A stretch of DNA of 64,000 bases from Acidobacteriota bacterium (GTDB taxonomy: Bacteria > Acidobacteriota > UBA6911 > RPQK01 > JADFOI01), in NCBI GenBank assembly GCA_963663035.1, contig OY760074.1:2080001-2144000 (forward strand), given 5' to 3'. The notes under the pieces were generated by a model. It made no database searches and was not told the origin of the DNA. It saw nothing but the letters and a program-made list of their open reading frames with translations. Positions 1 through 64,000 of the stretch are shown here, piece by piece (positions within the stretch are counted from its first letter, which is position 1; the number at the start of each line of letters is the position of its first letter). Both the position numbers and the translations under genes were made by a program.

Positions 1-315
1 GATCGGGTGATTTTTGAGGAAATTGACATCAGGCAACGGTTGACGCTGGCCCGCGGTTATCAGATAGCGGAAATAACGGTAGGAAACAATTCAGAACTAG
101 CCCACAAGGCACTCGTGGACACCGGGTTGCGCGATCGCGACATTCTGGTACTGAGCATCAACCGGAATACCCTCATCATCCCCAATCCGGAGGGCGACTT
201 CGAAGTTCTGCCCGGCGATCTCCTCATCTGTTATGGCAAACAGATCACCATGAAATCGTTTCTCCTGGCCGGGACGAAGCCAATAGATAGAGAGAGAATC
301 CCCGTAAGTCATTGA
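1..315 (+). CDS. C-terminal TrkA-C (RCK_C) domain of a protein truncated by the window edge (possibly a RimK-like ligase with TrkA-C)
   Basis: Frame is open from the window start; AEITV...SELAHKAL.DTGLR.RDILVLSINR..IIPNP..FEVLPGDLLICYG fits the TrkA-C pattern. Confidence 0.75.
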   Translation, partial: DRVIFEEIDIRQRLTLARGYQIAEITVGNNSELAHKALVDTGLRDRDILVLSINRNTLIIPNPEGDFEVLPGDLLICYGKQITMKSFLLAGTKPIDRERIPVSH

Positions 316-321
316 AGAGAA

Positions 322-397
<76 letters not shown>

Positions 398-524
398 ATG
401 TGTTTAGAATCAAGAGTTTACCACTTCCGAAAGCTCAAAATCCACTTGATTTTGGGCGACTTTAACCGCGACTTTAACCACCGTGTATTTTTCGCCGCCA
501 GATTAAGCAGAGCCGCCGCGTTGT

Positions 525-746
525 CTAGTCATGCTCATCAACAATGTTGTAGCGATCAGAGACGCTCCCGGTCTTGTGTCCGGTCACCACCTTATCGCTC
601 AACCCGGCCCGCCTGAAGTCGTGCATAACCCGATCACCCATGCCTGCTTCCTTACAAGCAGTCTTCCAGGATCGCTCACAGTTGACCATTTGGCTTCCGT
701 CGCGGTGAAAGAGGTAGGGGATCACTTTTCCAGGTTGCGTAGACAT
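525..746 (-). pseudogene. Tyrosine recombinase (phage integrase) C-terminal remnant
   Basis: WKTACKEAG...MHDFRR...AG...TGHKT.SV.DRYNIV has the HxxR, GH and catalytic Y motifs, but residues are missing between HDFRR and AG and there is no N-terminal part. Confidence 0.8.
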
Positions 747-933
747 TCCTCTGGCTGGCGCTTTTCACCACCACTTTTTGCAATCCCTTTCGGATAGATT
801 TTTACGTGAGGCCGCGGGTAATTTTTCTATGTTCCCTTGAGAATTTCTGGCGACGGGTATTTAAACGTGGGTCCAGCCAGCCACCTTCCAATTTCGTGGC
901 AAGCAGCGAGCCAAGTCGGGCCTGTCTTTCCCC

Positions 934-961
934 TTGACATTGAGGGAATTTCGAGTAGGAT
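934..961 (+). promoter_or_regulatory. sigma70-type promoter for the methyltransferase
   Basis: TTGACA (934-939), 16 nt, TAGGAT (956-961). Confidence 0.55.
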
Positions 962-1085
962 AGGGGCGCTTGAAAAGCATCTCTTCCACCCAAAAACTGT
1001 AAGCGCTTGTCCCGCTTCTCTCCTTTTTGGGCGTAGTCAACCAGACATCACAGGGAGCTTGAAGCCACAGCTTTATGAGGTGACG

Positions 1086-1847
1086 ATGCCGAAAGCCGTA
1101 CTGGATCGAATCAGTTACTTTGATGATATTGCACAGGACTACGAGGATGTTCGTGGAACTGAAATCTGGCCTTCACTGCTGCACACGATGCGTTCCGTTG
1201 CTTCGAACGCTCTGCGCATCTTGGACGTGGCAACGGGTACGGGTCTGTTCGGTGTGAGGTTGGCCGAGGAGGGTTATCAGGTACTCGGTTTGGACCAAAA
1301 CCCCCACATGCTGGCTCAAGCAATACGCAAAGCCAAGCAGCAAGCCTCTTCCTTTCGGGGAGTGCTCGGATTGGCCGAGCAACTGCCCCTGTCCGAGAGA
1401 AGTATCTCGGTGATGCTTTCAACCAATGCCATCCACCATTTTGACCTTCAGGCCCATTTCACAGAGGTGAAGCGAGTGTTAAGGCAAAACGGCTGCTACG
1501 TCATTTACACCCGCTTTCAGAAACAGAATGCCCGTTCCATCTGGGGGCGGCTGTTTCCCCATTTTACTGAGAAGGAGATCCGCCTGTACCACCCGGAGGA
1601 TTTCCAAGGGCTCGAAGCAGAGTTTCCCGAGTTGGCACTGGAGTCCTTAGATGAACTGTCGTTCGAGAAGCCGTCTTCCCGCGATCGTCTTCTGCAGATC
1701 GCGCGCCAACGCCAATACTCGACTTTTGCGTTCTATGGTGAGGAGGAGTTTTGGCGAGCCTATGCTACGTTTCGCTCGCGTCTGGAGTCCTGGAATGACA
1801 GTTCTTACCTTGCCGAAATTGGGCGCATTGTCTTCCGACGCCGGTAG
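1086..1847 (+). CDS. Class I SAM-dependent methyltransferase
   Basis: ILDVATGTG motif I and NAIHHF motif; start moved to ATG 1086 behind a GAGGTG RBS. Confidence 0.85.
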   Translation: MPKAVLDRISYFDDIAQDYEDVRGTEIWPSLLHTMRSVASNALRILDVATGTGLFGVRLAEEGYQVLGLDQNPHMLAQAIRKAKQQASSFRGVLGLAEQLPLSERSISVMLSTNAIHHFDLQAHFTEVKRVLRQNGCYVIYTRFQKQNARSIWGRLFPHFTEKEIRLYHPEDFQGLEAEFPELALESLDELSFEKPSSRDRLLQIARQRQYSTFAFYGEEEFWRAYATFRSRLESWNDSSYLAEIGRIVFRRR

Positions 1848-2060
1848 TAATCTGAGCGGCTTAAAAAGCCCGGCTGAGGTTCAGGCCGTCTAAGAGTACA
1901 TCACTAATTGAATATACTGAGCAAAGAAGCGTGAAAAAGGAAGTTGAGGCGGCTTCAACTTTCACCGTGACTTTCAGCACGGCAACCTTTTTTGATCTTA
2001 ACTTCTACCTCTCAAACAAAAGGGAAAGCCTTCAGATCTTTGATGAGGCCATTCGGCCTG

Positions 2061-2089
2061 TTGACTCAGGAGGGATACCACACTACAAT
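2061..2089 (+). promoter_or_regulatory. sigma70-type promoter
   Basis: TTGACT (2061-2066), 17 nt, TACAAT (2084-2089), upstream of the DUF5916 gene. Confidence 0.55.
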
Positions 2090-2241
2090 CCTATCCCACG
2101 AATCTTAGCACATAACTTACACTAGTGGAGTAAGATACGGTAGATCCCCCCCCACGAACGTTCAAGCTTAAGACACTTTTTGAATTCCGCGCCCGGGCCC
2201 GAATCGGAGGCCTCCCTGTCGGTACGGTCCTGGCAGTTCTG

Positions 2242-4368
2242 GTGACTATCTTCAGTACTCTAACGGCCCAGCAGGCAGAAGTGGAGGACAGGAAAGCGGT
2301 AGTGGCCATCTTTACAGATGCCAAGATTACTATCGACGGCGAGTTGAACGAGCCAGCCTGGCAAACGGCCCAGATCGCCACAGACTTCATCCAGCGAGCC
2401 CCCGCTGAGGGACAACCGGCCAGCCATCCGAGCGTGGTCAGAGTGCTGTACGACAACGAGTATCTCTATGTAGGAGCATACCTCTATGACAGCAGACCAG
2501 ACCTCATCGTAGTCCATGACATCACCCGGGACTCTGGAGCAGGACGGCAGGACTCCTTCGGAGTTGTCCTGGATACCTTCCGGGATCGTCGCAACGGATA
2601 CAACTTCTCCGTTTCACCTCTCGGTTCCAAGAGAGACTTGCAGTTTTTCAATGAAGGTGCGGACGCGAATCGCAACTGGAATGCGGTTTGGCATATCGAA
2701 ACCCGGATCCAGGAAGATGGTTGGACGGCGGAATACGCGATCCCTTTTAAGTCCCTGCGATTTAGCCGCGATGAGGAACAGGTCTGGGGAGTCCAGTTTT
2801 ATCGGTCGATCCGTCGCCTCAACGAGTCCACGTCGTGGATGCCGATTCCCTCCCGTTATAGAAACTATAGTCAGCGGATCTCTTATGCAGGCGATCTCCA
2901 TGGTGTGCGCGACGTTAGACCAGGAAAGAATCTGAAGGTCAAGCCCTATATTTTTGGGGGTGTCAACCATTTTGCCAGTCGAGGTGAAGAGACAAGTGGG
3001 GATCTAGATGGGGGGGTGGACGTGAAGTATGGTCTGACCTCCGGCTTGACTCTGGACCTAACGGTGAATACGGATTTTTCTCAGGCTGAAGCAGACACCC
3101 AGCAGGTTAACCTAACGCGCTTTCCTCTGTTCTTTCCTGAAAAGCGAGACTTCTTTCTGGAAAACACGGGAAACTTTCGGTTCGAGGCCGCCGGCAATAA
3201 CCAGGCCTTACTGTTTCACAGCCGTCGCATTGGATTGGCGGGGGGATTGCCGGTTCCCATTTTGGGAGGAGCTCGAATGACCGGCCGAGCCGGCCCATAC
3301 TACCTGGGATTGATGAACATTCAGACTCGCTCGAACAGGGACATCCCTGCCAATAATTTTTCGGTTGCGCGAGTGCGGCGCAATATCCTGGGCAACTCCG
3401 ATATCGGGGTCATCTTTCTCAACCGCCAGTCGCGCCTGCCCGAGGACCACAACCGTTCCTTTGGAGCGGATGTGAATTTCCTGCTCTTCGATCAACGGCT
3501 ATCAGCCAGCGCCATGTTGGCCAGGACGCGGACACCCGGCCGAGAGGGCCGCGACTGGCTCAAAAGCGCTGAGACCCGTTGGGATGACGGTCTCATCCGC
3601 TTTAGTGGGTATTTCCTCGAAATGCAGACGAACTTCAACCCGGAAGTCGGATTCGTGAGACGACCGGGCAGGAAAATTATTCACAATGAGTTCGGACTTC
3701 GCTTCTTTCAGGGCCGCGATTCGAACCTGAGCCGCTACATCCGAGAGATCTCTCCCCATCTTGTCTCAGAACAGATCATCCTTCCCGGGAGCATTACCGA
3801 AACCAAGCTGCTTCGTCCCCAGTTCCGTGTGGAATTCCAAGATGGGAGCACTTTTCAACTCCAGTACATTCAAAACTTCGAGCGCGTGAGCGATCCCTTT
3901 GACATCAGCGATTTCACCATCACTAGCGGTGACTATCACTTCAACGAATATTCGGTCCAATATTCCTCCAATAACGGCGCCTCCTTGGCAGCCAACATCG
4001 GCTATCGGAGCGGAGATTTCTACAACGGTGCCAAGCAGACTCTTGATCTAGGAGTGACCTTCCGACCCAATTTCCGTCTCACCACAAGCATGAGCTATGA
4101 GCTGAATGATATCGAGCTCCCGCAAGGGTCGCTCGCACTTCATCTCATCGGCCTGAACATGAAATACGCCTTCAACTCCAAGACCTTTGTCAACGCTTTC
4201 CTTCAGTACAATAATGACACCAATCGGATCAGTTCGAACATTCGTTTCCGCCTGATCCATCGCCCCTTGAGCGATCTCTTCGTGGTTTATAATGAAGTGC
4301 GAGACCAGGCGCGTGATCTGAACGATCGGGAGCTCGCTCTCAAATATACTTACCTGTTGGACTTCTAA
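2242..4368 (+). CDS. CBM9-like / DUF5916 domain outer-membrane-associated protein
   Basis: IDGELNEPAW, WTAEYAIPFKSLRF and LDLTVNTDFSQAEAD...NLTRFPLFFPEKRDFFLE signatures. Confidence 0.85.
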   Translation: MTIFSTLTAQQAEVEDRKAVVAIFTDAKITIDGELNEPAWQTAQIATDFIQRAPAEGQPASHPSVVRVLYDNEYLYVGAYLYDSRPDLIVVHDITRDSGAGRQDSFGVVLDTFRDRRNGYNFSVSPLGSKRDLQFFNEGADANRNWNAVWHIETRIQEDGWTAEYAIPFKSLRFSRDEEQVWGVQFYRSIRRLNESTSWMPIPSRYRNYSQRISYAGDLHGVRDVRPGKNLKVKPYIFGGVNHFASRGEETSGDLDGGVDVKYGLTSGLTLDLTVNTDFSQAEADTQQVNLTRFPLFFPEKRDFFLENTGNFRFEAAGNNQALLFHSRRIGLAGGLPVPILGGARMTGRAGPYYLGLMNIQTRSNRDIPANNFSVARVRRNILGNSDIGVIFLNRQSRLPEDHNRSFGADVNFLLFDQRLSASAMLARTRTPGREGRDWLKSAETRWDDGLIRFSGYFLEMQTNFNPEVGFVRRPGRKIIHNEFGLRFFQGRDSNLSRYIREISPHLVSEQIILPGSITETKLLRPQFRVEFQDGSTFQLQYIQNFERVSDPFDISDFTITSGDYHFNEYSVQYSSNNGASLAANIGYRSGDFYNGAKQTLDLGVTFRPNFRLTTSMSYELNDIELPQGSLALHLIGLNMKYAFNSKTFVNAFLQYNNDTNRISSNIRFRLIHRPLSDLFVVYNEVRDQARDLNDRELALKYTYLLDF

Positions 4369-4413
4369 CGGCTTGGTCTCTCACGCGCCAGATTCAGCGC
4401 AATAGGAAGCGGA

Positions 4414-4490
4414 TGGGGTGGGCGACGGGACTCGAACCCGCGGCCACAGGGGCCACAACCCTGTGCTCTACCTACTGAGCTACGCCCACC
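4414..4490 (-). tRNA. tRNA-His(GTG)
   Basis: Reverse complement GGTGGGCGTAGCTCAG...TTGTGGC...GGTTCGAGTCC...CCCACCCCA; anticodon GTG, G-1 present. Confidence 0.97.
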
Positions 4491-4540
4491 GTGGAGATGC
4501 TGGTATTTTAGTGGTTGGGGGGGGTGAGGAGCAAGGTGGC

Positions 4541-4599
4541 ACAGCTGACAACTGACAACTGACAGACGGCAACTGACAACTGACAACTGACAACTGACA
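4541..4599. repeat. Heptamer tandem array (CTGACAA)n
   Basis: About 8 imperfect CTGACAA units just upstream of tRNA-His. Confidence 0.9.
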
Positions 4600-4684
4600 T
4601 TAAGAAGGACTCCGGAAAGAGAAAGTCAGAATCTAAAAGATCCTTGGAGCCGGGAGGCTTTGACGTGAGAAGATAGGGTGCACA

Positions 4685-5659
4685 ATGATTGATCTGGCTC
4701 ATCCTGAAGTTGGTTTTGCGGTTGGTGTGGTGAGGGAGACAGCACAGTTAGCCAAAGAGATGCAGCAGGAGATCAATATCGCTGCTCTCGCTAAAGAAGA
4801 CCGATCGCCGGTCACTGTGGCTGATTTCGCCGTGCAGGCCCTGTTGGGGCGCTCACTGGAAAAGACTTTCCCGCATGACCCTCTGGTGGCCGAGGAGGAT
4901 TCGGGGCTGCTGCGCAGCGCAGAAGGACAAACCCTTCTGGAGCGGGTAACGGCATCCATCATCCGTGTCGTTCCTGGCGCCACTCCCGAGAAACTTCGCA
5001 ACTGGATTGATCGCGGTGGCAACAATCCGACCGATCGCTTTTGGGTATTGGATCCCATCGACGGCACCAAGGGTTTTCTGCGCGGAGACCAGTACGCCGT
5101 TGCACTGGCCCTGGTGGTGAAAGGCAGGGTTGAGATTGGAGTGCTGGGATGCCCCAACCTGGAGGGTGGCTTCCTGATCGCGGCTGTACGTGGGAAAGGG
5201 TGCTGGAGAACACCCTTAGCCAAGCTGGACAGGTTTGAAAAATTGCAGGTGTCTGAACGCACAGAAGCCACCCAGGCTCGCGTGCTGCGGTCCTTTGAGT
5301 CTGACCATACCGACCTGACTCAGATGGACGAGCTCCTGCGCGCCTTAGGAGTCAAAGCCAAGCCGCAGCTGATGGACAGCCAGGCGAAGTATGCTCTCCT
5401 GGCTGAGGGAAAGGGTGACCTGCTCTTTCGGCTGCTCTCGCCGGAGAATCCTGATTACGAGGAGAAAATCTGGGACCAGGCGGCGGGTTCTCTGGTGGTC
5501 GAGGAGGCGGGGGGGCGAGTCACGGATTTGGATGGGAGAGGCCTGAACTTTTCCGCTGGACGCACATTGACCCAGAATCGAGGCGTGGTTGCTTCCAACA
5601 CTCATTTGCATGAAGTGGCTTTAGAAGTGTTGGCCGCAGAAGCAAACAAGAAGACTTAA
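4685..5659 (+). CDS. 3'(2'),5'-bisphosphate nucleotidase, HAL2/SAL1-like (inositol monophosphatase superfamily)
   Basis: KEDRSPVTVADF, WVLDPIDGTKGFLRG.QYA, DSQAKY and YEEKIWDQAAG motifs. Confidence 0.88.
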   Translation: MIDLAHPEVGFAVGVVRETAQLAKEMQQEINIAALAKEDRSPVTVADFAVQALLGRSLEKTFPHDPLVAEEDSGLLRSAEGQTLLERVTASIIRVVPGATPEKLRNWIDRGGNNPTDRFWVLDPIDGTKGFLRGDQYAVALALVVKGRVEIGVLGCPNLEGGFLIAAVRGKGCWRTPLAKLDRFEKLQVSERTEATQARVLRSFESDHTDLTQMDELLRALGVKAKPQLMDSQAKYALLAEGKGDLLFRLLSPENPDYEEKIWDQAAGSLVVEEAGGRVTDLDGRGLNFSAGRTLTQNRGVVASNTHLHEVALEVLAAEANKKT

Positions 5660-5705
5660 GCACAATCTCGTCTAGCCTGCATCAGGCTCATTGAAAGCGG
5701 AGACA

Positions 5706-5999
5706 TTACGAGAGGTATCGCATGAACTCCCCTTCAAAATCGGGGAAGTAAGTGGAGATGACCGTCACGTCGAAAGTGGGAAGAATCGACTCTTTGGGCT
5801 CCCTTTCCAGCAGAAATTGGAAGGCCGCCTGGATACAGCTGTCAAGGCTTACCTGAGAACTGGTCAAGCGCTCATAGGTGTCCTGTGTCATCGTGACCCG
5901 ATGATGAGTTTCACTACCTCTCTCTCTCACCGTGACGGTGAACTGATAGGGATCGTCCGTCTTCGTCTGTAATACCTTCACCGTATTCTGTTTGCTCAT
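5706..5999 (-). CDS. Conserved hypothetical protein
   Basis: 97-aa ORF with a protein-like C-terminus (AFQFLLEREPKESIL..FD..VISTYFP); fills the gap between neighbouring genes. Confidence 0.65.
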   Translation of the reverse strand: MSKQNTVKVLQTKTDDPYQFTVTVRERGSETHHRVTMTQDTYERLTSSQVSLDSCIQAAFQFLLEREPKESILPTFDVTVISTYFPDFEGEFMRYLS

Positions 6000-6132
6000 T
6001 ATGTTTTCATTTTACAAGATAAGCGGCCCTACCATCAGGAACATCGCAGGAACAAGGCCAAAACGATTGCTTTTAAGCCTTTTTCGTAGTAGAAACTGAC
6101 ACACGGCACCCATCGCGAATTGGAAGGCACCT

Positions 6133-7560
6133 ATGGCTGAGATTAGACACTTGAGCGGTGTAACGCGGAGAAAGTTTCTAGCAGGGTTGGGAGCAGCGGG
6201 TGCTGTCATGATTTTGGGTCCAAGCAATCAGGCCTATGCCCAGTCGCTGCCTCGACCCGGACCCGCCGATTGGCCCCGCTTCGGCTGTGACCTGCACAAC
6301 ACCCGCTTTAACGCTCGTGAGAGAACGCTGGGCCAAGACAACGTGGGGCGGCTGAAGATGAAGTGGCGCTTCCAGGCGGATGGAGTCATTCAAACGACTC
6401 CCACTGTGATCGGAGACACCCTCTTTTTTGGAACCCAGTCCGGGCAAGAGTTTGCGTTGGAGACCCAAACCGGGGAACCCAAATGGAGGTTTGCGGTTGA
6501 GAATCAGCAGACCAAGCGCTACATGAGGCAGGGAGTGCGCTCTTCCTCCCATTATGCCGATGGCCGTGTCTACTTCGGGGACAATATGACGAAGATACGG
6601 TGTATCGAGGCGGCCACTGGGAAAGAGATTTGGCAAACACAGTTAAGCGACGATCCTACTGCCCAGACCCGCTCCTCGCCTGCTGTATACAACGGCAGAG
6701 TCGTTCTGGGGTATTCTTCTGCCCTTGGTAATGCCGAGATCGTCTGCCTGGACGCCGACACGGGGGCCGTCTCCTGGCGCTTTAGAACCGCTCCAGAGGG
6801 TGCCGGTGGTTCAGTTTGGGGTTCGCCCGCCATTGATGAACAAGAGCAAATCGTCTACAACGTTACGGGCAGCGCCAAGGGCTTCATGCCTCCAGGTCCC
6901 ATGTTGTATACCGAGAGCATTTTGGCTCATGACCTGGAAAGCGGAGAACTCCTCTGGTATTCGCAGGCGCGACCGCGCTCTCCCCATGACCTTGATTTCG
7001 GATGCCACCCCATGATCTTCGAAGCCCAGGCTCCCTCGGGATACCGTGGCAATGTGGTACGAAATTGTGTGGCGGCCGGTAGTAAAGGAGGGTTGTTCAC
7101 TTGGGACCGGTATACAGGTGAACTCTATTGGAAAGTGATGCTCACCAGCGCCGCTGCCAGTGGCGGTATGCAACAGGACAGTACGGCAGTGGCCTACAAT
7201 CGGATCTATGCTGTCTCGAGCGCCATCACTGCCAACGGTCCGGTGTCAGTCACCGCAGCCTTGCATCCGTACACTGGAGACATCATCTGGTGGGTGCCCA
7301 ATGCAGTTGACAATCACGCGCCGGTGGCTGTAGCCAACGGTGTATTCTACCAGGGCTTGATGGACGGCACCCTGCAGGCTCTTGATGCGGATTATGGCCG
7401 GGTGCTGTGGGAGCACAAGTTGCCCACTGCTCACAGAGGGGGAATAGCCATTGCCAACGGAACACTCTACGTTGGCAGCGGTGAACCATCCGGGGCCACC
7501 GAAGAAGTTGTCAATAGGGGCAGCTATTACATGTACGCCTTCAGCATTGATGGTGCCTAA
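6133..7560 (+). CDS. Tat-exported PQQ-binding-like beta-propeller protein (PVA-dehydrogenase-like)
   Basis: TRRKFL Tat motif, DWPRFG, repeated A.D..TG...W tryptophan-docking motifs, GGSVWGSPAID, DLDFG. Confidence 0.85.
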   Translation: MAEIRHLSGVTRRKFLAGLGAAGAVMILGPSNQAYAQSLPRPGPADWPRFGCDLHNTRFNARERTLGQDNVGRLKMKWRFQADGVIQTTPTVIGDTLFFGTQSGQEFALETQTGEPKWRFAVENQQTKRYMRQGVRSSSHYADGRVYFGDNMTKIRCIEAATGKEIWQTQLSDDPTAQTRSSPAVYNGRVVLGYSSALGNAEIVCLDADTGAVSWRFRTAPEGAGGSVWGSPAIDEQEQIVYNVTGSAKGFMPPGPMLYTESILAHDLESGELLWYSQARPRSPHDLDFGCHPMIFEAQAPSGYRGNVVRNCVAAGSKGGLFTWDRYTGELYWKVMLTSAAASGGMQQDSTAVAYNRIYAVSSAITANGPVSVTAALHPYTGDIIWWVPNAVDNHAPVAVANGVFYQGLMDGTLQALDADYGRVLWEHKLPTAHRGGIAIANGTLYVGSGEPSGATEEVVNRGSYYMYAFSIDGA

Positions 7561-7613
7561 AGAAGAAGCCGGGGAGCAGGTTGAGAGAAAGTTTGAGGAG
7601 AGGTAATCGGCAA

Positions 7614-8207
7614 ATGTCCCACCATAAAAGTGGAATGATACGTCGTGACTTCCTGAGGGTGGCAGGAGTAGGTACGTTTGGACTCTCCAGTCTGAGTTGG
7701 CTGAAGTTGGCCAGTGGGCAATCGGCGATTAACGAAATCAGCCTTTCCAGAAATTATGCTGCCGGCCGCTACTATTTTAATCCACTGGGACTGCATATAG
7801 CTCCTGGTGAAACCGTTCAATGGTCTTCCAGGAGCGAAGGATTCTCGGTGAGCGCCTATCATCCTGACAACGATAATCATGAGTTGCGAATTCCGGAGGA
7901 TGCAGAGCCCTTTGACACGGGAATCATGCCCGTGCGTTCGACCTTGGAATGGACCTTCGAAGTGGAAGGCACCTATGACTACTACAGCCAGAGACAGGAG
8001 GTCATAGGTATGGTCGGTCGGATTGTTGTGGGGAGGCCGGGCGGCCCTGGTGAAGAACCTTTAGGTTACGGTTCAGGAGAGGGACGTGCTCCCATATTTA
8101 GGGAGGCCAGGAAAGTCTTTGAATTTGCCAGATCAGAAGAAATAGTCAGAAGAAAAGTCATCCCCTATCCTGTAAAGGAGCTGGAGCGCAGATTTCCACT
8201 GTATTGA
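7614..8207 (+). CDS. Tat-exported cupredoxin-fold (plastocyanin/halocyanin-like) protein with degenerate Cu ligands
   Basis: RRDFL Tat motif; FNPLGLHIAPGETVQW, AYHP, LRIPEDAEPFDTG, EGTYDYY...GMVGRIVVG. Confidence 0.8.
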   Translation: MSHHKSGMIRRDFLRVAGVGTFGLSSLSWLKLASGQSAINEISLSRNYAAGRYYFNPLGLHIAPGETVQWSSRSEGFSVSAYHPDNDNHELRIPEDAEPFDTGIMPVRSTLEWTFEVEGTYDYYSQRQEVIGMVGRIVVGRPGGPGEEPLGYGSGEGRAPIFREARKVFEFARSEEIVRRKVIPYPVKELERRFPLY

Positions 8208-8219
8208 GTCTTACCCTTA

Positions 8220-10532
8220 ATGTTGAAAACTAATTTTCTGCACTTTCGTCACGTTGGATTGGGGCTCTTCTCATTGGCTCTGGCAATCTCCTTTGTTGGA
8301 GCATCCCAAGATCCTGAGGCTGGAGTGCTGTCGGGTCAGATCACCGATCAAACAGACCTTGCCGTCGGTGCTGTCCAAATCTGCGTCAGAGGGCTTTCAA
8401 CGGCCGTCCTGCGTGTCACTCGCTCAGGCCAGGATGGACAGTTCCGGATTCCAGACCTTCCCCCTGATTCCTACGAAGTCCGCCTCAGCGCGCCAGGATT
8501 TAACGAACACGTGGAAGTCGTGGCCTTGGGGGACAATCAAAACCGGATCTTGAACGTCCGTTTGCGAGTCTCCATGCTGCCTGAATCGATCACCGTGACC
8601 CCCTCCCGCAGCGAACAAACAGTGGGTGAGCTGGCAGCTTCCGTCAGTGTCCTCACCCAAGATGAGATCCAGAGCTCGCCAGCGCTGGTTCTGGATGATG
8701 TGCTTCGTCAGATTCCCTCTTTCAGTCTCTTCCGGCGGACCAGCAGCCTGGCGGCACACCCCACCAGTCAAGGAGTCTCGCTGCGTGGCATCGGACCCAG
8801 TGGCGTCAGCCGGACTCTGGTACTGGTGGACGGCATGCCTTTCAACGATCCCTTTGGAGGTTGGGTGTACTGGAGCCGCGTTCCCCTGTTAAGCATCGAC
8901 CGGGTTGAGATCGTGGAAGGCTCGAGTTCCAGCCTCTACGGGAACTACGCTATGGGGGGAGTGATCCACATCCTGAGCCGGAAACCGGAAAGGCGAACCC
9001 TGGCCATGGAGGGGCGCCTCGGAAATCGAGAGACGGCGAAGCTTGATTTCTTCGTCAGCGACGTGTGGGGTCCCTGGGGGTTGTCCCTGGACGGAAGCCT
9101 CTTCCACACCGACGGATACAAGATCGTTGCCCCGGGCCAACGAGGGCAGGTGGATATAGAAGCCAATTCCGAACACCGAAATTTTAATCTCAAGCTGGAT
9201 TACACCCCCTCGGCCGATTTCAATTTCTTCGTCAAAGGGAGTTACTTCACCGAGGACCGCAGCAATGGCGCCCCCTTGCAGAACAATGATACCCAGTATC
9301 GATTTCTGGGCACAGGAGTGCGCTTTCGTACCCCCGACAACAGCGAATGGCAGGCCTCCCTGTTTTCCCAATTTCAGAATTTCGGGGGCACTTTCTCTTC
9401 GATTCCGGCGGATCGAAACTCGGAACGACTGGCCCTTGGGCAGGAGGTTCCCACCTACGGATATGGTGGCTTTACCCAGTGGTCAAAGCCTCTATCCAGT
9501 TCACACTTGCTCTCGGCAGGCTTTGACTGGAGATGGACGGACGGCGAAAGCCAGGACATTGTCTATATTCGGACGCCTCCCATACCGGTGCGTTTCCGCG
9601 ACTCGGGTGGCCGGCAGCGGGCAGTGGGAGTGTTTCTGCAGGACTCTTTTACACTAATGCCCGGCTTTCAGGCCACGCTCAGCGCTCGTTTTGACCACTG
9701 GCGAAATTACGATGCTGCAAAGAAGGAGCTGGCGGTTTTCAGCGGACTGCGGACCCGAGAGGACTTTGCCGACAAGGAACTTGGTGTGGTCAGTGCACGC
9801 CTCGGGTTGTGGTATGAGCTGAAGGATGGGATCTCAGTTTGGAGCGCTGTTGGCTCCGGGTTTCGCACACCCACGCTCAATGAGCTGTATCGGCAATTTC
9901 AGGTGGGTTCCATTCTCACTCAGGCCAACCCCGATCTGGGTCCGGAACGCCTGAGAGGTGCCGAAGGTGGCCTGAACTATGCTGTGAATGAGAAGATCTT
10001 CTGGCGGGTGACCGGCTTTTGGAGTCGCGTCAAAGACCCCGTTTCAAACGTCACCATCGCGCCCAATACACGTCAGAGACAAAATTTGGGCCAAACCCGA
10101 AGCTTGGGACTTCAATGGGAGTTGGAGTACCGTCCCAGTAGAAACTGGCTCTTGGGAGGCGCCTATCTGGTGAATGATTCGACGGTGAGAAGCTTCCCCG
10201 CCAACGTCGCCATAGAGGGTAACAGGCTGGCTCAGGTGGCAAGACACCGAATCACGCTCCAGGCCTCCTATAGGGATCCCCAGACCGTGAATGTGGCGCT
10301 GATGGGAAGATTTGTGGGTGCTCAATTTGACGATGATCTCAATCTTTTTCCCCTGGGAAACTACTTTGTGGTGGACACGACGGTTTCCCGGCGCATGGGC
10401 AAAGATACTGAGGTCTTCCTGGCCGTTGAGAATCTATTTAACCGGGAATATCCGGTTCGGACCAGTCCAAGCAGTATCGGAACACCGATCCTGATACAGG
10501 GAGGTGTCCGCTTTCAAATCCTGGGGCGTTGA
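8220..10532 (+). CDS. TonB-dependent receptor with N-terminal carboxypeptidase-regulatory-like domain
   Basis: ESITVT TonB box, SLRG, LVLVDG.P.ND, IDRVEIVEG.SSSLYG..AMGGVI plug motifs, VENLFNREY. Confidence 0.92.
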   Translation: MLKTNFLHFRHVGLGLFSLALAISFVGASQDPEAGVLSGQITDQTDLAVGAVQICVRGLSTAVLRVTRSGQDGQFRIPDLPPDSYEVRLSAPGFNEHVEVVALGDNQNRILNVRLRVSMLPESITVTPSRSEQTVGELAASVSVLTQDEIQSSPALVLDDVLRQIPSFSLFRRTSSLAAHPTSQGVSLRGIGPSGVSRTLVLVDGMPFNDPFGGWVYWSRVPLLSIDRVEIVEGSSSSLYGNYAMGGVIHILSRKPERRTLAMEGRLGNRETAKLDFFVSDVWGPWGLSLDGSLFHTDGYKIVAPGQRGQVDIEANSEHRNFNLKLDYTPSADFNFFVKGSYFTEDRSNGAPLQNNDTQYRFLGTGVRFRTPDNSEWQASLFSQFQNFGGTFSSIPADRNSERLALGQEVPTYGYGGFTQWSKPLSSSHLLSAGFDWRWTDGESQDIVYIRTPPIPVRFRDSGGRQRAVGVFLQDSFTLMPGFQATLSARFDHWRNYDAAKKELAVFSGLRTREDFADKELGVVSARLGLWYELKDGISVWSAVGSGFRTPTLNELYRQFQVGSILTQANPDLGPERLRGAEGGLNYAVNEKIFWRVTGFWSRVKDPVSNVTIAPNTRQRQNLGQTRSLGLQWELEYRPSRNWLLGGAYLVNDSTVRSFPANVAIEGNRLAQVARHRITLQASYRDPQTVNVALMGRFVGAQFDDDLNLFPLGNYFVVDTTVSRRMGKDTEVFLAVENLFNREYPVRTSPSSIGTPILIQGGVRFQILGR

Positions 10533-10540
10533 AATAAGGA

Positions 10541-12736
10541 CTAACGGTCCAGGGAATAGGTCCATTTCAGCAGGAGCGATCGACCCACCAATCCTGACTG
10601 TAACTCATCGACATTTCTCCCTTCATTATAAATCAAGAAGATATCGTCGCCGGGCCGATAGATATAATTGAGCCGAAATCGGAAGTTCACGAAATCATCC
10701 AGGCTGCTGTACTGGACCGTGCTGCTGGTGAGCCACTGTCGGCTGAAAGCATAGTTGGCCCGGGTATTGATCACTTGGGAAGTGAAGTCTCCAAAGGGAA
10801 GATCAACCTCCTCCAGTGCATAATCTACATCGAAGGAGAGGGCTTCACTGACTTTAATTTGCGGCCTAATCCTCAGTTCGATTCGACGTCCCTCAAAGAA
10901 GTCCCACTCATACCGGAATCGAATAATCTGCGCGCCTGCGATCCTTCGCTGAGGCGCACTATCCGCCATGAGCAAGAGGTCCCAGCCACGGTAGGTCCCG
11001 GTGGGTATGGTGATGTTGGAACGAATGTCGAAGGGCTGAAAAAGCCTTTCAAAGTTGCGGTGCAAATCGAAACTGAGTCGGTCGCCGGACTCGAAGAAAG
11101 CTTCGCCGGTGAGCATATGGTATTGCATTGTCTCCTGTTTCCCATCCTGATTCTGGGTGTAATCCAGGCGGGTTCGGATGACAAACTGGCGAATAAGATC
11201 ACTGTCGGGGCGAGGTTTGACGCCGAATTGAAGGGTTGTCTTTCGCTGGTCAGGCCGAGGTACAAAGCCAATCTCAGCATTAAAGTCCCTCTGAACATAC
11301 AACTGTTCTGCACCCATGAGAAGAGAATCACTAGACCACAGAATTCGACCGAAAGCTGACCAGTCGTCGCCGGGTAGGCCAGGAGTTTCAGTTTTCGCCA
11401 CAAAACCCTGGAGGTTGAGATTGTCGGCAAAAACGAAATTGCTGTCGATCCCAAAAACCCGGTTGTAGTCTCCGGCCAGAGACGATTGCCGATTGGTGAA
11501 GATGGCTCCAACCGAGGAGCGTTCCAGCAAATCACGCTTCACACGAAAGACGCCAAAATTATTGCTCCGGACACCCAGCTCCGAGTCGGTCTGCATTTCG
11601 ATTATGCCCAGTGAGTAAGGACCAACGCGACCGGTAAACTTGGCTCCTGCAATGATGGGAATCAGTTCCCCTCTATTGGGCCCGGCCGCAATAAGGCCAA
11701 TGCGACGACTGAAGAAGAGTTTGAAATCGCGGCTTGCATTGAGTCCAACTCCCGTGCCGAACTCGAAGATCCCAGCTCCTTCCAGAAAAAATTCACGCCT
11801 TTCCGGGAAAAACAAAGGAAAACGAGTGATGTTGGTGATCAGATCATCCACTTCAGTCTGGGCAAAGTCGGTGTTGGCTGTCATGTCCAGAGTGAGTGCC
11901 GGAGTTGGGCGGAATTTCAGCAGTTCCAGACCAATATCGGATAAGTTGTCCGTCTCGGTTCCACCGGCCGGACCCGGTGTCTGCCCGAAACCGCCTACCA
12001 CGAAAGGCTTGATCCTCCAGCGAAGACCCTGGGTGGCATTTTCCAGCCCTGACAACTGACCCGCCTGGGAAACATCTTCAAACTTGAAGTTCCGATCAAA
12101 GGTATTCCAGTATATGGCCTCGTTCTTGCGGCGAATGAGGCGTTCAATCTCCAGTCCCCACTCTCCCTCTTCGCCCATGCGCAAGGACTTGAAGGGGATC
12201 ATCAGCTCTGCCGTCCAGCCCTCTTGAGTCCTGGTAGCCGCAGACTCCCACTTTTCATCCCATGAAACATTGATATCGAGTCCTTCGTCGGTTAACAGAG
12301 CGTCAAACTGGGTCCCCAGCGAATTGGTGCGAAAGAGAAAGGCATTTCGATTATCGTGGAAGGTGTCAAGGAGCACGGCCACGCTGTCGTCTTTGGTGAG
12401 ATCCTGGTCGCGCCGTCGCTCGGTGGCGATGATTTCACCCGGCTGCAGATCATCACAGCGAATTCCAAAGTAGATAGCCTCACTCGTGTACACGATGCGG
12501 ACCACCGTATTCTCGCTGGAAATTGCCCCTTCCTGCGGGTCCTTCTGGTGAAAGTCCGAGAGTGGAGCGGCCAGAGTCCAGACCTGATCATCAAGGACTC
12601 CGTCGACCTGGGGGGCCACCTCCACGAAGTAAGCCACAGCCTGTTTCTGGACTGTCGAGTCGGTCTGAGCTTGAATGGGTAGAAGAAAACCCGAACACAG
12701 CACAACACTCAGAATCTTGGTCAGAGATCTTTGCAT
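10541..12736 (-). CDS. CBM9-like / DUF5916 domain protein (paralog of 2242-4368)
   Basis: Signal peptide from ATG 12736 (GAGGT RBS); WTAELMIPFKSLR, NTDFAQTEVD..NITRFPLFFPERREFFLE. Confidence 0.85.
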   Translation of the reverse strand: MQRSLTKILSVVLCSGFLLPIQAQTDSTVQKQAVAYFVEVAPQVDGVLDDQVWTLAAPLSDFHQKDPQEGAISSENTVVRIVYTSEAIYFGIRCDDLQPGEIIATERRRDQDLTKDDSVAVLLDTFHDNRNAFLFRTNSLGTQFDALLTDEGLDINVSWDEKWESAATRTQEGWTAELMIPFKSLRMGEEGEWGLEIERLIRRKNEAIYWNTFDRNFKFEDVSQAGQLSGLENATQGLRWRIKPFVVGGFGQTPGPAGGTETDNLSDIGLELLKFRPTPALTLDMTANTDFAQTEVDDLITNITRFPLFFPERREFFLEGAGIFEFGTGVGLNASRDFKLFFSRRIGLIAAGPNRGELIPIIAGAKFTGRVGPYSLGIIEMQTDSELGVRSNNFGVFRVKRDLLERSSVGAIFTNRQSSLAGDYNRVFGIDSNFVFADNLNLQGFVAKTETPGLPGDDWSAFGRILWSSDSLLMGAEQLYVQRDFNAEIGFVPRPDQRKTTLQFGVKPRPDSDLIRQFVIRTRLDYTQNQDGKQETMQYHMLTGEAFFESGDRLSFDLHRNFERLFQPFDIRSNITIPTGTYRGWDLLLMADSAPQRRIAGAQIIRFRYEWDFFEGRRIELRIRPQIKVSEALSFDVDYALEEVDLPFGDFTSQVINTRANYAFSRQWLTSSTVQYSSLDDFVNFRFRLNYIYRPGDDIFLIYNEGRNVDELQSGLVGRSLLLKWTYSLDR

Positions 12737-12802
12737 AGGTACCTCGGTCGAAGCACCAAGGTTAGCCAAAAACCCAATGACTGGCAAGCAAAAACCGAGG
12801 GA

Positions 12803-12934
12803 CAGGAGGCAGGAGGCAGGAGGTAGGAGGTAGGAGGTAGGAGGCAGGAGGTAGGAGGTAGGAGGCAGGAGGCAGGAGGCAGGAGGTAGGAGGTAGGAGG
12901 TAGGAGGCAGGAGGTAGGAGGTAGGAGGCAGGAG
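12803..12934. repeat. Heptamer tandem array (YAGGAGG)18+
   Basis: 18 full CAGGAGG/TAGGAGG units plus a partial unit, between divergent genes. Confidence 0.97.
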
Positions 12935-12983
12935 AAGCGCTGACCGTTGACATGTTCTCTCGCGCGTAGCGCGCTCCTAGTTC

Positions 12984-13013
12984 TTGACCCTTTTTTGCCG
13001 ACCAGAGTATAAT
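12984..13013 (+). promoter_or_regulatory. sigma70-type promoter for the aminotransferase
   Basis: TTGACC (12984-12989), 18 nt, TATAAT (13008-13013); GAGGAGG RBS downstream. Confidence 0.6.
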
Positions 13014-13038
13014 CCCGCTTTTTCGAGGAGGCAGGCTC

Positions 13039-14211
13039 TTGCTGGCAGACAGAATCCTTTCCGTAGAACGGTCCCCCTTTTACAGCATTATGGAACTGGC
13101 GGCGGCAAGGGAGGACTGTATTTACCTTCAGTTAGGAGAGCCGGACTTTGTCACACCCAGCCATATCCTGGACGCTGCAAAAAAGGCTCTGGATGAAGGC
13201 CATACTCACTATGGGCCCGATCGGGGCCACCCTGAACTGCGTCAGCACATTGCTGAGAAGATCCAGCGAGACTACGGAGCAGATTATCATTGGGAAGATG
13301 AGATCCTGGTGACGGCCGGGGGCCAGGCAGCCCTGCACATCGCCATTATGGCTCTGGCCAATCCCGGGGACGAGATTATTGTCCTGCTCCCCCATTACCC
13401 TCCCTATGTGGCCAACGCCCAACTGGCCGGTGCCGAGGCCGTCTTTGTCAAGTTGAAGAGCGAGGAAGGTTTTATCCCAAATGCCGCTGACATCGAAAAA
13501 GTCATCACTCCAAAAAGCAAGATTCTCATTGTGTTGACCCCCAATAATCCAACGGGAGCCGTCTATCCGGAGCAGACCCTGCGGGAAATTCTGGAGCTTG
13601 CCAAACAGCACAACATCACCTTGATCTCCGATGAAGTCTACGAACACCTGGTCTTCGATGGGGTCGAGCACAAGAGCCTCATTTCCCTTCCCGATGCCAA
13701 GGATCACGTGGTGCAGGTCAACAGTTTCTCCAAGACTTATGCGATGACGGGTTTGAGGGTCGGATACCTAGCAGCCTCAAGCGAGAAGCTGATTCACTTT
13801 TTGAAATACCATCACACGGTCAACATCTGCGCCAACGTCCCTTCACAGATAGCTTGCATCACAGCCCTGCAAGGCCCTCAGGATTGCGTGGTGGAAATGC
13901 GGCAGGCTTACCACCAAAGGCGGGATCTGGTGGTGGAAGGGCTAAGGGACATCCCGGGGATTCAGTGCGATTCTCCACAGGGGACTTTCTTTGCCTTCGC
14001 AGATATTCGAGAGCTGGGTGTTCCCTCTCTGGAGTTCGCCAAATACCTGGTGAGGGAGGCCGGAGTTGTGCTGACAAACGGTAGCGGGTTTGACTATGAG
14101 GGATTCATCCGCGTCTCCTACGCAGCCAAGCCAGAGAGGATTCGCGAAGCCATGGATCGGATGAAAAAGGCAGTGCTGGAAATGCCGAAAACGCTGACAG
14201 CTGACAACTGA
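13039..14211 (+). CDS. PLP-dependent class I/II aminotransferase (AspC/AspB-like)
   Basis: GEPDF, PNNPTG, SDEVY and SFSKTYAMTGLRVG (PLP lysine). Confidence 0.93.
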   Translation: MLADRILSVERSPFYSIMELAAAREDCIYLQLGEPDFVTPSHILDAAKKALDEGHTHYGPDRGHPELRQHIAEKIQRDYGADYHWEDEILVTAGGQAALHIAIMALANPGDEIIVLLPHYPPYVANAQLAGAEAVFVKLKSEEGFIPNAADIEKVITPKSKILIVLTPNNPTGAVYPEQTLREILELAKQHNITLISDEVYEHLVFDGVEHKSLISLPDAKDHVVQVNSFSKTYAMTGLRVGYLAASSEKLIHFLKYHHTVNICANVPSQIACITALQGPQDCVVEMRQAYHQRRDLVVEGLRDIPGIQCDSPQGTFFAFADIRELGVPSLEFAKYLVREAGVVLTNGSGFDYEGFIRVSYAAKPERIREAMDRMKKAVLEMPKTLTADN

Positions 14212-14230
14212 CCGCTGACAGCTGACAGCT
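14193..14230. repeat. Heptamer array (GCTGACA-like) overlapping the aminotransferase stop
   Basis: gctgaca gctgaca actgacc gctgaca gctgaca. Confidence 0.85.
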
Positions 14231-14274
14231 CGGAAGCACGAATTCGGCACCTGAGGTGCCTCCCACGCACGATT

Positions 14275-14988
14275 TCACTGGAGGATGATTCGGGTGTCCA
14301 GGGCCAGCGCTCCTTCCCCGTTGACCAGAACAGGGTTGAGGTCAACTGCGCCCACTTCAGGATTTTCCGTTCCCAGGGCACAGACAGCCAAAATCACCTT
14401 TTTCAGCGCATCGGTGTCAGCCTTTGCCCTTCCCCGAAATCCACCGAGAAGTTGATATCCCTTGACTTCACTCAGCATCTCCTCGACCTCCTCCTCTCCT
14501 ACCGGGCACAACCTAAAGGTAACATCCTGGTAGACCTCGACAAAGACACCTCCCATTCCAAACATGACGACGGGTCCAAGCACCTCATCGCGTTTTAATC
14601 CAACAATAGTCTCCACTCCTTCACCGGCCATTTTTGCAACCACCTGTCCTTTGATCTGGGCCTCTGGCTTATTCTTCTTTACCCTCTCCACAATTCCGTC
14701 ATAGGCTTGAACCAATTGGTCTTTTGTGGCGATCCCAACTCGGACACCCTCCACTTCCGATTTGTGTATGACCTGGGGTGATACCACCTTCATGACCACG
14801 GGATAACCCAGTCTCTCGGCGATGGAGAGAGCCGCCTCCTTGTCTGAAGCAAAGCCGCCTTCAGGCAAGGGCAGCCGGTAGCTCCGACACACCTCGGCTG
14901 CCTCATTTTCCAACAGGAAATTCCGCTTTTCGTTCTGGGCAGCTTGGTAGTACTTCAAGAAAGTTTCTCTGCCAGTCATCTTTTCCAC
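14275..14988 (-). CDS. Acetate/acyl-CoA ligase (ADP-forming) beta subunit, ATP-grasp
   Basis: GYPVVMKVVSPQVIHKSEVEGV, GPVVMFGMGGVFVEVYQD, DLNP...ALD.RI. Confidence 0.9.
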   Translation of the reverse strand: MEKMTGRETFLKYYQAAQNEKRNFLLENEAAEVCRSYRLPLPEGGFASDKEAALSIAERLGYPVVMKVVSPQVIHKSEVEGVRVGIATKDQLVQAYDGIVERVKKNKPEAQIKGQVVAKMAGEGVETIVGLKRDEVLGPVVMFGMGGVFVEVYQDVTFRLCPVGEEEVEEMLSEVKGYQLLGGFRGRAKADTDALKKVILAVCALGTENPEVGAVDLNPVLVNGEGALALDTRIILQ

Positions 14989-15012
14989 ATTTCCCCGCTA
15001 TAATACCCATTT

Positions 15013-15717
15013 ATGAGTGCAGACACGAGCAGCGTTACTTTAACCTTTAATCTCCTCTCCTCGGCCGGGTCGCAGACCGCCCAGTTTTCCATCAGCGAGA
15101 CCGTCATCGCAGGATGGACGGGTCGGGACTCAGAGGCCGTCGAGAAGCACATTCGTGAGCTGGAAAAACTGGGAATACAGCGTCCGGCCTCGACGCCGAT
15201 CTTCTACCGGGTCGCCGCTGTCCGCCTGACCACCGCCGGAGAGATTCAAGTGGTGGGTGAAAGATCCAGCGGTGAGGTGGAGGTCGTCCTTCTACAGCAA
15301 GATGGGCAACTCTGGGTGGGGGTCGGATCCGATCACACTGACCGCGAAGTCGAGACCTATGGAGTCACGGTTTCGAAGCAGGTCTGTGACAAGCCCGTGG
15401 CCCCCGACCTCTGGCCCTACGCTGAGGTGGAGAAGCACTGGGACCAGCTGGCTCTCCGCTCATACGCTCTTGTGGGAGACAAAAAGGAGCTGTATCAGGA
15501 GGGGACGGTCGCCTCCTTACTTCCACCGAGTGATCTCATGGCACGCTACACCGAAGGCGAGAGTCTTTCGGACGGCACCCTGATGTTCGGTGGAACCCTG
15601 ACCACCCTGGGTGAAGTGCAGCCCTCCCGGAGGTTTGAGTTCGAATTGGAAGACCCGGTCCTCCAGCGACGGATCACCCACGGCTACGATGTCCTGACCC
15701 TTCCCATTTTGGGCTAA
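15013..15717 (+). CDS. DUF2848 domain protein (FAH-like fold)
   Basis: IAGWTGRD..AV..HI.EL, SSGEVE, GSDHTDR.VE, SKQ.CDKP. Confidence 0.85.
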   Translation: MSADTSSVTLTFNLLSSAGSQTAQFSISETVIAGWTGRDSEAVEKHIRELEKLGIQRPASTPIFYRVAAVRLTTAGEIQVVGERSSGEVEVVLLQQDGQLWVGVGSDHTDREVETYGVTVSKQVCDKPVAPDLWPYAEVEKHWDQLALRSYALVGDKKELYQEGTVASLLPPSDLMARYTEGESLSDGTLMFGGTLTTLGEVQPSRRFEFELEDPVLQRRITHGYDVLTLPILG

Positions 15718-15718
15718 G

Positions 15719-15909
15719 CCCGCATTATGCATAGGTTTTCGTAGCGAAGTGGCGCAAGCGCCGCGATGACAAGGCGTGCGACCCGCAAGCGGGTACCCCA
15801 AGCGCCCCGCAGGCGTACTCGTGCAGTACGCCGAGGAGCGCAAGGCAGCACAACGCCGGCAGCGCGGATGATTGCGACGCTGTAGCAGAAAATTTATGCG
15901 TAATGCGGG
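15719..15909. mobile_element. MITE family A, copy 1
   Basis: TIRs CCCGCATTATGCATA / TATGCGTAATGCGGG, flanked by a direct CTAAG duplication; no coding capacity. Confidence 0.9.
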
Positions 15910-16290
15910 CTAAGGGGGATCGTAGTAGTGGGTCTCGAGGAGGAGACAGCCATCCACCGACTTGAAGGGACCATGGAAGGCCCCCGGGGGTCGGCACGCG
16001 TAAGTCCCGGGGGGGAAGGACTCCCCCCCTTCCCCCTGCTCGTCATTGCCCACAATCAATTCTCCGGAGAGGAGATAGACCTCCTCCCAATACTCGTGAA
16101 CGAAAGGCGCTGTTGTGAAGACACCAGGATGGAAACGTAGAAGCCGGGTCCGACTGCCACATTTGTTCTCCTCATCGAGATGACCCGAGAGAATCTTCTG
16201 CTGGATACCACTTGGATACCCCAGCGGCACCTCCCATCCCTCCTCCATGTTCACAGTGTGGAACTCCAGATGCTCCCTCTCGATAGCCAT
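15910..16290 (-). CDS. Cupin domain protein (ChrR-like)
   Basis: TRLLRF.PG, H.YWEEVYLLSG, YACRPPG..HGPF. Confidence 0.85.
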   Translation of the reverse strand: MAIEREHLEFHTVNMEEGWEVPLGYPSGIQQKILSGHLDEENKCGSRTRLLRFHPGVFTTAPFVHEYWEEVYLLSGELIVGNDEQGEGGESFPPGTYACRPPGAFHGPFKSVDGCLLLETHYYDPP

Positions 16291-16334
16291 GCTTGCAAAT
16301 ACCTCCTCGAAAAAAAACGATCACCGATGACCTA

Positions 16335-17825
16335 TTAAAAGATCTCGGACCACTCGCGGGCAACCTTCTTCTTCACCTTCGGGTTGGACTCGACCACCTG
16401 CGGAAATTCATTCCGAAGCAGTTTTCCATACGGCTTGGTGGCGAAGATGATCCCTCGACTGCCAGTGTACTCCAGCATATCTTTGGATGGATCCTGCTCT
16501 GCAAGAGGATCAACCGGACTCCCTATGGTCTCTTTGATGATATCGATTCCTGTCGCCGGGTCGCTGCGCGAACACATGGCCCAGATCACATCGTCCAGGT
16601 TGGTTGGGTCTATGTCATCGTCGACCACCACCACGTATCTTCCTGCTACGGCTCCCGGCCTGCACTGACATGCGATATACCCGGCCATGCGATCATGCCC
16701 GGCAAACATCTGTTTGATCGAGATTACGGTGAACGCCCGGGAATATCCAGCCTCGTGGCACCATACACCCTGCACCTCTTGAACACCGGCCTGCTCCAGG
16801 ATGTCCCAGATCAGGGCTGCCCTGACCGGGCACCTGAAGTAGCTGTAGTCATGAGGAGGACGACCCGCGCAAGTGCCCAGCAGGATCGGATTGTTCCGAT
16901 AATAGACGGCCTCAACTTTGACCGTGGGACAGTCTTTGACGGTTCCCATGGAGTAGTAGCCCATGAACTCTCCCAAGGGCCCCTCTGGCCTGGGTTCGTT
17001 CACGATGTATCCCTCGATGGCGACTTCACTGTCAGCCGGAATGGGAAGGCCGGTAACGGGCCCTTGGATCACCTCGTAAGCCTGTCGACTCACAGCCCCT
17101 GCATAAGCCAACTCGGACACGCCCTGAGGAGCTTCAATTCCGGCAAACATCAGTGCCAGCGGGTGGTGGCCAAAAGAAACAGCGACCGGGCAGGGCTTTC
17201 CTGCATCCCAGTACTTCTTGACCATGAACCTGGCATGCCGCACCGCTTCAAACAGGATGGACAGGGTGTTCTCGTCCTGCAGCATCATGCGATAGGCCCC
17301 CACGTTCACCCAACCTGTGTCCGGATCGCGGGTCATCACGGCATCGGCGGTTCCGATGTAGCGGCCGCCGTCATGCTCAAAGTACTTGGGCGCGGGGAAC
17401 TTGAACATATCCACGTCCTTTGACATGTTTTCGAGAAAGGGAGCATCCTCTACAGTTCTGGGCGAATAGTCATCGATGTTCCCACCGGCTGACCGCATTC
17501 GATCTCTGAGGACCTTGACCAGTTCCAGGTCACTGAGCGTGGAAGGCAGACCGAGTGTAAGCGCCACTCTCTGCGAGTCCAGCAGTGCGCCGGTAAGTAT
17601 CCGAAATCCATCCGGATATCCCTTTATCTTGTCGAACAGGAGGCTATACTTGTTTTTCTTGACGTTGGTGTCTGTGATGGCGCCAATCTCCTGGTCCCAG
17701 TCGGCACCATTCACCTTTCTGAGAAGGCCCAAGGCCTCCACCTCATCGATCCAGAGACGAAAGTCTCTCCTCAGGCTTTCACCTTCCCTGACAAGTTTCT
17801 CATCCTGATCTTTCACCTTACCCAT
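16335..17825 (-). CDS. UbiD-family (prFMN-dependent) decarboxylase
   Basis: DGGRYIGT, NVGAYR, GLPIPA.SEVAIEG, EGPLGEFMGYY, VVVVDDDIDP..L.DV.WA..SR.DP. Confidence 0.92.
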   Translation of the reverse strand: MGKVKDQDEKLVREGESLRRDFRLWIDEVEALGLLRKVNGADWDQEIGAITDTNVKKNKYSLLFDKIKGYPDGFRILTGALLDSQRVALTLGLPSTLSDLELVKVLRDRMRSAGGNIDDYSPRTVEDAPFLENMSKDVDMFKFPAPKYFEHDGGRYIGTADAVMTRDPDTGWVNVGAYRMMLQDENTLSILFEAVRHARFMVKKYWDAGKPCPVAVSFGHHPLALMFAGIEAPQGVSELAYAGAVSRQAYEVIQGPVTGLPIPADSEVAIEGYIVNEPRPEGPLGEFMGYYSMGTVKDCPTVKVEAVYYRNNPILLGTCAGRPPHDYSYFRCPVRAALIWDILEQAGVQEVQGVWCHEAGYSRAFTVISIKQMFAGHDRMAGYIACQCRPGAVAGRYVVVVDDDIDPTNLDDVIWAMCSRSDPATGIDIIKETIGSPVDPLAEQDPSKDMLEYTGSRGIIFATKPYGKLLRNEFPQVVESNPKVKKKVAREWSEIF

Positions 17826-17884
17826 ATAGGATCTCCTCCACCTGATCTGAGTCCGTCTGAAGGTATCGAATCACCCGGCGGAGG

Positions 17885-19768
17885 TCAATGCATGGGCAGC
17901 GAAGCATCTCTGCGGATCTGGTTAAGCCCGATAAAAAGCAGCACCGCTAGCCCGATTCCGTCGGTGATGAGTTCCGGAGCAATCAGCAGAAAAGCGGAAA
18001 CCCACAGGCAGAGAGTTTCCCACCACCGATTGGGCCTGGACAGATGCCCAATAATGGCTCCTGAAAGGGCCAGAACACCGATGAGCAGTGAGCCCGACGT
18101 TACCGCGATCTCGCTCCAGTCGCCCTGCAAAACGATGGCGGGGTTGAAGACGAAGGCATAGGGTATGATGAAGCCGGCCAGACTCAGTTTAAAAGCTTGC
18201 CAACCCGTTTCCATGATTCCAGCACCGCTGATGCCTGCAGCCACATAAGAAGCCAGGGCCACAGGTGGAGTAACCATGGAGAGAACACAAAAATAAAGGA
18301 CGAAAAGATGGGCCGGAATGATCGGCACACCCATCTTCTGAAGAGCCGGCGCCATCAGAATAGCGCCCATAATGTAAGAGCCGCTGGTGGGCATGCCCAT
18401 TCCCATGATGATGCAGCCGAGCATGATCAGAACCAAGGCTGGCACCAGATAGCCACCGGAGGCCGCAATGATCAGGCTGGAGAACTTGAGCCCAAGCCCG
18501 GTATAGGACACGACCCCTACCACCACACCCGCTGCTGCCGCCGGTACCGTCACGCCCACCGCTCGACGGGCTCCCATTTCCAGAGCCTTCAAGATATCGG
18601 TTGGCGAAGAGCGAGTCCCCCGGTCGACTAAACTGGCTGCCACCACAGCTACAGTGGCCATGAAAGCAGCCCTTTGCAGGGAATATCCGGCAAAGATGAA
18701 GTACACCAGAACGCCCATGGGGAGAAGCAGCACCAAGCGGGACCTGACCTTGGAAAGATCCGGCAAATCCTCTGGCTTCAGCCCCAGCAGCCCCTCCTGC
18801 TTGGCCTTGAGGTCCACCATTAGGAAAATGGCCACATAGTAAGCCAGGGCGGGAATGATGGCGACCAGGGCGACTTGAAGATAGGGAATTCCCACCATCT
18901 CTGCCATGATAAAGGCAGCAGAACCCATAATGGGCGGCATCAATTGTCCACCCGTCGAGGCGACGGCCTCCACTGCACCTGCGAAGCGGGCAGGATAGCC
19001 GGCCTGCTTCATCAGAGGAATCGTAAAGACGCCAGTGGCACTCACATTGGCCACGGCACTGCCGCTGATGGTCCCCATCAGACTGGAGCCAACGATGGCT
19101 CCTTTGGCGGGCCCGCCTCGTCTGGTGCCGGTGAGACGGAAGGCCAGGTCGATAAAGAGTTGTCCACCGCCGGAAACCTCCATAAAGGCCGCGAAGAGAA
19201 TAAAGTAAAAAACATAGTTGGAGATGACACCGGTAGGGATTCCGAAGAGGCCTTGTACGGCCAACGCCTGTTGTTCGGCCAGGTCGCTGAGCGAGATTCC
19301 AGTGTGTCGCAGGAGTCCCGGCATCCAGGGCCCCACCAGTTGATAGACGAGAAAGAGGGAAGCCAGTATCGGCAAGCTCCAGCCCACCACTCGGCGGCAG
19401 GCTTCAAGAGTCAAACCGATGAGAAGCAGGGCAATGACAATGTCCAGAGGGTGGAGCGGATCAACAAAGTTCATCCGGGAAATGAGCCGATCGTAGTTCC
19501 ACACCAGGTGGGCGCCCCCGACCAATGACAGGCCACTCAAGAGCAGGTCATACCAGGCCACGCCTCCCCAGAAGGTTTGTCCTTCTTTCCCCCTGGCTGG
19601 CCCCTGGACCGGATAGATCAGGAAGGCCAGGGAGAGGGCAAACACAAGATGTACGGGGCGTTGGATCATTTCCGGATAGAAACCAGCCCCGGCTGTGTAC
19701 AACTGGAACACCGACCAGGCGATTGCGAGGAGAGGGGTCAGGCGAAGGTATCGCTTCAACATCTTCAC
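17885..19768 (-). CDS. TRAP transporter fused 4TM/12TM permease (TAXI-associated)
   Basis: GGPAK, GTISGSAVANV, EAVASTGGQLMPPIMG, GMGMPT, TPPVALA. Confidence 0.93.
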   Translation of the reverse strand: MKMLKRYLRLTPLLAIAWSVFQLYTAGAGFYPEMIQRPVHLVFALSLAFLIYPVQGPARGKEGQTFWGGVAWYDLLLSGLSLVGGAHLVWNYDRLISRMNFVDPLHPLDIVIALLLIGLTLEACRRVVGWSLPILASLFLVYQLVGPWMPGLLRHTGISLSDLAEQQALAVQGLFGIPTGVISNYVFYFILFAAFMEVSGGGQLFIDLAFRLTGTRRGGPAKGAIVGSSLMGTISGSAVANVSATGVFTIPLMKQAGYPARFAGAVEAVASTGGQLMPPIMGSAAFIMAEMVGIPYLQVALVAIIPALAYYVAIFLMVDLKAKQEGLLGLKPEDLPDLSKVRSRLVLLLPMGVLVYFIFAGYSLQRAAFMATVAVVAASLVDRGTRSSPTDILKALEMGARRAVGVTVPAAAAGVVVGVVSYTGLGLKFSSLIIAASGGYLVPALVLIMLGCIIMGMGMPTSGSYIMGAILMAPALQKMGVPIIPAHLFVLYFCVLSMVTPPVALASYVAAGISGAGIMETGWQAFKLSLAGFIIPYAFVFNPAIVLQGDWSEIAVTSGSLLIGVLALSGAIIGHLSRPNRWWETLCLWVSAFLLIAPELITDGIGLAVLLFIGLNQIRRDASLPMH

Positions 19769-19795
19769 AACCTGTCTGCAAAGAGGGGGGGGAAA

Positions 19796-20929
19796 CTACT
19801 CCAGAAGACCAGCTTCCCGGTAATAGCGCTCCGCACCCGGATGCAGGGGAACACCCACTTTGCTGAACGCCAGAGAGGGGTCGAACTCCTGTAGGCCCTT
19901 GTGCGCTGCTGCCAGTTCATCCTTGCGCTCAATGACCGTTTTAGTGATCAAGTAAGCGACGTCGTCAGGCATCCTGGTGGTGGCATCCAGCGTCACTGAC
20001 CAGCCAACGGTGTGCACATCCTGGTCCTGCCCCCTGAAGTTGCCGGCAGGAAGCACCAACAGGTCCATCTCGTATTCCTGCTCCAGCCAGCGGGCAATAT
20101 CGTCGGGAAGGGATAGAAACTTGACAGAGCTCAGGACGGAGATCTCTGTGATGGAGGGATGCGCCTTGGGAGTGCCATGGACCAAAAGGTCCGCTCTACC
20201 GTCCTGAAAGGCCGTCTTGATCACATCAAAGGAGGTATTATGCACTGAGCTACCCCAGGCCTTGATGTCTTCATAGCCCAGGCCGAGGGCCTCCAAAAGC
20301 ATCCGCGCGGCCTGCTCGCCCTGACCACCCACCGTGATGGTGTACAGTGAGACCGGCATCTTGGTTTCCTTCAGCTCCTTCAGGGACTGAATGGGCAGGT
20401 CCTTGCGGGCGAGCACCAGGAGATAGTACAGGTCAAAGGCGCCCACCAGTGCACGCAGGCTCTCCGCCTGGGTCTCATAGATCAGCCGACCCTGCCGAGC
20501 CCAGCGGGTGTTGACGGCAAAGTTTATGGCAAAATCAGCCTTGCCTTCCTGAAGCAGTCTGGGATTGGCGACCCCGCCAGCCAGAGGCAAGACATCCAGG
20601 CTGGAACCGGGAGGCAGCTGAGGTCGGAGAAGTTCGGCGATACTCGCTCCATAGGCATACCAGGCAGTCCCTTCTGTGAATGTAGCGAAGCGCAGTTGCA
20701 CCGGCTCTTTCAGAATGCTCTCGGAGGTCATCTCCCCTGAGGAAGTCTGGGAGGACGAACCACAGCCCACAAGCGCTAAAAGGAAAAGCAGCGATGCCCA
20801 CAGCAGAGGCAGAAGAACCCAATGGTTCCTCATTGAAGAAAAAGACCACCTGGGGCCAACCTGAAATGTACTGGGCCTCATTTTCACCCCCATGTCACTT
20901 GATCTGTCCTCTACAGTCGGGCTGAACAA
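19796..20929 (-). CDS. TAXI-family TRAP solute-binding protein (probable lipoprotein; true start may be downstream of 20929)
   Basis: LALVGC lipobox, GT.W..YG..IA, GG.AN, VPLHPGAERYYREAG. Confidence 0.9.
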   Translation of the reverse strand: MFSPTVEDRSSDMGVKMRPSTFQVGPRWSFSSMRNHWVLLPLLWASLLFLLALVGCGSSSQTSSGEMTSESILKEPVQLRFATFTEGTAWYAYGASIAELLRPQLPPGSSLDVLPLAGGVANPRLLQEGKADFAINFAVNTRWARQGRLIYETQAESLRALVGAFDLYYLLVLARKDLPIQSLKELKETKMPVSLYTITVGGQGEQAARMLLEALGLGYEDIKAWGSSVHNTSFDVIKTAFQDGRADLLVHGTPKAHPSITEISVLSSVKFLSLPDDIARWLEQEYEMDLLVLPAGNFRGQDQDVHTVGWSVTLDATTRMPDDVAYLITKTVIERKDELAAAHKGLQEFDPSLAFSKVGVPLHPGAERYYREAGLLE

Positions 20930-20984
20930 CCGGAGATCTTATGTTACACCACAGCTGGTCAGGATGAAACGAAGCCTCTCCTCT

Positions 20985-23384
20985 TCAGTGCTGGAGAGCC
21001 TTCATGATCTTCTCTGGAGTCATGGGTAAGGAGGTGATTTTGACCTGGAAGGGAGAAAGGGCATCTTCAACTGCATTGGCAATTGCAGCAAGAGAGGTGA
21101 TGCTTCCCCCTTCTCCTACGGCCTTACTGCCGAGTAAGGTAAAGGGGCAGGGAGACTCCATATGCTCGATCTCAAGCCTGGGCAGCCCAAGAAAAGTCGG
21201 CTTCAAGTAGTCCATGAATGTACTGGAGAGGAGTTGCCCATCTTCGGCGTAAACGAAGTCCTCACAGAGCGAAGCTCCTATTCCATGAACTGTGGAACCT
21301 ATCAGCATCCCTTCAACGATCCCGGGGTTGATTTGTCTACCGCAGTCATGAACGATGACATAGCGAAGGAAGTGCACCATCCCCGTCTCCACATCCACTT
21401 CCACAACGACCACGTGCACAGAATTGGAATGTGTGGTTTGGACGTTGAAATCGGTTCTGCTGGGTAGTTTGGTGTATGGGCTCCTATAGTAAGCTATCTC
21501 CTTTAGTCCCGGCTCCAGGTCCTCGGGCAGCAAGAGAATCTGCTTATAGGCTAAAGAAGCGACCTCCTGGAATGAAACAGCCTTTCCCTTTCCCTTACCC
21601 TTCCCCGTACACACCTTTCCTTCCCTCAACTCCAGGTCCGTTTCATCCACTTTCAACATATGGGCGGCGATCTTTCGAATCTTATCTCTGACCTTCTTAG
21701 TCGCCATAATCACTGCACCCAGATCCACGTCGTTGAACTTGTTGGAGTAGACTCCGGAATGGCCAAGGAAGGGAGAGACAAGAGAATCGATCCGGCTCTC
21801 CACCGAAACTCTCTCAAGGGTAATGCCCAGCATATCAGCGACCACTTGAGCAGCAGTCGTCGTATGACCTTGTCCCGAGTCCATAGAACCCAGGAGAACC
21901 TGTACATTTCCGTCAAAATCCATCCCTACAATGGCACCATCAGCGTTCCCCATGTACTCTGGAGTACCCCTGGAGGTGTAGTAATAGCCAAGGTTGGAGG
22001 TGCCCGGTTCGATACCTGCGCTGATCCCTATCCCGATGTACCTTCCCTTCTTTCTTTCCTCTTCCCGCTGCTTCTTCCGCTCTTCATACCCGACCCGTGT
22101 CAGAGCTTTCTTTAGACACTCGGGATAATTGCCGCTCTCATAGATTTCGCCGGACGGGGTTGTGTAGGGCATCTGCTCTGGCTGAACAAAGTTCCTGAAC
22201 CTCACCTCAGAGGGATCCAGGCCGAGTCTCTTAGCGACGATATCCACCATCCTCTCCAATACGAAAATCATGGCCGGCTTCCCAACTCCCCGGTTCTGAA
22301 CTGTGGGACCTTTATTGGTCACCACACTGATCAGCTCGGCCCTGGTGCCCGTAATGTTGTAGCATCCAACCATGGTCGCGAACTTTATGAGCGCATAGAT
22401 GCCTGTGGTGTGGATGAAGGAACCGTCATTCTCTGTGTCCTTCAGGGCAAGACCCAGGATCCTTCCATCCTTTCGCACAGCCAGCTCAATCTCAAGATGG
22501 GCGTCAGGGGCATGAGATCCGGCCGTTAAGTTTGCGGTTCTTGTTTGTATCCACTTGACCGGTTTATCCACTTTCTTGGCGAGAAGAGAAAGTATGACCA
22601 TGTGGGGCCATATCGCCAACTTGAGGCCGAATGAGCCCCCGATGTCGGGAACGATGAGCCTCAACTGGTTAGTGGAAATGCCCAAGCATCGACAGACGTT
22701 GACAATGCTCCTTCCGTGCTGCTGGTCATTGGCCCACACGACGAAAGAGTCGTTTGCCCGTTCATACTCTGCGATGATCGCCCAGGTCTCCAGAGGTGTT
22801 GAACTGTACCTTTGGATTTTGAATGTCTCTTGAACGATGAGATCGGCTTCTTTGTAAGCCTCCTCCAGGCTGCCATGCTCCATCACATCATGGAGCAGGA
22901 CATTGCTCCCAGCTTCCTCAAAGACCAAGGGGGCATCTTCCTTGAGTGCATCCGAGATGTGAACGAGCGGGGTCAGGAGTTCATAATCCACCTTGATGAG
23001 CTCAAGGGCATCCTCGGCGATGTAGGCGTCCTGGGCAACTATGGCGGCGACCGGTTCTCCAACATAGCGGACCTTGTCCACCGCCATTGGGTATTGGATT
23101 GCAGTTTTGGTGATGGCTCTGCCGGGTATCGGCCTGGTCTGCTCAGCTACCTCTTTTCCCGTGATGACGGCCATGACCCCCGGCAGCTTTTCAGCCTCAC
23201 TGGTGTCGATCGCCTGAATTCGAGCGTGGGCCAAAGGACTTCCCAAGACCGCTGCATGGTGGCAATCCATATTCAGATCATCAATGTAGAGGGCCTCCCC
23301 CCGGACCAGCCGACTATCCTCTTTTCTTGGGCTGGGCTTTCCCACCCAATTTCTCGTCACCAGAATGTCCTCCAACTTCATCAT
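20985..23384 (-). CDS. Xanthine dehydrogenase-family molybdenum hydroxylase, large subunit
   Basis: RKED.RLVRG...YIDD, GGSFGLK, NRGVG, GQGH.T, HDCGR.INP, SKAVGEG. Confidence 0.93.
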   Translation of the reverse strand: MMKLEDILVTRNWVGKPSPRKEDSRLVRGEALYIDDLNMDCHHAAVLGSPLAHARIQAIDTSEAEKLPGVMAVITGKEVAEQTRPIPGRAITKTAIQYPMAVDKVRYVGEPVAAIVAQDAYIAEDALELIKVDYELLTPLVHISDALKEDAPLVFEEAGSNVLLHDVMEHGSLEEAYKEADLIVQETFKIQRYSSTPLETWAIIAEYERANDSFVVWANDQQHGRSIVNVCRCLGISTNQLRLIVPDIGGSFGLKLAIWPHMVILSLLAKKVDKPVKWIQTRTANLTAGSHAPDAHLEIELAVRKDGRILGLALKDTENDGSFIHTTGIYALIKFATMVGCYNITGTRAELISVVTNKGPTVQNRGVGKPAMIFVLERMVDIVAKRLGLDPSEVRFRNFVQPEQMPYTTPSGEIYESGNYPECLKKALTRVGYEERKKQREEERKKGRYIGIGISAGIEPGTSNLGYYYTSRGTPEYMGNADGAIVGMDFDGNVQVLLGSMDSGQGHTTTAAQVVADMLGITLERVSVESRIDSLVSPFLGHSGVYSNKFNDVDLGAVIMATKKVRDKIRKIAAHMLKVDETDLELREGKVCTGKGKGKGKAVSFQEVASLAYKQILLLPEDLEPGLKEIAYYRSPYTKLPSRTDFNVQTTHSNSVHVVVVEVDVETGMVHFLRYVIVHDCGRQINPGIVEGMLIGSTVHGIGASLCEDFVYAEDGQLLSSTFMDYLKPTFLGLPRLEIEHMESPCPFTLLGSKAVGEGGSITSLAAIANAVEDALSPFQVKITSLPMTPEKIMKALQH

Positions 23385-23863
23385 GGGTCTTTTCTCTCTA
23401 CTCTCCTGATCCTTTCAGCCGCATACTTCACAGCATCCACAATCTGCTGATAGCCCGTGCACATGCACAGGTTTCCGACCAGCGCCCTTCTGATCTCTTC
23501 CTCATCAGGCTCTGGATTGCCCTGGAGCAAGAAGTAGGAAGTCATAATCATGCCAGGGGTGCAATAGCCACACTGCACAGCAAATCGCTCCCTGAAGGCC
23601 TCTTGCACTGGGTGCAGATCTTCAGCTGCCAGACCTTCTATGGTCGTGATCTCAAAGCCATCCGCACCAACCGCCAGCATCATGCACGACTTGATCGCTC
23701 TCCCCTGGCAGATCACCGTGCAGGCCCCGCAATGTCCGGTGTCGCAGCCTACATGGGTTCCCGTGAGACGGGCCTTTTCTCTGATGTAATGGACAAGCAG
23801 AAGCCGGGCCTCCACATCGTGTTGAAAGTCTTTCCCATTAATTCTCAATTGGATCTCGTGCAT
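23381..23863 (-). CDS. Molybdenum hydroxylase (2Fe-2S) small subunit (CoxS-like)
   Basis: GTHVGCDTGHCGACTV, QCGYCTPG, GNLCMCTGY; start taken at ATG 23863. Confidence 0.93.
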   Translation of the reverse strand: MHEIQLRINGKDFQHDVEARLLLVHYIREKARLTGTHVGCDTGHCGACTVICQGRAIKSCMMLAVGADGFEITTIEGLAAEDLHPVQEAFRERFAVQCGYCTPGMIMTSYFLLQGNPEPDEEEIRRALVGNLCMCTGYQQIVDAVKYAAERIRRVERKDP

Positions 23864-23973
23864 GATGTCCCTGCTAGGTTGATGCCCCGTCGCCACAAGA
23901 TACTCGGAAGCAAATCGACAGTCAACAACCTGACTCACGAGTCTTTTCTATCGACTAAATCGATCAAAAAACC

Positions 23974-24122
23974 GTTTGCACAACCCCTCAACCGGGAGCC
24001 CAAAAACGGTGTTTCAGAAGGGTGTGGAAAAAGCTGTGGATAAGCTGGTGCTCTTTTCTCTGAAAAACATGTCACAGAACTTCCTCACGGAAATCCGAGT
24101 TTTGCACAATAAATGTGCATCA
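23974..24122. promoter_or_regulatory. Cluster of DnaA-box-like sites
   Basis: TGTGGAAAA 24023-31, TGTGGATAA 24035-43 and TTTTGCACA 24100-08 match TTWTNCACA; one-mismatch sites at 23974-82 and 24114-22. Confidence 0.6.
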
Positions 24123-24141
24123 TTTTTTTTATCTTTTTCTC

Positions 24142-24169
24142 TTGTTTCCGGTTCGCAACTGGATAGAAT
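24142..24169 (+). promoter_or_regulatory. sigma70-type promoter for the candidate ncRNA
   Basis: TTGTTT (24142-47), 16 nt, TAGAAT (24164-69), preceded by a T-rich UP-like tract; predicted +1 near 24176 coincides with the start of the closing helix. Confidence 0.65.
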
Positions 24170-24175
24170 TAGAAC

Positions 24176-24614
24176 TGTCCCAAGGGGTAAACGCAATGAG
24201 CCGAAACCCTGAGGCGGCGACCCCGAGTCGGAAAGATCTGCTATCAGGCTTCGGTCGAAGTAGCAGGGAAGCCAGCAAGGGGGGGAAGCCGAAACCTACT
24301 TGCTTCGGTAAGGGGGGGAACGGTTGAACCGGACCGAGAGGAAAACCGGTTTTCTTCGGAAAGCAGGGAGCATACTTCGGGACGGGACGTAGCCGGGAAC
24401 TTCCATTTTGATGGGATTCTCGAAAGAGAAAAGTCAAGGTGGGAAGGGCGGCCCGCTTTCTGGGTTGTCAGTTGCGCTCTTCGGAGTGTAGCCGGCGGTT
24501 TGGGGGTGTGGGTCAACCACTTGAGAAGCTGAGAAACCGATTTTTAACGAGGTCGGGAAAGAGGGCTTCCCAAGCCATCAGATTTGGCTCTCTCTGCGGA
24601 TATCACTTGGGACA
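24176..24614 (+). ncRNA. Candidate large (~440 nt) highly structured non-coding RNA, family unrecognised
   Basis: 5' and 3' ends pair (TGTCCCAAG/CTTGGGACA and further nested helices); five cUUCGg plus GAAA/GAGA loops, all on the + strand; no credible ORF. Confidence 0.75.
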
Positions 24615-24643
24615 TTTATTTATCCTCTCTTTTTCTTTATTAG

Positions 24644-24853
24644 CCCGCATTATCCATAAATTTTCTGCTGCAGTGTCGCAATCATCCACGCTGACGACGT
24701 TGTGCGACCCGCAAAGCGGGTACCCCTTGCGCTCCTCGACGTACTGCAAGAGTACGTCTGCGCGGGGCGCGACCCGCAAGCGGGTACCCCTCACACGCCT
24801 TGTCATCGCGGCGCTTGCACCACTTCGCTAAGAAAACCTATGGGAAATGCGGG
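24644..24853. mobile_element. MITE family A, copy 2 (inverted)
   Basis: TIRs CCCGCATTATCCATA / TATGGGAAATGCGGG; flanks TTAG and CTAG; internal sequence matches copy 1. Confidence 0.9.
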
Positions 24854-25342
24854 CTAGTCCACCTTCTGATAGACGTACCTGAACTCAGGGGATCCGGCTG
24901 GAGCAATGAAGAGCTGGTCTTCCTCCTGGCTAAAGATAAATTCAGAGGTGGTGCCGTCACGGTCGGGGTTCAGTGTGGAAGTCCAGGTCGCTGTCACTAT
25001 CTCTCCCTCAAGGGTAAAGGTTCCGCAGGCAGAGTTGGCAGCAGTGAAGGCTGCAGCTGCCTTTCTCATTGCCTCCTCGTCAGACTCGTCCTGGACGAAG
25101 TTCTCTCGCTCTTTATCGACGCGCAGATGGCACAGAGAGCCATCCTGAACAATCATTAGGCCTTTCTGGGTTGAGCTCGGCCCATTGGGAGAATCCAGGC
25201 GAAGCAGTTGGTAGACCCCATTGTACCGTTCGACACTTGACTCGGCTTGGGGAGTCACTTCGGTGGCGGTGGCGGCTCCTCCGCTGCAAGCCATTACAGC
25301 CATAGCACTGCTGAGAGACAACAAAGCCATCAGGTTCTTCAT
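24854..25342 (-). CDS. Hypothetical lipoprotein (lipocalin-like beta-barrel possible)
   Basis: GAGGAGG RBS and signal peptide with VMAC lipobox. Confidence 0.7.
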   Translation of the reverse strand: MKNLMALLSLSSAMAVMACSGGAATATEVTPQAESSVERYNGVYQLLRLDSPNGPSSTQKGLMIVQDGSLCHLRVDKERENFVQDESDEEAMRKAAAAFTAANSACGTFTLEGEIVTATWTSTLNPDRDGTTSEFIFSQEEDQLFIAPAGSPEFRYVYQKVD

Positions 25343-25430
25343 ACGATCCTCCTCTTGACACTAATCAACATTTTCATGCTATCGTGCGCCAGAGGAGTTT
25401 AAATGGTTGCAGCTTGCAGGTCAACCCTAG

Positions 25431-25621
25431 CCCGAATTATGCATAGGTTTTCGTAGCGAAGTGGCGCAGGCGCCGCAATGACAAGGCGTGTGAGGGGTAC
25501 CCGCTTGCGGGTCGCGCCCCGCAGACGTACTCCTGCAGTACGTCGAGGAGCGCAAGGAAACACAACGCCGACAGAGCGGATGATTGCGACACTGTAGCAG
25601 AAAATTTATGCATAATATGGG
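25431..25621. mobile_element. MITE family A, copy 3
   Basis: TIRs CCCGAATTATGCATA / TATGCATAATATGGG with a CTAG duplication on both sides. Confidence 0.9.
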
Positions 25622-25654
25622 CTAGTAGGTGCAAAAGACTGGAGAGGCAGATAA

Positions 25655-26704
25655 GTGGAAAAGATCCCGGTAGGAATTTTAGGTGCCACTGGGGCGGTAG
25701 GACAGAAGTTCATTCTGCTCTTGACTGATCATCCCTGGTTTGAACTCCGGGAGTTGGCCGCCTCCGAGCAATCATCAGGAAATCGATATCAAGATGTCGT
25801 CTCCTGGAGACAGGCGAGTCCGATTCCGGAAACCATCCGAGAAATGATGGTCAAAGACTGCGAACCGAATCTCGACTGTAAGATTGTTTTTTCTGGTCTG
25901 GATTCCTCAGTGGCCGGAAACATTGAAGAGTCTTTCGCCCAAGCGGGATACTGGGTGTTTTCCAATGCCATGAATCACCGCATGGATCCCGATGTTCCGC
26001 TGGTGATCACGGAGCTCAACCCTGAGCACCTGAACATCATTCCCCACCAGCAGAAGACTCGAGGCTGGGAGGGGGCCATCCTCACCAACGCCAATTGCTC
26101 CGCGATTGTCCTGGCTCTCTCGCTTGGACCACTTCACAAGAGGTTCGGACTGGAGACTGTCCATGCGGTAACTTTCCAAGCGGTCTCGGGTGCCGGCTAT
26201 CCCGGTGTCCCCTCACTGGACATCCTGGGAAACGTCATTCCCTTTATTCCTGGAGAAGAAGAAAAGATGGAAAGTGAGACCCGAAAGATCTTAGGTGTAC
26301 TGGATCAGGATCGGTTTCGTCCGGCCGCTTTCACAGTCAGCACTCATGCGAATCGAGTGCCGGTTGAGGAGGGTCACCTGGAATGTGTTTCGGTCAAGCT
26401 GAAGGAGAAGGCTCCGCTGGAAGAAGTGATTCGATGCTGGCAGGAATTTACTGGACCAGATCATGAATTGAAGCTTCCCTCAGCCCCCCAGCACCCTGTG
26501 GTGGTGGTTTCAGAAGAGGATGGTCCCCAACCTCGCCGAGACGTCTGGAAATACCAGGGGATGAGTGCTCTGATAGGGCGTGTCCGCCCCTGTCCACTTT
26601 TTGACATCAAGTATGTTGTGCTCGGACATAACACCATCCGGGGAGCCGCCGGAGCCTCAGTGCTCAATGCGGAGTTGGTCCTCAAGAAAGGGATGTTGGA
26701 GTAG
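25655..26704 (+). CDS. asd: Aspartate-semialdehyde dehydrogenase (archaeal/fungal-type clade)
   Basis: GILGATGAVGQ, NANC catalytic Cys, QAVSGAGYPGV, HNTIRGAAG. Confidence 0.95.
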   Translation: MEKIPVGILGATGAVGQKFILLLTDHPWFELRELAASEQSSGNRYQDVVSWRQASPIPETIREMMVKDCEPNLDCKIVFSGLDSSVAGNIEESFAQAGYWVFSNAMNHRMDPDVPLVITELNPEHLNIIPHQQKTRGWEGAILTNANCSAIVLALSLGPLHKRFGLETVHAVTFQAVSGAGYPGVPSLDILGNVIPFIPGEEEKMESETRKILGVLDQDRFRPAAFTVSTHANRVPVEEGHLECVSVKLKEKAPLEEVIRCWQEFTGPDHELKLPSAPQHPVVVVSEEDGPQPRRDVWKYQGMSALIGRVRPCPLFDIKYVVLGHNTIRGAAGASVLNAELVLKKGMLE

Positions 26705-26709
26705 GCCCC

Positions 26710-27405
26710 ATGCGAATTACCCTTATAGGCTACGGCAAGATGGGAAGAAAGGTAGAGGAGGTGAGCCGTGACCAAGGCCACGAAGTTGTCCACACGATCG
26801 ATATCGACAACCTTGCCTCTGAAGCCGGATTCTCAGGAGAATGGGTCAAGATGACTGATGTCCTCATCGATTTTTCCACAGCAGCTACCGTGGTGACGAA
26901 TGTCCAGAATGCCGCCCGCGCGAAGATTCCCATAGTGGAAGGGACCACTGGTTGGAATGAACAGTTGAAGAAGGTTCAGCAGATCGTGGAGAGCCAGGGT
27001 GGAACCTGCGTCTATTCCAGCAACTTCAGTATGGGGGTTCAGAGTCTCTTCCACCTGACACGACAGGCTGGGAAGCTGCTTTCTCGTTTTGAAGATTTCC
27101 ATCCCTTTATCGTGGAATCTCATCACACTCAGAAGATCGATGCACCCTCGGGCACGGCACTGACATTGCGCAAAATTCTCGAGGAATCGTACAGCTCAGA
27201 GGTACCCACTTCGAGCCTGCGGGTTGGTTTTATCCCCGGAAACCACCTTGTGGGCTTTGACTCTCCCTTTGATACTCTGACGCTGGAGCACAGGGCGCGA
27301 AGCCGGGAGGGCTTTGCTAGAGGAGCGCTCTTTGCTGCCCAGTGGGTCCAGGGTAAAACAGGCTTGTATCGCTTCGAAGACGTCCTTTTCGGTGAAGAAA
27401 CATGA
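26710..27405 (+). CDS. dapB: 4-hydroxy-tetrahydrodipicolinate reductase
   Basis: GYGKMG, EGTTG, SNFSMG, ESHH.QK.DAPSGTA, FARGA. Confidence 0.95.
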   Translation: MRITLIGYGKMGRKVEEVSRDQGHEVVHTIDIDNLASEAGFSGEWVKMTDVLIDFSTAATVVTNVQNAARAKIPIVEGTTGWNEQLKKVQQIVESQGGTCVYSSNFSMGVQSLFHLTRQAGKLLSRFEDFHPFIVESHHTQKIDAPSGTALTLRKILEESYSSEVPTSSLRVGFIPGNHLVGFDSPFDTLTLEHRARSREGFARGALFAAQWVQGKTGLYRFEDVLFGEET

Positions 27406-28295
27406 TCAATACAACCGGTTGTGGCACAGCTTTAGTGACCCCTTTTCAATCCAATAACGAGGTCGACCTGGAAACCTATCGGAAACTGGTCCGGTGGCAG
27501 ATCGATTCGGGGATCAACTTCCTGGTTCCCGTGGGAACTACCGGGGAGAGCGTCACCCTCAGTGAAGAGGAATACCGGGATGTGATTCGAACCTGTGTGG
27601 AAACAGTGGCAGGCAAAGTTCCAGTCGTGGCAGGTGCTGGCACCAACAACACGGCCCATGCGATCCACCTGGCTGGCATCGCCCAGGAGCAGGGGGCCGA
27701 CGCTCTGCTTGCAGTAACTCCCTACTACAACAAACCCACCCAGGAAGGTCTTCTTCGTCACTTCCAGAAGATTGCCGAGTCAATCGAAATTCCGGTCATT
27801 CTCTACAACGTTCCAGGGCGCACCGTGACCAATATCACGGTAGAAACTGCGCTTCGGTTGGCACAGATCGATAATATTATCGGCATCAAAGAAGCCAGTG
27901 GAGATCTCAGTCAAGTTATGCAGATTCTGGATCACCGTCCTCCAGGATTCCTGGTTCTGTCGGGAGACGACAGTCTCGCCCTGGCCATTACACTGTTGGG
28001 TGGGGAGGGCATCATTTCAGTGGCCAGCAATTTGATTCCTGCCGAAATGACTCGAATCATCGATCTGGCCCGCCGTGAAGAGTTGGAGGAGGCTCGGAAA
28101 CTTCATTATCACTACCTCTCCTTAATGGAACTCAACTTCATTGAAACGAGCCCTATCCCTGTGAAATATGCGCTTTCCCGCATGGGCAAGCTTGAAGAGG
28201 TCTACCGGCTCCCCCTGTGTCCGCTCAGCGAAGCGAGTAAAGGAAGGATGGATCAAGAGCTGCAGAAGCTCAACCTGGTGAGTCCCCGTGGTTGA
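27402..28295 (+). CDS. dapA: 4-hydroxy-tetrahydrodipicolinate synthase
   Basis: ALVTPF, GTTGES, PYYNKP, YNVPGRT, GIKEASG. Confidence 0.96.
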   Translation: MINTTGCGTALVTPFQSNNEVDLETYRKLVRWQIDSGINFLVPVGTTGESVTLSEEEYRDVIRTCVETVAGKVPVVAGAGTNNTAHAIHLAGIAQEQGADALLAVTPYYNKPTQEGLLRHFQKIAESIEIPVILYNVPGRTVTNITVETALRLAQIDNIIGIKEASGDLSQVMQILDHRPPGFLVLSGDDSLALAITLLGGEGIISVASNLIPAEMTRIIDLARREELEEARKLHYHYLSLMELNFIETSPIPVKYALSRMGKLEEVYRLPLCPLSEASKGRMDQELQKLNLVSPRG

Positions 28296-29106
28296 GACGA
28301 TTGAGAAACTCTTTGAGAAGGACGAGTTTGACGGGACCGACAGGAGCACTCTGGAATCCTTTCTGGATCAATTGGACAGTGGGGAAATTCGTGCAGCCGA
28401 GAGAGTCGATGGTCAGTGGACAACCAATACCTGGGTCAAAAAGGGGATCCTGGTCGGATTCCGGATGGGAGTGCTGGCAGATCGATCCATCGATGAGCAT
28501 TTCCGTTTTTTTGATAAAGACACCTTTCCACTGAAGTCGCTTCAACTGGACTCGGGGGTCCGTATAGTTCCCGGGGGGTCCGCGGTGCGGCGCGGAGCCT
28601 ATGTCGCTGCAGGTGTCACCTGTATGCCACCCATGTATATCAATGTCGGTGCTTACGTGGATGAGGGGACCATGGTTGATTCCCATGCCCTGGTCGGATC
28701 GTGTGCCCAGGTCGGGAAACGCGTTCATCTAAGCGCCGCTGCACAGATTGGGGGAGTCCTGGAACCTGTGGGAGCGCTTCCCGTGATCGTTGAAGACGAG
28801 GTCCTGGTGGGAGGCAATTGTGGAGTCTATGAAGGGACGATTGTGCGCCGCGGAGCGGTGCTGGCAGCAGGGGTCATTTTGACTCGCGGAACCCCGGTTC
28901 ATGATCTCACCAAGGAAACAGTGCTCCGAGGTGAGGAAGAGCGCCCTCTCGAAATTCCCGAGGGTGCCGTGGTCGTCCCCGGCAGCCGTCCAATCTCTTC
29001 CAGCTATGGCAAGGCTCAGGGACTCTCCCTGTACACTCCAATCATCGTGAAGTACAGGGACTGGAAAACCGAGAAGTCAGTCAAGCTGGAAGAGTGGCTC
29101 AGGTAG
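28288..29106 (+). CDS. dapD: Tetrahydrodipicolinate N-succinyltransferase
   Basis: WVKKGIL, YINVGAYVDEGTMVD, GSCAQVGK.VHLS, IGGVLEP hexapeptide region. Confidence 0.95.
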   Translation: MVETIEKLFEKDEFDGTDRSTLESFLDQLDSGEIRAAERVDGQWTTNTWVKKGILVGFRMGVLADRSIDEHFRFFDKDTFPLKSLQLDSGVRIVPGGSAVRRGAYVAAGVTCMPPMYINVGAYVDEGTMVDSHALVGSCAQVGKRVHLSAAAQIGGVLEPVGALPVIVEDEVLVGGNCGVYEGTIVRRGAVLAAGVILTRGTPVHDLTKETVLRGEEERPLEIPEGAVVVPGSRPISSSYGKAQGLSLYTPIIVKYRDWKTEKSVKLEEWLR

Positions 29107-29228
29107 GAGAGAGAAGGTAGGAGACAGGAGGCAGAAGCGTCACAGGGACTACGTCCTCTGCTAAGCTCCAAGTCGAAAGCTTAACTCCCTCTCCATTCTG
29201 ACTCCTGACTCCTACCTCCTGACTCCTA
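29101..29228. repeat. Two oppositely oriented heptamer arrays around a ~60-nt core
   Basis: AGGTAGG/AGACAGG/AGGCAGA units (29101-29137) and CTCCTGA/CTCCTAC units (29197-29228). Confidence 0.7.
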
Positions 29229-29249
29229 TTCCCAAGTGTTATCATAGAT

Positions 29250-30080
29250 GTGAGAATGGCAGCTGAAAAGGGGCCAAGCAAGCGAAGGCCGATTATCACC
29301 CTGATCACGGATTTTGGGGAGGGATATTACGTCGCTGCAATGAAGGGGGTCATCCTTGACATCTGCCAGGACGCCTGCATTGTGGACATCAGTCATGATA
29401 TTCGATCTCATGACGTGCTGGAGGGTGCCTTCACCCTTCTTTGCAGTTACCCGTACTTTCCCCCCAAGAGTGTTCACGTCGCAGTAATCGACCCAGGGGT
29501 GGGCTCAGAGCGTCGCGGAATTATCGTGTCAACCAACGATCATTACTTCGTGGGCCCTGATAATGGTGTCTTTTCCTTCGTCTACAATCGAGAGCAGGTC
29601 AAGAAAGTTGTTTCTATCGAGTCCCAACTCTACCAGCGAGGCACAGTTTCTCCCACCTTTCATGGTCGTGATGCGTTTAGTCCGGTGGCCGCATGGCTGG
29701 CGCTGGGAACCCCGCTCGAGAAGTTTGGCCAGGAGATCGAAGATTATGCGGGTGCCACTGTTCTGCCTGTTCAGAAAGTGGAAGAAAATCGACTTGAAGG
29801 CATGGTCATTCACGTGGACAAATTCGGCAACGTCATCACCAGCATCTCTCGAGACAATGCCTCACAGCTCCTCGGGAATGAGGGCACCCCGAAGTTCTAC
29901 CTCAATGGCCAGGAGGTGACTCACCACTACAGCTTTTACGCTGAAGCCGCCCCAGGAGAGATCTTCACCCTTATAGGCAGCAGCGGCTATTATGAGATTG
30001 CGGCACACAAAGAGAGGGCTGCTGATATCTTGGGCGTGGCGCGCGGGGAAAGGGTTCAATTGGAGCTGGTGACAGACTAA
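29250..30080 (+). CDS. SAM hydroxide adenosyltransferase / chlorinase-fluorinase family (DUF62)
   Basis: ITLITDFG, VIDPGVGSERR, GPDNG, SPTFHGRD.F, HVDKFGN. Confidence 0.92.
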   Translation: MRMAAEKGPSKRRPIITLITDFGEGYYVAAMKGVILDICQDACIVDISHDIRSHDVLEGAFTLLCSYPYFPPKSVHVAVIDPGVGSERRGIIVSTNDHYFVGPDNGVFSFVYNREQVKKVVSIESQLYQRGTVSPTFHGRDAFSPVAAWLALGTPLEKFGQEIEDYAGATVLPVQKVEENRLEGMVIHVDKFGNVITSISRDNASQLLGNEGTPKFYLNGQEVTHHYSFYAEAAPGEIFTLIGSSGYYEIAAHKERAADILGVARGERVQLELVTD

Positions 30081-30275
30081 CCGCATTTCTCACACCCGCT
30101 CTGCTGCAGCGGCGCAATGATCCGACCTGCCTGCGTTGCGCGACCCGCAAGCGGGTACCCCTCGCGCGCCAGTCGGAGCCGCAGGCTAAAGCCTGCGGGC
30201 CCGTGGGCTAAAGCCCACGGCTCTGTTTTCCGGCCCTTTCGCCGCTTCGCGACGACCTGGTGTAAGAAATGCGGG
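30081..30275. mobile_element. MITE family B (TIR related to family A)
   Basis: TIRs CCGCATTTCTCACACC / GGTGTAAGAAATGCGGG, CTAA duplication; contains the GCGACCCGCAAGCGGGTACCCC module and two GCTAAAGC-loop hairpins. Confidence 0.85.
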
Positions 30276-31439
30276 CTAACCAGCCCGGTACGAGGGTGAC
30301 ACTTCCCGCATCCGCTCCACAATCTTCGGCAAGACACCAACCACATAGTCTATCTCCTGCTCTGTGTTCATCCGGCTCAAACTGAAACGAATGGCGGACT
30401 TGTGTAACTGCGGCTTGCCTCCAAGAGCCGTTAAAACGTGCGAGGGTTCAACGGTGCCTGAGGCGCAGGCGGAACCAGTTGACACCGCCACCCCCTCAAA
30501 ATCAAGGGAGATGAGCAGGGCCTCCCCTTCAAGGGAACGAAAGCTGATATTGGTCAGGTGTGGGACTCGTCTGGTTTTCGATCCATTGACCACGGTTCCT
30601 GGAATTTGTTCCAGGATGCCCCTCTCCAACCTGTCTCGCAGCGCCCCAATTCTCGTACTGAAGTCCTTCAGCGCCTCCTTCGCCAGCTCAGCCGTCCGTC
30701 CCAGGCCTACGATCCCAGGCACGTTCAAGGTGCCTGCACGCCGGCTGCGCTCGTGGGAGCCTCCATGCAGCAGTGGGTCTATCGACACCCCACTCCGCAC
30801 ATAGAGTGCACCCACACCTTTAGGGCCGTGGATTTTGTGTGCCGATATGGACAGGAGATCGACACCCAGTTCCTCCACGTTCACCGGGATCTTTGCCACC
30901 GTCTGGACTGCATCGGTGTGAAAGAGAACCTCTCTTTCCCGTGCGATAGCAGCCATCTCTTCGATGGGTTGAATCACTCCGATCTCGTTGTTGCCGTGCA
31001 TGATGGAAATCAGTGTGGTCTCATCCTCAATGGCTTCCTTGAACTGATCCAGAGAAATCATGCCCTCCCGATCCACCGGGAGGCAGCTCACCCGAAAACC
31101 TTCCCTTTCCAGTTGCTCACAGGTGTGCAGGACAGCCGAATGCTCAGTGGCAGCCGTGAGAATGTGATTTCCCCGCGAGCGGTGATGGGTCGCCACTCCC
31201 CGAAGCGCCGCATTGTCGGCCTCCGTGCCGCCGCTGGTGAACACAATCTCTCTGGGCCGGGCTCCAATCAACTCGGCAACTTGACTCCGAGCACTTTCCA
31301 CCACCGAACTCGCCTTTTGGCCGTAAGAGTGAATCGAGGAGGCGTTTCCAAAATCCTCCAGATAATGAGGCTTCATCGCCTCAAAAACCAAGGGATCCAG
31401 TGGAGTGGTGGCATTGTTGTCCAGATAGACTTGCTGCAT
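30276..31439 (-). CDS. iscS: Cysteine desulfurase (IscS/NifS group)
   Basis: YLDNNATT, FTSGGTE, HTDAVQ, SAHKIHGPKG, STGSACASG. Confidence 0.93.
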   Translation of the reverse strand: MQQVYLDNNATTPLDPLVFEAMKPHYLEDFGNASSIHSYGQKASSVVESARSQVAELIGARPREIVFTSGGTEADNAALRGVATHHRSRGNHILTAATEHSAVLHTCEQLEREGFRVSCLPVDREGMISLDQFKEAIEDETTLISIMHGNNEIGVIQPIEEMAAIAREREVLFHTDAVQTVAKIPVNVEELGVDLLSISAHKIHGPKGVGALYVRSGVSIDPLLHGGSHERSRRAGTLNVPGIVGLGRTAELAKEALKDFSTRIGALRDRLERGILEQIPGTVVNGSKTRRVPHLTNISFRSLEGEALLISLDFEGVAVSTGSACASGTVEPSHVLTALGGKPQLHKSAIRFSLSRMNTEQEIDYVVGVLPKIVERMREVSPSYRAG

Positions 31440-31488
31440 GTTTGTCCGATCATATCACCCACCAAACTGAGGCAACAACTGGACAGCC

Positions 31489-31517
31489 TTGACAGCCGAG
31501 AAAGCGAATCTTATATA
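31489..31517 (+). promoter_or_regulatory. sigma70-type promoter for hsp20
   Basis: TTGACA (31489-94), 17 nt, TATATA (31512-17). Confidence 0.55.
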
Positions 31518-31656
31518 AGTAAAAGGCTGGTTGATGGAAGACCTAAGTTACTTAGGCTTAAATACTTAAGTCCACCAGTCAGGACTGTGAACTGCGCAGA
31601 GACACAGAAAGGACGAAACTTTAGCAGGTTATTTAAAACAATGGAGGTAAGGAAGA

Positions 31657-32094
31657 ATGCAATTAGTAAGATTTAATCCCTTTTGGGGCTCAACAGCAGT
31701 GGAGCCGACAATGGATCGACTCTTTGACCGCTTTTTCGAGGATACGGGCACAAAGCTGAACGGTAGGACTGGGTCTCCGTCAGTGGATGTTTCTGAGACT
31801 GAAAACGAGATCGTGTTCACAGCTGAGTTTCCAGGATTTGAAAAGGAGGAGATTGACATCTCCGTCAACGAGGGTCGCTTGAACATCAGTGGCGAGAGAC
31901 CCTTCACAGAGGAAAAGGAAACCAAGCATCACCGGGTCGAGCGTTGGTATGGAAAATTCAATCGCAGCTTCCTTTTACCGAAATCCGCAGACCCCGAAAC
32001 GATCTCGGCTAATCTCAAGAACGGAGTGCTGACCGTCACGATGCCCAAGAAAGAGGAAGCAAAACCGCGTCAAATTACTGTTTCGGTGAACTAA
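31657..32094 (+). CDS. Hsp20/alpha-crystallin small heat-shock protein
   Basis: PSVDVSE, AEFPG, ERWYGKFNRSF.LP, A.LKNGVLTV.MPK. Confidence 0.95.
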   Translation: MQLVRFNPFWGSTAVEPTMDRLFDRFFEDTGTKLNGRTGSPSVDVSETENEIVFTAEFPGFEKEEIDISVNEGRLNISGERPFTEEKETKHHRVERWYGKFNRSFLLPKSADPETISANLKNGVLTVTMPKKEEAKPRQITVSVN

Positions 32095-32150
32095 TCTCCG
32101 TGTGGTTGTCCCCGGGGTACAGCTCCCTTGGGACTGAACAGTCAATCCAG

Positions 32151-32180
32151 GGGTGGGAGCCAATCTCCCACCCTTTTTTT
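32151..32180 (+). terminator. Rho-independent terminator after hsp20
   Basis: GGGTGGGAG-ccaat-CTCCCACCC followed by T7. Confidence 0.85.
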
Positions 32181-32203
32181 GTCTCTTCCCTTTTTCGTAA
32201 GGC

Positions 32204-32584
32204 CTATTCCAGAGCAATCACATCAATTTCCACAGCGACTCCTTTGGGCAAACGAGCTGCTTGAATGGTGGTCCGGGCGGGCGGAGCCTTTCCGGTGAAA
32301 TAGCCCGCATAGACTTCGTTCATGGCCTCGAAATCCTGAAGATCGGCCAAGTACACAGTACACTTGACCGCTTTGTCCAGGGATGAACCCGCCGCTTCCA
32401 GAATGGTCTTGAGATTTTCCAAAGTCTGCCGAACCTGATCCTGGATGGAGTCTCTTACAATTTCTCCAGTCTGGGGATTCAAAGGGATGTTCCCAGACAC
32501 GAAGATCAGCCCATTTGCCCGAATCGCGGGCGAGTACGGCCCACCTGGAGGGGCTCCTTTTTCAGCCTCAATACGTTCTTTCAT
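32204..32584 (-). CDS. RidA/YjgF family reactive-imine deaminase
   Basis: GPYSPA, FVSG.IP, K.TVYL.D..DF..MN.VY, PPART, VEID. Confidence 0.92.
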   Translation of the reverse strand: MKERIEAEKGAPPGGPYSPAIRANGLIFVSGNIPLNPQTGEIVRDSIQDQVRQTLENLKTILEAAGSSLDKAVKCTVYLADLQDFEAMNEVYAGYFTGKAPPARTTIQAARLPKGVAVEIDVIALE

Positions 32585-32636
32585 CTGGACCTCCAATCCT
32601 CTGTCTCCTTCTGCTAGAATACATCCTTCTTGATTG

Positions 32637-32709
<73 letters not shown>

Positions 32710-32714
32710 CCCCT

Positions 32715-34020
32715 TGTCCGGGGTGCATTCCGGACACATAGGTTACAGTTTATTCCGAAGACATAGGTAACACCTTTGCACCAAAAGGGTTATTTATAGG
32801 TTCAAACCTTCTACTGTCTTCGTCAAAGTAACCGAGGTCGTATTCCATAAACGACACCAGCCAAATTTTCTCTTTGACCTCTTTGATTCCAACATCTTGA
32901 CCAGCAAACACCGTGCTGAAGTTGATCTTTTGACTTTTCATACAGATTCTGCCGCAGCTGGTGACGGTCACGGTGCGATCGTGCATGGGGTACTCGACGC
33001 GCCCGATTCCTCGGTAGGGACAAGATGCGGGAGTATAGACCTCGGACGGAAACTTCATGCCCAGGGCCTCATGAGGTCTCTCAGTATTGTATTCCGCCTG
33101 AAAGGCATTAAACCTCTCTTGCTGCTGAAGAAGGTTGTGGGCAGCGGGAACGACTGTGGCCTTCTTGAGGGTGAGATGAAGGCGCTCATGCCTTCCGTTC
33201 TGCTCGGGATGGCCGGGCTTGATCCTCTCGATTCGGATTCCTAGCCTAAGCCACCAGACGGCCAGTCGACTGAGTCCAAACAATCCGTTGGGTGATGCAA
33301 AAGGGACTCCGTTGTCCGTGCGGATCGCTTCCGGCAAACCTAACTCTTGAAAGGTTCTCTCGAATACGGGGAAAGCACCTCTTTCCTTAACACTGTCGAG
33401 AGCCTCGATGGCGAGCAGATAACGGCTGGCGTGATCGCTCACGGTGAGAGGATAACAGTACCGTTTGTCTCCCAGCATGAACTCTCCTTTGAAGTCGGCA
33501 GACCAAAGGTCATTGGGATTCTGGCTGCTGGACAATCGAGTCCCCTCTGCCTTGAACCGTCGCCGTTTTCTACAGTTCACCAGGCCGTTGCGATCCAGAA
33601 CCGCGTGAACTGTGCTCACCGCAGGCGGCCGTACATTCGGAAACCTACGAATCAGGAGCGCCCGAATCTTGGGAGCTCCCCAATACGGCTTCTCTCGCTT
33701 TAGCCTGACCAGGGTCCGTTCCACCTGTTCGGGCAGTTGGTTTCCGTAACGATGCGGCTTGCGGCTCCGATCCACCAGGGCGTAAGCGCCGGTGTTTTGA
33801 TAGCGGTTCCAAATCTTGTAGCCCGTCTTTCTGGATATCCCAAACTCCTCACACAGACGGCTCATGGACTCCCCATCCAACAGCTTCGCTATAAATCTCA
33901 TTCTCTCGTCCATCACACAGATCTCCTTCCATGGCATCTCTGGGCACCTCCCAGAAGAAGCCTATAAGTGTTACCCATGTGTCCGGTATAATTTGTTACC
34001 CATCTTTCGGAATGGGCACG
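32715..34020 (-). mobile_element. IS481-family insertion sequence (ends approximate)
   Basis: Transposase flanked by imperfect IRs, each with doubled ACATAGGTWACA / TGTTACCCATNT sub-repeats; left end starts with TGT. Confidence 0.85.
32750..33937 (-). CDS. IS481-family DDE transposase
   Basis: MPWKE...ERMRF, GISRKTGYK HTH, WSADFKG, DNG.PF, PGHPEQNGRHER, YN.ERPHEAL. Confidence 0.95.
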   Translation of the reverse strand: MPWKEICVMDERMRFIAKLLDGESMSRLCEEFGISRKTGYKIWNRYQNTGAYALVDRSRKPHRYGNQLPEQVERTLVRLKREKPYWGAPKIRALLIRRFPNVRPPAVSTVHAVLDRNGLVNCRKRRRFKAEGTRLSSSQNPNDLWSADFKGEFMLGDKRYCYPLTVSDHASRYLLAIEALDSVKERGAFPVFERTFQELGLPEAIRTDNGVPFASPNGLFGLSRLAVWWLRLGIRIERIKPGHPEQNGRHERLHLTLKKATVVPAAHNLLQQQERFNAFQAEYNTERPHEALGMKFPSEVYTPASCPYRGIGRVEYPMHDRTVTVTSCGRICMKSQKINFSTVFAGQDVGIKEVKEKIWLVSFMEYDLGYFDEDSRRFEPINNPFGAKVLPMSSE

Positions 34021-34112
34021 GAAGAGAGTCGCTGTACCGTTGTCTCGATCCTTCCCGTCTTGGATACCCGGAAGGTTGGCCCTGAATAGGGGTTGTGGAA
34101 GAATTTTCGGGG

Positions 34113-34427
34113 TTAGAGTATCTCTTGGCCAAGCTTGCCAATGGCTTCTCGAAGTCGATCGACCACTTCTTGCTTCTTGTCAGTTTTAGAACCATCAATT
34201 TCTCGGTCTGAAAAACCAATCTTGGCGAATTGGCGTATTCTTCCGTCCTCCAAGACTAGCTGCCATAGGTGACCGGCTGGACCGGTATATTGGTTTGAGT
34301 CCAGTTCACTGGTGTCAGCGATGTCCCAAATTTCCCATTTGTGAACTCTAATCTCTGAATGGCCCGCCTCTTTTGCAAGCTGTTCAGCAAGCTCACCAAC
34401 ATATTGCTTACACTCTTCCTTAGCCAT
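34113..34427 (-). CDS. Hypothetical protein
   Basis: ATG 34427 with AGGAGG RBS; 104 aa; no recognised motif. Confidence 0.6.
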   Translation of the reverse strand: MAKEECKQYVGELAEQLAKEAGHSEIRVHKWEIWDIADTSELDSNQYTGPAGHLWQLVLEDGRIRQFAKIGFSDREIDGSKTDKKQEVVDRLREAIGKLGQEIL

Positions 34428-34689
34428 GCAGCTTCCTCCTTTTGTGAACTGTCTGAGGTGAGAGCAATATCCGTTCCAGAGAGTCGAGGGCGAAGGAAGC
34501 AAATCTGCTCAACCTCCATGGCCATGGAGGTTGAAGACCAAGCGAGAGGTCGACCTGAGCTGGGAGAATTGTGATTCTTTCCAGCCCTGTCAACCAATCC
34601 GTCAACGGAGGGTTACAAATCATTGATTCCACAGACTGCTTGACAATTAATGCACTGAGCATAAGATTTTGGACCAGGGGGGAGTCTGA

Positions 34690-35001
34690 ATGCTTTATCG
34701 AGTACGCGCAGAGATCATCGAAGGGAAAATGTCGGAATTCTTCAACAAGCTGACGGATGGCACCATCGAGCAGCAAAGGCCTGACGGTCAGGAGATACTG
34801 GCCTCGATGCAAAGGGCCAGGCTCACTGCACCGGGTGTGATCGAGTGGTCTGAAACCTGTTACTGTCCACAGCCCCTCGCCCACGAGAGCAAAATCGTTT
34901 ACAACAACTTCCTCTCGGAGATTCGAACAGAAGAAATCTCTTCAGAACCGGAGATCGGAGGCGCATCTTTCTGGGACTACCTGACAAAGTCGCAGCAATA
35001 G
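34690..35001 (+). CDS. Conserved hypothetical protein
   Basis: GGGGAG RBS; protein-like sequence L.DGTI..Q.PDG.EI.ASM.RA...W.ETCYC..PL.HE. Confidence 0.7.
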   Translation: MLYRVRAEIIEGKMSEFFNKLTDGTIEQQRPDGQEILASMQRARLTAPGVIEWSETCYCPQPLAHESKIVYNNFLSEIRTEEISSEPEIGGASFWDYLTKSQQ

Positions 35002-35076
35002 TTGCTGAGGCAAAATCTGGGTATCGGCAGTTCTAATCTGGCCCTCCAGTCTTTTTTTTTCACTTTTTTTTCAACA

Positions 35077-35120
35077 TGTGATGGACATCACAAGTTTAGT
35101 GTCAGGGCGCGACGTATACT
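35077..35120 (+). promoter_or_regulatory. CRP/FNR-family box with class II promoter geometry
   Basis: Perfect TGTGA-N6-TCACA (35077-92) with TATACT at 35115-20. Confidence 0.55.
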
Positions 35121-35591
35121 GTTCTCGATCGGTTTGTTACCTCCCTCAGGGCCTGTCGGTTGACGTGCCTCAACCTTCAGGCCCCTACCTTTTTTAGCTG
35201 CAAAAACCACCTGCAAACTCCTCAAGCTTCCTGCTCTTGAGCGTGAAGGTCTGTTGACACATCGTTTAATTCGACTGATTTCCACTTTGCTTTTTCTCTT
35301 AATCGGCTGATTCCCTGCCCCATTACCAGGCAACTTCTCCAGGATTGCGGATACCCAACATTCTCGGAAAGCTAAGCTGCAAGCTACTTTCCCAGTTCTC
35401 ACCTGGAGTTGCGGGTTGTGACTGGCTGATTTCCCTATTGAGGTCAGAGCTTGTACCCTGGCGATGAGTCGTGATATTAAAACTTATCCTGTTTAAGCAC
35501 GAACAGGCTATTTCCCTTGCAGTAAGGCACGGTATTGTTGCCTTCCTTGCAATGAACCGATTTTTTGAGTGTGGTCCATAGAGGAAGCGTA

Positions 35592-36032
35592 GTGAGAAGC
35601 GAAAAGGGATTTTCGTTAACTGAACTTCTGATCAGTGTGGCTGTGATCAGTGTTATTTCAGCCATTGTGGTCCCCACTTTTCTTCAATCTAGGATTGCGG
35701 TTAATGAAGTGACGGCCATTAAAGTGGTGGGCGACGTGCTTTCCTCTCAAATGACTTACGCATCGACAAGGGGCATGGGAAGCTACAGCCCAGACCTGAG
35801 TGCCTTAGAGGAGGCTGGATTGATCGATGGCGTGCTCGAGGAGGGAACAGCCTTGGGTTATACGTTCTCCGTCTCTGGCAATCACTCTACATTCAGCATC
35901 CATGCCCGCCCCCTCGTCTTCGGCTCTTCGGGTACTCGCAGCTTCTACTGCGATCAGACAGGCATAATTCGCTATACGACGGACGACGCTCCGGCGACCT
36001 CGACCAGTCCACCTTTGGGCCAGGAAGGCTAG
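35592..36032 (+). CDS. Type IV pilin-like protein (prepilin N-terminal methylation motif)
   Basis: KG/FSLTELLISVAVISVISAIVVP class III signal; C-terminal GY.F...SGTRSFY.DQTG.IRY; start probably GTG 35592. Confidence 0.88.
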   Translation: MRSEKGFSLTELLISVAVISVISAIVVPTFLQSRIAVNEVTAIKVVGDVLSSQMTYASTRGMGSYSPDLSALEEAGLIDGVLEEGTALGYTFSVSGNHSTFSIHARPLVFGSSGTRSFYCDQTGIIRYTTDDAPATSTSPPLGQEG

Positions 36033-36035
36033 AAC

Positions 36036-36611
36036 CTACCGCTTTCCCCCTCTTCTCAGGAACTCTGTTAGCTTTGGCTCCAGTATCCGTGAAAACAGTC
36101 TTGGAAGTGAGATATCTACGATACTGGGCCAATTGGACTGCACGAGCCCAAGTCTCTCCAAGTTCCTGGCGTTCCCCTTTTCAAGCGAAATGTCCTTTAC
36201 GACGGTGAGCCATAGAAGAGGAGCACTTTGGACATAATCGGCAGGACGTTGCCGAAAAAGCCTCTCAATCAACCCCAGGGTTGTTATGATTTCCTTCAGG
36301 GAGATCTTGAGGTCCAAGACGGTGAGTTCCAGGATGTGAGCACTTTCTCCGTCAATATAAGGCCGACCCTGGAAACTCTCTGGTTCGAGTACTTCCACCA
36401 ATGTCAAATACGATTGTGTTGCCTGTTTCAAATAGCCAGCGATCCGAATTTCCTCCTCGGAAGTAAACGGCCCCCAACCATCCGTCAGGATCATCAACGT
36501 GGATCGGTTTCTCTGTGAGTTCGATTGGGCAGCCGCCTCCACTAACCCAGCGGAAGCGAATATCAACAGAAGAGAATAGAGGAACACGAGGAAGAACTTT
36601 TCCTTAGCCAT
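36036..36611 (-). CDS. Hypothetical secreted protein
   Basis: GAGGAG RBS and N-terminal signal peptide. Confidence 0.65.
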   Translation of the reverse strand: MAKEKFFLVFLYSLLLIFASAGLVEAAAQSNSQRNRSTLMILTDGWGPFTSEEEIRIAGYLKQATQSYLTLVEVLEPESFQGRPYIDGESAHILELTVLDLKISLKEIITTLGLIERLFRQRPADYVQSAPLLWLTVVKDISLEKGNARNLERLGLVQSNWPSIVDISLPRLFSRILEPKLTEFLRRGGKR

Positions 36612-36871
36612 TTCTCCTCATTTTACTTGATCGCTCCGCCCCTGCTCAACTGGTCGGCTCGAAAGTGCCGGAGTATCTCCTGCTGTGGGGTTCAAGCAGG
36701 AGTGGGCAGTTTCTTCAGCTTCTGTGACAGTCGTCACCGCCGAAATTTCTCGCACTCAATAGGATGATCATATCGCAGATCCCTCTCAGGTATTGCGGCG
36801 AAACCTTTCCTTAGCAGAGGAAAGTGACAACGGAGGATACCAGATAAAATGAATCGGACCTTGCCTTTCAG

Positions 36872-37687
36872 GTGCAAGGGCAAATGAGTCACCAGGACAC
36901 AATACGCCTTCATCAGAACCTGCAGACCGGAGCTGCCATATCCATTCAAGGCAGCTCCAAGGAAGAGCTGGCAGCATCTGTGGCAACAAACTGCTCCGAT
37001 GAAATTTGGCTGGAGCTTTCCAGACCAGCCTCACAACCCCCGTTTCAGGAAGAAGAACGAGTTCTCATCAAGTACTGGGATGAAGGAGCTATCGTCTATT
37101 GCTGGGAGGCTAACGTTATCAAGATCGCCGGGCCCACCTATCAGCACGTTGCCATCGCGATCCGCGGGCATGGAATAACGGTTCAACAGAGGCGAGCCTA
37201 CCGGGTGGAGTCGGCAATTCCCTTCTCCTTCAGTGTGATTGACGCTTCCGAACCTGCGCTGATCGGGGAAAAGATTCTCAGGGCCAAGACCCAGAATATC
37301 AGTGTGGCTGGCATGAGATTTGAAACAAGCCTTGGGTTGAAGGCCGGTGACAAACTGGAAATGAATTTTCGTTTGCCTGCCTCTAAAAAAGTGAACGCCG
37401 TGGGATGGGTTGTTCGAACTGAAGCGGTGGGGCAAAATGGAAACTCTCTCAATTCAGTCGCTTTGAAGTTCCTTCAGGTCAACGAGGAGAACCAGATGCA
37501 GCTGCTGGATTTCTTGGCTCAGGCCTATGAGCAAGCAACCGCTAGGCCAGCTGGGAAAAGTACATCTGCCAAGCCACAAAGCTCCGTCTCTCAGCCCGTT
37601 CGCACCCAGAATCTGTCTTCTGCCACGCCGGGTCAGAGAGTGAATCAACAAAGTCGTCAGAAAAGCTCGACATTCCAGTCCTCCTAA
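36872..37687 (+). CDS. PilZ-domain (YcgR-like) c-di-GMP receptor
   Basis: QRRAYR (RxxxR) and NISVAG (NxSxxG) motifs; N-terminal KYWD domain. Confidence 0.85.
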   Translation: MQGQMSHQDTIRLHQNLQTGAAISIQGSSKEELAASVATNCSDEIWLELSRPASQPPFQEEERVLIKYWDEGAIVYCWEANVIKIAGPTYQHVAIAIRGHGITVQQRRAYRVESAIPFSFSVIDASEPALIGEKILRAKTQNISVAGMRFETSLGLKAGDKLEMNFRLPASKKVNAVGWVVRTEAVGQNGNSLNSVALKFLQVNEENQMQLLDFLAQAYEQATARPAGKSTSAKPQSSVSQPVRTQNLSSATPGQRVNQQSRQKSSTFQSS

Positions 37688-37697
37688 TTGCCCCTAG

Positions 37698-37843
37698 CCC
37701 GCATTATACATAGGTTTTCGTAGCGAAGTGGCGCAAGCGCCGCGATGACAAGGCGGGTGAAGGGGTACCCGCTTGCGGGTCGCACAACGCCGTCAGCGCG
37801 GATGATTGCGACGCTGTAGTAGAAAATTTATGCATAATGCGGG
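37698..37843. mobile_element. MITE family A, copy 4 (internally deleted)
   Basis: TIRs CCCGCATTATACATA / TATGCATAATGCGGG; CTAG on the left, CTTA on the right. Confidence 0.9.
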
Positions 37844-37909
37844 CTTACTTCGGACAGTGCCGCAAATGGCGTCCAATTCAGGAACATGTAATGATGGAAG
37901 CTGAGAAAA

Positions 37910-39460
37910 TTGCTCGACAGCCCGGCGAGCATCGAGAAAATGGTTATTCCTTCGAGTCTTCCCGTGGTCAAAAGAGCCACGGCACATGACAAACGACTCG
38001 CCATCATTGCACGGGAGGGAAGCTACTCCTACGCCGATTTACTCGTGGCCGCCAACCGGGTAGCTTCGTGCCTACTCAGTGGCCGATCTGATCTGGGCGA
38101 AGCGCGGGTTGCTTTCATGGTCCCCCCGAGCTTTGAGTATGCGGCAGTGCAATGGGGAATCTGGGAGGCAGGAGGAATAGCGGTCCCACTCTGCACCGCA
38201 CACCCCCCACCGGAGATTGAGTACGTGCTACGGGACACGGAAGCAGAGACCGTGGTCACCCATCCCGACTTTGAAGAAGAATTGCGTCCCCTGGTCAGCG
38301 CCCGTAATGCCCGGATCCTCTCAACATCAGAGACTACAAGAGCCAGGGAATGTTCCCTTCCCGATGTGGCAACGGAGCGGCGGGCAATGATCCTGTACAC
38401 CAGCGGAACAACAAGCAAACCCAAAGGTGTCGTCACGACCCACCGGAACATCATGGCGCAGACCACCTCCCTGATAGATTCCTGGGAGTGGACAGCCGAG
38501 GATCAGATTTTAAATGTTCTGCCCCTTCATCACACACACGGCATCGTGAACATCCTTCTGTGCGCTTTATGGGCAGGGGCGACCTGTGAGATGCTGCCCG
38601 AATTTGATGCCAATACAGTGTGGCGCCGATTTATCAAGAGCGATCTGACACTGTTTATGGCTGTCCCTACGATCTACATCAAACTGATTTCAGCCTGGGA
38701 GAAAGCAACCAGGGAAGACCAACAAGTCATGTCAAAGGCCTGTGCCAAGATGCGCTTAATGGTGTCCGGATCGGCGCCTCTTCCAGCCAGCGTTTTGGAG
38801 AGATGGAGAGCCATAACCGGACACACTCTACTTGAGCGCTACGGACTGACTGAGGTGGGCATGGTGCTGTCCAATCCTCTTCATGGGGAGCGAAGGCCCG
38901 GTTCTGTGGGCGTGCCCTTGCCTGGTGTTGAGGTAAGACTGGTTGATGAAGCAGGTCATACCATAAGGGATGAGGAAGAGGCGGGAGAAATACAGGTGAG
39001 AGGTCCCAATGTTTTCCTGGAGTATCTGGGCCAACCAGAAGCTACTGCCAAGGCATTCCGTAACGGCTGGTTTTGCACCGGCGATGAGGCGGTCATCGAA
39101 GAAGGGTATTGTCGGATTCTGGGGAGAAGTTCCCTCGATATCATTAAGACGGGGGGAAACAAGGTATCCGCTCTCGAAGTAGAAGAAGTCTTGAGGACGC
39201 ATCCTGCAATCAGGGAATGTGCTGTGGTGGGCGTCAAGGATCAAGAGTGGGGAGAACGAGTCTGTGCCGCTGTGATACCCACGCCGACTCGTACCTTGTC
39301 GCTGGGTGATCTTCGCAGCTGGGCAAAGGCGAGGCTGGAAAAGTCTAAAGTACCCACCCGGCTCATTCTCCTGGAAGAACTGCCTCGTAATCTGATGGGA
39401 AAGGTCAGCAAACCGGAGTTAAAAGAGTTGTTTCAGTCCTCCTTTACTCCCCAGGTCTAG
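37910..39460 (+). CDS. Acyl-CoA synthetase (malonyl-CoA synthetase MatB/ACSF3-like)
   Basis: YTSGTTSKPKG, LPLHHTHG, SGSAPL, LLERYGLTE, TGD, LPRN.MGK. Confidence 0.9.
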   Translation: MLDSPASIEKMVIPSSLPVVKRATAHDKRLAIIAREGSYSYADLLVAANRVASCLLSGRSDLGEARVAFMVPPSFEYAAVQWGIWEAGGIAVPLCTAHPPPEIEYVLRDTEAETVVTHPDFEEELRPLVSARNARILSTSETTRARECSLPDVATERRAMILYTSGTTSKPKGVVTTHRNIMAQTTSLIDSWEWTAEDQILNVLPLHHTHGIVNILLCALWAGATCEMLPEFDANTVWRRFIKSDLTLFMAVPTIYIKLISAWEKATREDQQVMSKACAKMRLMVSGSAPLPASVLERWRAITGHTLLERYGLTEVGMVLSNPLHGERRPGSVGVPLPGVEVRLVDEAGHTIRDEEEAGEIQVRGPNVFLEYLGQPEATAKAFRNGWFCTGDEAVIEEGYCRILGRSSLDIIKTGGNKVSALEVEEVLRTHPAIRECAVVGVKDQEWGERVCAAVIPTPTRTLSLGDLRSWAKARLEKSKVPTRLILLEELPRNLMGKVSKPELKELFQSSFTPQV

Positions 39461-40197
39461 GTGTGATCCGCACTCGCTTGCTCCTGATCCACAAACTCGA
39501 CGATCTGCTTCCGCGTTTCCGGAAGCAGTTCAGAGAACTCGAGGCCGATCGAGTTCACATGATCCTCTCCCTGATCTACCTTCTCGGCTTTGACGACCGT
39601 GGCCAAAGTGCTGACTTGTTGTGACTCTGACAGCTGGAGGTTCAGCTTCAGCAGATCCATAGCCTTCAGAGGGGTGGTGGTTTCAAAGCTCAGACCGTTC
39701 CCACTGAGATCTACAGTGTCGGCCTGAAAGACTTTCCCCATGGTGAGACCTCTATGAACCGCTTCGATCACTTCAAACGAAAAGGATATCTTGGATCGAA
39801 GCCTGGAAGTCCTTCTCCTCTGCATGGCAACCGGTCTGCTCACGATCGAGAGTTCGACCTTGAGGTTCCCCGGTCCATAGACTCTGGAAACTTCGGCATG
39901 ACAAAAGTAGATCCCTTGTGGATCCCAGTACTTGAGCCGAACTTTCTCTCCTGCCTCGAAAGAAAGACCAGCTTTCCCTGCGGAAAGCTGAACACCCAGT
40001 GAATGTTCATCGATATCCGTCACCTTGGCGTCTCGCTCATCAAGGGGGTGTTCGACTTTTACGGGAAAGCCAATCTCCAGACGATGGATAAACTCCTTTG
40101 CCGTTTTTTCAGTCACTTCTTCTATTCTAACTGAAAAAGAGAGTCGTTTGACAAAATCTAACCCTGTCTTCCCTGTCAAGACCCTGTGCAGAAACAC
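39457..40197 (-). CDS. PilZ-domain protein
   Basis: QRRRTSR and DLSGNG motifs; KYWD domain; start uncertain. Confidence 0.82.
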   Translation of the reverse strand: MFLHRVLTGKTGLDFVKRLSFSVRIEEVTEKTAKEFIHRLEIGFPVKVEHPLDERDAKVTDIDEHSLGVQLSAGKAGLSFEAGEKVRLKYWDPQGIYFCHAEVSRVYGPGNLKVELSIVSRPVAMQRRRTSRLRSKISFSFEVIEAVHRGLTMGKVFQADTVDLSGNGLSFETTTPLKAMDLLKLNLQLSESQQVSTLATVVKAEKVDQGEDHVNSIGLEFSELLPETRKQIVEFVDQEQASADHT

Positions 40198-40313
40198 TAT
40201 CGATCAGGCAACGCACAAGCTCTTGTATCGTTTAAAGCGTTGCTGCATCTAGCACTGTGGAAGGTCAGAGACCTCTGGTATAAGAAATTCCGGCTCAGAT
40301 TCCTCGCGAATTT

Positions 40314-41612
40314 TTGGAGGTCGTTTGGTCGGGCCAGTGGCATATGACGATTGGAAAACCTCTGATGATCGAAAATGATCTCAATGGCCATCCACTCGAT
40401 CTGGCGGTAGGCATACCCTCTTACAACGAGGCCGACAACATTGGCTTTGTAGTCGAACAACTTGCCCAGGGATTGAAGAAATACTACCCTCACCTCAACA
40501 CCGCTATCATCAACGCCGACAACTCTTCTGAGGACGGCACCAAGGATGCCTTTCTCAGGGCAGACAGTGGCTCTATCCCAAAGGTTTACCTTTCTACGCC
40601 TCTCGGAGTCAAAGGTAAAGGCCACAATTTTCATAATCTCTTTGACTACCTCTCTAAGTATCAACCAGGGACTGTCGTCGTCGTCGATGCTGATTTACGT
40701 AGTATTCGACCATCCTGGCCCCGTACTCTGGCGGAACCGATCGCCAACGGCTTTGAGTTTGTGGCTCCGATTTACAGTCGAAACGAGTACGATGGAACGA
40801 TTACCAACCATCTCTGTTATCCCTTGATCTACGCTCTGTTGGGCAAGAACATCCGTCAACCGATAGCAGGCGATTTCGCCTTCTCCACAAGGCTCATGGA
40901 ACATTGGCGAACTCGAAAATGGGGGAGGAATGTTCGTCAATATGGGGTTGACATCTTCATGACCACCGAAGCTCTCATGGGGGATTTTCGGGTCGCCCAG
41001 GTGGTCTTGGGTTCCAAGGTTCACAAGCCGAGTGCTCCCAAGTTGGGGGACATGTTCAGTCAGGTGGTGGATACTCTCTTCGCCAGCCTGCTGAAGTCGA
41101 AGAACCGGTGGGACAACCATTTCCATGGACCCGACACGCCACCCGTGTACGGGAGTACCGAACCACTGGCTGCGCCCCAGGAAATGTCCATCGACTATAA
41201 ACGTTTAAAGAAACAGGCACTTCGGGAGTTCCCTTCCAGTGAAAGCCTAATTTTGCAGATTCTGCCACCTGAGACGGGGGAGAAGATCCGTGAGATGTTC
41301 CGAGTTCATCGTTTTCGAATATCGAGCCGGCTGTGGATGAAAATTGTCTATGACTTTCTTTGCAACTACGATCAGAGCGTGGATCGTCCTGAAAAGCTTC
41401 GGGTGATAGAGGCTTTAAAACCTCTATATTTGGCCAGAGTTATCTCTTTTATCCGAGAAACTTTAGAGCTTGACTACGAGGAGTGTGAGAACAAGATTCT
41501 TCGTCAAGCAAAAGTTTTCCGCTCTCACCGTAACATCTTGATTGAGAATATGGCTTTGCAGAGGCGAGTCACTCCAGGCCCGCCCAGGTCTCAACGCCCT
41601 GCCGTTCTTTAG
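40314..41612 (+). CDS. GT2-type glycosyltransferase, glucosylglycerate/mannosylglycerate synthase-like
   Basis: VGIPSYNEA, S.DGT, GKG, DADLRSI, Y.R..YDGTITN, RQPIAGDF, YGVDI; start uncertain. Confidence 0.85.
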   Translation: MEVVWSGQWHMTIGKPLMIENDLNGHPLDLAVGIPSYNEADNIGFVVEQLAQGLKKYYPHLNTAIINADNSSEDGTKDAFLRADSGSIPKVYLSTPLGVKGKGHNFHNLFDYLSKYQPGTVVVVDADLRSIRPSWPRTLAEPIANGFEFVAPIYSRNEYDGTITNHLCYPLIYALLGKNIRQPIAGDFAFSTRLMEHWRTRKWGRNVRQYGVDIFMTTEALMGDFRVAQVVLGSKVHKPSAPKLGDMFSQVVDTLFASLLKSKNRWDNHFHGPDTPPVYGSTEPLAAPQEMSIDYKRLKKQALREFPSSESLILQILPPETGEKIREMFRVHRFRISSRLWMKIVYDFLCNYDQSVDRPEKLRVIEALKPLYLARVISFIRETLELDYEECENKILRQAKVFRSHRNILIENMALQRRVTPGPPRSQRPAVL

Positions 41613-41883
41613 TGTCTCGTCCCATGAATACCATGATGTTTGTGGCGAGTGCGACGGCGTCGAGTTCGCGAAGCGACGACGACGCGATGTCTCTGTGCAT
41701 CGCGGAAGAGGAGCGACAAAGAAATCGATGCCGTCCCGCCGCCACCCTTCGGGCTGATGGGGGTTGCAGGCGATCTCTGCGTTGCTCGTCGTCGCCGACG
41801 CAGGGACATCACCTCCTCCTCGCTCCTTGATCTCGCCTCGCAAGACCCATCAGCAAACATCATGCTATTCATGGGACGAGACA
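41613..41883. mobile_element. MITE family C
   Basis: ~30-bp TIR TGTCTCGTCCCATGAATA(C/G)CATGATGTTTG with a 6-bp CTTTAG duplication. Confidence 0.9.
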
Positions 41884-41903
41884 CTTTAGCAGCTGCTAGG
41901 ATG

Positions 41904-43082
41904 TCATTGAGCGGTCCCCTCCGTCGAGATGTAATCTCTTGTGACTATATCCCAGTAATCTCGGTAGGGTCTCTGCTGGTGAAGCCTGAGAAAGCTCTCA
42001 AAGTGCTGCAGTAAGGTCGTGACGTAGGCACCGGAGAGGGTCTCCGGATGCCTCTGCCTGTAGTGGAAATAACTTCGGATGATCACGCTATTGGGATCGA
42101 CAGGCAGGTGTTTCAGGTTTTCAAGGAAGAGCGAGAATCCCCTGTTCCCAAACAGGTAAAACTCAACATTCGAGACGTAAAAAGTTGAGACCACTGATCC
42201 TTGTCTCTTCAAGTACTCCCCGACACTCCTGACAGCTGTCGGCCCCGCGAAGTCTCCAATGACCGGCACGATTCGATTTTCCTCCTGCATCTTTTTTAAA
42301 AACTGAAAATCGCTCTCGGAATTCAAATAATGTCGCATCTCACCTGTCTGATCTGTTGCCCTAGCCAGTTGCTCATAGGTGGGATACTGAGGCCGAGGCA
42401 GGCGGCCATGGCTACGGAATCTCAACTGGAAGCTTTCTTCGAAAAAGGTCACAGCGATTGCATGAAAAGTGTCGCGGTCTTCCTCCCGAGTCACATAAGG
42501 AAAGCGCCTTCGAATATCTGACCAGACTTCCAGAAAGTTCTGTTCAAAGAACTCGCGGTCTGAAGAGAGACTCCGAAAGTGCTCAACCAGAACAGGGATA
42601 TCGGCCGAAGGATCGGGTTGAAAGCCTTTCGGAGGTCTCTTGCCAAACAGGAGCGTGAGGTATTCCCATCGGTTTTCGGAAGCTTCGATGAGCTGCTTGA
42701 AAAAAAGATGTTGCAGAAGATTGTCGCGGCGCAAATCAATGATAAAGGCCGTGGCGGGTCTCACCTGAGCAATGTAAGTGAAGTTTTGGTCGGGTCCGAC
42801 TCCTAAATACACCTGTCCACTTGTTGTGATCTCCCTTAATCTGGGAAAGACCTGCAGGTAGGAGAGTTCATTGGAAATCAGATTGTCTGTGTCATAGTAA
42901 CCCGCCTCTTCGCTTAGTTCCAGAGACAGTTGCTCAAACTCTTGATCGGTTAATTCTCTGACCTCCCCCCCATTTTCCAGAGCCTGAGGCAGGCTGATGA
43001 TCAAAAGCAGAATGAGTGCGCCAACAGCAACTAGGAGTCTTCTCATGGGGAACATCTTGGGTCGATCAACAATCGGAGTCAA
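41904..43082 (-). CDS. Conserved hypothetical exported protein (LIC_10091-like)
   Basis: LSE..GY.DTDNLISNE, YLGVGPDQNFTYIA, FYVSNVE.YL. Confidence 0.75.
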   Translation of the reverse strand: MTPIVDRPKMFPMRRLLVAVGALILLLIISLPQALENGGEVRELTDQEFEQLSLELSEEAGYYDTDNLISNELSYLQVFPRLREITTSGQVYLGVGPDQNFTYIAQVRPATAFIIDLRRDNLLQHLFFKQLIEASENRWEYLTLLFGKRPPKGFQPDPSADIPVLVEHFRSLSSDREFFEQNFLEVWSDIRRRFPYVTREEDRDTFHAIAVTFFEESFQLRFRSHGRLPRPQYPTYEQLARATDQTGEMRHYLNSESDFQFLKKMQEENRIVPVIGDFAGPTAVRSVGEYLKRQGSVVSTFYVSNVEFYLFGNRGFSLFLENLKHLPVDPNSVIIRSYFHYRQRHPETLSGAYVTTLLQHFESFLRLHQQRPYRDYWDIVTRDYISTEGTAQ

Positions 43083-43178
43083 ACCGCAAGCCGGGATTGT
43101 GAATAATCCCGGCTATAGGCAAAGTTCATCAAACAAAGGCTATAATGATAGAGACAGCTGGCTACAAGGTAGAGGCAA

Positions 43179-43922
43179 ATGTTTACAAGGTTTCTCTTAC
43201 TGATCCTGCTAATCGGGGTTTCAGCCGCTCGCATGGCCGATTTGCCCGATCAACAGAAGCGAGTCCATCCTCCTGAATTCACCTTCCTAAGACTCGTGTA
43301 TTCGGGAGCAGATTGGACAGCTTCATCCTGGCATGTCGACTATCCCAAAGCCGACCAGCAGTTTCTTTATGGGCTGGGAAAACTCACCGATTTCGGGTTT
43401 GTGAACACCGAAAATCTGGCTCTACCCCTCTCCGACCCCGAGTTGTTCAAGTTTCCCTTCCTTTACGCTGTTGAAGTGGGGCAAATGTACCTCTCTGACG
43501 AGGAAGTGAGCCAGCTGAGGGAATATTTGCTCCGCGGGGGATTTCTGGTCGTGGATGACTTTCACGGGGAATACGAGTGGCAGAACTTTTACAGACAGAT
43601 AAAAAAAGTCTTTCCTGAATATGAGCCGATCGACCTCACCATCGACCATCCCATCTTTCACTGCTACTACGACATCAAGGAGCTTATCCAGGTCCCGGGA
43701 CTACAGTACGTCTACAGTGGGAGCACTTGGGAAAAAGGAGGATACCAGGCCCATTACAGAGGCATTCAGGATGAAAATGGTCGATTGATGGTGATGATCA
43801 ACCACAACGTCGACCTGGGTGACGCCTGGGAATGGGCTGAGGTGGAAGCCTATCCGCGTAAATATGCCAACCTCGCCTTCCACCTTGGAATCAACTACAT
43901 CGTCTACGCCATGAGTCACTAG
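43179..43922 (+). CDS. DUF4159 domain protein
   Basis: W..DYP.AD, LREYL.RGGFL..DDF, HPIF, N.DLGDAWE, GINY.VYA. Confidence 0.88.
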   Translation: MFTRFLLLILLIGVSAARMADLPDQQKRVHPPEFTFLRLVYSGADWTASSWHVDYPKADQQFLYGLGKLTDFGFVNTENLALPLSDPELFKFPFLYAVEVGQMYLSDEEVSQLREYLLRGGFLVVDDFHGEYEWQNFYRQIKKVFPEYEPIDLTIDHPIFHCYYDIKELIQVPGLQYVYSGSTWEKGGYQAHYRGIQDENGRLMVMINHNVDLGDAWEWAEVEAYPRKYANLAFHLGINYIVYAMSH

Positions 43923-44623
43923 CGGACTCCGAAGGTATACAGATACCCCACACTCATCTGCCAGTTGTGAGAGACTCCTTCCGGGCGAAAGCCAGCTCCC
44001 AGGAGAGGAGCTGTTGAAGGAAGTCCAAAATCATGCACGCCAGTGACATGATCGCGAACGTCGAAACGCACTCCCCAGTCAGGTGCCATGGCAAGCTTGA
44101 CACCTCCACCGTAGCTGAAAGCGAACTTCCCTCGATCTTCCAGTTCCACTCCCTGCTGTAAGGCCTCTTGTTTCGAATCAACGGAGACATCAAAGAAGGA
44201 GAACCCGATCCCCATGAAAGCGAAGGGAATGATTCGGCCTTCCCGCTCCCTGGGATAAATAACTACGTTGTAAGACAGGTTGTGAACCTTTTGATTCAAC
44301 TCCAGTTGGGGAATTGAGGGCGCCAAGTTCACAAAGAGGACCGGCTGGTTGGCCACGGCATACTCCAGCTCCGCTCCCAGACGCGGCCCCAGATTTTCGG
44401 CGATCCGGACACCGAGCACATAGCTCGAGTCGAAATTCAAACCCACATTCTGGGTTGTACCTCCCTCCACCGGAGTGACAAAAGTCCCATCCCCTATTGA
44501 ACTCAGACCAAAGAAAATCGAGAGTTCCCATTTGCTGTCACTTCGAAACCGTGGACTTTGGGCTGAGACTTCAGCCAAAGACAAAACAAGAAGCAACCAC
44601 AAGAGCGGGCAGTACCTGAGCAT
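43919..44623 (-). CDS. Outer-membrane beta-barrel protein (OmpA/OmpW-like)
   Basis: Signal peptide from ATG 44623 (AAAGGA RBS); amphipathic strands, YGGGVK, C-terminal Y.F. Confidence 0.8.
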   Translation of the reverse strand: MLRYCPLLWLLLVLSLAEVSAQSPRFRSDSKWELSIFFGLSSIGDGTFVTPVEGGTTQNVGLNFDSSYVLGVRIAENLGPRLGAELEYAVANQPVLFVNLAPSIPQLELNQKVHNLSYNVVIYPREREGRIIPFAFMGIGFSFFDVSVDSKQEALQQGVELEDRGKFAFSYGGGVKLAMAPDWGVRFDVRDHVTGVHDFGLPSTAPLLGAGFRPEGVSHNWQMSVGYLYTFGVR

Positions 44624-44638
44624 TCCTTTCCTTTCTAG

Positions 44639-44784
44639 CCGGGAGTATGCATAGGTTTTCGTAACGAAGTGCCGTAGGCGCCGCGATGACCAGGCGTGCG
44701 AGGGGTACCCGCTCTGCGGGTCGCACAACGCAGTCAGCGTGGATGATTGCGGCACTGCAGTAGAAAATTTATGCATAATTCCGG
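44639..44784. mobile_element. MITE family A, copy 5 (internally deleted)
   Basis: TIRs CCGGGAGTATGCATA / TATGCATAATTCCGG; internal sequence like copy 4. Confidence 0.88.
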
Positions 44785-44850
44785 CTTAAAGCTCTTTATT
44801 GTAACTGTTGAATGCGACAAGTAGGTGAAGGAGTAGGAGCGGCGGCCGGG

Positions 44851-45297
44851 CTAAGGGGTTTCCCCTGGTTCATCTCTTCTTCGCATCGGGCCCTGCCTTC
44901 GTCTTTGGCCGTCTCGATCACGCTGGGCGAGAAAATCCTCGAATTTCGCCATCTGGTCAGGTTCGAGAATGGCTCGAATTTGCTCCAGAGTCTCACCCCG
45001 AATGGCTCGATGTCGCCTATTGGCTTGCCGGTTGATGGCACCGAGTTGCTGACGACTTTCCTCAAGAATCCGATGGAGTTCTCCTCGCTGTGATGGGTTC
45101 AGATCCAACAAATCCGACAGGTAGCTCAGGCTGCGCTCTGGAGACTGATTTGTACGAGCCTCCTGGCGCACGCCAGGCCCCAGGACAGAGAAAGGGGGAC
45201 GCGGCTGAGCCCAAAAGAAGATGAGAGTACCCCCAAACAGGACACCCGTCCCAAAAATGAGCAGCACCAATAAAGTTGCCTTCATGCGACTGTTCAA
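44851..45297 (-). CDS. Spy/CpxP-like periplasmic protein
   Basis: N-terminal TM; LDLNPSQ and I..IL.PDQ LTxxQ-like motifs; third gene of the ECF module. Confidence 0.7.
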   Translation of the reverse strand: MNSRMKATLLVLLIFGTGVLFGGTLIFFWAQPRPPFSVLGPGVRQEARTNQSPERSLSYLSDLLDLNPSQRGELHRILEESRQQLGAINRQANRRHRAIRGETLEQIRAILEPDQMAKFEDFLAQRDRDGQRRRQGPMRRRDEPGETP

Positions 45298-45716
45298 GGG
45301 AGGAGTTCCTCCTCAGGGAGTTCTCTGAGAGAATCCACTACGTCTTCCACAGAAAGGTCCTCTGGTACCGGTTCTGAGAAGAAGACGGCAGAATAGTATT
45401 CCATGTCTGGCTCCACCTCGGTCTGCCTGTAGAGCAGAAAGCTGGTCGCCAGGACAAGGACCAGGAAGACTGGGATCAGCTGCTGTGCCACCCGCTGGAA
45501 CAGAACAGCAAAAGAAACCTCTGCTGTCTGAGCGAGGTGAGCCAGGCGCTGGCTAAAGAATGGAGGGGGATCGATTTGAGGAGCCGATTGCACTTGAAAG
45601 CCCAGGAAGCGGAAGACATCCCACCCTTTCCGGCACTCCTCACAACTGTTCAGGTGACTCTGATCCGGTGTTTCGTCAAAGTCCAATTCTGCGAAAGGAA
45701 TGTGCTCTTCAGGCAT
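45294..45716 (-). CDS. Putative zinc-binding anti-sigma factor
   Basis: HLNSCEEC (HxxxCxxC) plus a single TM; overlaps the ECF sigma stop. Confidence 0.78.
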   Translation of the reverse strand: MPEEHIPFAELDFDETPDQSHLNSCEECRKGWDVFRFLGFQVQSAPQIDPPPFFSQRLAHLAQTAEVSFAVLFQRVAQQLIPVFLVLVLATSFLLYRQTEVEPDMEYYSAVFFSEPVPEDLSVEDVVDSLRELPEEELLP

Positions 45717-46308
45717 CTATGATCTTCTTTCCCGAATAGAGGACTTGCTCAAGATCCTCCTGTAACCTTCTCTTGGAACGGCTGACACGAATTCTGGCAG
45801 CCAGCTCGGTTGTCTGGAGGGCCTGGGCAATTTCGGGGTAACTCAGTCCTTCCAGCTCGCGGAGGACAAAAGCCATCTTGTCCTTCTCATTCAGTCTCCC
45901 CATGAGTTTTTCAAGAAGCTCGAATAGCTCCTGAACATCCCTCTCACTCAAGGCACTTTGCTGACTGAACCGCTCATAAAGGTACTCGACCCGGCCTTCT
46001 TCATCTCGACCAAGATCCGCGAAAAGCTGAGTCTTGCGCTTTCGGGCTTTTCTGACCTCGTCCAGACAGGTATTGGCAGTGATCCGTGAGATCCACGCCT
46101 TCAGAGGTCGCTTTGCGTCAAAGGTCTCTAAGGATCGGAACACTTTTAGAAACACCTCTTGTGCCATATCCTCAACCTCATCTCGACGACCGAGATAATG
46201 GTAGATGATATGGAAAACCAGTCGCTGATAGCGTTCAACAATCTCCTCAAAAGCGTGGGGCTCACCTGCCAGAGTGGCCTTGACCAACTGCGCATCTGTT
46301 CTGGCCAT
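45709..46308 (-). CDS. ECF sigma-70 family sigma factor
   Basis: AFE.IV.RYQ, EDMAQEVFLK, WISRI..N.C.D, LSY.EIA..L. Confidence 0.93.
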   Translation of the reverse strand: MARTDAQLVKATLAGEPHAFEEIVERYQRLVFHIIYHYLGRRDEVEDMAQEVFLKVFRSLETFDAKRPLKAWISRITANTCLDEVRKARKRKTQLFADLGRDEEGRVEYLYERFSQQSALSERDVQELFELLEKLMGRLNEKDKMAFVLRELEGLSYPEIAQALQTTELAARIRVSRSKRRLQEDLEQVLYSGKKIIDA

Positions 46309-46350
46309 CCCCAGGAGTATATTACGTGGAGGGATGCCTTTGTTTCACTT

Positions 46351-47265
46351 TCAATCTTCCCTGCGACTGATTGTAGTCAGCATTCCATATCTTCCACTGA
46401 GCTTCTCCACCAACGGAAAGACCATCAGCAGAGGCTTCAAGATATAGTAAGGCAGACGGCTGCCAAAGTGTGCTTCCGACCAGTTGATCAAGCTGTACTT
46501 TAAACAGTGGAAATTCACCCTGGGTGAGAAAAACACGTGCTTGTAGACTGTCAGGTCTCTCTCCTTCAGGAGTATTTCCAGGGGGCCAGGAGCAAAATGG
46601 TACAAATGTCTGGGCACATCATCGAAAGCATACCAATGACGCTGAAACAAACGGGCCTGCAAGCTGTCGAAATTGGGCAGGGAAATAAAAAGCCACCCTC
46701 CAGGGCGAAGCAGTTGATGGACTCGCTTGAGCACCTCTCGGGATCGAGGCAAATGCTCCAGGACGTGCCAGAAGGTGATGACATCAAATGAGCCTTCGCG
46801 GAGCTGATGAGAGAAGATATCCCCTTCGATAAAACTGATATCCCGGATCTTCCCCCTCACAAGCTGAACCGTTTGCTCAGCAAACTCCACTCCTGATCTG
46901 TCCCATTTCCGAGAGTCAAGTGCCCACAGAAATTTTCCATCTCCGCATCCGACATCCAGGATCCGTCCTCTCCTAACATACCGTTCCACGAGATCCCGTT
47001 TTTCTGTCTCCCCCCGCCAGGAACGGCTTTTCTGAAGTTTCCCTGACAGAAAGGCTTCAATGGTGTGAACCGTGTCTCCGTGATAGGTGGGCGGATAGTG
47101 ATGCTTGATTTCATCCTCACTCAGTGAGGGCGTAGTCCAGCCAAACCCGCAACTTTGGCAGCGCTGGATCTCCCAAAGCTCTTCAGTCCGCTTGAGAACA
47201 CGGTCAAAGACGGTCGCAAAAGGCTTCCCATGCTGACAGAGACAAACCGGACAGTGCGCCGTCAA
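46351..47265 (-). CDS. Class I SAM-dependent methyltransferase with N-terminal Zn-ribbon
   Basis: CPVC...C.SCG, ILDVGCGDG, FDVIT.WHVLEH, PRHL.HF. Confidence 0.88.
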   Translation of the reverse strand: MTAHCPVCLCQHGKPFATVFDRVLKRTEELWEIQRCQSCGFGWTTPSLSEDEIKHHYPPTYHGDTVHTIEAFLSGKLQKSRSWRGETEKRDLVERYVRRGRILDVGCGDGKFLWALDSRKWDRSGVEFAEQTVQLVRGKIRDISFIEGDIFSHQLREGSFDVITFWHVLEHLPRSREVLKRVHQLLRPGGWLFISLPNFDSLQARLFQRHWYAFDDVPRHLYHFAPGPLEILLKERDLTVYKHVFFSPRVNFHCLKYSLINWSEAHFGSRLPYYILKPLLMVFPLVEKLSGRYGMLTTISRRED

Positions 47266-47359
47266 CTCACATGCCTCCTCATGTCGTGCTCAGTGCTTTG
47301 GTTTGCTCCTTGCACTTTCAACTTTCGCGTTTTGCTTTTCCTGTGTATCATTTTTCCCC

Positions 47360-48436
47360 ATGCAAGAACACAAATCAGTGGGCATTTCCTTACTGATTCT
47401 CTTTCTGGTCGTTCTCTATTTTGTCTTCCGGATCTTTCAACCTTTTCTCCTGCCCATTAGTCTGGCTATCGTCCTGGCCACCTTGTGTTACCCAGTCTTT
47501 AGTTGGACGTGTCGAAAACTGAGGAATCAGCGCAGCTGGGCGGCTTTACTCACCTGTATCTGGGTGACGGCCAGCATTATCATTCCCTTCGTCGTCCTGT
47601 TAATACTCGTGACGGGAGAAGTAACCGACGTCTACCAGCAGTTTCAGCGTAAATTGGAAAGCGGTGACTGGCAAGTTTTTCTTACTCTGCAGGACAATCC
47701 CTATCTCAGACCACTTATAGACTGGACACGCCAAAATATCGATTTGGGAGACTTAGACCTTATCGGCAGTTTGGGTGCTGCTCTTCAGCAGGTGAGTCTG
47801 TTTTTCCTGCGCCAAAGCACCACCATCCTGTCCGGTCTCTTCCACGTCATAGTGGATTTCCTGATCATGCTCGTCTGCATGTTCTTTCTCTTCCGAGATG
47901 GGGACCGTCTGATGGAGTTGCTGAAGACCTGGATCCCACTCTCGGAACACTTTAACCAAGTGATTTTCAAAAAATTCCAGGAGGTCGCCGGTGCCACCGT
48001 CATCGGGACCTTGCTGACGGCGTTGGCTCAGGGCGTTGCCGGGGGTCTGCTGTACTGGCTCCTGGGGATCCCAAATGCACTCTTGTGGGGATGTTTAACT
48101 GCCCTGTTCTCCTTGCTTCCTGTCGTGGGCACAGGCATCGTCTGGGTTCCCTGGGCAATTTTCTTCTTCCTGAGCGGATCTTGGATTCGGGGAATTATCC
48201 TGGTGGCTGGAGGCCTGGCTGTGGGAATGCTCGACAACGTCTTAAAGGCCATTCTCATCGAAGGAAAAGCCGAGATGCACACCCTGATCGTGTTTTTAGC
48301 TATCATGGGCGGAATCGGATATTTCGGGATCGTTGGCATGATCTTCGGGCCCATCATTGTGGCGCTGGCTCTGACGTTTTTGGAATTGTACAAGATGGAG
48401 TTTCAACAGGAAGTGGCCGGGCCGGAAGAAGAATGA
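47360..48436 (+). CDS. AI-2E family (PerM) transporter
   Basis: Multiple TMs, FFL.RDG, A.AQG, DN.LK, GG...FG..G...GP; start at ATG 47360. Confidence 0.9.
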   Translation: MQEHKSVGISLLILFLVVLYFVFRIFQPFLLPISLAIVLATLCYPVFSWTCRKLRNQRSWAALLTCIWVTASIIIPFVVLLILVTGEVTDVYQQFQRKLESGDWQVFLTLQDNPYLRPLIDWTRQNIDLGDLDLIGSLGAALQQVSLFFLRQSTTILSGLFHVIVDFLIMLVCMFFLFRDGDRLMELLKTWIPLSEHFNQVIFKKFQEVAGATVIGTLLTALAQGVAGGLLYWLLGIPNALLWGCLTALFSLLPVVGTGIVWVPWAIFFFLSGSWIRGIILVAGGLAVGMLDNVLKAILIEGKAEMHTLIVFLAIMGGIGYFGIVGMIFGPIIVALALTFLELYKMEFQQEVAGPEEE

Positions 48437-49461
48437 CCTTATATCAACGCTGGATTCACGGCCTAGAGCACAAACTGACCCTTCGCGATCCGCACCGCAG
48501 AATTTTCCCCTTTGACTGGGGCTTGGAGTGGGTCGGAAACAGTCACAATCCCGGTGAGACAGATCCGCTGACCTATCTGAAAGGGTACGCTCAGGAAGCC
48601 TTAGGTGACAGCGCTGCTTTTTTCAACCCGCCCCCACTTCAGAAGTATGTCATCGAGAATGATGTGTTGACAATGGCCACGCCCACGCCTTCACCCCATC
48701 CGGAAAACAATACGGTCTATGGTCGCTTGTTTAGAGCTCGCGGATCCGAAGCAGCGGTGATCGTTGTTCCTCAGTGGAACGCCGACCCCCAAAGTCATGT
48801 ACGGCTTTGCCAAGTCTTTAAACGCTTTGGCATCACAGCCATCCGGCTCTGCCTGCCCTACCATGAACGGCGCCTGCCCGCCCAGATGCAGCGAGCCGAC
48901 TACATGGTGAGCCCCAATATTGGTCGAACCCTACATGCAAACCGTCAAGCAGTTTTAGAAGTTCGCCAGTTGGCAGCCTGGCTCAGGGAACAAGGCTATA
49001 AGCAGGTAGCGGTAATGGGCACAAGTGTCGGATCGTGTGTGTCCTACCTGGCCTTCGTTCATGACCCGTCGATTTGCACCGGAGTGTTTAACCATATCTC
49101 GTCCCACTTTGCCGATGTGATCTGGACCGGCCTTTCCACTCGATACATCCGCTGGGGTCTGGAAGGCAACATCTCCCTGGCTGATTTACGTGAGTGCTGG
49201 GCCCCGATTAGTCCCTGGTTTTTCATTGATCGTCTGAAAAAGTGCTCTCGTCCTCATCTTCTCATCACCGCCAAGTATGATCTCACCTTCAGGCCCGAAC
49301 TCACTGAAAAAGTATTGCATCAATACCAGACTCATGACATTCCCTACCAGAAGGTTGTACTGCCCTGCGGTCACTACACCACAGCCAGGTTTCCTTTCAA
49401 ATATCTGGATGGTTGGCATATGTGTCGGTATCTGATCCGCCAGCTTTCCCCTGATAGTTGA
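48433..49461 (+). CDS. Alpha/beta hydrolase family protein
   Basis: GTSVGS nucleophile elbow, A.YD, PCGHYT; start ATG 48433 overlaps the upstream stop. Confidence 0.82.
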   Translation: MTLYQRWIHGLEHKLTLRDPHRRIFPFDWGLEWVGNSHNPGETDPLTYLKGYAQEALGDSAAFFNPPPLQKYVIENDVLTMATPTPSPHPENNTVYGRLFRARGSEAAVIVVPQWNADPQSHVRLCQVFKRFGITAIRLCLPYHERRLPAQMQRADYMVSPNIGRTLHANRQAVLEVRQLAAWLREQGYKQVAVMGTSVGSCVSYLAFVHDPSICTGVFNHISSHFADVIWTGLSTRYIRWGLEGNISLADLRECWAPISPWFFIDRLKKCSRPHLLITAKYDLTFRPELTEKVLHQYQTHDIPYQKVVLPCGHYTTARFPFKYLDGWHMCRYLIRQLSPDS

Positions 49462-49468
49462 AGAAACC

Positions 49469-50023
49469 ATGCTCAAGAACATTCTCCTGACCGGCCATCC
49501 GGGTGTCGGCAAAACGACTTTGTTAAAGACAATCATCCAACGATGTTCCCACCTGGCACTAACCGGTTTCTACACCGAAGAGATTCGGGAAGGAGGTTTC
49601 CGGGTAGGTTTTAGAGCCGTTGCAATGAACGGAAGCTCTTGCGTTTTCGCTCATCGCACCTTTCAAACCAGCGCAGACCACCGTTTTGGGAAGTATGGGG
49701 TCAGACCTGAGATACTGGAGAGGCTGGCCCTTCCTCATCTGTCCCCCTACCGCAAGGCTGCTGATCTGGTGGTGGTCGATGAAATAGCCAAAATGGAATT
49801 GCTTTCCATGCCGATCCGAGAAGGTCTGCTTCAAGCCTTGGACTCGGATTGCCCGCTACTGGGTACGATCTCCCTGAAGGGCACCGGTGTTATCAAACGA
49901 GTGAAGGAGAGAGAAGACGTGGAGCTCTTCAAACTCACCCCCCAGAATCGGGACGTTTTAGGAGAACAAGTGTACCGACAGCTGGAGAAAGTGCTAAAGC
50001 AGCACAGCCGGAAGACCGGCTGA
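49469..50023 (+). CDS. Nucleoside-triphosphatase, THEP1/NTPase_1 family
   Basis: TGHPGVGKTT, GFYT.E.R..G.R.GF, VVDEI.KMEL. Confidence 0.92.
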   Translation: MLKNILLTGHPGVGKTTLLKTIIQRCSHLALTGFYTEEIREGGFRVGFRAVAMNGSSCVFAHRTFQTSADHRFGKYGVRPEILERLALPHLSPYRKAADLVVVDEIAKMELLSMPIREGLLQALDSDCPLLGTISLKGTGVIKRVKEREDVELFKLTPQNRDVLGEQVYRQLEKVLKQHSRKTG

Positions 50024-50056
50024 CAACTGACGACTAACCGCTGACCGCTGACCAGC
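50020..50056. repeat. Heptamer array (CTGAC-NN) starting at the NTPase stop
   Basis: ctgacaa ctgacga ctaaccg ctgaccg ctgacca. Confidence 0.8.
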
Positions 50057-50108
50057 CTGGAATCCACTTTTGGCCTTCCCCTCCCCTATCGGTTATCATA
50101 TGCCGGTT

Positions 50109-50915
50109 ATGAAGTATCCCTTAGAAGACCAGTGGGCTCTGATACTGGGTGCTTCCAGTGGGTTTGGTGCGGCAACTGCCATAGAACTGGCCCGCGCCGG
50201 AATGGACATCTTCGGCGTGCATCTGGATCGCAAGGCTACCCTCCACAAGGTGGAGGAAATCCGTCAAGAGATCGAGGCCACAGGAAGAAGGAGCGTCTTC
50301 TTCAATATCAACGCAGCGGACGTTGACAAGCGCGAGGCAGCTCTGGATCAAATGCAAGATAACGTCAGCGAGAAAGGGAGTCACATCACAGTTCGGGTTT
50401 TTCTGCACTCGCTAGCCTTTGGAAGTCTGGGCCGTTATTTTCCGACTAATTCTGGGAAACCGATCACCCCTGGTCAGATGAATATGACCGTGGATGTTAT
50501 GGCTCACTCGCTGGTTTACTGGGTGCAGGGTTTAATGACTCGAGAAATGCTTACCGAGGGCTCGAAAATCTATGCCATGACCAGCTCGGGCGGCCACACG
50601 GTTTGGCCCGAATATGGCCCGGTCTCAGCCGCCAAAGCCGCCCTGGAATCACACATTCGCCAGATCGCACTGGAATTGGCACCTCAGGGCATCACCGCTA
50701 ACGCCGTGCAGGCAGGTGTGACCGATACTCCGGCGCTGCGCAAGATTCCCGGGCATGAAGAAATCATGAAGACTGCGACCCGCTGCAATCCCAGCGGCCG
50801 ATTGACCACCCCAGAAGATGTGGGGCAGGCGATCGTTGCAATGAGTCACCCTTATACTCACTGGATGACCGGCACTGTGATTCGAGTGGATGGGGGAGAA
50901 GACATCGCTGGATAA
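50109..50915 (+). CDS. SDR oxidoreductase, enoyl-ACP reductase (FabL/FabI-like)
   Basis: LILGASSGFG, YGPVSAAKAALE (Yx6K), NP.GRLT.PEDV; start 50100 or 50109. Confidence 0.85.
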   Translation: MKYPLEDQWALILGASSGFGAATAIELARAGMDIFGVHLDRKATLHKVEEIRQEIEATGRRSVFFNINAADVDKREAALDQMQDNVSEKGSHITVRVFLHSLAFGSLGRYFPTNSGKPITPGQMNMTVDVMAHSLVYWVQGLMTREMLTEGSKIYAMTSSGGHTVWPEYGPVSAAKAALESHIRQIALELAPQGITANAVQAGVTDTPALRKIPGHEEIMKTATRCNPSGRLTTPEDVGQAIVAMSHPYTHWMTGTVIRVDGGEDIAG

Positions 50916-51035
50916 CAACGGCGCCTCACCAAGGAGAGTCTCCGCCTCTTTTGACCTTTCAGCTCGGTAAAGCCTGGGGAGACTGTCCGCTAGAAAACTG
51001 CAAAACCTGCCCGTGGCTGGCAAGGAAAGTGTCTG

Positions 51036-52298
51036 ATGCTGAAAATACCTCCGATTGAGATTGAAGAACACAAATTGGAGAACGGACTGCAGGTTTTGCT
51101 GCATCGGGACACCCGAGTTCCGCTGGTTCACCTGAGCATTCACTATCGAGTGGGATCGAGCTACGAGAAGCCAGGTCTCTCCGGATTCGCCCATCTCTTT
51201 GAGCATATGATGTTTCAAGGCTCCGAAAATGTGGCCAAGAACGAGCACGGGAACTATATCGACAATGCTGGAGGTCGTTGGAATGCCACCACCGGTAAGG
51301 ATCGGACCAACTACTATGAGACGGTGCCGTCTCAGTATCTGGAGTTGGCTTTGTGGCTGGAGTCCGACCGGATGAGGTCCTTAAAGGTCACTCAAGAGAG
51401 CTTCGAGAATCAACGTCAAACGGTCATCGAAGAGAAAAAGCAAAGTTATGACAATCGGCCCTATGGGCTGGCGACTTTGAGATTTGAGCAACTGGCTTAC
51501 CAGAACTGGGCCTATGCCCATCCCATCATCGGCGCAGTGGAGGATCTCCAGAACTCCACCCTGGAAGACGCTGCCAAGTTCCATCAGACCTACTACGGCC
51601 CAGGCAATGCGACGTTAGTCCTTTCTGGAGATACGGGTGACGGGGCTGCCCTCAAGAAGGTCCAACAGTACTTTGGAGCAATCTGCGACAGGACCCATCC
51701 CGAGGTTCCCGACCTGGCGGAGCCGGAGCAAACTGCCGAGAAAGTCGACAAGATGAAGGATCCGCTGGCAGTCTTGCCGGCGGCTTATGCCGGCTATCAC
51801 ATGCCGGCACTGGGTTCACCGGAGTTCTATGCCATGTCTGTGCTTGGATTTGTCCTCTCCCACGGAGAGTCCTCGCGTCTTTATCGGAAACTGATCTACC
51901 ACAACAACTGGGTGAGCGGTCTCTCGGTGGGACCGAACCAATATAAAGGACCACAGCTTTTCTTTATCTGGTTTCAGGTCCAGAGCGCCGTCAATGTCGA
52001 TGAGGTCTTGCAGGCCATGGACCAGGAGTTGGAGGCTATTCGGGAAAAAAAGATCCCTGTTGCGGAGATAGAGAAGGCTAAAACTCAGATCACGTTCCAC
52101 TTTGTGGCACAAATGGCCAAGGTGGCCCGAATCGGAGAGCTCCTGGCTCACTACGCTCTTTTCTTCGGGGATCCCCACAGGATCAACCAGGAACTGGATC
52201 GTTACCTGGCGGTCACCCAAGACGATATTCTTCAAGCCGCCCAGCAGGTGTTCCGCCCCCAGAACCGAACCTTGATCCTGGTCGAACCTGGAACTTGA
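51036..52298 (+). CDS. M16 family zinc peptidase, catalytic subunit
   Basis: SG.AHLFEHMMF.GS (HxxEH), NA.T..DRT.Y. Confidence 0.93.
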   Translation: MLKIPPIEIEEHKLENGLQVLLHRDTRVPLVHLSIHYRVGSSYEKPGLSGFAHLFEHMMFQGSENVAKNEHGNYIDNAGGRWNATTGKDRTNYYETVPSQYLELALWLESDRMRSLKVTQESFENQRQTVIEEKKQSYDNRPYGLATLRFEQLAYQNWAYAHPIIGAVEDLQNSTLEDAAKFHQTYYGPGNATLVLSGDTGDGAALKKVQQYFGAICDRTHPEVPDLAEPEQTAEKVDKMKDPLAVLPAAYAGYHMPALGSPEFYAMSVLGFVLSHGESSRLYRKLIYHNNWVSGLSVGPNQYKGPQLFFIWFQVQSAVNVDEVLQAMDQELEAIREKKIPVAEIEKAKTQITFHFVAQMAKVARIGELLAHYALFFGDPHRINQELDRYLAVTQDDILQAAQQVFRPQNRTLILVEPGT

Positions 52299-52301
52299 AA
52301 C

Positions 52302-53645
52302 ATGAAAGCCCCTGCGCCCGGTATTGAGAAAAACATTTCCTATCCGGAGATCCCTGACCAGCAGCTCGCCAACGGACTTCGAGTTCTGGTGGTCCAGGAT
52401 GATCGTCTGCCCCAACTCTTTTTGACGCTGGTCTTTCCAGGAGGGCGGGTTTACAACCCCGACGAAAATCTGGCCCTGGTTTCGCTGGCGGCAGAGTCGA
52501 TCAAGAGTGGAACTCAATCCCGCTCTGCCCGTGACATTTCCGATCTCCTCGATCGGAGGGCCATAGAATACGACAGTGAGGTCCTCATGGAGCACAGTTC
52601 CGTCTCCATGACCTTTATGGAGAACCAGCTGGATCCTGCACTGGAACTTCTCGGGGATATGGTTTCCAACGCCAGTTTTCCCGAGGATGAGTTAAAGAAA
52701 CTCAAGGTGCGGTGGAAAAGCCACCTGATTGCTCAGCGCTCGCAACCGGGCTTCCTGGCCAACGAATGCGTCTTCAAGACTGTTTATGCGAACCATCCCT
52801 ATTCCAAGGTCAGCATGACACCCGAGCACCTGGAAAAGGCGAACCGAGAATCGGTCCAGGCTACCTATCGACATCATTGGGTTCCACAAAACGCTCATCT
52901 TCTATTGGCTGGTCCAGTCAATGGGAAGCAGGCCCGCGAACTGGGGAAACGTTTCCTGGGAACCTGGGGAAACGGAGAGGCACCTTCTATCTCCTATCCA
53001 CGGCCGGCCGACTTGGAGGGCCGCGTCGTCTGCTTGGTTCACCGTCCCCATTCCGCCCAGTCTCAGATCCTGGTGGCGGGACGAACACTCCCCAAGGGAG
53101 ACCCCGATGCCATTGCTCTCAAAGTCGCCAACCAGGTGCTGGGTGGCGGGGGAAGTGCTCGCCTGTTCCTCAACTTGCGTGAAGAAAAAGGCTACACCTA
53201 TGGTGCCTTCAGTCAACTGAAGAGCTATCGTCACGATGGACTCTTTCTGGCCGGAGCAAGCGTCAAGACGGAAGTCACCCGAGAGTCCATCGAAGAGATT
53301 CTGAAGGAGTTGGAACTCCTGCGTGAGCAGCCCCCTGACGAAAGAGAGCTGAAACGCAGTCAACAGGAATTGATCGGAAGTTTTATTCGCCAGATGGAGA
53401 CACCTGCTTCAATCGGTGTTCTGGAACTCGACCGCCGGATTCATCAGCTGCCGGATGATTTTTTTAGCAATTTTATTCCTGCAGTTCGGGGAGTCACGGC
53501 TCAGAAAGTCCTGGAGATGGCACGAAGCTTTTTTGATCCAGAGCGACTGGTGGTTGTCGTAGTGGCCGACCGTGAGCATGTGGAACATGAGCTCAAACAG
53601 GTGGGGGAGTTGCGTGTTTACGACACCAACGGCAATGTAATATAG
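52302..53645 (+). CDS. M16 family peptidase, non-catalytic partner
   Basis: M16 fold without HxxEH; LGGG.S.RL..NLRE.KGYTYG. Confidence 0.9.
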   Translation: MKAPAPGIEKNISYPEIPDQQLANGLRVLVVQDDRLPQLFLTLVFPGGRVYNPDENLALVSLAAESIKSGTQSRSARDISDLLDRRAIEYDSEVLMEHSSVSMTFMENQLDPALELLGDMVSNASFPEDELKKLKVRWKSHLIAQRSQPGFLANECVFKTVYANHPYSKVSMTPEHLEKANRESVQATYRHHWVPQNAHLLLAGPVNGKQARELGKRFLGTWGNGEAPSISYPRPADLEGRVVCLVHRPHSAQSQILVAGRTLPKGDPDAIALKVANQVLGGGGSARLFLNLREEKGYTYGAFSQLKSYRHDGLFLAGASVKTEVTRESIEEILKELELLREQPPDERELKRSQQELIGSFIRQMETPASIGVLELDRRIHQLPDDFFSNFIPAVRGVTAQKVLEMARSFFDPERLVVVVVADREHVEHELKQVGELRVYDTNGNVI

Positions 53646-53680
53646 TTCTGTTAGGAAGCGATCATCCAGGAGGATAGAGC

Positions 53681-53989
53681 GTGTCTTCAGAAGAACATTA
53701 CAAGAAAGGGATGGAGCATTTTGCCGAGGATCAACTTGAACTGGCGATCGAGGAGCTGAACAAGGCCGTTGAAGCAGACCCCCAATTCGGAGACGCCCTA
53801 CATGCTCTGACCATGTGCTACTACCATCACAAAGATCTGGATCAAGCTCTCAAATACGGCAAACAATTACAGGCCCTGGAACCTTCCAACCCTCTCGCCT
53901 ACACCAGCCTCTCCATGATCTATAACGCCAAGGGAATGATCCAGGAAGCAGAGGAAATGGGGGCCAAGGCCAGGACTGAAGAGCAGTGA
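53681..53989 (+). CDS. Tetratricopeptide-repeat protein
   Basis: A.....KA...DP....A...L...Y TPR pattern; AGGAGG RBS. Confidence 0.82.
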   Translation: MSSEEHYKKGMEHFAEDQLELAIEELNKAVEADPQFGDALHALTMCYYHHKDLDQALKYGKQLQALEPSNPLAYTSLSMIYNAKGMIQEAEEMGAKARTEEQ

Positions 53990-54840
53990 TGGCTGACAGG
54001 AAGAGTCGCAGAACAATCCTGAAAATGCTCGGATACATCGTTGTGGGCTCAGGTGTGACTGCTCTAGGAGTCTATAAGTACAGCACTCGAATCGAGACAG
54101 GATGGCTGCAAACTGAGAGAGTGACCATTCCGGTCAAACGTCTAGGATCCTCCTTCGAAGGATTTAAGATAGTACTCTTGAGTGATTTTCATCTCTATCC
54201 CTATACCGAGATTGAACTGATAGAACGGGCAGTTAGCGCGGCAAATAGCCTAAAGCCTGACTTAACTTTGCTGGGTGGAGATTATGTGCTTGCCAGAGGT
54301 GACTCGATTTTTCAATTGGCCCCTGTTCTTGCCCAACTCAACGCGAAACATGGCGTATTTTCAGTCTTGGGAAATTACGATTACTGGAGAAACGAAAAAA
54401 TCATTGGCCGGGGCCTGGAGGAGTCAGGCTTGCCTCTTCTCCGAAATTCCGGCCTCACCATCAGCATGGGTCGAGACAGAATGTTTCTGGCGGGCTTAGA
54501 TGACGGATGGCAGCGCCGCCACGATCTCTCCCAGGCACTTGAAAAGCGCCCCGAGGGTGTGCCCACCATCCTGCTCATGCATGAACCTGACTTTGCCGAC
54601 ACTTTCAGTGCTGATAACAGGATCTCCCTGCAGTTGTCCGGACACAGCCATGGTGGTCAGGTGCGATTCCCCGGCTATGGCGCTCCTGTATTGCCCCGCT
54701 ATGGCAGAAAGTATGATCAGGGCCTCTATCGCGTTGGCAACATGTGGGTCTATACCACACGTGGAATTGGAGTCACCGACCCTCCCGTGCGTTTCAATTG
54801 TCGGCCTGAAGTGACAGAAATCACACTGACTCGAGCTTAG
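53986..54840 (+). CDS. Metallophosphoesterase (YkuE-like)
   Basis: SDFH, GGDY, LGNYD, HEPD, GHSHGGQ, TRGIG...R.NC.PE. Confidence 0.9.
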   Translation: MMADRKSRRTILKMLGYIVVGSGVTALGVYKYSTRIETGWLQTERVTIPVKRLGSSFEGFKIVLLSDFHLYPYTEIELIERAVSAANSLKPDLTLLGGDYVLARGDSIFQLAPVLAQLNAKHGVFSVLGNYDYWRNEKIIGRGLEESGLPLLRNSGLTISMGRDRMFLAGLDDGWQRRHDLSQALEKRPEGVPTILLMHEPDFADTFSADNRISLQLSGHSHGGQVRFPGYGAPVLPRYGRKYDQGLYRVGNMWVYTTRGIGVTDPPVRFNCRPEVTEITLTRA

Positions 54841-54963
54841 TGCTCAAGGCTGGAGAGGGTGAAAGATAAATCTCGACATCCAAGCTGGTCTGTCTGAAAA
54901 CCCACTTTTTGAGAAGAGGACCCTGCTTCATGCTTGACAATATTATGCAGAGGCGTAGGCTAG

Positions 54964-56601
54964 CCGCAATTATTCATAAGTTTGGGGTGAGTGTCGATTT
55001 TCTGCGGAAGTTCAGGGCTGAGAGTGTGTTCAGGTGCGATTACAAGGCGTCCAAGCTTGTTGAGCCGAATAGAGATGAAGCGAGAGCCCCTTCCGGAAAC
55101 AGCTCGGCCCGCAGGGGGCTGTATATCTGTGTTGGCGCAGGGAGTCAGGGGACCGTCAGGTGGGACACAGACGGTGCATCAGTAATGCGAAGAGCTTTTG
55201 TTCGGGATAAGACGATGCCAGGTGCACCCAGATGCGACGAGAAGTTTCCCGAACCCGGGCACCGATTTTGAACAGGCGGCGGCGGAGCGTCTCAATCTCC
55301 AGGTTGTGCCAGGGAGTCCCGCACAGGTAATCCCGCAGGCGCAGGATTAAGACATAGGCCAGGGCGTGGATGAAGAGTCGGAACTGGTTGGCCAGGAAAC
55401 GGTGGCAGCTCAAGCGATCCATGGCCAGATCTTTTTTGAAAGCTTTCACGAAGTTCTCGCACTGGCCCCGTCCGATGTAGTGGTCATACAGCTGCCCGGC
55501 CGTGAGATCCTGGCGGTTGGTGACCACAAAGCGACGGTTGAACCCGCGCTCGCTCACTTCCACCTTGGCCACCATGCGCCGCTCCCGGTCCCAACTGTCG
55601 GCCTGATAGACGAGCTCGGTGAACTGGCGTTGCTTTTCTCCTGAGTCGTCATAGTCTGCTTGCACCTGCTCAACCAAGGGCTCGACGGTGGCCGCCAGCC
55701 GGGAGTTGCGGGCAAAGCCCACCACATACTGCAGTTTTTCCTCCTCACAGAACTCGTACAGTGCCGGCGTCGCAAAGCCACTGTCGGCTCGCACTTCGAT
55801 CGGAACATCGGATCCCAGAACCTGGCGCATCCGGGCCACCACCCGTTTGAGAACCGCCACCGCGTGGGCGGCCGCCCCCTGGTTGCCGGGCCGCAGTAGC
55901 GCACATACCAGATCGCCCGTCTCGCCATCGAATAGCAGCAGCGGATGATACATGTGCTCGCGATAATAGCCGTGGTAAAAGCTGAACTCCTGCTGCCCAT
56001 GCGTGACGTCATCCGTGCTGTCGATGTCCAGGATGATCTTCTCGGGCCGGCTCTTCTTGCGGTGCTTCAAGTAGGTCTCCAGCAGCCACTGTCCCAGGCG
56101 AGTGAGATCCTTCGAGTCCACCGAGTTCTCCAGTCGCGACAGCGTGGGTTGAGAAGCCAGATCCGGATCGCTTTCCGGCAGCCGATCACACACGGTCTTG
56201 AAGATGGGATCCGAGCGCAAGCTGTCGGCATCGTTGCAGTCCTCATAGCCGGCCACGATCTGAAAGCTGCGCTGGGTGAGCAGTTCGCGAATCTGGTGGC
56301 GGACGTAGCGGCTATCTCGAGCGTCCTTCAGGCAGGAGGCAAAGCCAGCCGTCAGTCCGTGCTGTTGATCCAGGGCGTACAGACACAGCAGCCCGGCATC
56401 GGAGGAGAGCCGGCCTCCATCGAATCGAGCCACCACTTTTCTGTCAGGGTGAGATGGCAAGTTGATCTGGCAGACTGATGCATCGCTGGGCCGTACCTTT
56501 TTGGTTTGGAGTTGTTTCATAACCCCTTTTATATCAAAGAGGTACGGCATCTTTTTGTGCCCTCGATCAGACCCCTTCTTCAGAATTTATGAATAATCCG
56601 G
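54964..56601 (-). mobile_element. IS1380-family insertion sequence
   Basis: TIRs CCGCAATTATTCATAA / TTATGAATAATCCGGG; CTAG duplicated at 54960-63 and 56602-05. Confidence 0.9.
55156..56550 (-). CDS. IS1380-family DDE transposase
   Basis: FDGG.LSSDAG, GYED.ND...LR.DP, LASQPTLSRLEN, LDIDSTDD..HG.Q, RADSGF, Y..RG..EN..K. Confidence 0.95.
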   Translation of the reverse strand: MPYLFDIKGVMKQLQTKKVRPSDASVCQINLPSHPDRKVVARFDGGRLSSDAGLLCLYALDQQHGLTAGFASCLKDARDSRYVRHQIRELLTQRSFQIVAGYEDCNDADSLRSDPIFKTVCDRLPESDPDLASQPTLSRLENSVDSKDLTRLGQWLLETYLKHRKKSRPEKIILDIDSTDDVTHGQQEFSFYHGYYREHMYHPLLLFDGETGDLVCALLRPGNQGAAAHAVAVLKRVVARMRQVLGSDVPIEVRADSGFATPALYEFCEEEKLQYVVGFARNSRLAATVEPLVEQVQADYDDSGEKQRQFTELVYQADSWDRERRMVAKVEVSERGFNRRFVVTNRQDLTAGQLYDHYIGRGQCENFVKAFKKDLAMDRLSCHRFLANQFRLFIHALAYVLILRLRDYLCGTPWHNLEIETLRRRLFKIGARVRETSRRIWVHLASSYPEQKLFALLMHRLCPT

Positions 56602-56629
56602 GCTAGCGTTTGGTCACAGCTCAAATTTA

Positions 56630-57196
56630 ATGAAGGAGACAACCATGAATACTTTACAACGACTATCTGTTTTCCCAGTGCTCTTACTCTGCCTGCTTGT
56701 GACGGGCTGCACCGAAACCCAAGCCAGCGACCCGGAACTCATCGCCGAAGCTGAGAGCGCTGCTCCAGAATCTGTGACAAAGAACGCCACCATCAAGACG
56801 GCGGAAGGCAGAGTGCTGAGGGAGGGATCGAACAGCTGGACCTGCTACCCTGGTTCGGGGACCATTGGCCCCATGTGCAACGAGTCTCAGTGGGACGATC
56901 TCATCGGAGCCGTTATGACCAAGGCACCTATAGACGTTCAGAAGTTCAGCCTGTCCTATATGATGGCTGGCGAGGGAGAGGCCCTTGGCGCCAGTAACGT
57001 AGATCCCTTCGCTCCCGAGCCCACGGACGACAACCAGTGGGTCAAGGAAGGGCCGCACCTGATGATCCTGGTGCCGGATCAAGCGATACTCGAGGGGATG
57101 TCTACTGACCCGGCGGATCCTGTCTATGTGATGTGGAAGAGCACCCCCTACGCCCACATAATGGTGAAGGTCGGAGAAGAAGAGCAGACCAGGTAA
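56630..57196 (+). CDS. Hypothetical lipoprotein
   Basis: AAGGAG RBS, LVTGC lipobox, conserved-looking SAAP...LR.G.N.WTC...PMC...GPHLM. Confidence 0.75.
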   Translation: MKETTMNTLQRLSVFPVLLLCLLVTGCTETQASDPELIAEAESAAPESVTKNATIKTAEGRVLREGSNSWTCYPGSGTIGPMCNESQWDDLIGAVMTKAPIDVQKFSLSYMMAGEGEALGASNVDPFAPEPTDDNQWVKEGPHLMILVPDQAILEGMSTDPADPVYVMWKSTPYAHIMVKVGEEEQTR

Positions 57197-57242
57197 CGGG
57201 ACCATCACCTGATCTCTTGGGCAAGGCCAAGATTTTCCCCTG

Positions 57243-57271
57243 GCGGTCAGCTGTCAGGGGTCAGCGGTTAG
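57243..57271. repeat. Short heptamer array (reverse CTGAC-NN type)
   Basis: gcggtca gctgtca ggggtca gcggtta. Confidence 0.7.
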
Positions 57272-57554
57272 TGGGCTCCAGATTCATCCGCCGCAGCAAG
57301 TCAGTGAAGCGAGGGTCGTCGCGGAGGGGGTCCCAGTAAGCCGCTACGCAAGGATAACTTATAATACTGTCGTGCCTCGTAGGCTTTCTCTAACCACTCG
57401 AAGGCAGGAATTTCAGCACTCCATTGCGGCCTGGCCTGGTGTCCTCAGCCTTGTAGACCACACCCATCCCTCCACGACCCAATTTCTCTGTGATTCGGGG
57501 AAGTCACCGGTGGCTTCCCCTATTTATCCTGGTTAAGGTAGACTTTGACTTTAG

Positions 57555-57626
57555 GCCGGCGTAGCTCAACGGTAGAGCGACGCATTCGTAATGCGTAGGT
57601 TAGGGGTTCAATTCCCTTCGCCGGCT
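57555..57626 (+). tRNA. tRNA-Thr(CGT), CCA not encoded
   Basis: GCCGGCGTAGCTCAACGGTAGAGC...TTCGTAA...GGTTCAATTCC...CGCCGGCT. Confidence 0.95.
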
Positions 57627-57714
57627 CCGGTGTCTGCAATGGGTGAGCTGCATCTGTCCTGGATCTGAAAACGGCCTTTAGATCCGTGTCAACTCGCAGG
57701 GGAAGGATTGTCTG

Positions 57715-58068
57715 TTGAATAAGGAACAAAGGGAAGATACGCGGATTGAAGTACAAATGACGGGAGAGGCTATTCTTAACATCCAGGGAAAAGAATCCAA
57801 ACAGGGAAAAGAATCCAAAATGGCCGTGAGGGCTAAGAATATTAGTGCATGGGGTGCCTTCTGCCTGACAGATAGTCGCCCCAGTTCCGGTGACGAGGTC
57901 GAGTTACAGCTCGGCTGGGCCCCTGAAGACAAGCAGGCACAAATAATGTTTAAGGCTAACGGAACCATTGTCCGGGTCGAGGTGCTGCCAGGAGAGGGGT
58001 ACGGCTTTGCCGTTGAATTCGCCGACATTCCGATTCTTGAGGGAGAATCTGACCTCCCATTCGCCTAG
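57715..58068 (+). CDS. Stand-alone PilZ-domain protein
   Basis: EQREDTR, NISAWGA, G.IVRV, GFAVEF. Confidence 0.8.
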   Translation: MNKEQREDTRIEVQMTGEAILNIQGKESKQGKESKMAVRAKNISAWGAFCLTDSRPSSGDEVELQLGWAPEDKQAQIMFKANGTIVRVEVLPGEGYGFAVEFADIPILEGESDLPFA

Positions 58069-58114
58069 CCGGGGAGTGAAGGGATCTGACCCTGAAGGAG
58101 CAGTTTCCTCGCCC

Positions 58115-58558
58115 TTACAACCCTTCGGATTGGGCCAACTCTTTCCTCTCCTCCCGAATAGCCTGGCAGGCATCCTTGATTGAGTTCCCCAAGCTACGGG
58201 TCGAGCCGCTGAAAATAGCATCACCTTCTTCATTGAAAACGGCTACTTTGTTGTCCTTTCGAGCGATACCCTTGCCGCCTTCGTGGTCCAGAAGTATGAC
58301 GTAATTGGCTTTTTCCTTCCGAATGGTCACTGTCAGTTCCGGGCAGCGCTCGTTGAAGGTCTTGATGATCTCAGCTGTTTGAGGCCGAGCTCCTCCACGA
58401 GTGGACCCGCCACCACTTCCATCATTGCCATAGAAGCCTCCGCTCACCGCCCACGAATCACTGTCGGTGACATAGATTCGAATCTTTTCATCCGCCCCAT
58501 ACACTGCCACGTTCAAGCCGAGTAAAAGAGCAATGAGTGGCAGACAGTATTTGTTCAT
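58115..58558 (-). CDS. Hypothetical secreted protein
   Basis: GGAGGTG RBS, signal peptide, Cys pair; ARPQTAEIIKTF..RCP. Confidence 0.7.
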   Translation of the reverse strand: MNKYCLPLIALLLGLNVAVYGADEKIRIYVTDSDSWAVSGGFYGNDGSGGGSTRGGARPQTAEIIKTFNERCPELTVTIRKEKANYVILLDHEGGKGIARKDNKVAVFNEEGDAIFSGSTRSLGNSIKDACQAIREERKELAQSEGL

Positions 58559-58719
58559 GATCTTCACCTCCAACTATTTTCATGTTACCAAGAAAGCCCC
58601 GGATCCTGTGATGAGACCCTGGCCACTGGCCGGGATTATTCATTAGTCTGCGCCTGGGCTGAGCGCCTCAGGGTTGAAGATAGGGTGCACAGGGCGTTAC
58701 TCTGTCTTTAGGATGGAAA

Positions 58720-59394
58720 ATGAGTGAAAAGGGTACTCGAAACCTCAACCATTACTTGAAAGCCGGTTTGGCATTATCTATTCAAGAAAAGTCAAGGGAG
58801 GCCCTCGCGGCCACTGTTTCAACAGTCTCCCCAAGGAGCCTCTCCCTGGAGCTCTCGGGACCCCTCTCGGAAACCCCCTTCCAAAGCGGGGAGCGAGTTT
58901 GGATCAAATACTGGGATGAAGGGTCCGTTGTCTATCGCTGGGAGGCACAGATTGTCAAGATCCACGGTCCCGGAAATCGAAAGGTGAACCTTTCGATCAC
59001 CAGGCAGAAAGTCACAGCACAGCGGAGGAAGTCCTACAGAGTCCGTGTGCAAGTCTCCTTGTCTGGCACCGTGATTGACGCCGACGACAGTGAACTCATC
59101 GGCACCAAGGTTGTTGACTGCAAGACCAAAAATGTCAGCGTGGCCGGTCTGGCCTTTGACACCAAGCTTCCACTTCAAGTGGGGGACAAATTGGAGCTGA
59201 ACCTTGAGTTGCCCTCCTCAGAAAAGTTGAATGCCGTGGGATGGGTTGTGCGCTCGGATCCAGCCAAACAAAAGGAATACAGGGGCACCATGATTGTGAG
59301 AGATATCTACTCCATTGCAGTGGAGTTCCTTCAGCCGGAACCGAAGGAGCAGAGTCAACTCCTGCACTTCTTACGATCCCAGATGAGCCCGTAA
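58720..59394 (+). CDS. PilZ-domain protein (paralog of 36872-37687)
   Basis: IKYWDEG..VY.WEA, QRRKSYR, NVSVAG, GDKLE...NAVGWVVR. Confidence 0.87.
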   Translation: MSEKGTRNLNHYLKAGLALSIQEKSREALAATVSTVSPRSLSLELSGPLSETPFQSGERVWIKYWDEGSVVYRWEAQIVKIHGPGNRKVNLSITRQKVTAQRRKSYRVRVQVSLSGTVIDADDSELIGTKVVDCKTKNVSVAGLAFDTKLPLQVGDKLELNLELPSSEKLNAVGWVVRSDPAKQKEYRGTMIVRDIYSIAVEFLQPEPKEQSQLLHFLRSQMSP

Positions 59395-59406
59395 AAGTAT
59401 CCGCAG

Positions 59407-59612
59407 CCGGAATGATGCATAGGTTGTCGTGACGAAGTGCTGCAGGCGCCACGATGACAAGGCGTGTGAGGGGTACCCGCCACGGGTCGGGCCCCGCAGG
59501 CGTACTCTTGCAGTACGCCGAGGAGCCCAAGGGGTACCCGCTTGCGGGTCGCACAACGCAGTCAGCGTGGATGATTGCGGCACTGCAGTAGACAATTTAT
59601 GCATAATCCCGG
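59407..59612. mobile_element. MITE family A, copy 6
   Basis: TIRs CCGGAATGATGCATA / TATGCATAATCCCGG; CTAG on the right. Confidence 0.88.
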
Positions 59613-59666
59613 CTAGCTTGTGCTATGATCACCGCGACTAGTGAACCCAAACAAGGAGGGAGAGCC

Positions 59667-60164
59667 GTGAGGAAAATCGGAGTTTTTGTATTGGTCCTGG
59701 TGGGAGCGAGTGTTCTGATGGCCCACCCCCACTTTAACAAGAAGGTGATCGCTCAGCTGCCGGGAGGAGTCGAAGCCACCATCTCTTACCAGACTGTTCC
59801 AGCCAATGAACAGCATACCCAAGGCGCTGCTGTGGGAAGCTTTCTCACACCACGTTCACCCGGTTTGAACTTGTCTGGGGAACTGACAGTGGGATCGCTA
59901 ACAATCCCGGCCGGTGACTACCTCATCGGTGTCATAAAAAACGGTGCAGAGGACTGGACTCTGGCACTCTACCCCGGGCAGATAGGTCGGGGAGAGACTC
60001 CCGACAGTTCCCGGTTCATCAAGCTGGACTCCATGTTTCACAGAACCAGTGACCCCATCGAGCACCTAACGATTGACATTACCCCGGGTCACGGCAGGTT
60101 GGAGGGAAAAGCAGTTTTAATGATCAACTTTGGCACTTTGACTCTCCAGGGTGGTCTGAGCTAG
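59667..60164 (+). CDS. Secreted protein, DUF2911-like
   Basis: AGGAGG RBS before GTG 59667, signal peptide, L..G...IPAG.Y......W.L pattern. Confidence 0.65.
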   Translation: MRKIGVFVLVLVGASVLMAHPHFNKKVIAQLPGGVEATISYQTVPANEQHTQGAAVGSFLTPRSPGLNLSGELTVGSLTIPAGDYLIGVIKNGAEDWTLALYPGQIGRGETPDSSRFIKLDSMFHRTSDPIEHLTIDITPGHGRLEGKAVLMINFGTLTLQGGLS

Positions 60165-60191
60165 AAGCCCCCGCATTTCTCACGCCGGGCG

Positions 60192-60974
60192 GTGAGTTAT
60201 TGTGCTTTGAATCCGATGGTCTTGGTTGACTTTTCAAAGCGAAGTCACGAGCCGGAGATCATCGACGCTCCCCATCTCCTCAGCTCTTCCGAGTGGCTAG
60301 TTATTCTACGAGAACTCCGGATGGTCAACCGCTGGCTAGGTGGATCGAGAGCGGCTTTGCAAGAAGTCAAACCTCTCATTCAAGGAATCGCTGGGCGGGA
60401 GGCGGAACAGAGAGCGGTCGAAATCGTCGACTTTGGCAGTGGCTCGGCAGATATCCCGATAGCCCTGGTGAACTGGGCCAGGAGAAAGGGACACTCCATT
60501 CGCGTGCTGTCCGTTGACTTGGACCCCACGGTGTGCGAAATCGCCCGCCGTCAGACCCTTACCTATCCCGAGATCACGATCCTTCAAGGTGATGTGCGCA
60601 AACCTCACCTCAGGGAGAATGGTTGTGATCTCCTTTTCTGTTCGGCTTTTTTACATCATTTCACCAATGCGGAGATAGCTGGCATACTCAGGACGCTTCT
60701 CCCCAAAACCCGACAGGGGATTGTCATTAGCGATCTTCATCGGCATCCCGTTGCATACTTTAGTATTCGTCTTTTGACCTCTCTTTTTTCACGCTCACGA
60801 GCGGTACGCAATGACGGCCCTCTTTCGGTGTTGAAAGGATTCCGGCGGCCTGATATCCGGACCATTCTGGACACTGCAGGTATCCACCAAGCCAGAGTGA
60901 GGTGGCGTTGGGCATTTCGGTATGTTGTTTTCATCCCGGCAACTCCTTCTTGCCACCCTAGCTTGGTAGGATGA
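60192..60974 (+). CDS. Class I SAM-dependent methyltransferase
   Basis: RS..PE..D, VNRWLGG, DFGSGSAD, FLHHF, SDL.R, DG..SV..GF. Confidence 0.88.
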   Translation: MSYCALNPMVLVDFSKRSHEPEIIDAPHLLSSSEWLVILRELRMVNRWLGGSRAALQEVKPLIQGIAGREAEQRAVEIVDFGSGSADIPIALVNWARRKGHSIRVLSVDLDPTVCEIARRQTLTYPEITILQGDVRKPHLRENGCDLLFCSAFLHHFTNAEIAGILRTLLPKTRQGIVISDLHRHPVAYFSIRLLTSLFSRSRAVRNDGPLSVLKGFRRPDIRTILDTAGIHQARVRWRWAFRYVVFIPATPSCHPSLVG

Positions 60975-60978
60975 TCCA

Positions 60979-62331
60979 TTGATGAAAAAGCTGCTCATGG
61001 GTATCTCATCTTTGCTGGTCATCTTTCTCTTATACAGCTCGTGGAACTGGGACAGCTCGCCTCCAACGGTTCAATGGCTTGAGGCTCCTTCGACGGTAGG
61101 AATAGACAGCAGTATCATCCTGGAATTCCAGGATGAGGGAAAAGGTCTGCAATCCATTGAGGTGGCCCTGGTGAGTGGTGAGAGGCGCCGCATCGTGGTG
61201 TCCGAAACCTATGAAGCCTCCTTCTCCTGGCAACAAGGGATCACCCAGCGCTCTATCGCTCTCTCGCCTGGCACCTCGTTTGAGAAAGGTTCGCTTTCTG
61301 AAGGGACGTTTTGGCTGGAAGTGAGACTTCGCGATCAACCCAATCTTTGGTTGTGGGAGCACGACTTTTCCGAACGGCGGGCCTTTGACCTGGACCTTAC
61401 CCCACCTCAACTCCAGACACTTTCCAGCCAGCACTACATTCGTCAGGGAGGCTCAGAAGCAATCATTTATCGTGTCTCGGAGGACACGGTGGCCTCGGGA
61501 GTGCAAGTGGGAGAAAATGTTTTTGTTGGCTACCCGTTGCCGGAAAGGGGAAGAGGAGCCTATATCTGCCTTTTTGCGCTGTCCCACGACCAACCACCTG
61601 AAACCACCATGTTGGTCTGGGCACAGGACGGGGCCGGCAATCGGAATGAGATCTCTTTTTGGAAAAGGGCGTTCCCGGTGCGTTTTCGAAGTCGGGACAT
61701 CCGGTTGTCGGATTCGCTGATCAATGCAGTTGTGCCCGAGATTCTAGCCCACCAGACGGATATCACTCAGGGAGAGAGCGTTCTTGAAAGTTTTCTCGAG
61801 ATCAATGGTCCTCTGCGAAAGGTGAACCATCGTCAGATTGAGGAACTCAGCCGCCAATCCGTGGGCCGTTTATTGTGGAGTGGGGCTTTCCTGCAATTGA
61901 GCAATTCCCAAGTCGAATCTGCATTCGCAGACCACCGCACCTACTATTACCAGGGCCAGGAGGTGGATCAGCAAACCCACCTCGGCTTTGATCTGGCCTC
62001 CGTTGCTCAGGGAGCAGTGGAGTGCGCCAATGACGGGATTGTCGTCTTTGCCGGCTATCTCGGAATTTATGGCAATACGGTTATTGTGGATCACGGACTT
62101 GGGCTCCTTGCTCTTTACGGCCATCTCAGTAGCATTGAGGTCAAAGAGGGACAAGGGATCACAAAAGGTGCAATCTTGGGCCGCACGGGACAAACCGGTC
62201 TGGCCGCAGGAGACCATCTTCATTTCAGCATGATTTTACAGGGGGTCCAGGTCAATCCGCTGGAGTGGTGGGACGAAAACTGGCTTGACCAACATATTCT
62301 GGCCAAGCTGTCAGTCGACACTTTCGAGTAG
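60979..62331 (+). CDS. M23 family metallopeptidase
   Basis: HLGFD, YGN..IVDHG.GL..LYGHLS, G.TG.A.GDHLHF. Confidence 0.93.
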   Translation: MMKKLLMGISSLLVIFLLYSSWNWDSSPPTVQWLEAPSTVGIDSSIILEFQDEGKGLQSIEVALVSGERRRIVVSETYEASFSWQQGITQRSIALSPGTSFEKGSLSEGTFWLEVRLRDQPNLWLWEHDFSERRAFDLDLTPPQLQTLSSQHYIRQGGSEAIIYRVSEDTVASGVQVGENVFVGYPLPERGRGAYICLFALSHDQPPETTMLVWAQDGAGNRNEISFWKRAFPVRFRSRDIRLSDSLINAVVPEILAHQTDITQGESVLESFLEINGPLRKVNHRQIEELSRQSVGRLLWSGAFLQLSNSQVESAFADHRTYYYQGQEVDQQTHLGFDLASVAQGAVECANDGIVVFAGYLGIYGNTVIVDHGLGLLALYGHLSSIEVKEGQGITKGAILGRTGQTGLAAGDHLHFSMILQGVQVNPLEWWDENWLDQHILAKLSVDTFE

Positions 62332-62336
62332 GGAGT

Positions 62337-62537
62337 TTATTTGACCCTGTGTAAGAGACGGTGCCGCTTACTTTCAGCCAAGCAATCTTGATGGTGGCGA
62401 ATCTCTTCTAAGATTTCTTCTTTTACCTTGCCCAACCCATCGAGGTCCAACTCGATCTGCTCAAGCTCTGCTTGCAAAACGCGGATTCGGAGCTGGATTG
62501 GAAGAGCATCTTCCAAAGATAAGTGCTTTCGCTTCAT
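62337..62537 (-). CDS. Small hypothetical coiled-coil protein
   Basis: AAGGA RBS; start overlaps the VWA gene stop (ATGA coupling). Confidence 0.55.
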   Translation of the reverse strand: MKRKHLSLEDALPIQLRIRVLQAELEQIELDLDGLGKVKEEILEEIRHHQDCLAESKRHRLLHRVK

Positions 62538-63451
62538 GGATTGTCCTTAGGAGCATAATATCCTCTACGGTGGGTCACGTTCAACCTGGAGGATGCGACT
62601 CGGACTTTTATTTCTCTGAATTCACCATCACGGCTGGGGTTTGTTGAGACATAGCCGAGAGCATACTGATTTTTAATTCCTCGATTAATTCTCACAAATG
62701 CTTCTCGGAGTTCTTTCATATCCACCTTTGAATTAAAAAATAAGCCTCCCGTGCCTTCAGCAAATTTCTTGAGTTTTCCGAAGTCAGAACGGAATCTGTC
62801 GCTCTGCACCCCAATTCCATAGACCACGACATTTTCCTGCTGGGCGATTTCAAGGGCCTCGTCATCTTCCACCATGCTGTGCGTATCTGCTCCATCCGAC
62901 AGAATAACCATCACCTTTCTGCCCACTTCAGGACCAAGGAGCTCCTGTGCAGTCACCCAGATGGCGTCATAAAGCTTGGTCTGACCACCCGCTCTGATGT
63001 TCAGGATAGCACTTTCCAAGACCGAGTAGTCGTAAGTAAAGTCTTGGACCAGGTTGATCTCGCTATCAAACTGAACAACGGCAGCCAGATCCTTGTTTTT
63101 CCTCAGAGTCTGGCTCAGAAATTCGCTGGCGGCACGCTGTTCGAATTCCAGCTTATCCTTGACACTTCCACTGGTGTCAAGCAAGAGGACGAGCGTCAGG
63201 GGTTGGGCGCTATCACCCGACTCATTGTTGAAGAAATCGATTTTTTGACTGACTCCGTCCTCGAACACTTCGAACTCTTCTTGACTGAGATCAGTGATGT
63301 AGTTGCCTCGGCTATCTCGAACCATGCACAAAACATTGACGACATCCACCGCGGTTCGAATGACAGGTACGTCCTCGCTCCTGCTTTGAGGCCAGGCGCT
63401 CAAGACAGAAGCTACCAGGATGATGAGCCAGACAAAGACGGTTCGCCTCAT
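62534..63451 (-). CDS. VWA domain protein (Acidobacterial VWFA-related)
   Basis: V..VNV...V.D..G.YI.DL...F.VFEDG, LLDTSGS MIDAS, T.LYDA, SDGADT, TGG, QY.LGY. Confidence 0.9.
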   Translation of the reverse strand: MRRTVFVWLIILVASVLSAWPQSRSEDVPVIRTAVDVVNVLCMVRDSRGNYITDLSQEEFEVFEDGVSQKIDFFNNESGDSAQPLTLVLLLDTSGSVKDKLEFEQRAASEFLSQTLRKNKDLAAVVQFDSEINLVQDFTYDYSVLESAILNIRAGGQTKLYDAIWVTAQELLGPEVGRKVMVILSDGADTHSMVEDDEALEIAQQENVVVYGIGVQSDRFRSDFGKLKKFAEGTGGLFFNSKVDMKELREAFVRINRGIKNQYALGYVSTNPSRDGEFREIKVRVASSRLNVTHRRGYYAPKDNP

Positions 63452-63500
63452 TCGTCTTAGCTTACCTAAAGAACAGCAGCTCGGACAAGCGACTAGAAAA

Positions 63501-64000
63501 CTACTCCAGCACCACACATTTCTGAGTAGCCATGTAGGTGTAGATGGCAGCCGTGAGCAGGTAAAGGAAAGGGAACAACAAGACTTCCAAGCCCGTCATG
63601 CTCACAGCCAGGTCGATAACGATAGCGGGAGTCAGACTGTAGAGGGCAATGGTGAAGTACTGTTGGACAGGCAAACGAATTCCGGAACGCGCAGTCACCA
63701 ACCATCCGATGGAACTCAACATAAGCGCCCAGAGCGTTTTGACGAAGATGTTATAGAGCAAAATCAAAGAGAAAGCGGTTGGGAAATAGGCCCACTTCAC
63801 AAATGCGGTAAAGTCGACCACTCTTTGAAAAGGCCAATCCTGCCACAAAAAGGCCTCGGTCCGACCCTGATAGCGAAAAGAAAGTTTCTCTTTAGTAAAG
63901 AGAAAGGCGGGTTCCTCGAGCTGTTGTGGATCCTCGTATGTGCCTGTGGTATCAAAGACAAAAGTAATCAATTGCTTTCCGGGGTATTTCTTCACCAGAG
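63501..64000 (-). CDS. Membrane protein, DUF1189-like (5' end outside the window)
   Basis: Open frame to the window edge; C-terminal TMs with IALYSLTP. Confidence 0.65.
   Translation of the reverse strand, partial: LVKKYPGKQLITFVFDTTGTYEDPQQLEEPAFLFTKEKLSFRYQGRTEAFLWQDWPFQRVVDFTAFVKWAYFPTAFSLILLYNIFVKTLWALMLSSIGWLVTARSGIRLPVQQYFTIALYSLTPAIVIDLAVSMTGLEVLLFPFLYLLTAAIYTYMATQKCVVLE

Follow-up and report, generated by a model that had tools for sequence, protein, structure and literature searches.

The question raised by this locus is whether a block of some 440 nucleotides encodes an RNA that works on its own or the leader of the gene behind it. The block occupies positions 24176-24614 on the + strand of the window, by which we mean the whole analysed stretch of 64,000 nucleotides from an Acidobacteriota genome. 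The original prediction, made from the letters alone, had read it as a stand-alone, possibly undescribed large structured non-coding RNA with its own promoter; sequence and coordinates match that description, and our analysis supports the reading. The element is conserved, occurs once in this genome, is present in RNA libraries and is absent from Rfam. With a probability of roughly 0.58, we posit that it encodes a large structured non-coding RNA of a new class, which would be transcribed as a unit of its own, stand alone and act in trans.

Structure, signals and RNA-library coverage

The + strand of the block folds at -193.3 kcal/mol (z = -5.26), and 0 of 100 shuffled sequences folded as well; the z-score of the - strand is -2.13. 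From 15 family copies, a consensus structure of 20 helices and 125 pairs was obtained (Table 1). Across these pairs 95.0% of cells can pair, against 35.5-53.6% when the partners are slid, and 47 of the 125 pairs have changed on both sides, against 11-16 with slid partners. None of 500 shuffles reached any of the five measures. Helices 12, 14, 16 and 17 contain 4-7 pairs each that changed on both sides, and helix 19, paired in 97% of cells, contains five. The block had further been described as free of open reading frames. This holds in so far as no reading frame remains open through all 15 homologs, whose alignment has 218 gap runs, 202 of them with lengths not divisible by three, but mechanical ORFs of 70-130 aa do overlap it. 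The block is non-coding and structured.

Several of the pairings proposed earlier recur in the consensus, namely TGTCCCAAG/CTTGGGACA as helix 1, GAGCCG../..GGCTC as helix 2 and TTCTC-GAAA-GAGAA (24417-24430) as helix 15. The five CTTCGG motifs, starting at 24249, 24303, 24354, 24375 and 24479, all lie on the + strand as reported, and four of them cap consensus stems (helices 9, 10, 12 and 18). The one at 24375 forms part of a helix strand, and relatives do not conserve it. In the full window, 42 CTTCGG were observed on both strands against 45.2 expected, which corresponds to about 0.14 per 439 nt of one strand, so that the five represent a real local cluster. For CTGAGGC/GCCATCAG, 85.7% of cells are able to pair, but its near-invariant columns put it beyond the covariation test. 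Other details of the prediction were not borne out. The helix between GGGAAGCC (24266) and GGCTTCCC pairs in 70% of cells, no better than shuffles, and the alternative pairing from 24283, at 85%, is in competition with helix 19, for which support is better. No hairpin forms at CC-GAGA-GG in the consensus, where its 5' side is part of helix 11.

Table 1. Features of the RNA locus and its surroundings (window coordinates).
Feature	Position	Strand	Basis
Dyad TGCACA-N5-TGTGCA, probable regulator-binding site or hairpin	24103..24119	+	Hairpin scan, conservation
T-rich tract upstream of -35, UP-element-like	24120..24141	+	T-run before CTTG in nearly all members shown
Predicted promoter: -35-like TTGTTT (24142-24147), 16-nt spacer, -10 TAGAAT (24164-24169)	24142..24169	+	Sequence, conservation
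RNA, ~439 nt, 20 consensus helices	24176..24614	+	Fold z = -5.26, covariation, library contigs 24192-24612
Closing stem (helix 1), 5' strand GTCCCAAG-G-GGTA-AA-CGC	24177..24194	+	Pairs with 24596-24613
5' strands of helix 2 / helix 3	24198-24203 / 24208-24211	+	Consensus structure
5' strands of helices 2-3, junction CCCTGAGGCGGCGACC, 5' hairpin domain (helices 4-9, UUCG loop at 24250)	24198..24296	+	Consensus, covariation
Central hairpins, helices 10-18; UUCG loops at 24304, 24355 and 24480, GAAA loop at 24422	24299..24518	+	Consensus, covariation
Helix 19 (24520-24528 with 24566-24574) enclosing AGAAACC, helix 20 (24537-24556) and GGGAAAGAG	24520..24574	+	Consensus
3' strands of helices 3, 2 and 1, ending GCGGATATCACTTGGGAC	24579..24613	+	Consensus
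T-rich tract right behind the closing stem; with the stem, intrinsic-terminator-like end	24615..24637	+	T-run kept in members
asd promoter-like block TTGACA ... TGCTATCGT, outside the RNA	25354..25390	+	Sequence, relatives
asd (aspartate-semialdehyde dehydrogenase), conserved downstream neighbour	25655..26704	+	Pfam Semialdhyde_dh, Semialdhyde_dhC

Conservation is unevenly distributed over the element. The junction CCCTGAGGCGGCGACC is kept across the order, and the AGAAACC-hairpin-GG(A)GAG element recurs there; the central hairpin part differs between families in length and sequence. The 5' junction and the 3' AGAAACC-hairpin element would make up a common core, and the hairpins between them may be read as lineage-specific expansions, which account for the total length of 242-704 nt. 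The first 18 and the last 18 nt pair as a closing stem. Its positions can pair in 99% of cells order-wide, the six outer pairs being the same in all 20 sequences and each of the two terminal pairs in 19 of them. A single G-U accounts for the exception in either terminal pair, and the inner pairs covary.

In every family examined, the members retain the promoter elements, the two arms and the T-run. The -10 box TAGAAT lies where the prediction had placed it, with 24176 as the seventh base past it, and transcription would start about 7 nt behind the box. Members of all families shown have CTTG... followed at constant spacing by TAGAAT, TATAAT, TAAAAT or TATACT. A simple scan omits this promoter because its -35 matches the consensus of that scan at only 3 of 6 bases. 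Upstream, the T-rich tract may act as an UP element, and, by a strict pattern, 30 of 49 true members have a dyad similar to that of the window at -64 to -76 relative to the 5' arm, against none of 9 chance loci. Together, tract and conserved dyad suggest regulated transcription. A dyad regulon does not emerge from the genome, in which TGCAC-N7-GTGCA has 6 copies against ~3.9 expected and the strict form has two. At the other end, the T-rich tract follows the block as described, and a T-run is found after the 3' arm in the listed members, which had been selected by the arms alone. Closing stem and immediate U-run most likely terminate transcription and would shield both ends, yielding a stable RNA. 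The geometry is atypical for a terminator in that the stem closes ~420 nt, and the simple scan omits it as well.

The element is covered from 24192/24194 to 24611/24612, with 0-3 differences, by contigs that come from the RNA libraries of four studies, one library each; the libraries are labelled sponge, marine sediment and sediment. The transcript predicted for the + strand is thereby spanned almost end to end, but by contigs that show neither strand, ends nor level, and presence in a library is by itself not proof of transcription. As the contigs are strandless, the assignment to the + strand rests on the abundance of G-U pairs, on the contrast in fold z-score between the strands and on promoter and T-run keeping their orientation among members. 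Adapter-like loose ends adjoin 24192 and 24198 before the element and 24611 and 24612 behind it. The invariant 5' arm (24176-24191) is not covered by any contig, and the mature RNA may therefore lack it. A processed 5' end, a reverse-transcription stop or a break of the assembly graph in this ultra-conserved segment are possible causes of the gap, and second-strand synthesis can also lose extreme 5' ends. Flanking contig depth is nil at 23950-24132 and 0-38 at 24621-25657, and such depths and gaps are non-probative.

Distribution and comparison with Rfam

BLAST and profile searches agree on one copy in the genome of 3.59 Mb, and across members each genome carries one or two. Among 76 genomes of the same order, the element was detected in 24 by BLAST, which is insensitive here, in 38 by an exact 16-mer and in 62 by a profile of the 5' segment; the other 14, some of them incomplete, gave no profile match. 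Complete genomes without the RNA belong to families f12, f15 and f5 and to genus g23. All nine newly sampled loci from within the order have the complete architecture. Outside the order, the profile yielded one weak match in 61 other members of the class, without the architecture. An exact signature was found in 16 of 27 sampled order members and in 1 of 374 other members of the phylum, the latter a chance match, so that neither the 61 class members nor the 374 phylum members contain a confirmed homolog.

A scan of a genome collection returned 39 matches, including 8 from other taxa without the architecture, two paralogs with a variant 3' arm and two cut off where the available sequence ends. 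Metagenomes returned 88 matches, and among 80 loci 22 are complete, 21 are cut by contig ends and 37 are bare pattern matches. Complete copies were found only in records titled Acidobacteriota or Acidobacteria and in one titled 'uncultured bacterium'. According to our analysis, the class appears specific to one uncultured Acidobacteriota order and is present in most of the genomes sampled there. This order is known here solely from metagenome-assembled and single-cell genomes, and the RNA would consequently escape work on cultured strains.

The sequence was compared with the 4227 models of Rfam 15, both at gathering score and at E <= 10 or E <= 1. At gathering score, the whole window contains four tRNAs only, all of them outside 24176-24614, as the suspected novelty would lead one to expect. 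At E <= 10, region 24000-24800 gave four chance-level matches (15-19 bits against cut-offs of 35-87), and seven diverse relatives gave none at E <= 1. The element matches no Rfam 15 family, nor did full-text searches of the main articles in openly accessible journals find anything like it. Three further candidates were rejected. An 18.9-bit CRISPR-DR31 match at 24675-24709 lies within a dispersed repeat and not in an array. Single genome copy, conserved gene order and strong internal covariation speak against a MITE with terminal inverted repeats. For mimicry of a 23S rRNA segment, no genomic exact 10-mer match falls within the 23S gene (C1:1225661-1228634).

Position upstream of asd and alternative explanations

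The prediction had overlooked that a location before asd or aspartate kinase (ask) is conserved, and it is from this location that a cis-regulatory rival arises. Of the 44 members whose flank is long enough, 35 have the next gene on the same strand, 48-462 nt away (the distance is 1042 nt in the window), and it is asd in 16 cases, aspartate kinase in 9, ThuA-like in 7 and thioredoxin/NHL in 3. Counted over distinct members, asd is found downstream on the same strand in 16 of 48. In the window, about 1 kb is inserted between the RNA and asd, dapB and dapA come after asd, and the next gene is convergent, as it is at three other loci (L014, L066, L070). The order RNA-asd-ask was seen at L069, L079 and L108, and the genes that follow vary with the lineage. 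A single ancestral RNA-asd-ask order probably underlies the links to asd and ask. The two enzymes catalyze two steps of one pathway.

The main rival of the stand-alone reading is accordingly a leader that acts in cis as a riboswitch or attenuator of very large size, in which a ligand, a protein or a tRNA decides whether the closing stem forms. With the stem formed, transcription would stop at the U-run; with the stem unformed, the polymerase would continue into asd-ask or the next gene. This explanation draws on the 35 of 44 next genes in the same orientation, 25 of these 35 being asd or aspartate kinase, and on the T-run right after the closing stem, since a terminator-like end before a gene is the usual riboswitch platform. 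The conserved junctions could also form a binding pocket. Moreover, 96.7% of cells would allow the 3' strand of helix 19 to pair with the 3' arm instead, which makes an alternative fold possible. However, both candidate folds place the 3' arm in a helix ahead of the U-run, so that switching between them would leave termination unchanged.

The genomic context likewise argues against a leader. A block TTGACA ... TGCTATGGT, a predicted promoter, lies between T-run and asd in nine relatives of family f1 and in the window, and would serve asd from beyond the predicted end of the RNA. Genomes carry one or two copies, rather than one before each of several pathway genes, and the asd/ask associations probably represent one ancestral order only, with unrelated or convergent genes downstream in other lineages. 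The RNA ranges in total length between 242 and 704 nt, and no Rfam riboswitch model matches, that of the lysine riboswitch included. A leader would be expected to end in an expression platform, either a terminator or a structure that hides the ribosome-binding site, which closing stem and T-run could provide in the members examined, and to reach its gene with no promoter in between, where asd appears to have one. The features of a stand-alone RNA gene all seem to be present, namely a promoter, a defined end, a covarying structure, the lack of a reading frame and presence in RNA libraries. We therefore regard the leader as unlikely.

The lysine riboswitch and other riboswitches of lysC, asd and dapA offer the closest comparison for such a leader. 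They share with this RNA the position upstream of aspartate-pathway genes and a terminator-like 3' end. In contrast to lysine-type riboswitches, the element matches no model, occurs once or twice per genome and has a strong promoter of its own, with a second, predicted promoter for asd, and its terminator stem would close the whole 420-nt fold.

A second rival has the RNA work without a protein partner, as a ribozyme or a self-assembling multimer. It is somewhat less probable still than the leader. Large size, many conserved helices, UUCG and GNRA loops and conserved junctions would all fit it. GOLLD, ROOL and OLE RNAs form homo-oligomers according to the cited part of PMC12286853, and the cited part of PMC10861870 argues that most large conserved bacterial non-coding RNAs are ribozymes. 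Sequence conservation across the order is, however, confined to the closing stem and two short elements and does not extend to the interior, which is less than expected of a shared catalytic core.

That the element is a divergent housekeeping RNA (RNase P RNA, tmRNA, SRP RNA, 6S RNA or Y RNA), as its size, its paired ends and the missing 6S RNA of this genome might suggest, is refuted here and retains hardly any probability, since genuine copies of the first three lie elsewhere in the genome, canonical 6S RNA co-occurs with this RNA in the order, the genome has no TROVE (Ro/Rsr) gene and no Rfam model matches. RNase P RNA (RF00010), normally encoded by one gene per genome, is located at C1:1495289-1495672 (322.8 bits), tmRNA (RF00023) at C1:2434497-2434857 (187.9 bits) and SRP RNA (RF00169) at C1:920979-921077 (68.4 bits), all away from 24176-24614. 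6S RNA (RF00013) gave no match at 24000-24800 nor anywhere in this genome, which had suggested a substitute for 6S RNA. This idea was discarded, as 58 of the 76 order genomes have canonical 6S RNA, which co-occurs with this RNA in many relatives (e.g. G009, G012, G013, G014, G023, G029 and G030).

Likeness to Y RNAs lies in the 5' and 3' ends, which pair in a sequence-conserved stem followed by a U-run, and in Y RNAs the end stem is a protein-binding site. Unlike them, this RNA is several times larger and has no Rfam Y RNA match, and its genome lacks a TROVE-domain gene. That genome, a single contig of 96.6% completeness, contains no match to TROVE (PF05731), in a search whose control was positive in Deinococcus radiodurans and Bacteroides thetaiotaomicron. 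A Y-RNA-like particle, considered because the closing stem recalls the Ro-binding stem, was excluded for want of that gene.

Proposed mode of action and relation to known RNAs

Returning to the stand-alone, trans-acting RNA, we posit that it may serve as a ribonucleoprotein scaffold or regulator and not as the leader of the next gene. Across the order the outer closing stem has one and the same sequence even though pairing would permit change, from which we infer a sequence-specific partner, most likely a protein. The place upstream of asd-ask would then best be read as a single inherited gene order.

The raiA motif RNA (ModT) of Bacillota and Actinomycetota is comparable in several respects. 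In the cited part of its description, 66% of these RNAs lie upstream of raiA, each chromosome has a single copy in varied contexts, a terminator-type platform is usually lacking, the orientation is often opposite to that of the neighbouring gene, and the authors judge a stand-alone RNA to be the better explanation than a cis-regulator (PMC10861870). Like it, our RNA is structured and single copy in the genome analysed, and it usually precedes asd or aspartate kinase in an otherwise varying context. It differs in being larger (242-704 nt), in belonging to another phylum, in ending with a stem and U-run, in its mostly shared orientation with the next gene, and in having no match to the motif in sequence or structure. 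The asd RNA motif (RF01732) of Lactobacillales, whose cis-regulatory status is given as '?' in Table 1 of PMC2864571, is likewise a structured RNA upstream of asd, and position is all that the two have in common. The phylum is again a different one, and there is no covariance-model match at E <= 10. The asd RNA motif is also much smaller.

In size and in the number of conserved helices, the element resembles the large bacterial OLE, ROOL and GOLLD RNAs, the function of which is unknown or partly known. Rfam 15 includes models of all three. Unlike these, our RNA has no Rfam match, comes from different taxa, and combines an invariant closing stem, which would act as terminator, with a very variable interior.

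Large, highly structured bacterial RNAs without a known job are rare, and earlier ones proved to be ribozymes, ribonucleoprotein cores or self-assembling particles. The present one is well defined from sequence alone, with a predicted promoter and terminator and 20 helices with covariation, and its order-wide invariant stem resembles a docking site. The natural size variants, from 242 to ~700 nt, mark the dispensable parts, and the short ones are ready constructs for work on structure and ligands. The presence pattern within the order (62 against 14 genomes) provides a basis for phylogenetic profiling of partner proteins. More tentatively, and at slightly less than even odds, we propose that this near-universal RNA of the order either belongs as a subunit to an undiscovered ribonucleoprotein or is a ribozyme, with a strong regulated promoter and a stem that docks a dedicated protein, and that its place before asd-ask reflects a functional tie to the metabolism of aspartate-family amino acids or cell-wall precursors. 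If this is true, the order would possess a new lineage-specific RNA of housekeeping type, akin to 6S RNA, OLE and raiA.

Structure, covariation and presence in RNA libraries

The large RNA (24176-24614, + strand) is a conserved, structured, non-coding RNA, found at one or two copies per genome and represented in RNA libraries. Re-reading of the window bore out the sequence of the block and located the TAGAAT -10 box of the original prediction, and all five CTTCGG motifs were recovered on the + strand at the positions proposed. Over the whole window and both strands, this motif occurs at chance frequency (42 observed, 45.2 expected), so that a 439-nt stretch of a single strand should hold only ~0.14 copies and the five represent a genuine cluster. 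The + strand folds with -193.3 kcal/mol (z = -5.26, 0/100 shuffles as good) and the reverse complement with z = -2.13. The block had also been described as free of ORFs; mechanical ORFs do overlap it, but no frame remains open throughout the 15 homologs, and their alignment contains 218 gap runs, of which 202 are not multiples of three.

A consensus structure, built by RNAalifold from 15 copies of the window's own family, comprises 20 helices with 125 pairs. Pairing agreed with it in 95.0% of 1859 cells, compared with 35.5-53.6% when partners were slid by 1-3 columns. The covariation among homologs that was to be looked for was found, with 47 pairs changed on both sides versus 11-16 in the slid alignments, and not one of 500 shuffles attained even a single one of the five measures. 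Four of the five UUCG loops cap consensus helices, as proposed, and so does the GAAA loop. Of the other proposed helices, one lies in nearly invariant columns, which give no covariation signal either way, another lacks support from the family alignment, and a third competes with helix 19 (24520-24528 with 24566-24574) but is the weaker of the two.

In 20 sequences representing the order, the closing stem (24177-24194 with 24596-24613) is 99% paired. All 20 have the same bases at its six central outer pairs, the only change in the two terminal pairs is to G-U, and the inner pairs covary (e.g., C-G to U-A, G-C to A-U, A-U to G-C). Two interior elements are found order-wide: the junction CCC(Y)GRRG...GCG(R)CC and, as the second, AGAAACC-hairpin-GG(A)GAG. 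Elsewhere the interior is lineage-specific.

Logan contigs of four RNA libraries from four studies, labeled as sponge metagenome, marine sediment metagenome, sediment metagenome and a coded organism, were compared with 23950-25750. These contigs, which carry no strand, end or level information and come from a library type that can contain DNA, span 24192/24194 to 24611/24612 with 0-3 differences (e.g., one contig of 447 nt over 24194-24611, and a pair of contigs jointly over 24192-24612), with 24176-24191 outside the cover. Adapter-like loose ends adjoin 24192, 24198, 24611 and 24612, which indicates that many cDNA fragments end there. The predicted + strand transcript is matched by contigs in all four libraries, but its strand is not readable from them and is assigned from the G-U pairs, the fold-score difference and the orientation of promoter and T-run. 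In a single contig of library run X1, the apparent 3' arm of another copy plus AAA is fused directly to 24193; this could be explained by template switching at RNA ends, or by a form that is permuted or circular.

Distribution and comparison with known RNA families

The window's genome (3.59 Mb, one contig) contains a single copy. Full-length homologs were detected by BLAST in all 14 other genomes of the family (65-89% identity), and matches in other families cover the first ~50 nt only. The loci examined share a common design: a T-rich tract, CTTG and a -10 box of TAnAAT or TATACT type are followed after about 6 nt by the 5' arm GTCCCAAGGGGT(A/G)(A/G)A, a variable interior and the 3' arm ...ATATCACTTGGGAC, with a T-run at once thereafter. 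Genome collections yielded 48 distinct complete members of 242-695 nt (the shortest solely from the unpublished genome G017), and metagenome contigs yielded 22 more of 342-704 nt. Some genomes hold two members, including a ~345-nt paralog whose 3' arm differs slightly. This paralog (loci L068:1500-1841 and L084, from about 3018) has the same 5' arm. In some members of the window's genus it forms the second copy; the window's own genome lacks it. Genomes of genus g25 carry two full-size copies, only one of which adjoins asd.

The exact 16-mer was found in 38 of 76 order genomes (its reversed control pattern once), and a profile built on the 55-nt 5' segment located the large RNA in 62 of 76. 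All nine sampled new in-order profile loci display the whole architecture. In the 61 genomes of the class that lie outside the order, the profile gave one weak partial match, which shows none of the architecture. In a phylum-wide sample, the exact signature of the large RNA occurred in 16/27 order members and 1/374 others, the latter a chance match. A prokaryote-wide scan with one genome per species returned 39 matches. The record titles name Acidobacteriota or Acidobacteria for 30 of these and 'uncultured bacterium' for one, and all these 31 records are metagenome-assembled or single-cell. The remaining eight, from other taxa, have neither the 3' arm nor the promoter.

In line with the original prediction, cmscan of the window at gathering score returned four tRNAs only, all of them elsewhere. 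A permissive Rfam scan of 24000-24800 gave only four matches of 15-19 bits (cut-offs 35-87), and a scan of seven diverse relatives gave nothing at E <= 1. RNase P RNA, tmRNA and SRP RNA are rejected, as the genome's own copies sit elsewhere. 6S RNA was not found in the window's genome; 58 of the 76 order genomes carry canonical 6S, many of them together with the large RNA, which is therefore not a 6S substitute. The 6S model RF00013 matched none of seven genomes of the window's genus (the window's own included), where 6S is either divergent or lost. The closing stem resembles Ro-binding stems, but this lead was dropped because the genome is without a TROVE gene. A presumed likeness to part of 23S rRNA was not borne out on sequence check. 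By membership criteria, the large RNA belongs to none of the RNA families tested; full-text literature searches found no description of it, and 'Acidobacteria' as a term is absent from the systematic RNA discovery papers checked. We therefore rate it as a new RNA class, which sources beyond those searched may already describe. Nearest in scale are OLE, ROOL and GOLLD, which are reported to form homo-oligomers (PMC12286853).

Relation to asd and genomic surroundings

We posit, with a probability of roughly 0.6, that the large RNA is a stand-alone, trans-acting RNA. That it is a cis-acting leader of the gene downstream appears unlikely, even though the position of several genes would fit. A downstream flank of 700 nt or more was available for 44 members, which were screened for five query genes. 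The same-strand downstream gene is asd in 16, aspartate kinase (ask) in nine, ThuA-like in seven and thioredoxin/NHL in three, at gaps of 48-462 nt (the 48-nt gap to asd again from G017 only), and none of the query genes follows in the other nine. The closing stem plus U-run also resembles an expression platform. Against a leader, the order RNA-asd-ask in three lineages (one example from G017) suggests that the links to asd and to ask probably go back to a single inherited arrangement. Between T-run and asd, the window and nine same-family relatives keep a TTGACA ... TGCTATGGT block, so that asd appears, judging by sequence, to have its own promoter. Further arguments against a leader are the insertion of about 1 kb between the large RNA and asd in the window, a convergent next gene in four lineages and a copy number of one or two in each genome. 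The 3' arm could instead pair with a helix-19 strand in 96.7% of cells, but one strand never varies, which makes this compatibility rather than covariation, and a helix before the U-run remains either way. The raiA and asd motifs are the nearest precedents, both being RNAs that are associated with a gene but probably do not act as its leader (PMC10861870 and PMC2864571); the Lactobacillales asd motif is listed as a real RNA, its cis role being uncertain (PMC2864571, Table 1).

The insertion is made up of two copies of a ~220-nt repeat and, on the opposite strand, a gene of 162 aa; the copies flank this gene and the asd promoter block. The repeat, which has its own terminal inverted repeats (24641-24666 / 24831-24856) and internal hairpins, looks like a MITE or REP-type element. 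One of its 11-mers has ~35 exact genome copies. Its CCCAAGGGGTA (e.g., 24718-24728, - strand) is identical to the core of the invariant 5' arm (24179-24189), with a chance of about 3e-4 by a rough post-hoc estimate; this may be coincidence, or a common factor may read both. The 162-aa ORF has only a weak Lipocalin_5 match below cut-off (E = 9e-4); in a genome from a different genus, a homolog of 56% identity occupies the equivalent position (locus L014).

Features surrounding the large RNA in the window
Feature	Position	Strand	Remarks
tRNA gene	325-397	-	Rfam gathering score
tRNA gene	4417-4489	-	Rfam gathering score
Xanthine-dehydrogenase or CO-dehydrogenase-type molybdopterin subunit with 2Fe-2S subunit	20985-23938	-	downstream of TRAP-type transporter
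Palindrome TGCACAATAAATGTGCA, then T-run	24103-24119		upstream of large RNA promoter
-35-like TTGTTT	16 nt upstream of TAGAAT (24164-24169)	+	large RNA promoter
Dispersed repeat, ~220 nt	24638-24857 and 25427-25627		two inverted copies
162-aa ORF	24854-25342	-	GGAGG ribosome-binding site; convergent with large RNA
asd promoter-like block	25354-25390		TTGACA, then extended -10-like TGCTATCGT; kept in 9 same-family relatives
asd-dapB-dapA	25655-28295	+	
tRNA gene	32637-32709	+	Rfam gathering score
tRNA gene	57555-57626	+	Rfam gathering score

Proposed mechanism

The dyad upstream of the promoter keeps a constant spacing in 30 of 49 members, distant lineages included, and is found at none of nine chance loci; it is not enriched elsewhere in the window's genome. 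The palindrome resembles dyads that are presumably bound by NtrC-type regulators. We posit that the promoter may be regulated through this dyad and that transcription would start at about 24174-24177. The closing stem with its U-run would end transcription and protect both ends of the RNA, and the sequence invariance of this stem would reflect a sequence-specific partner, probably a protein.
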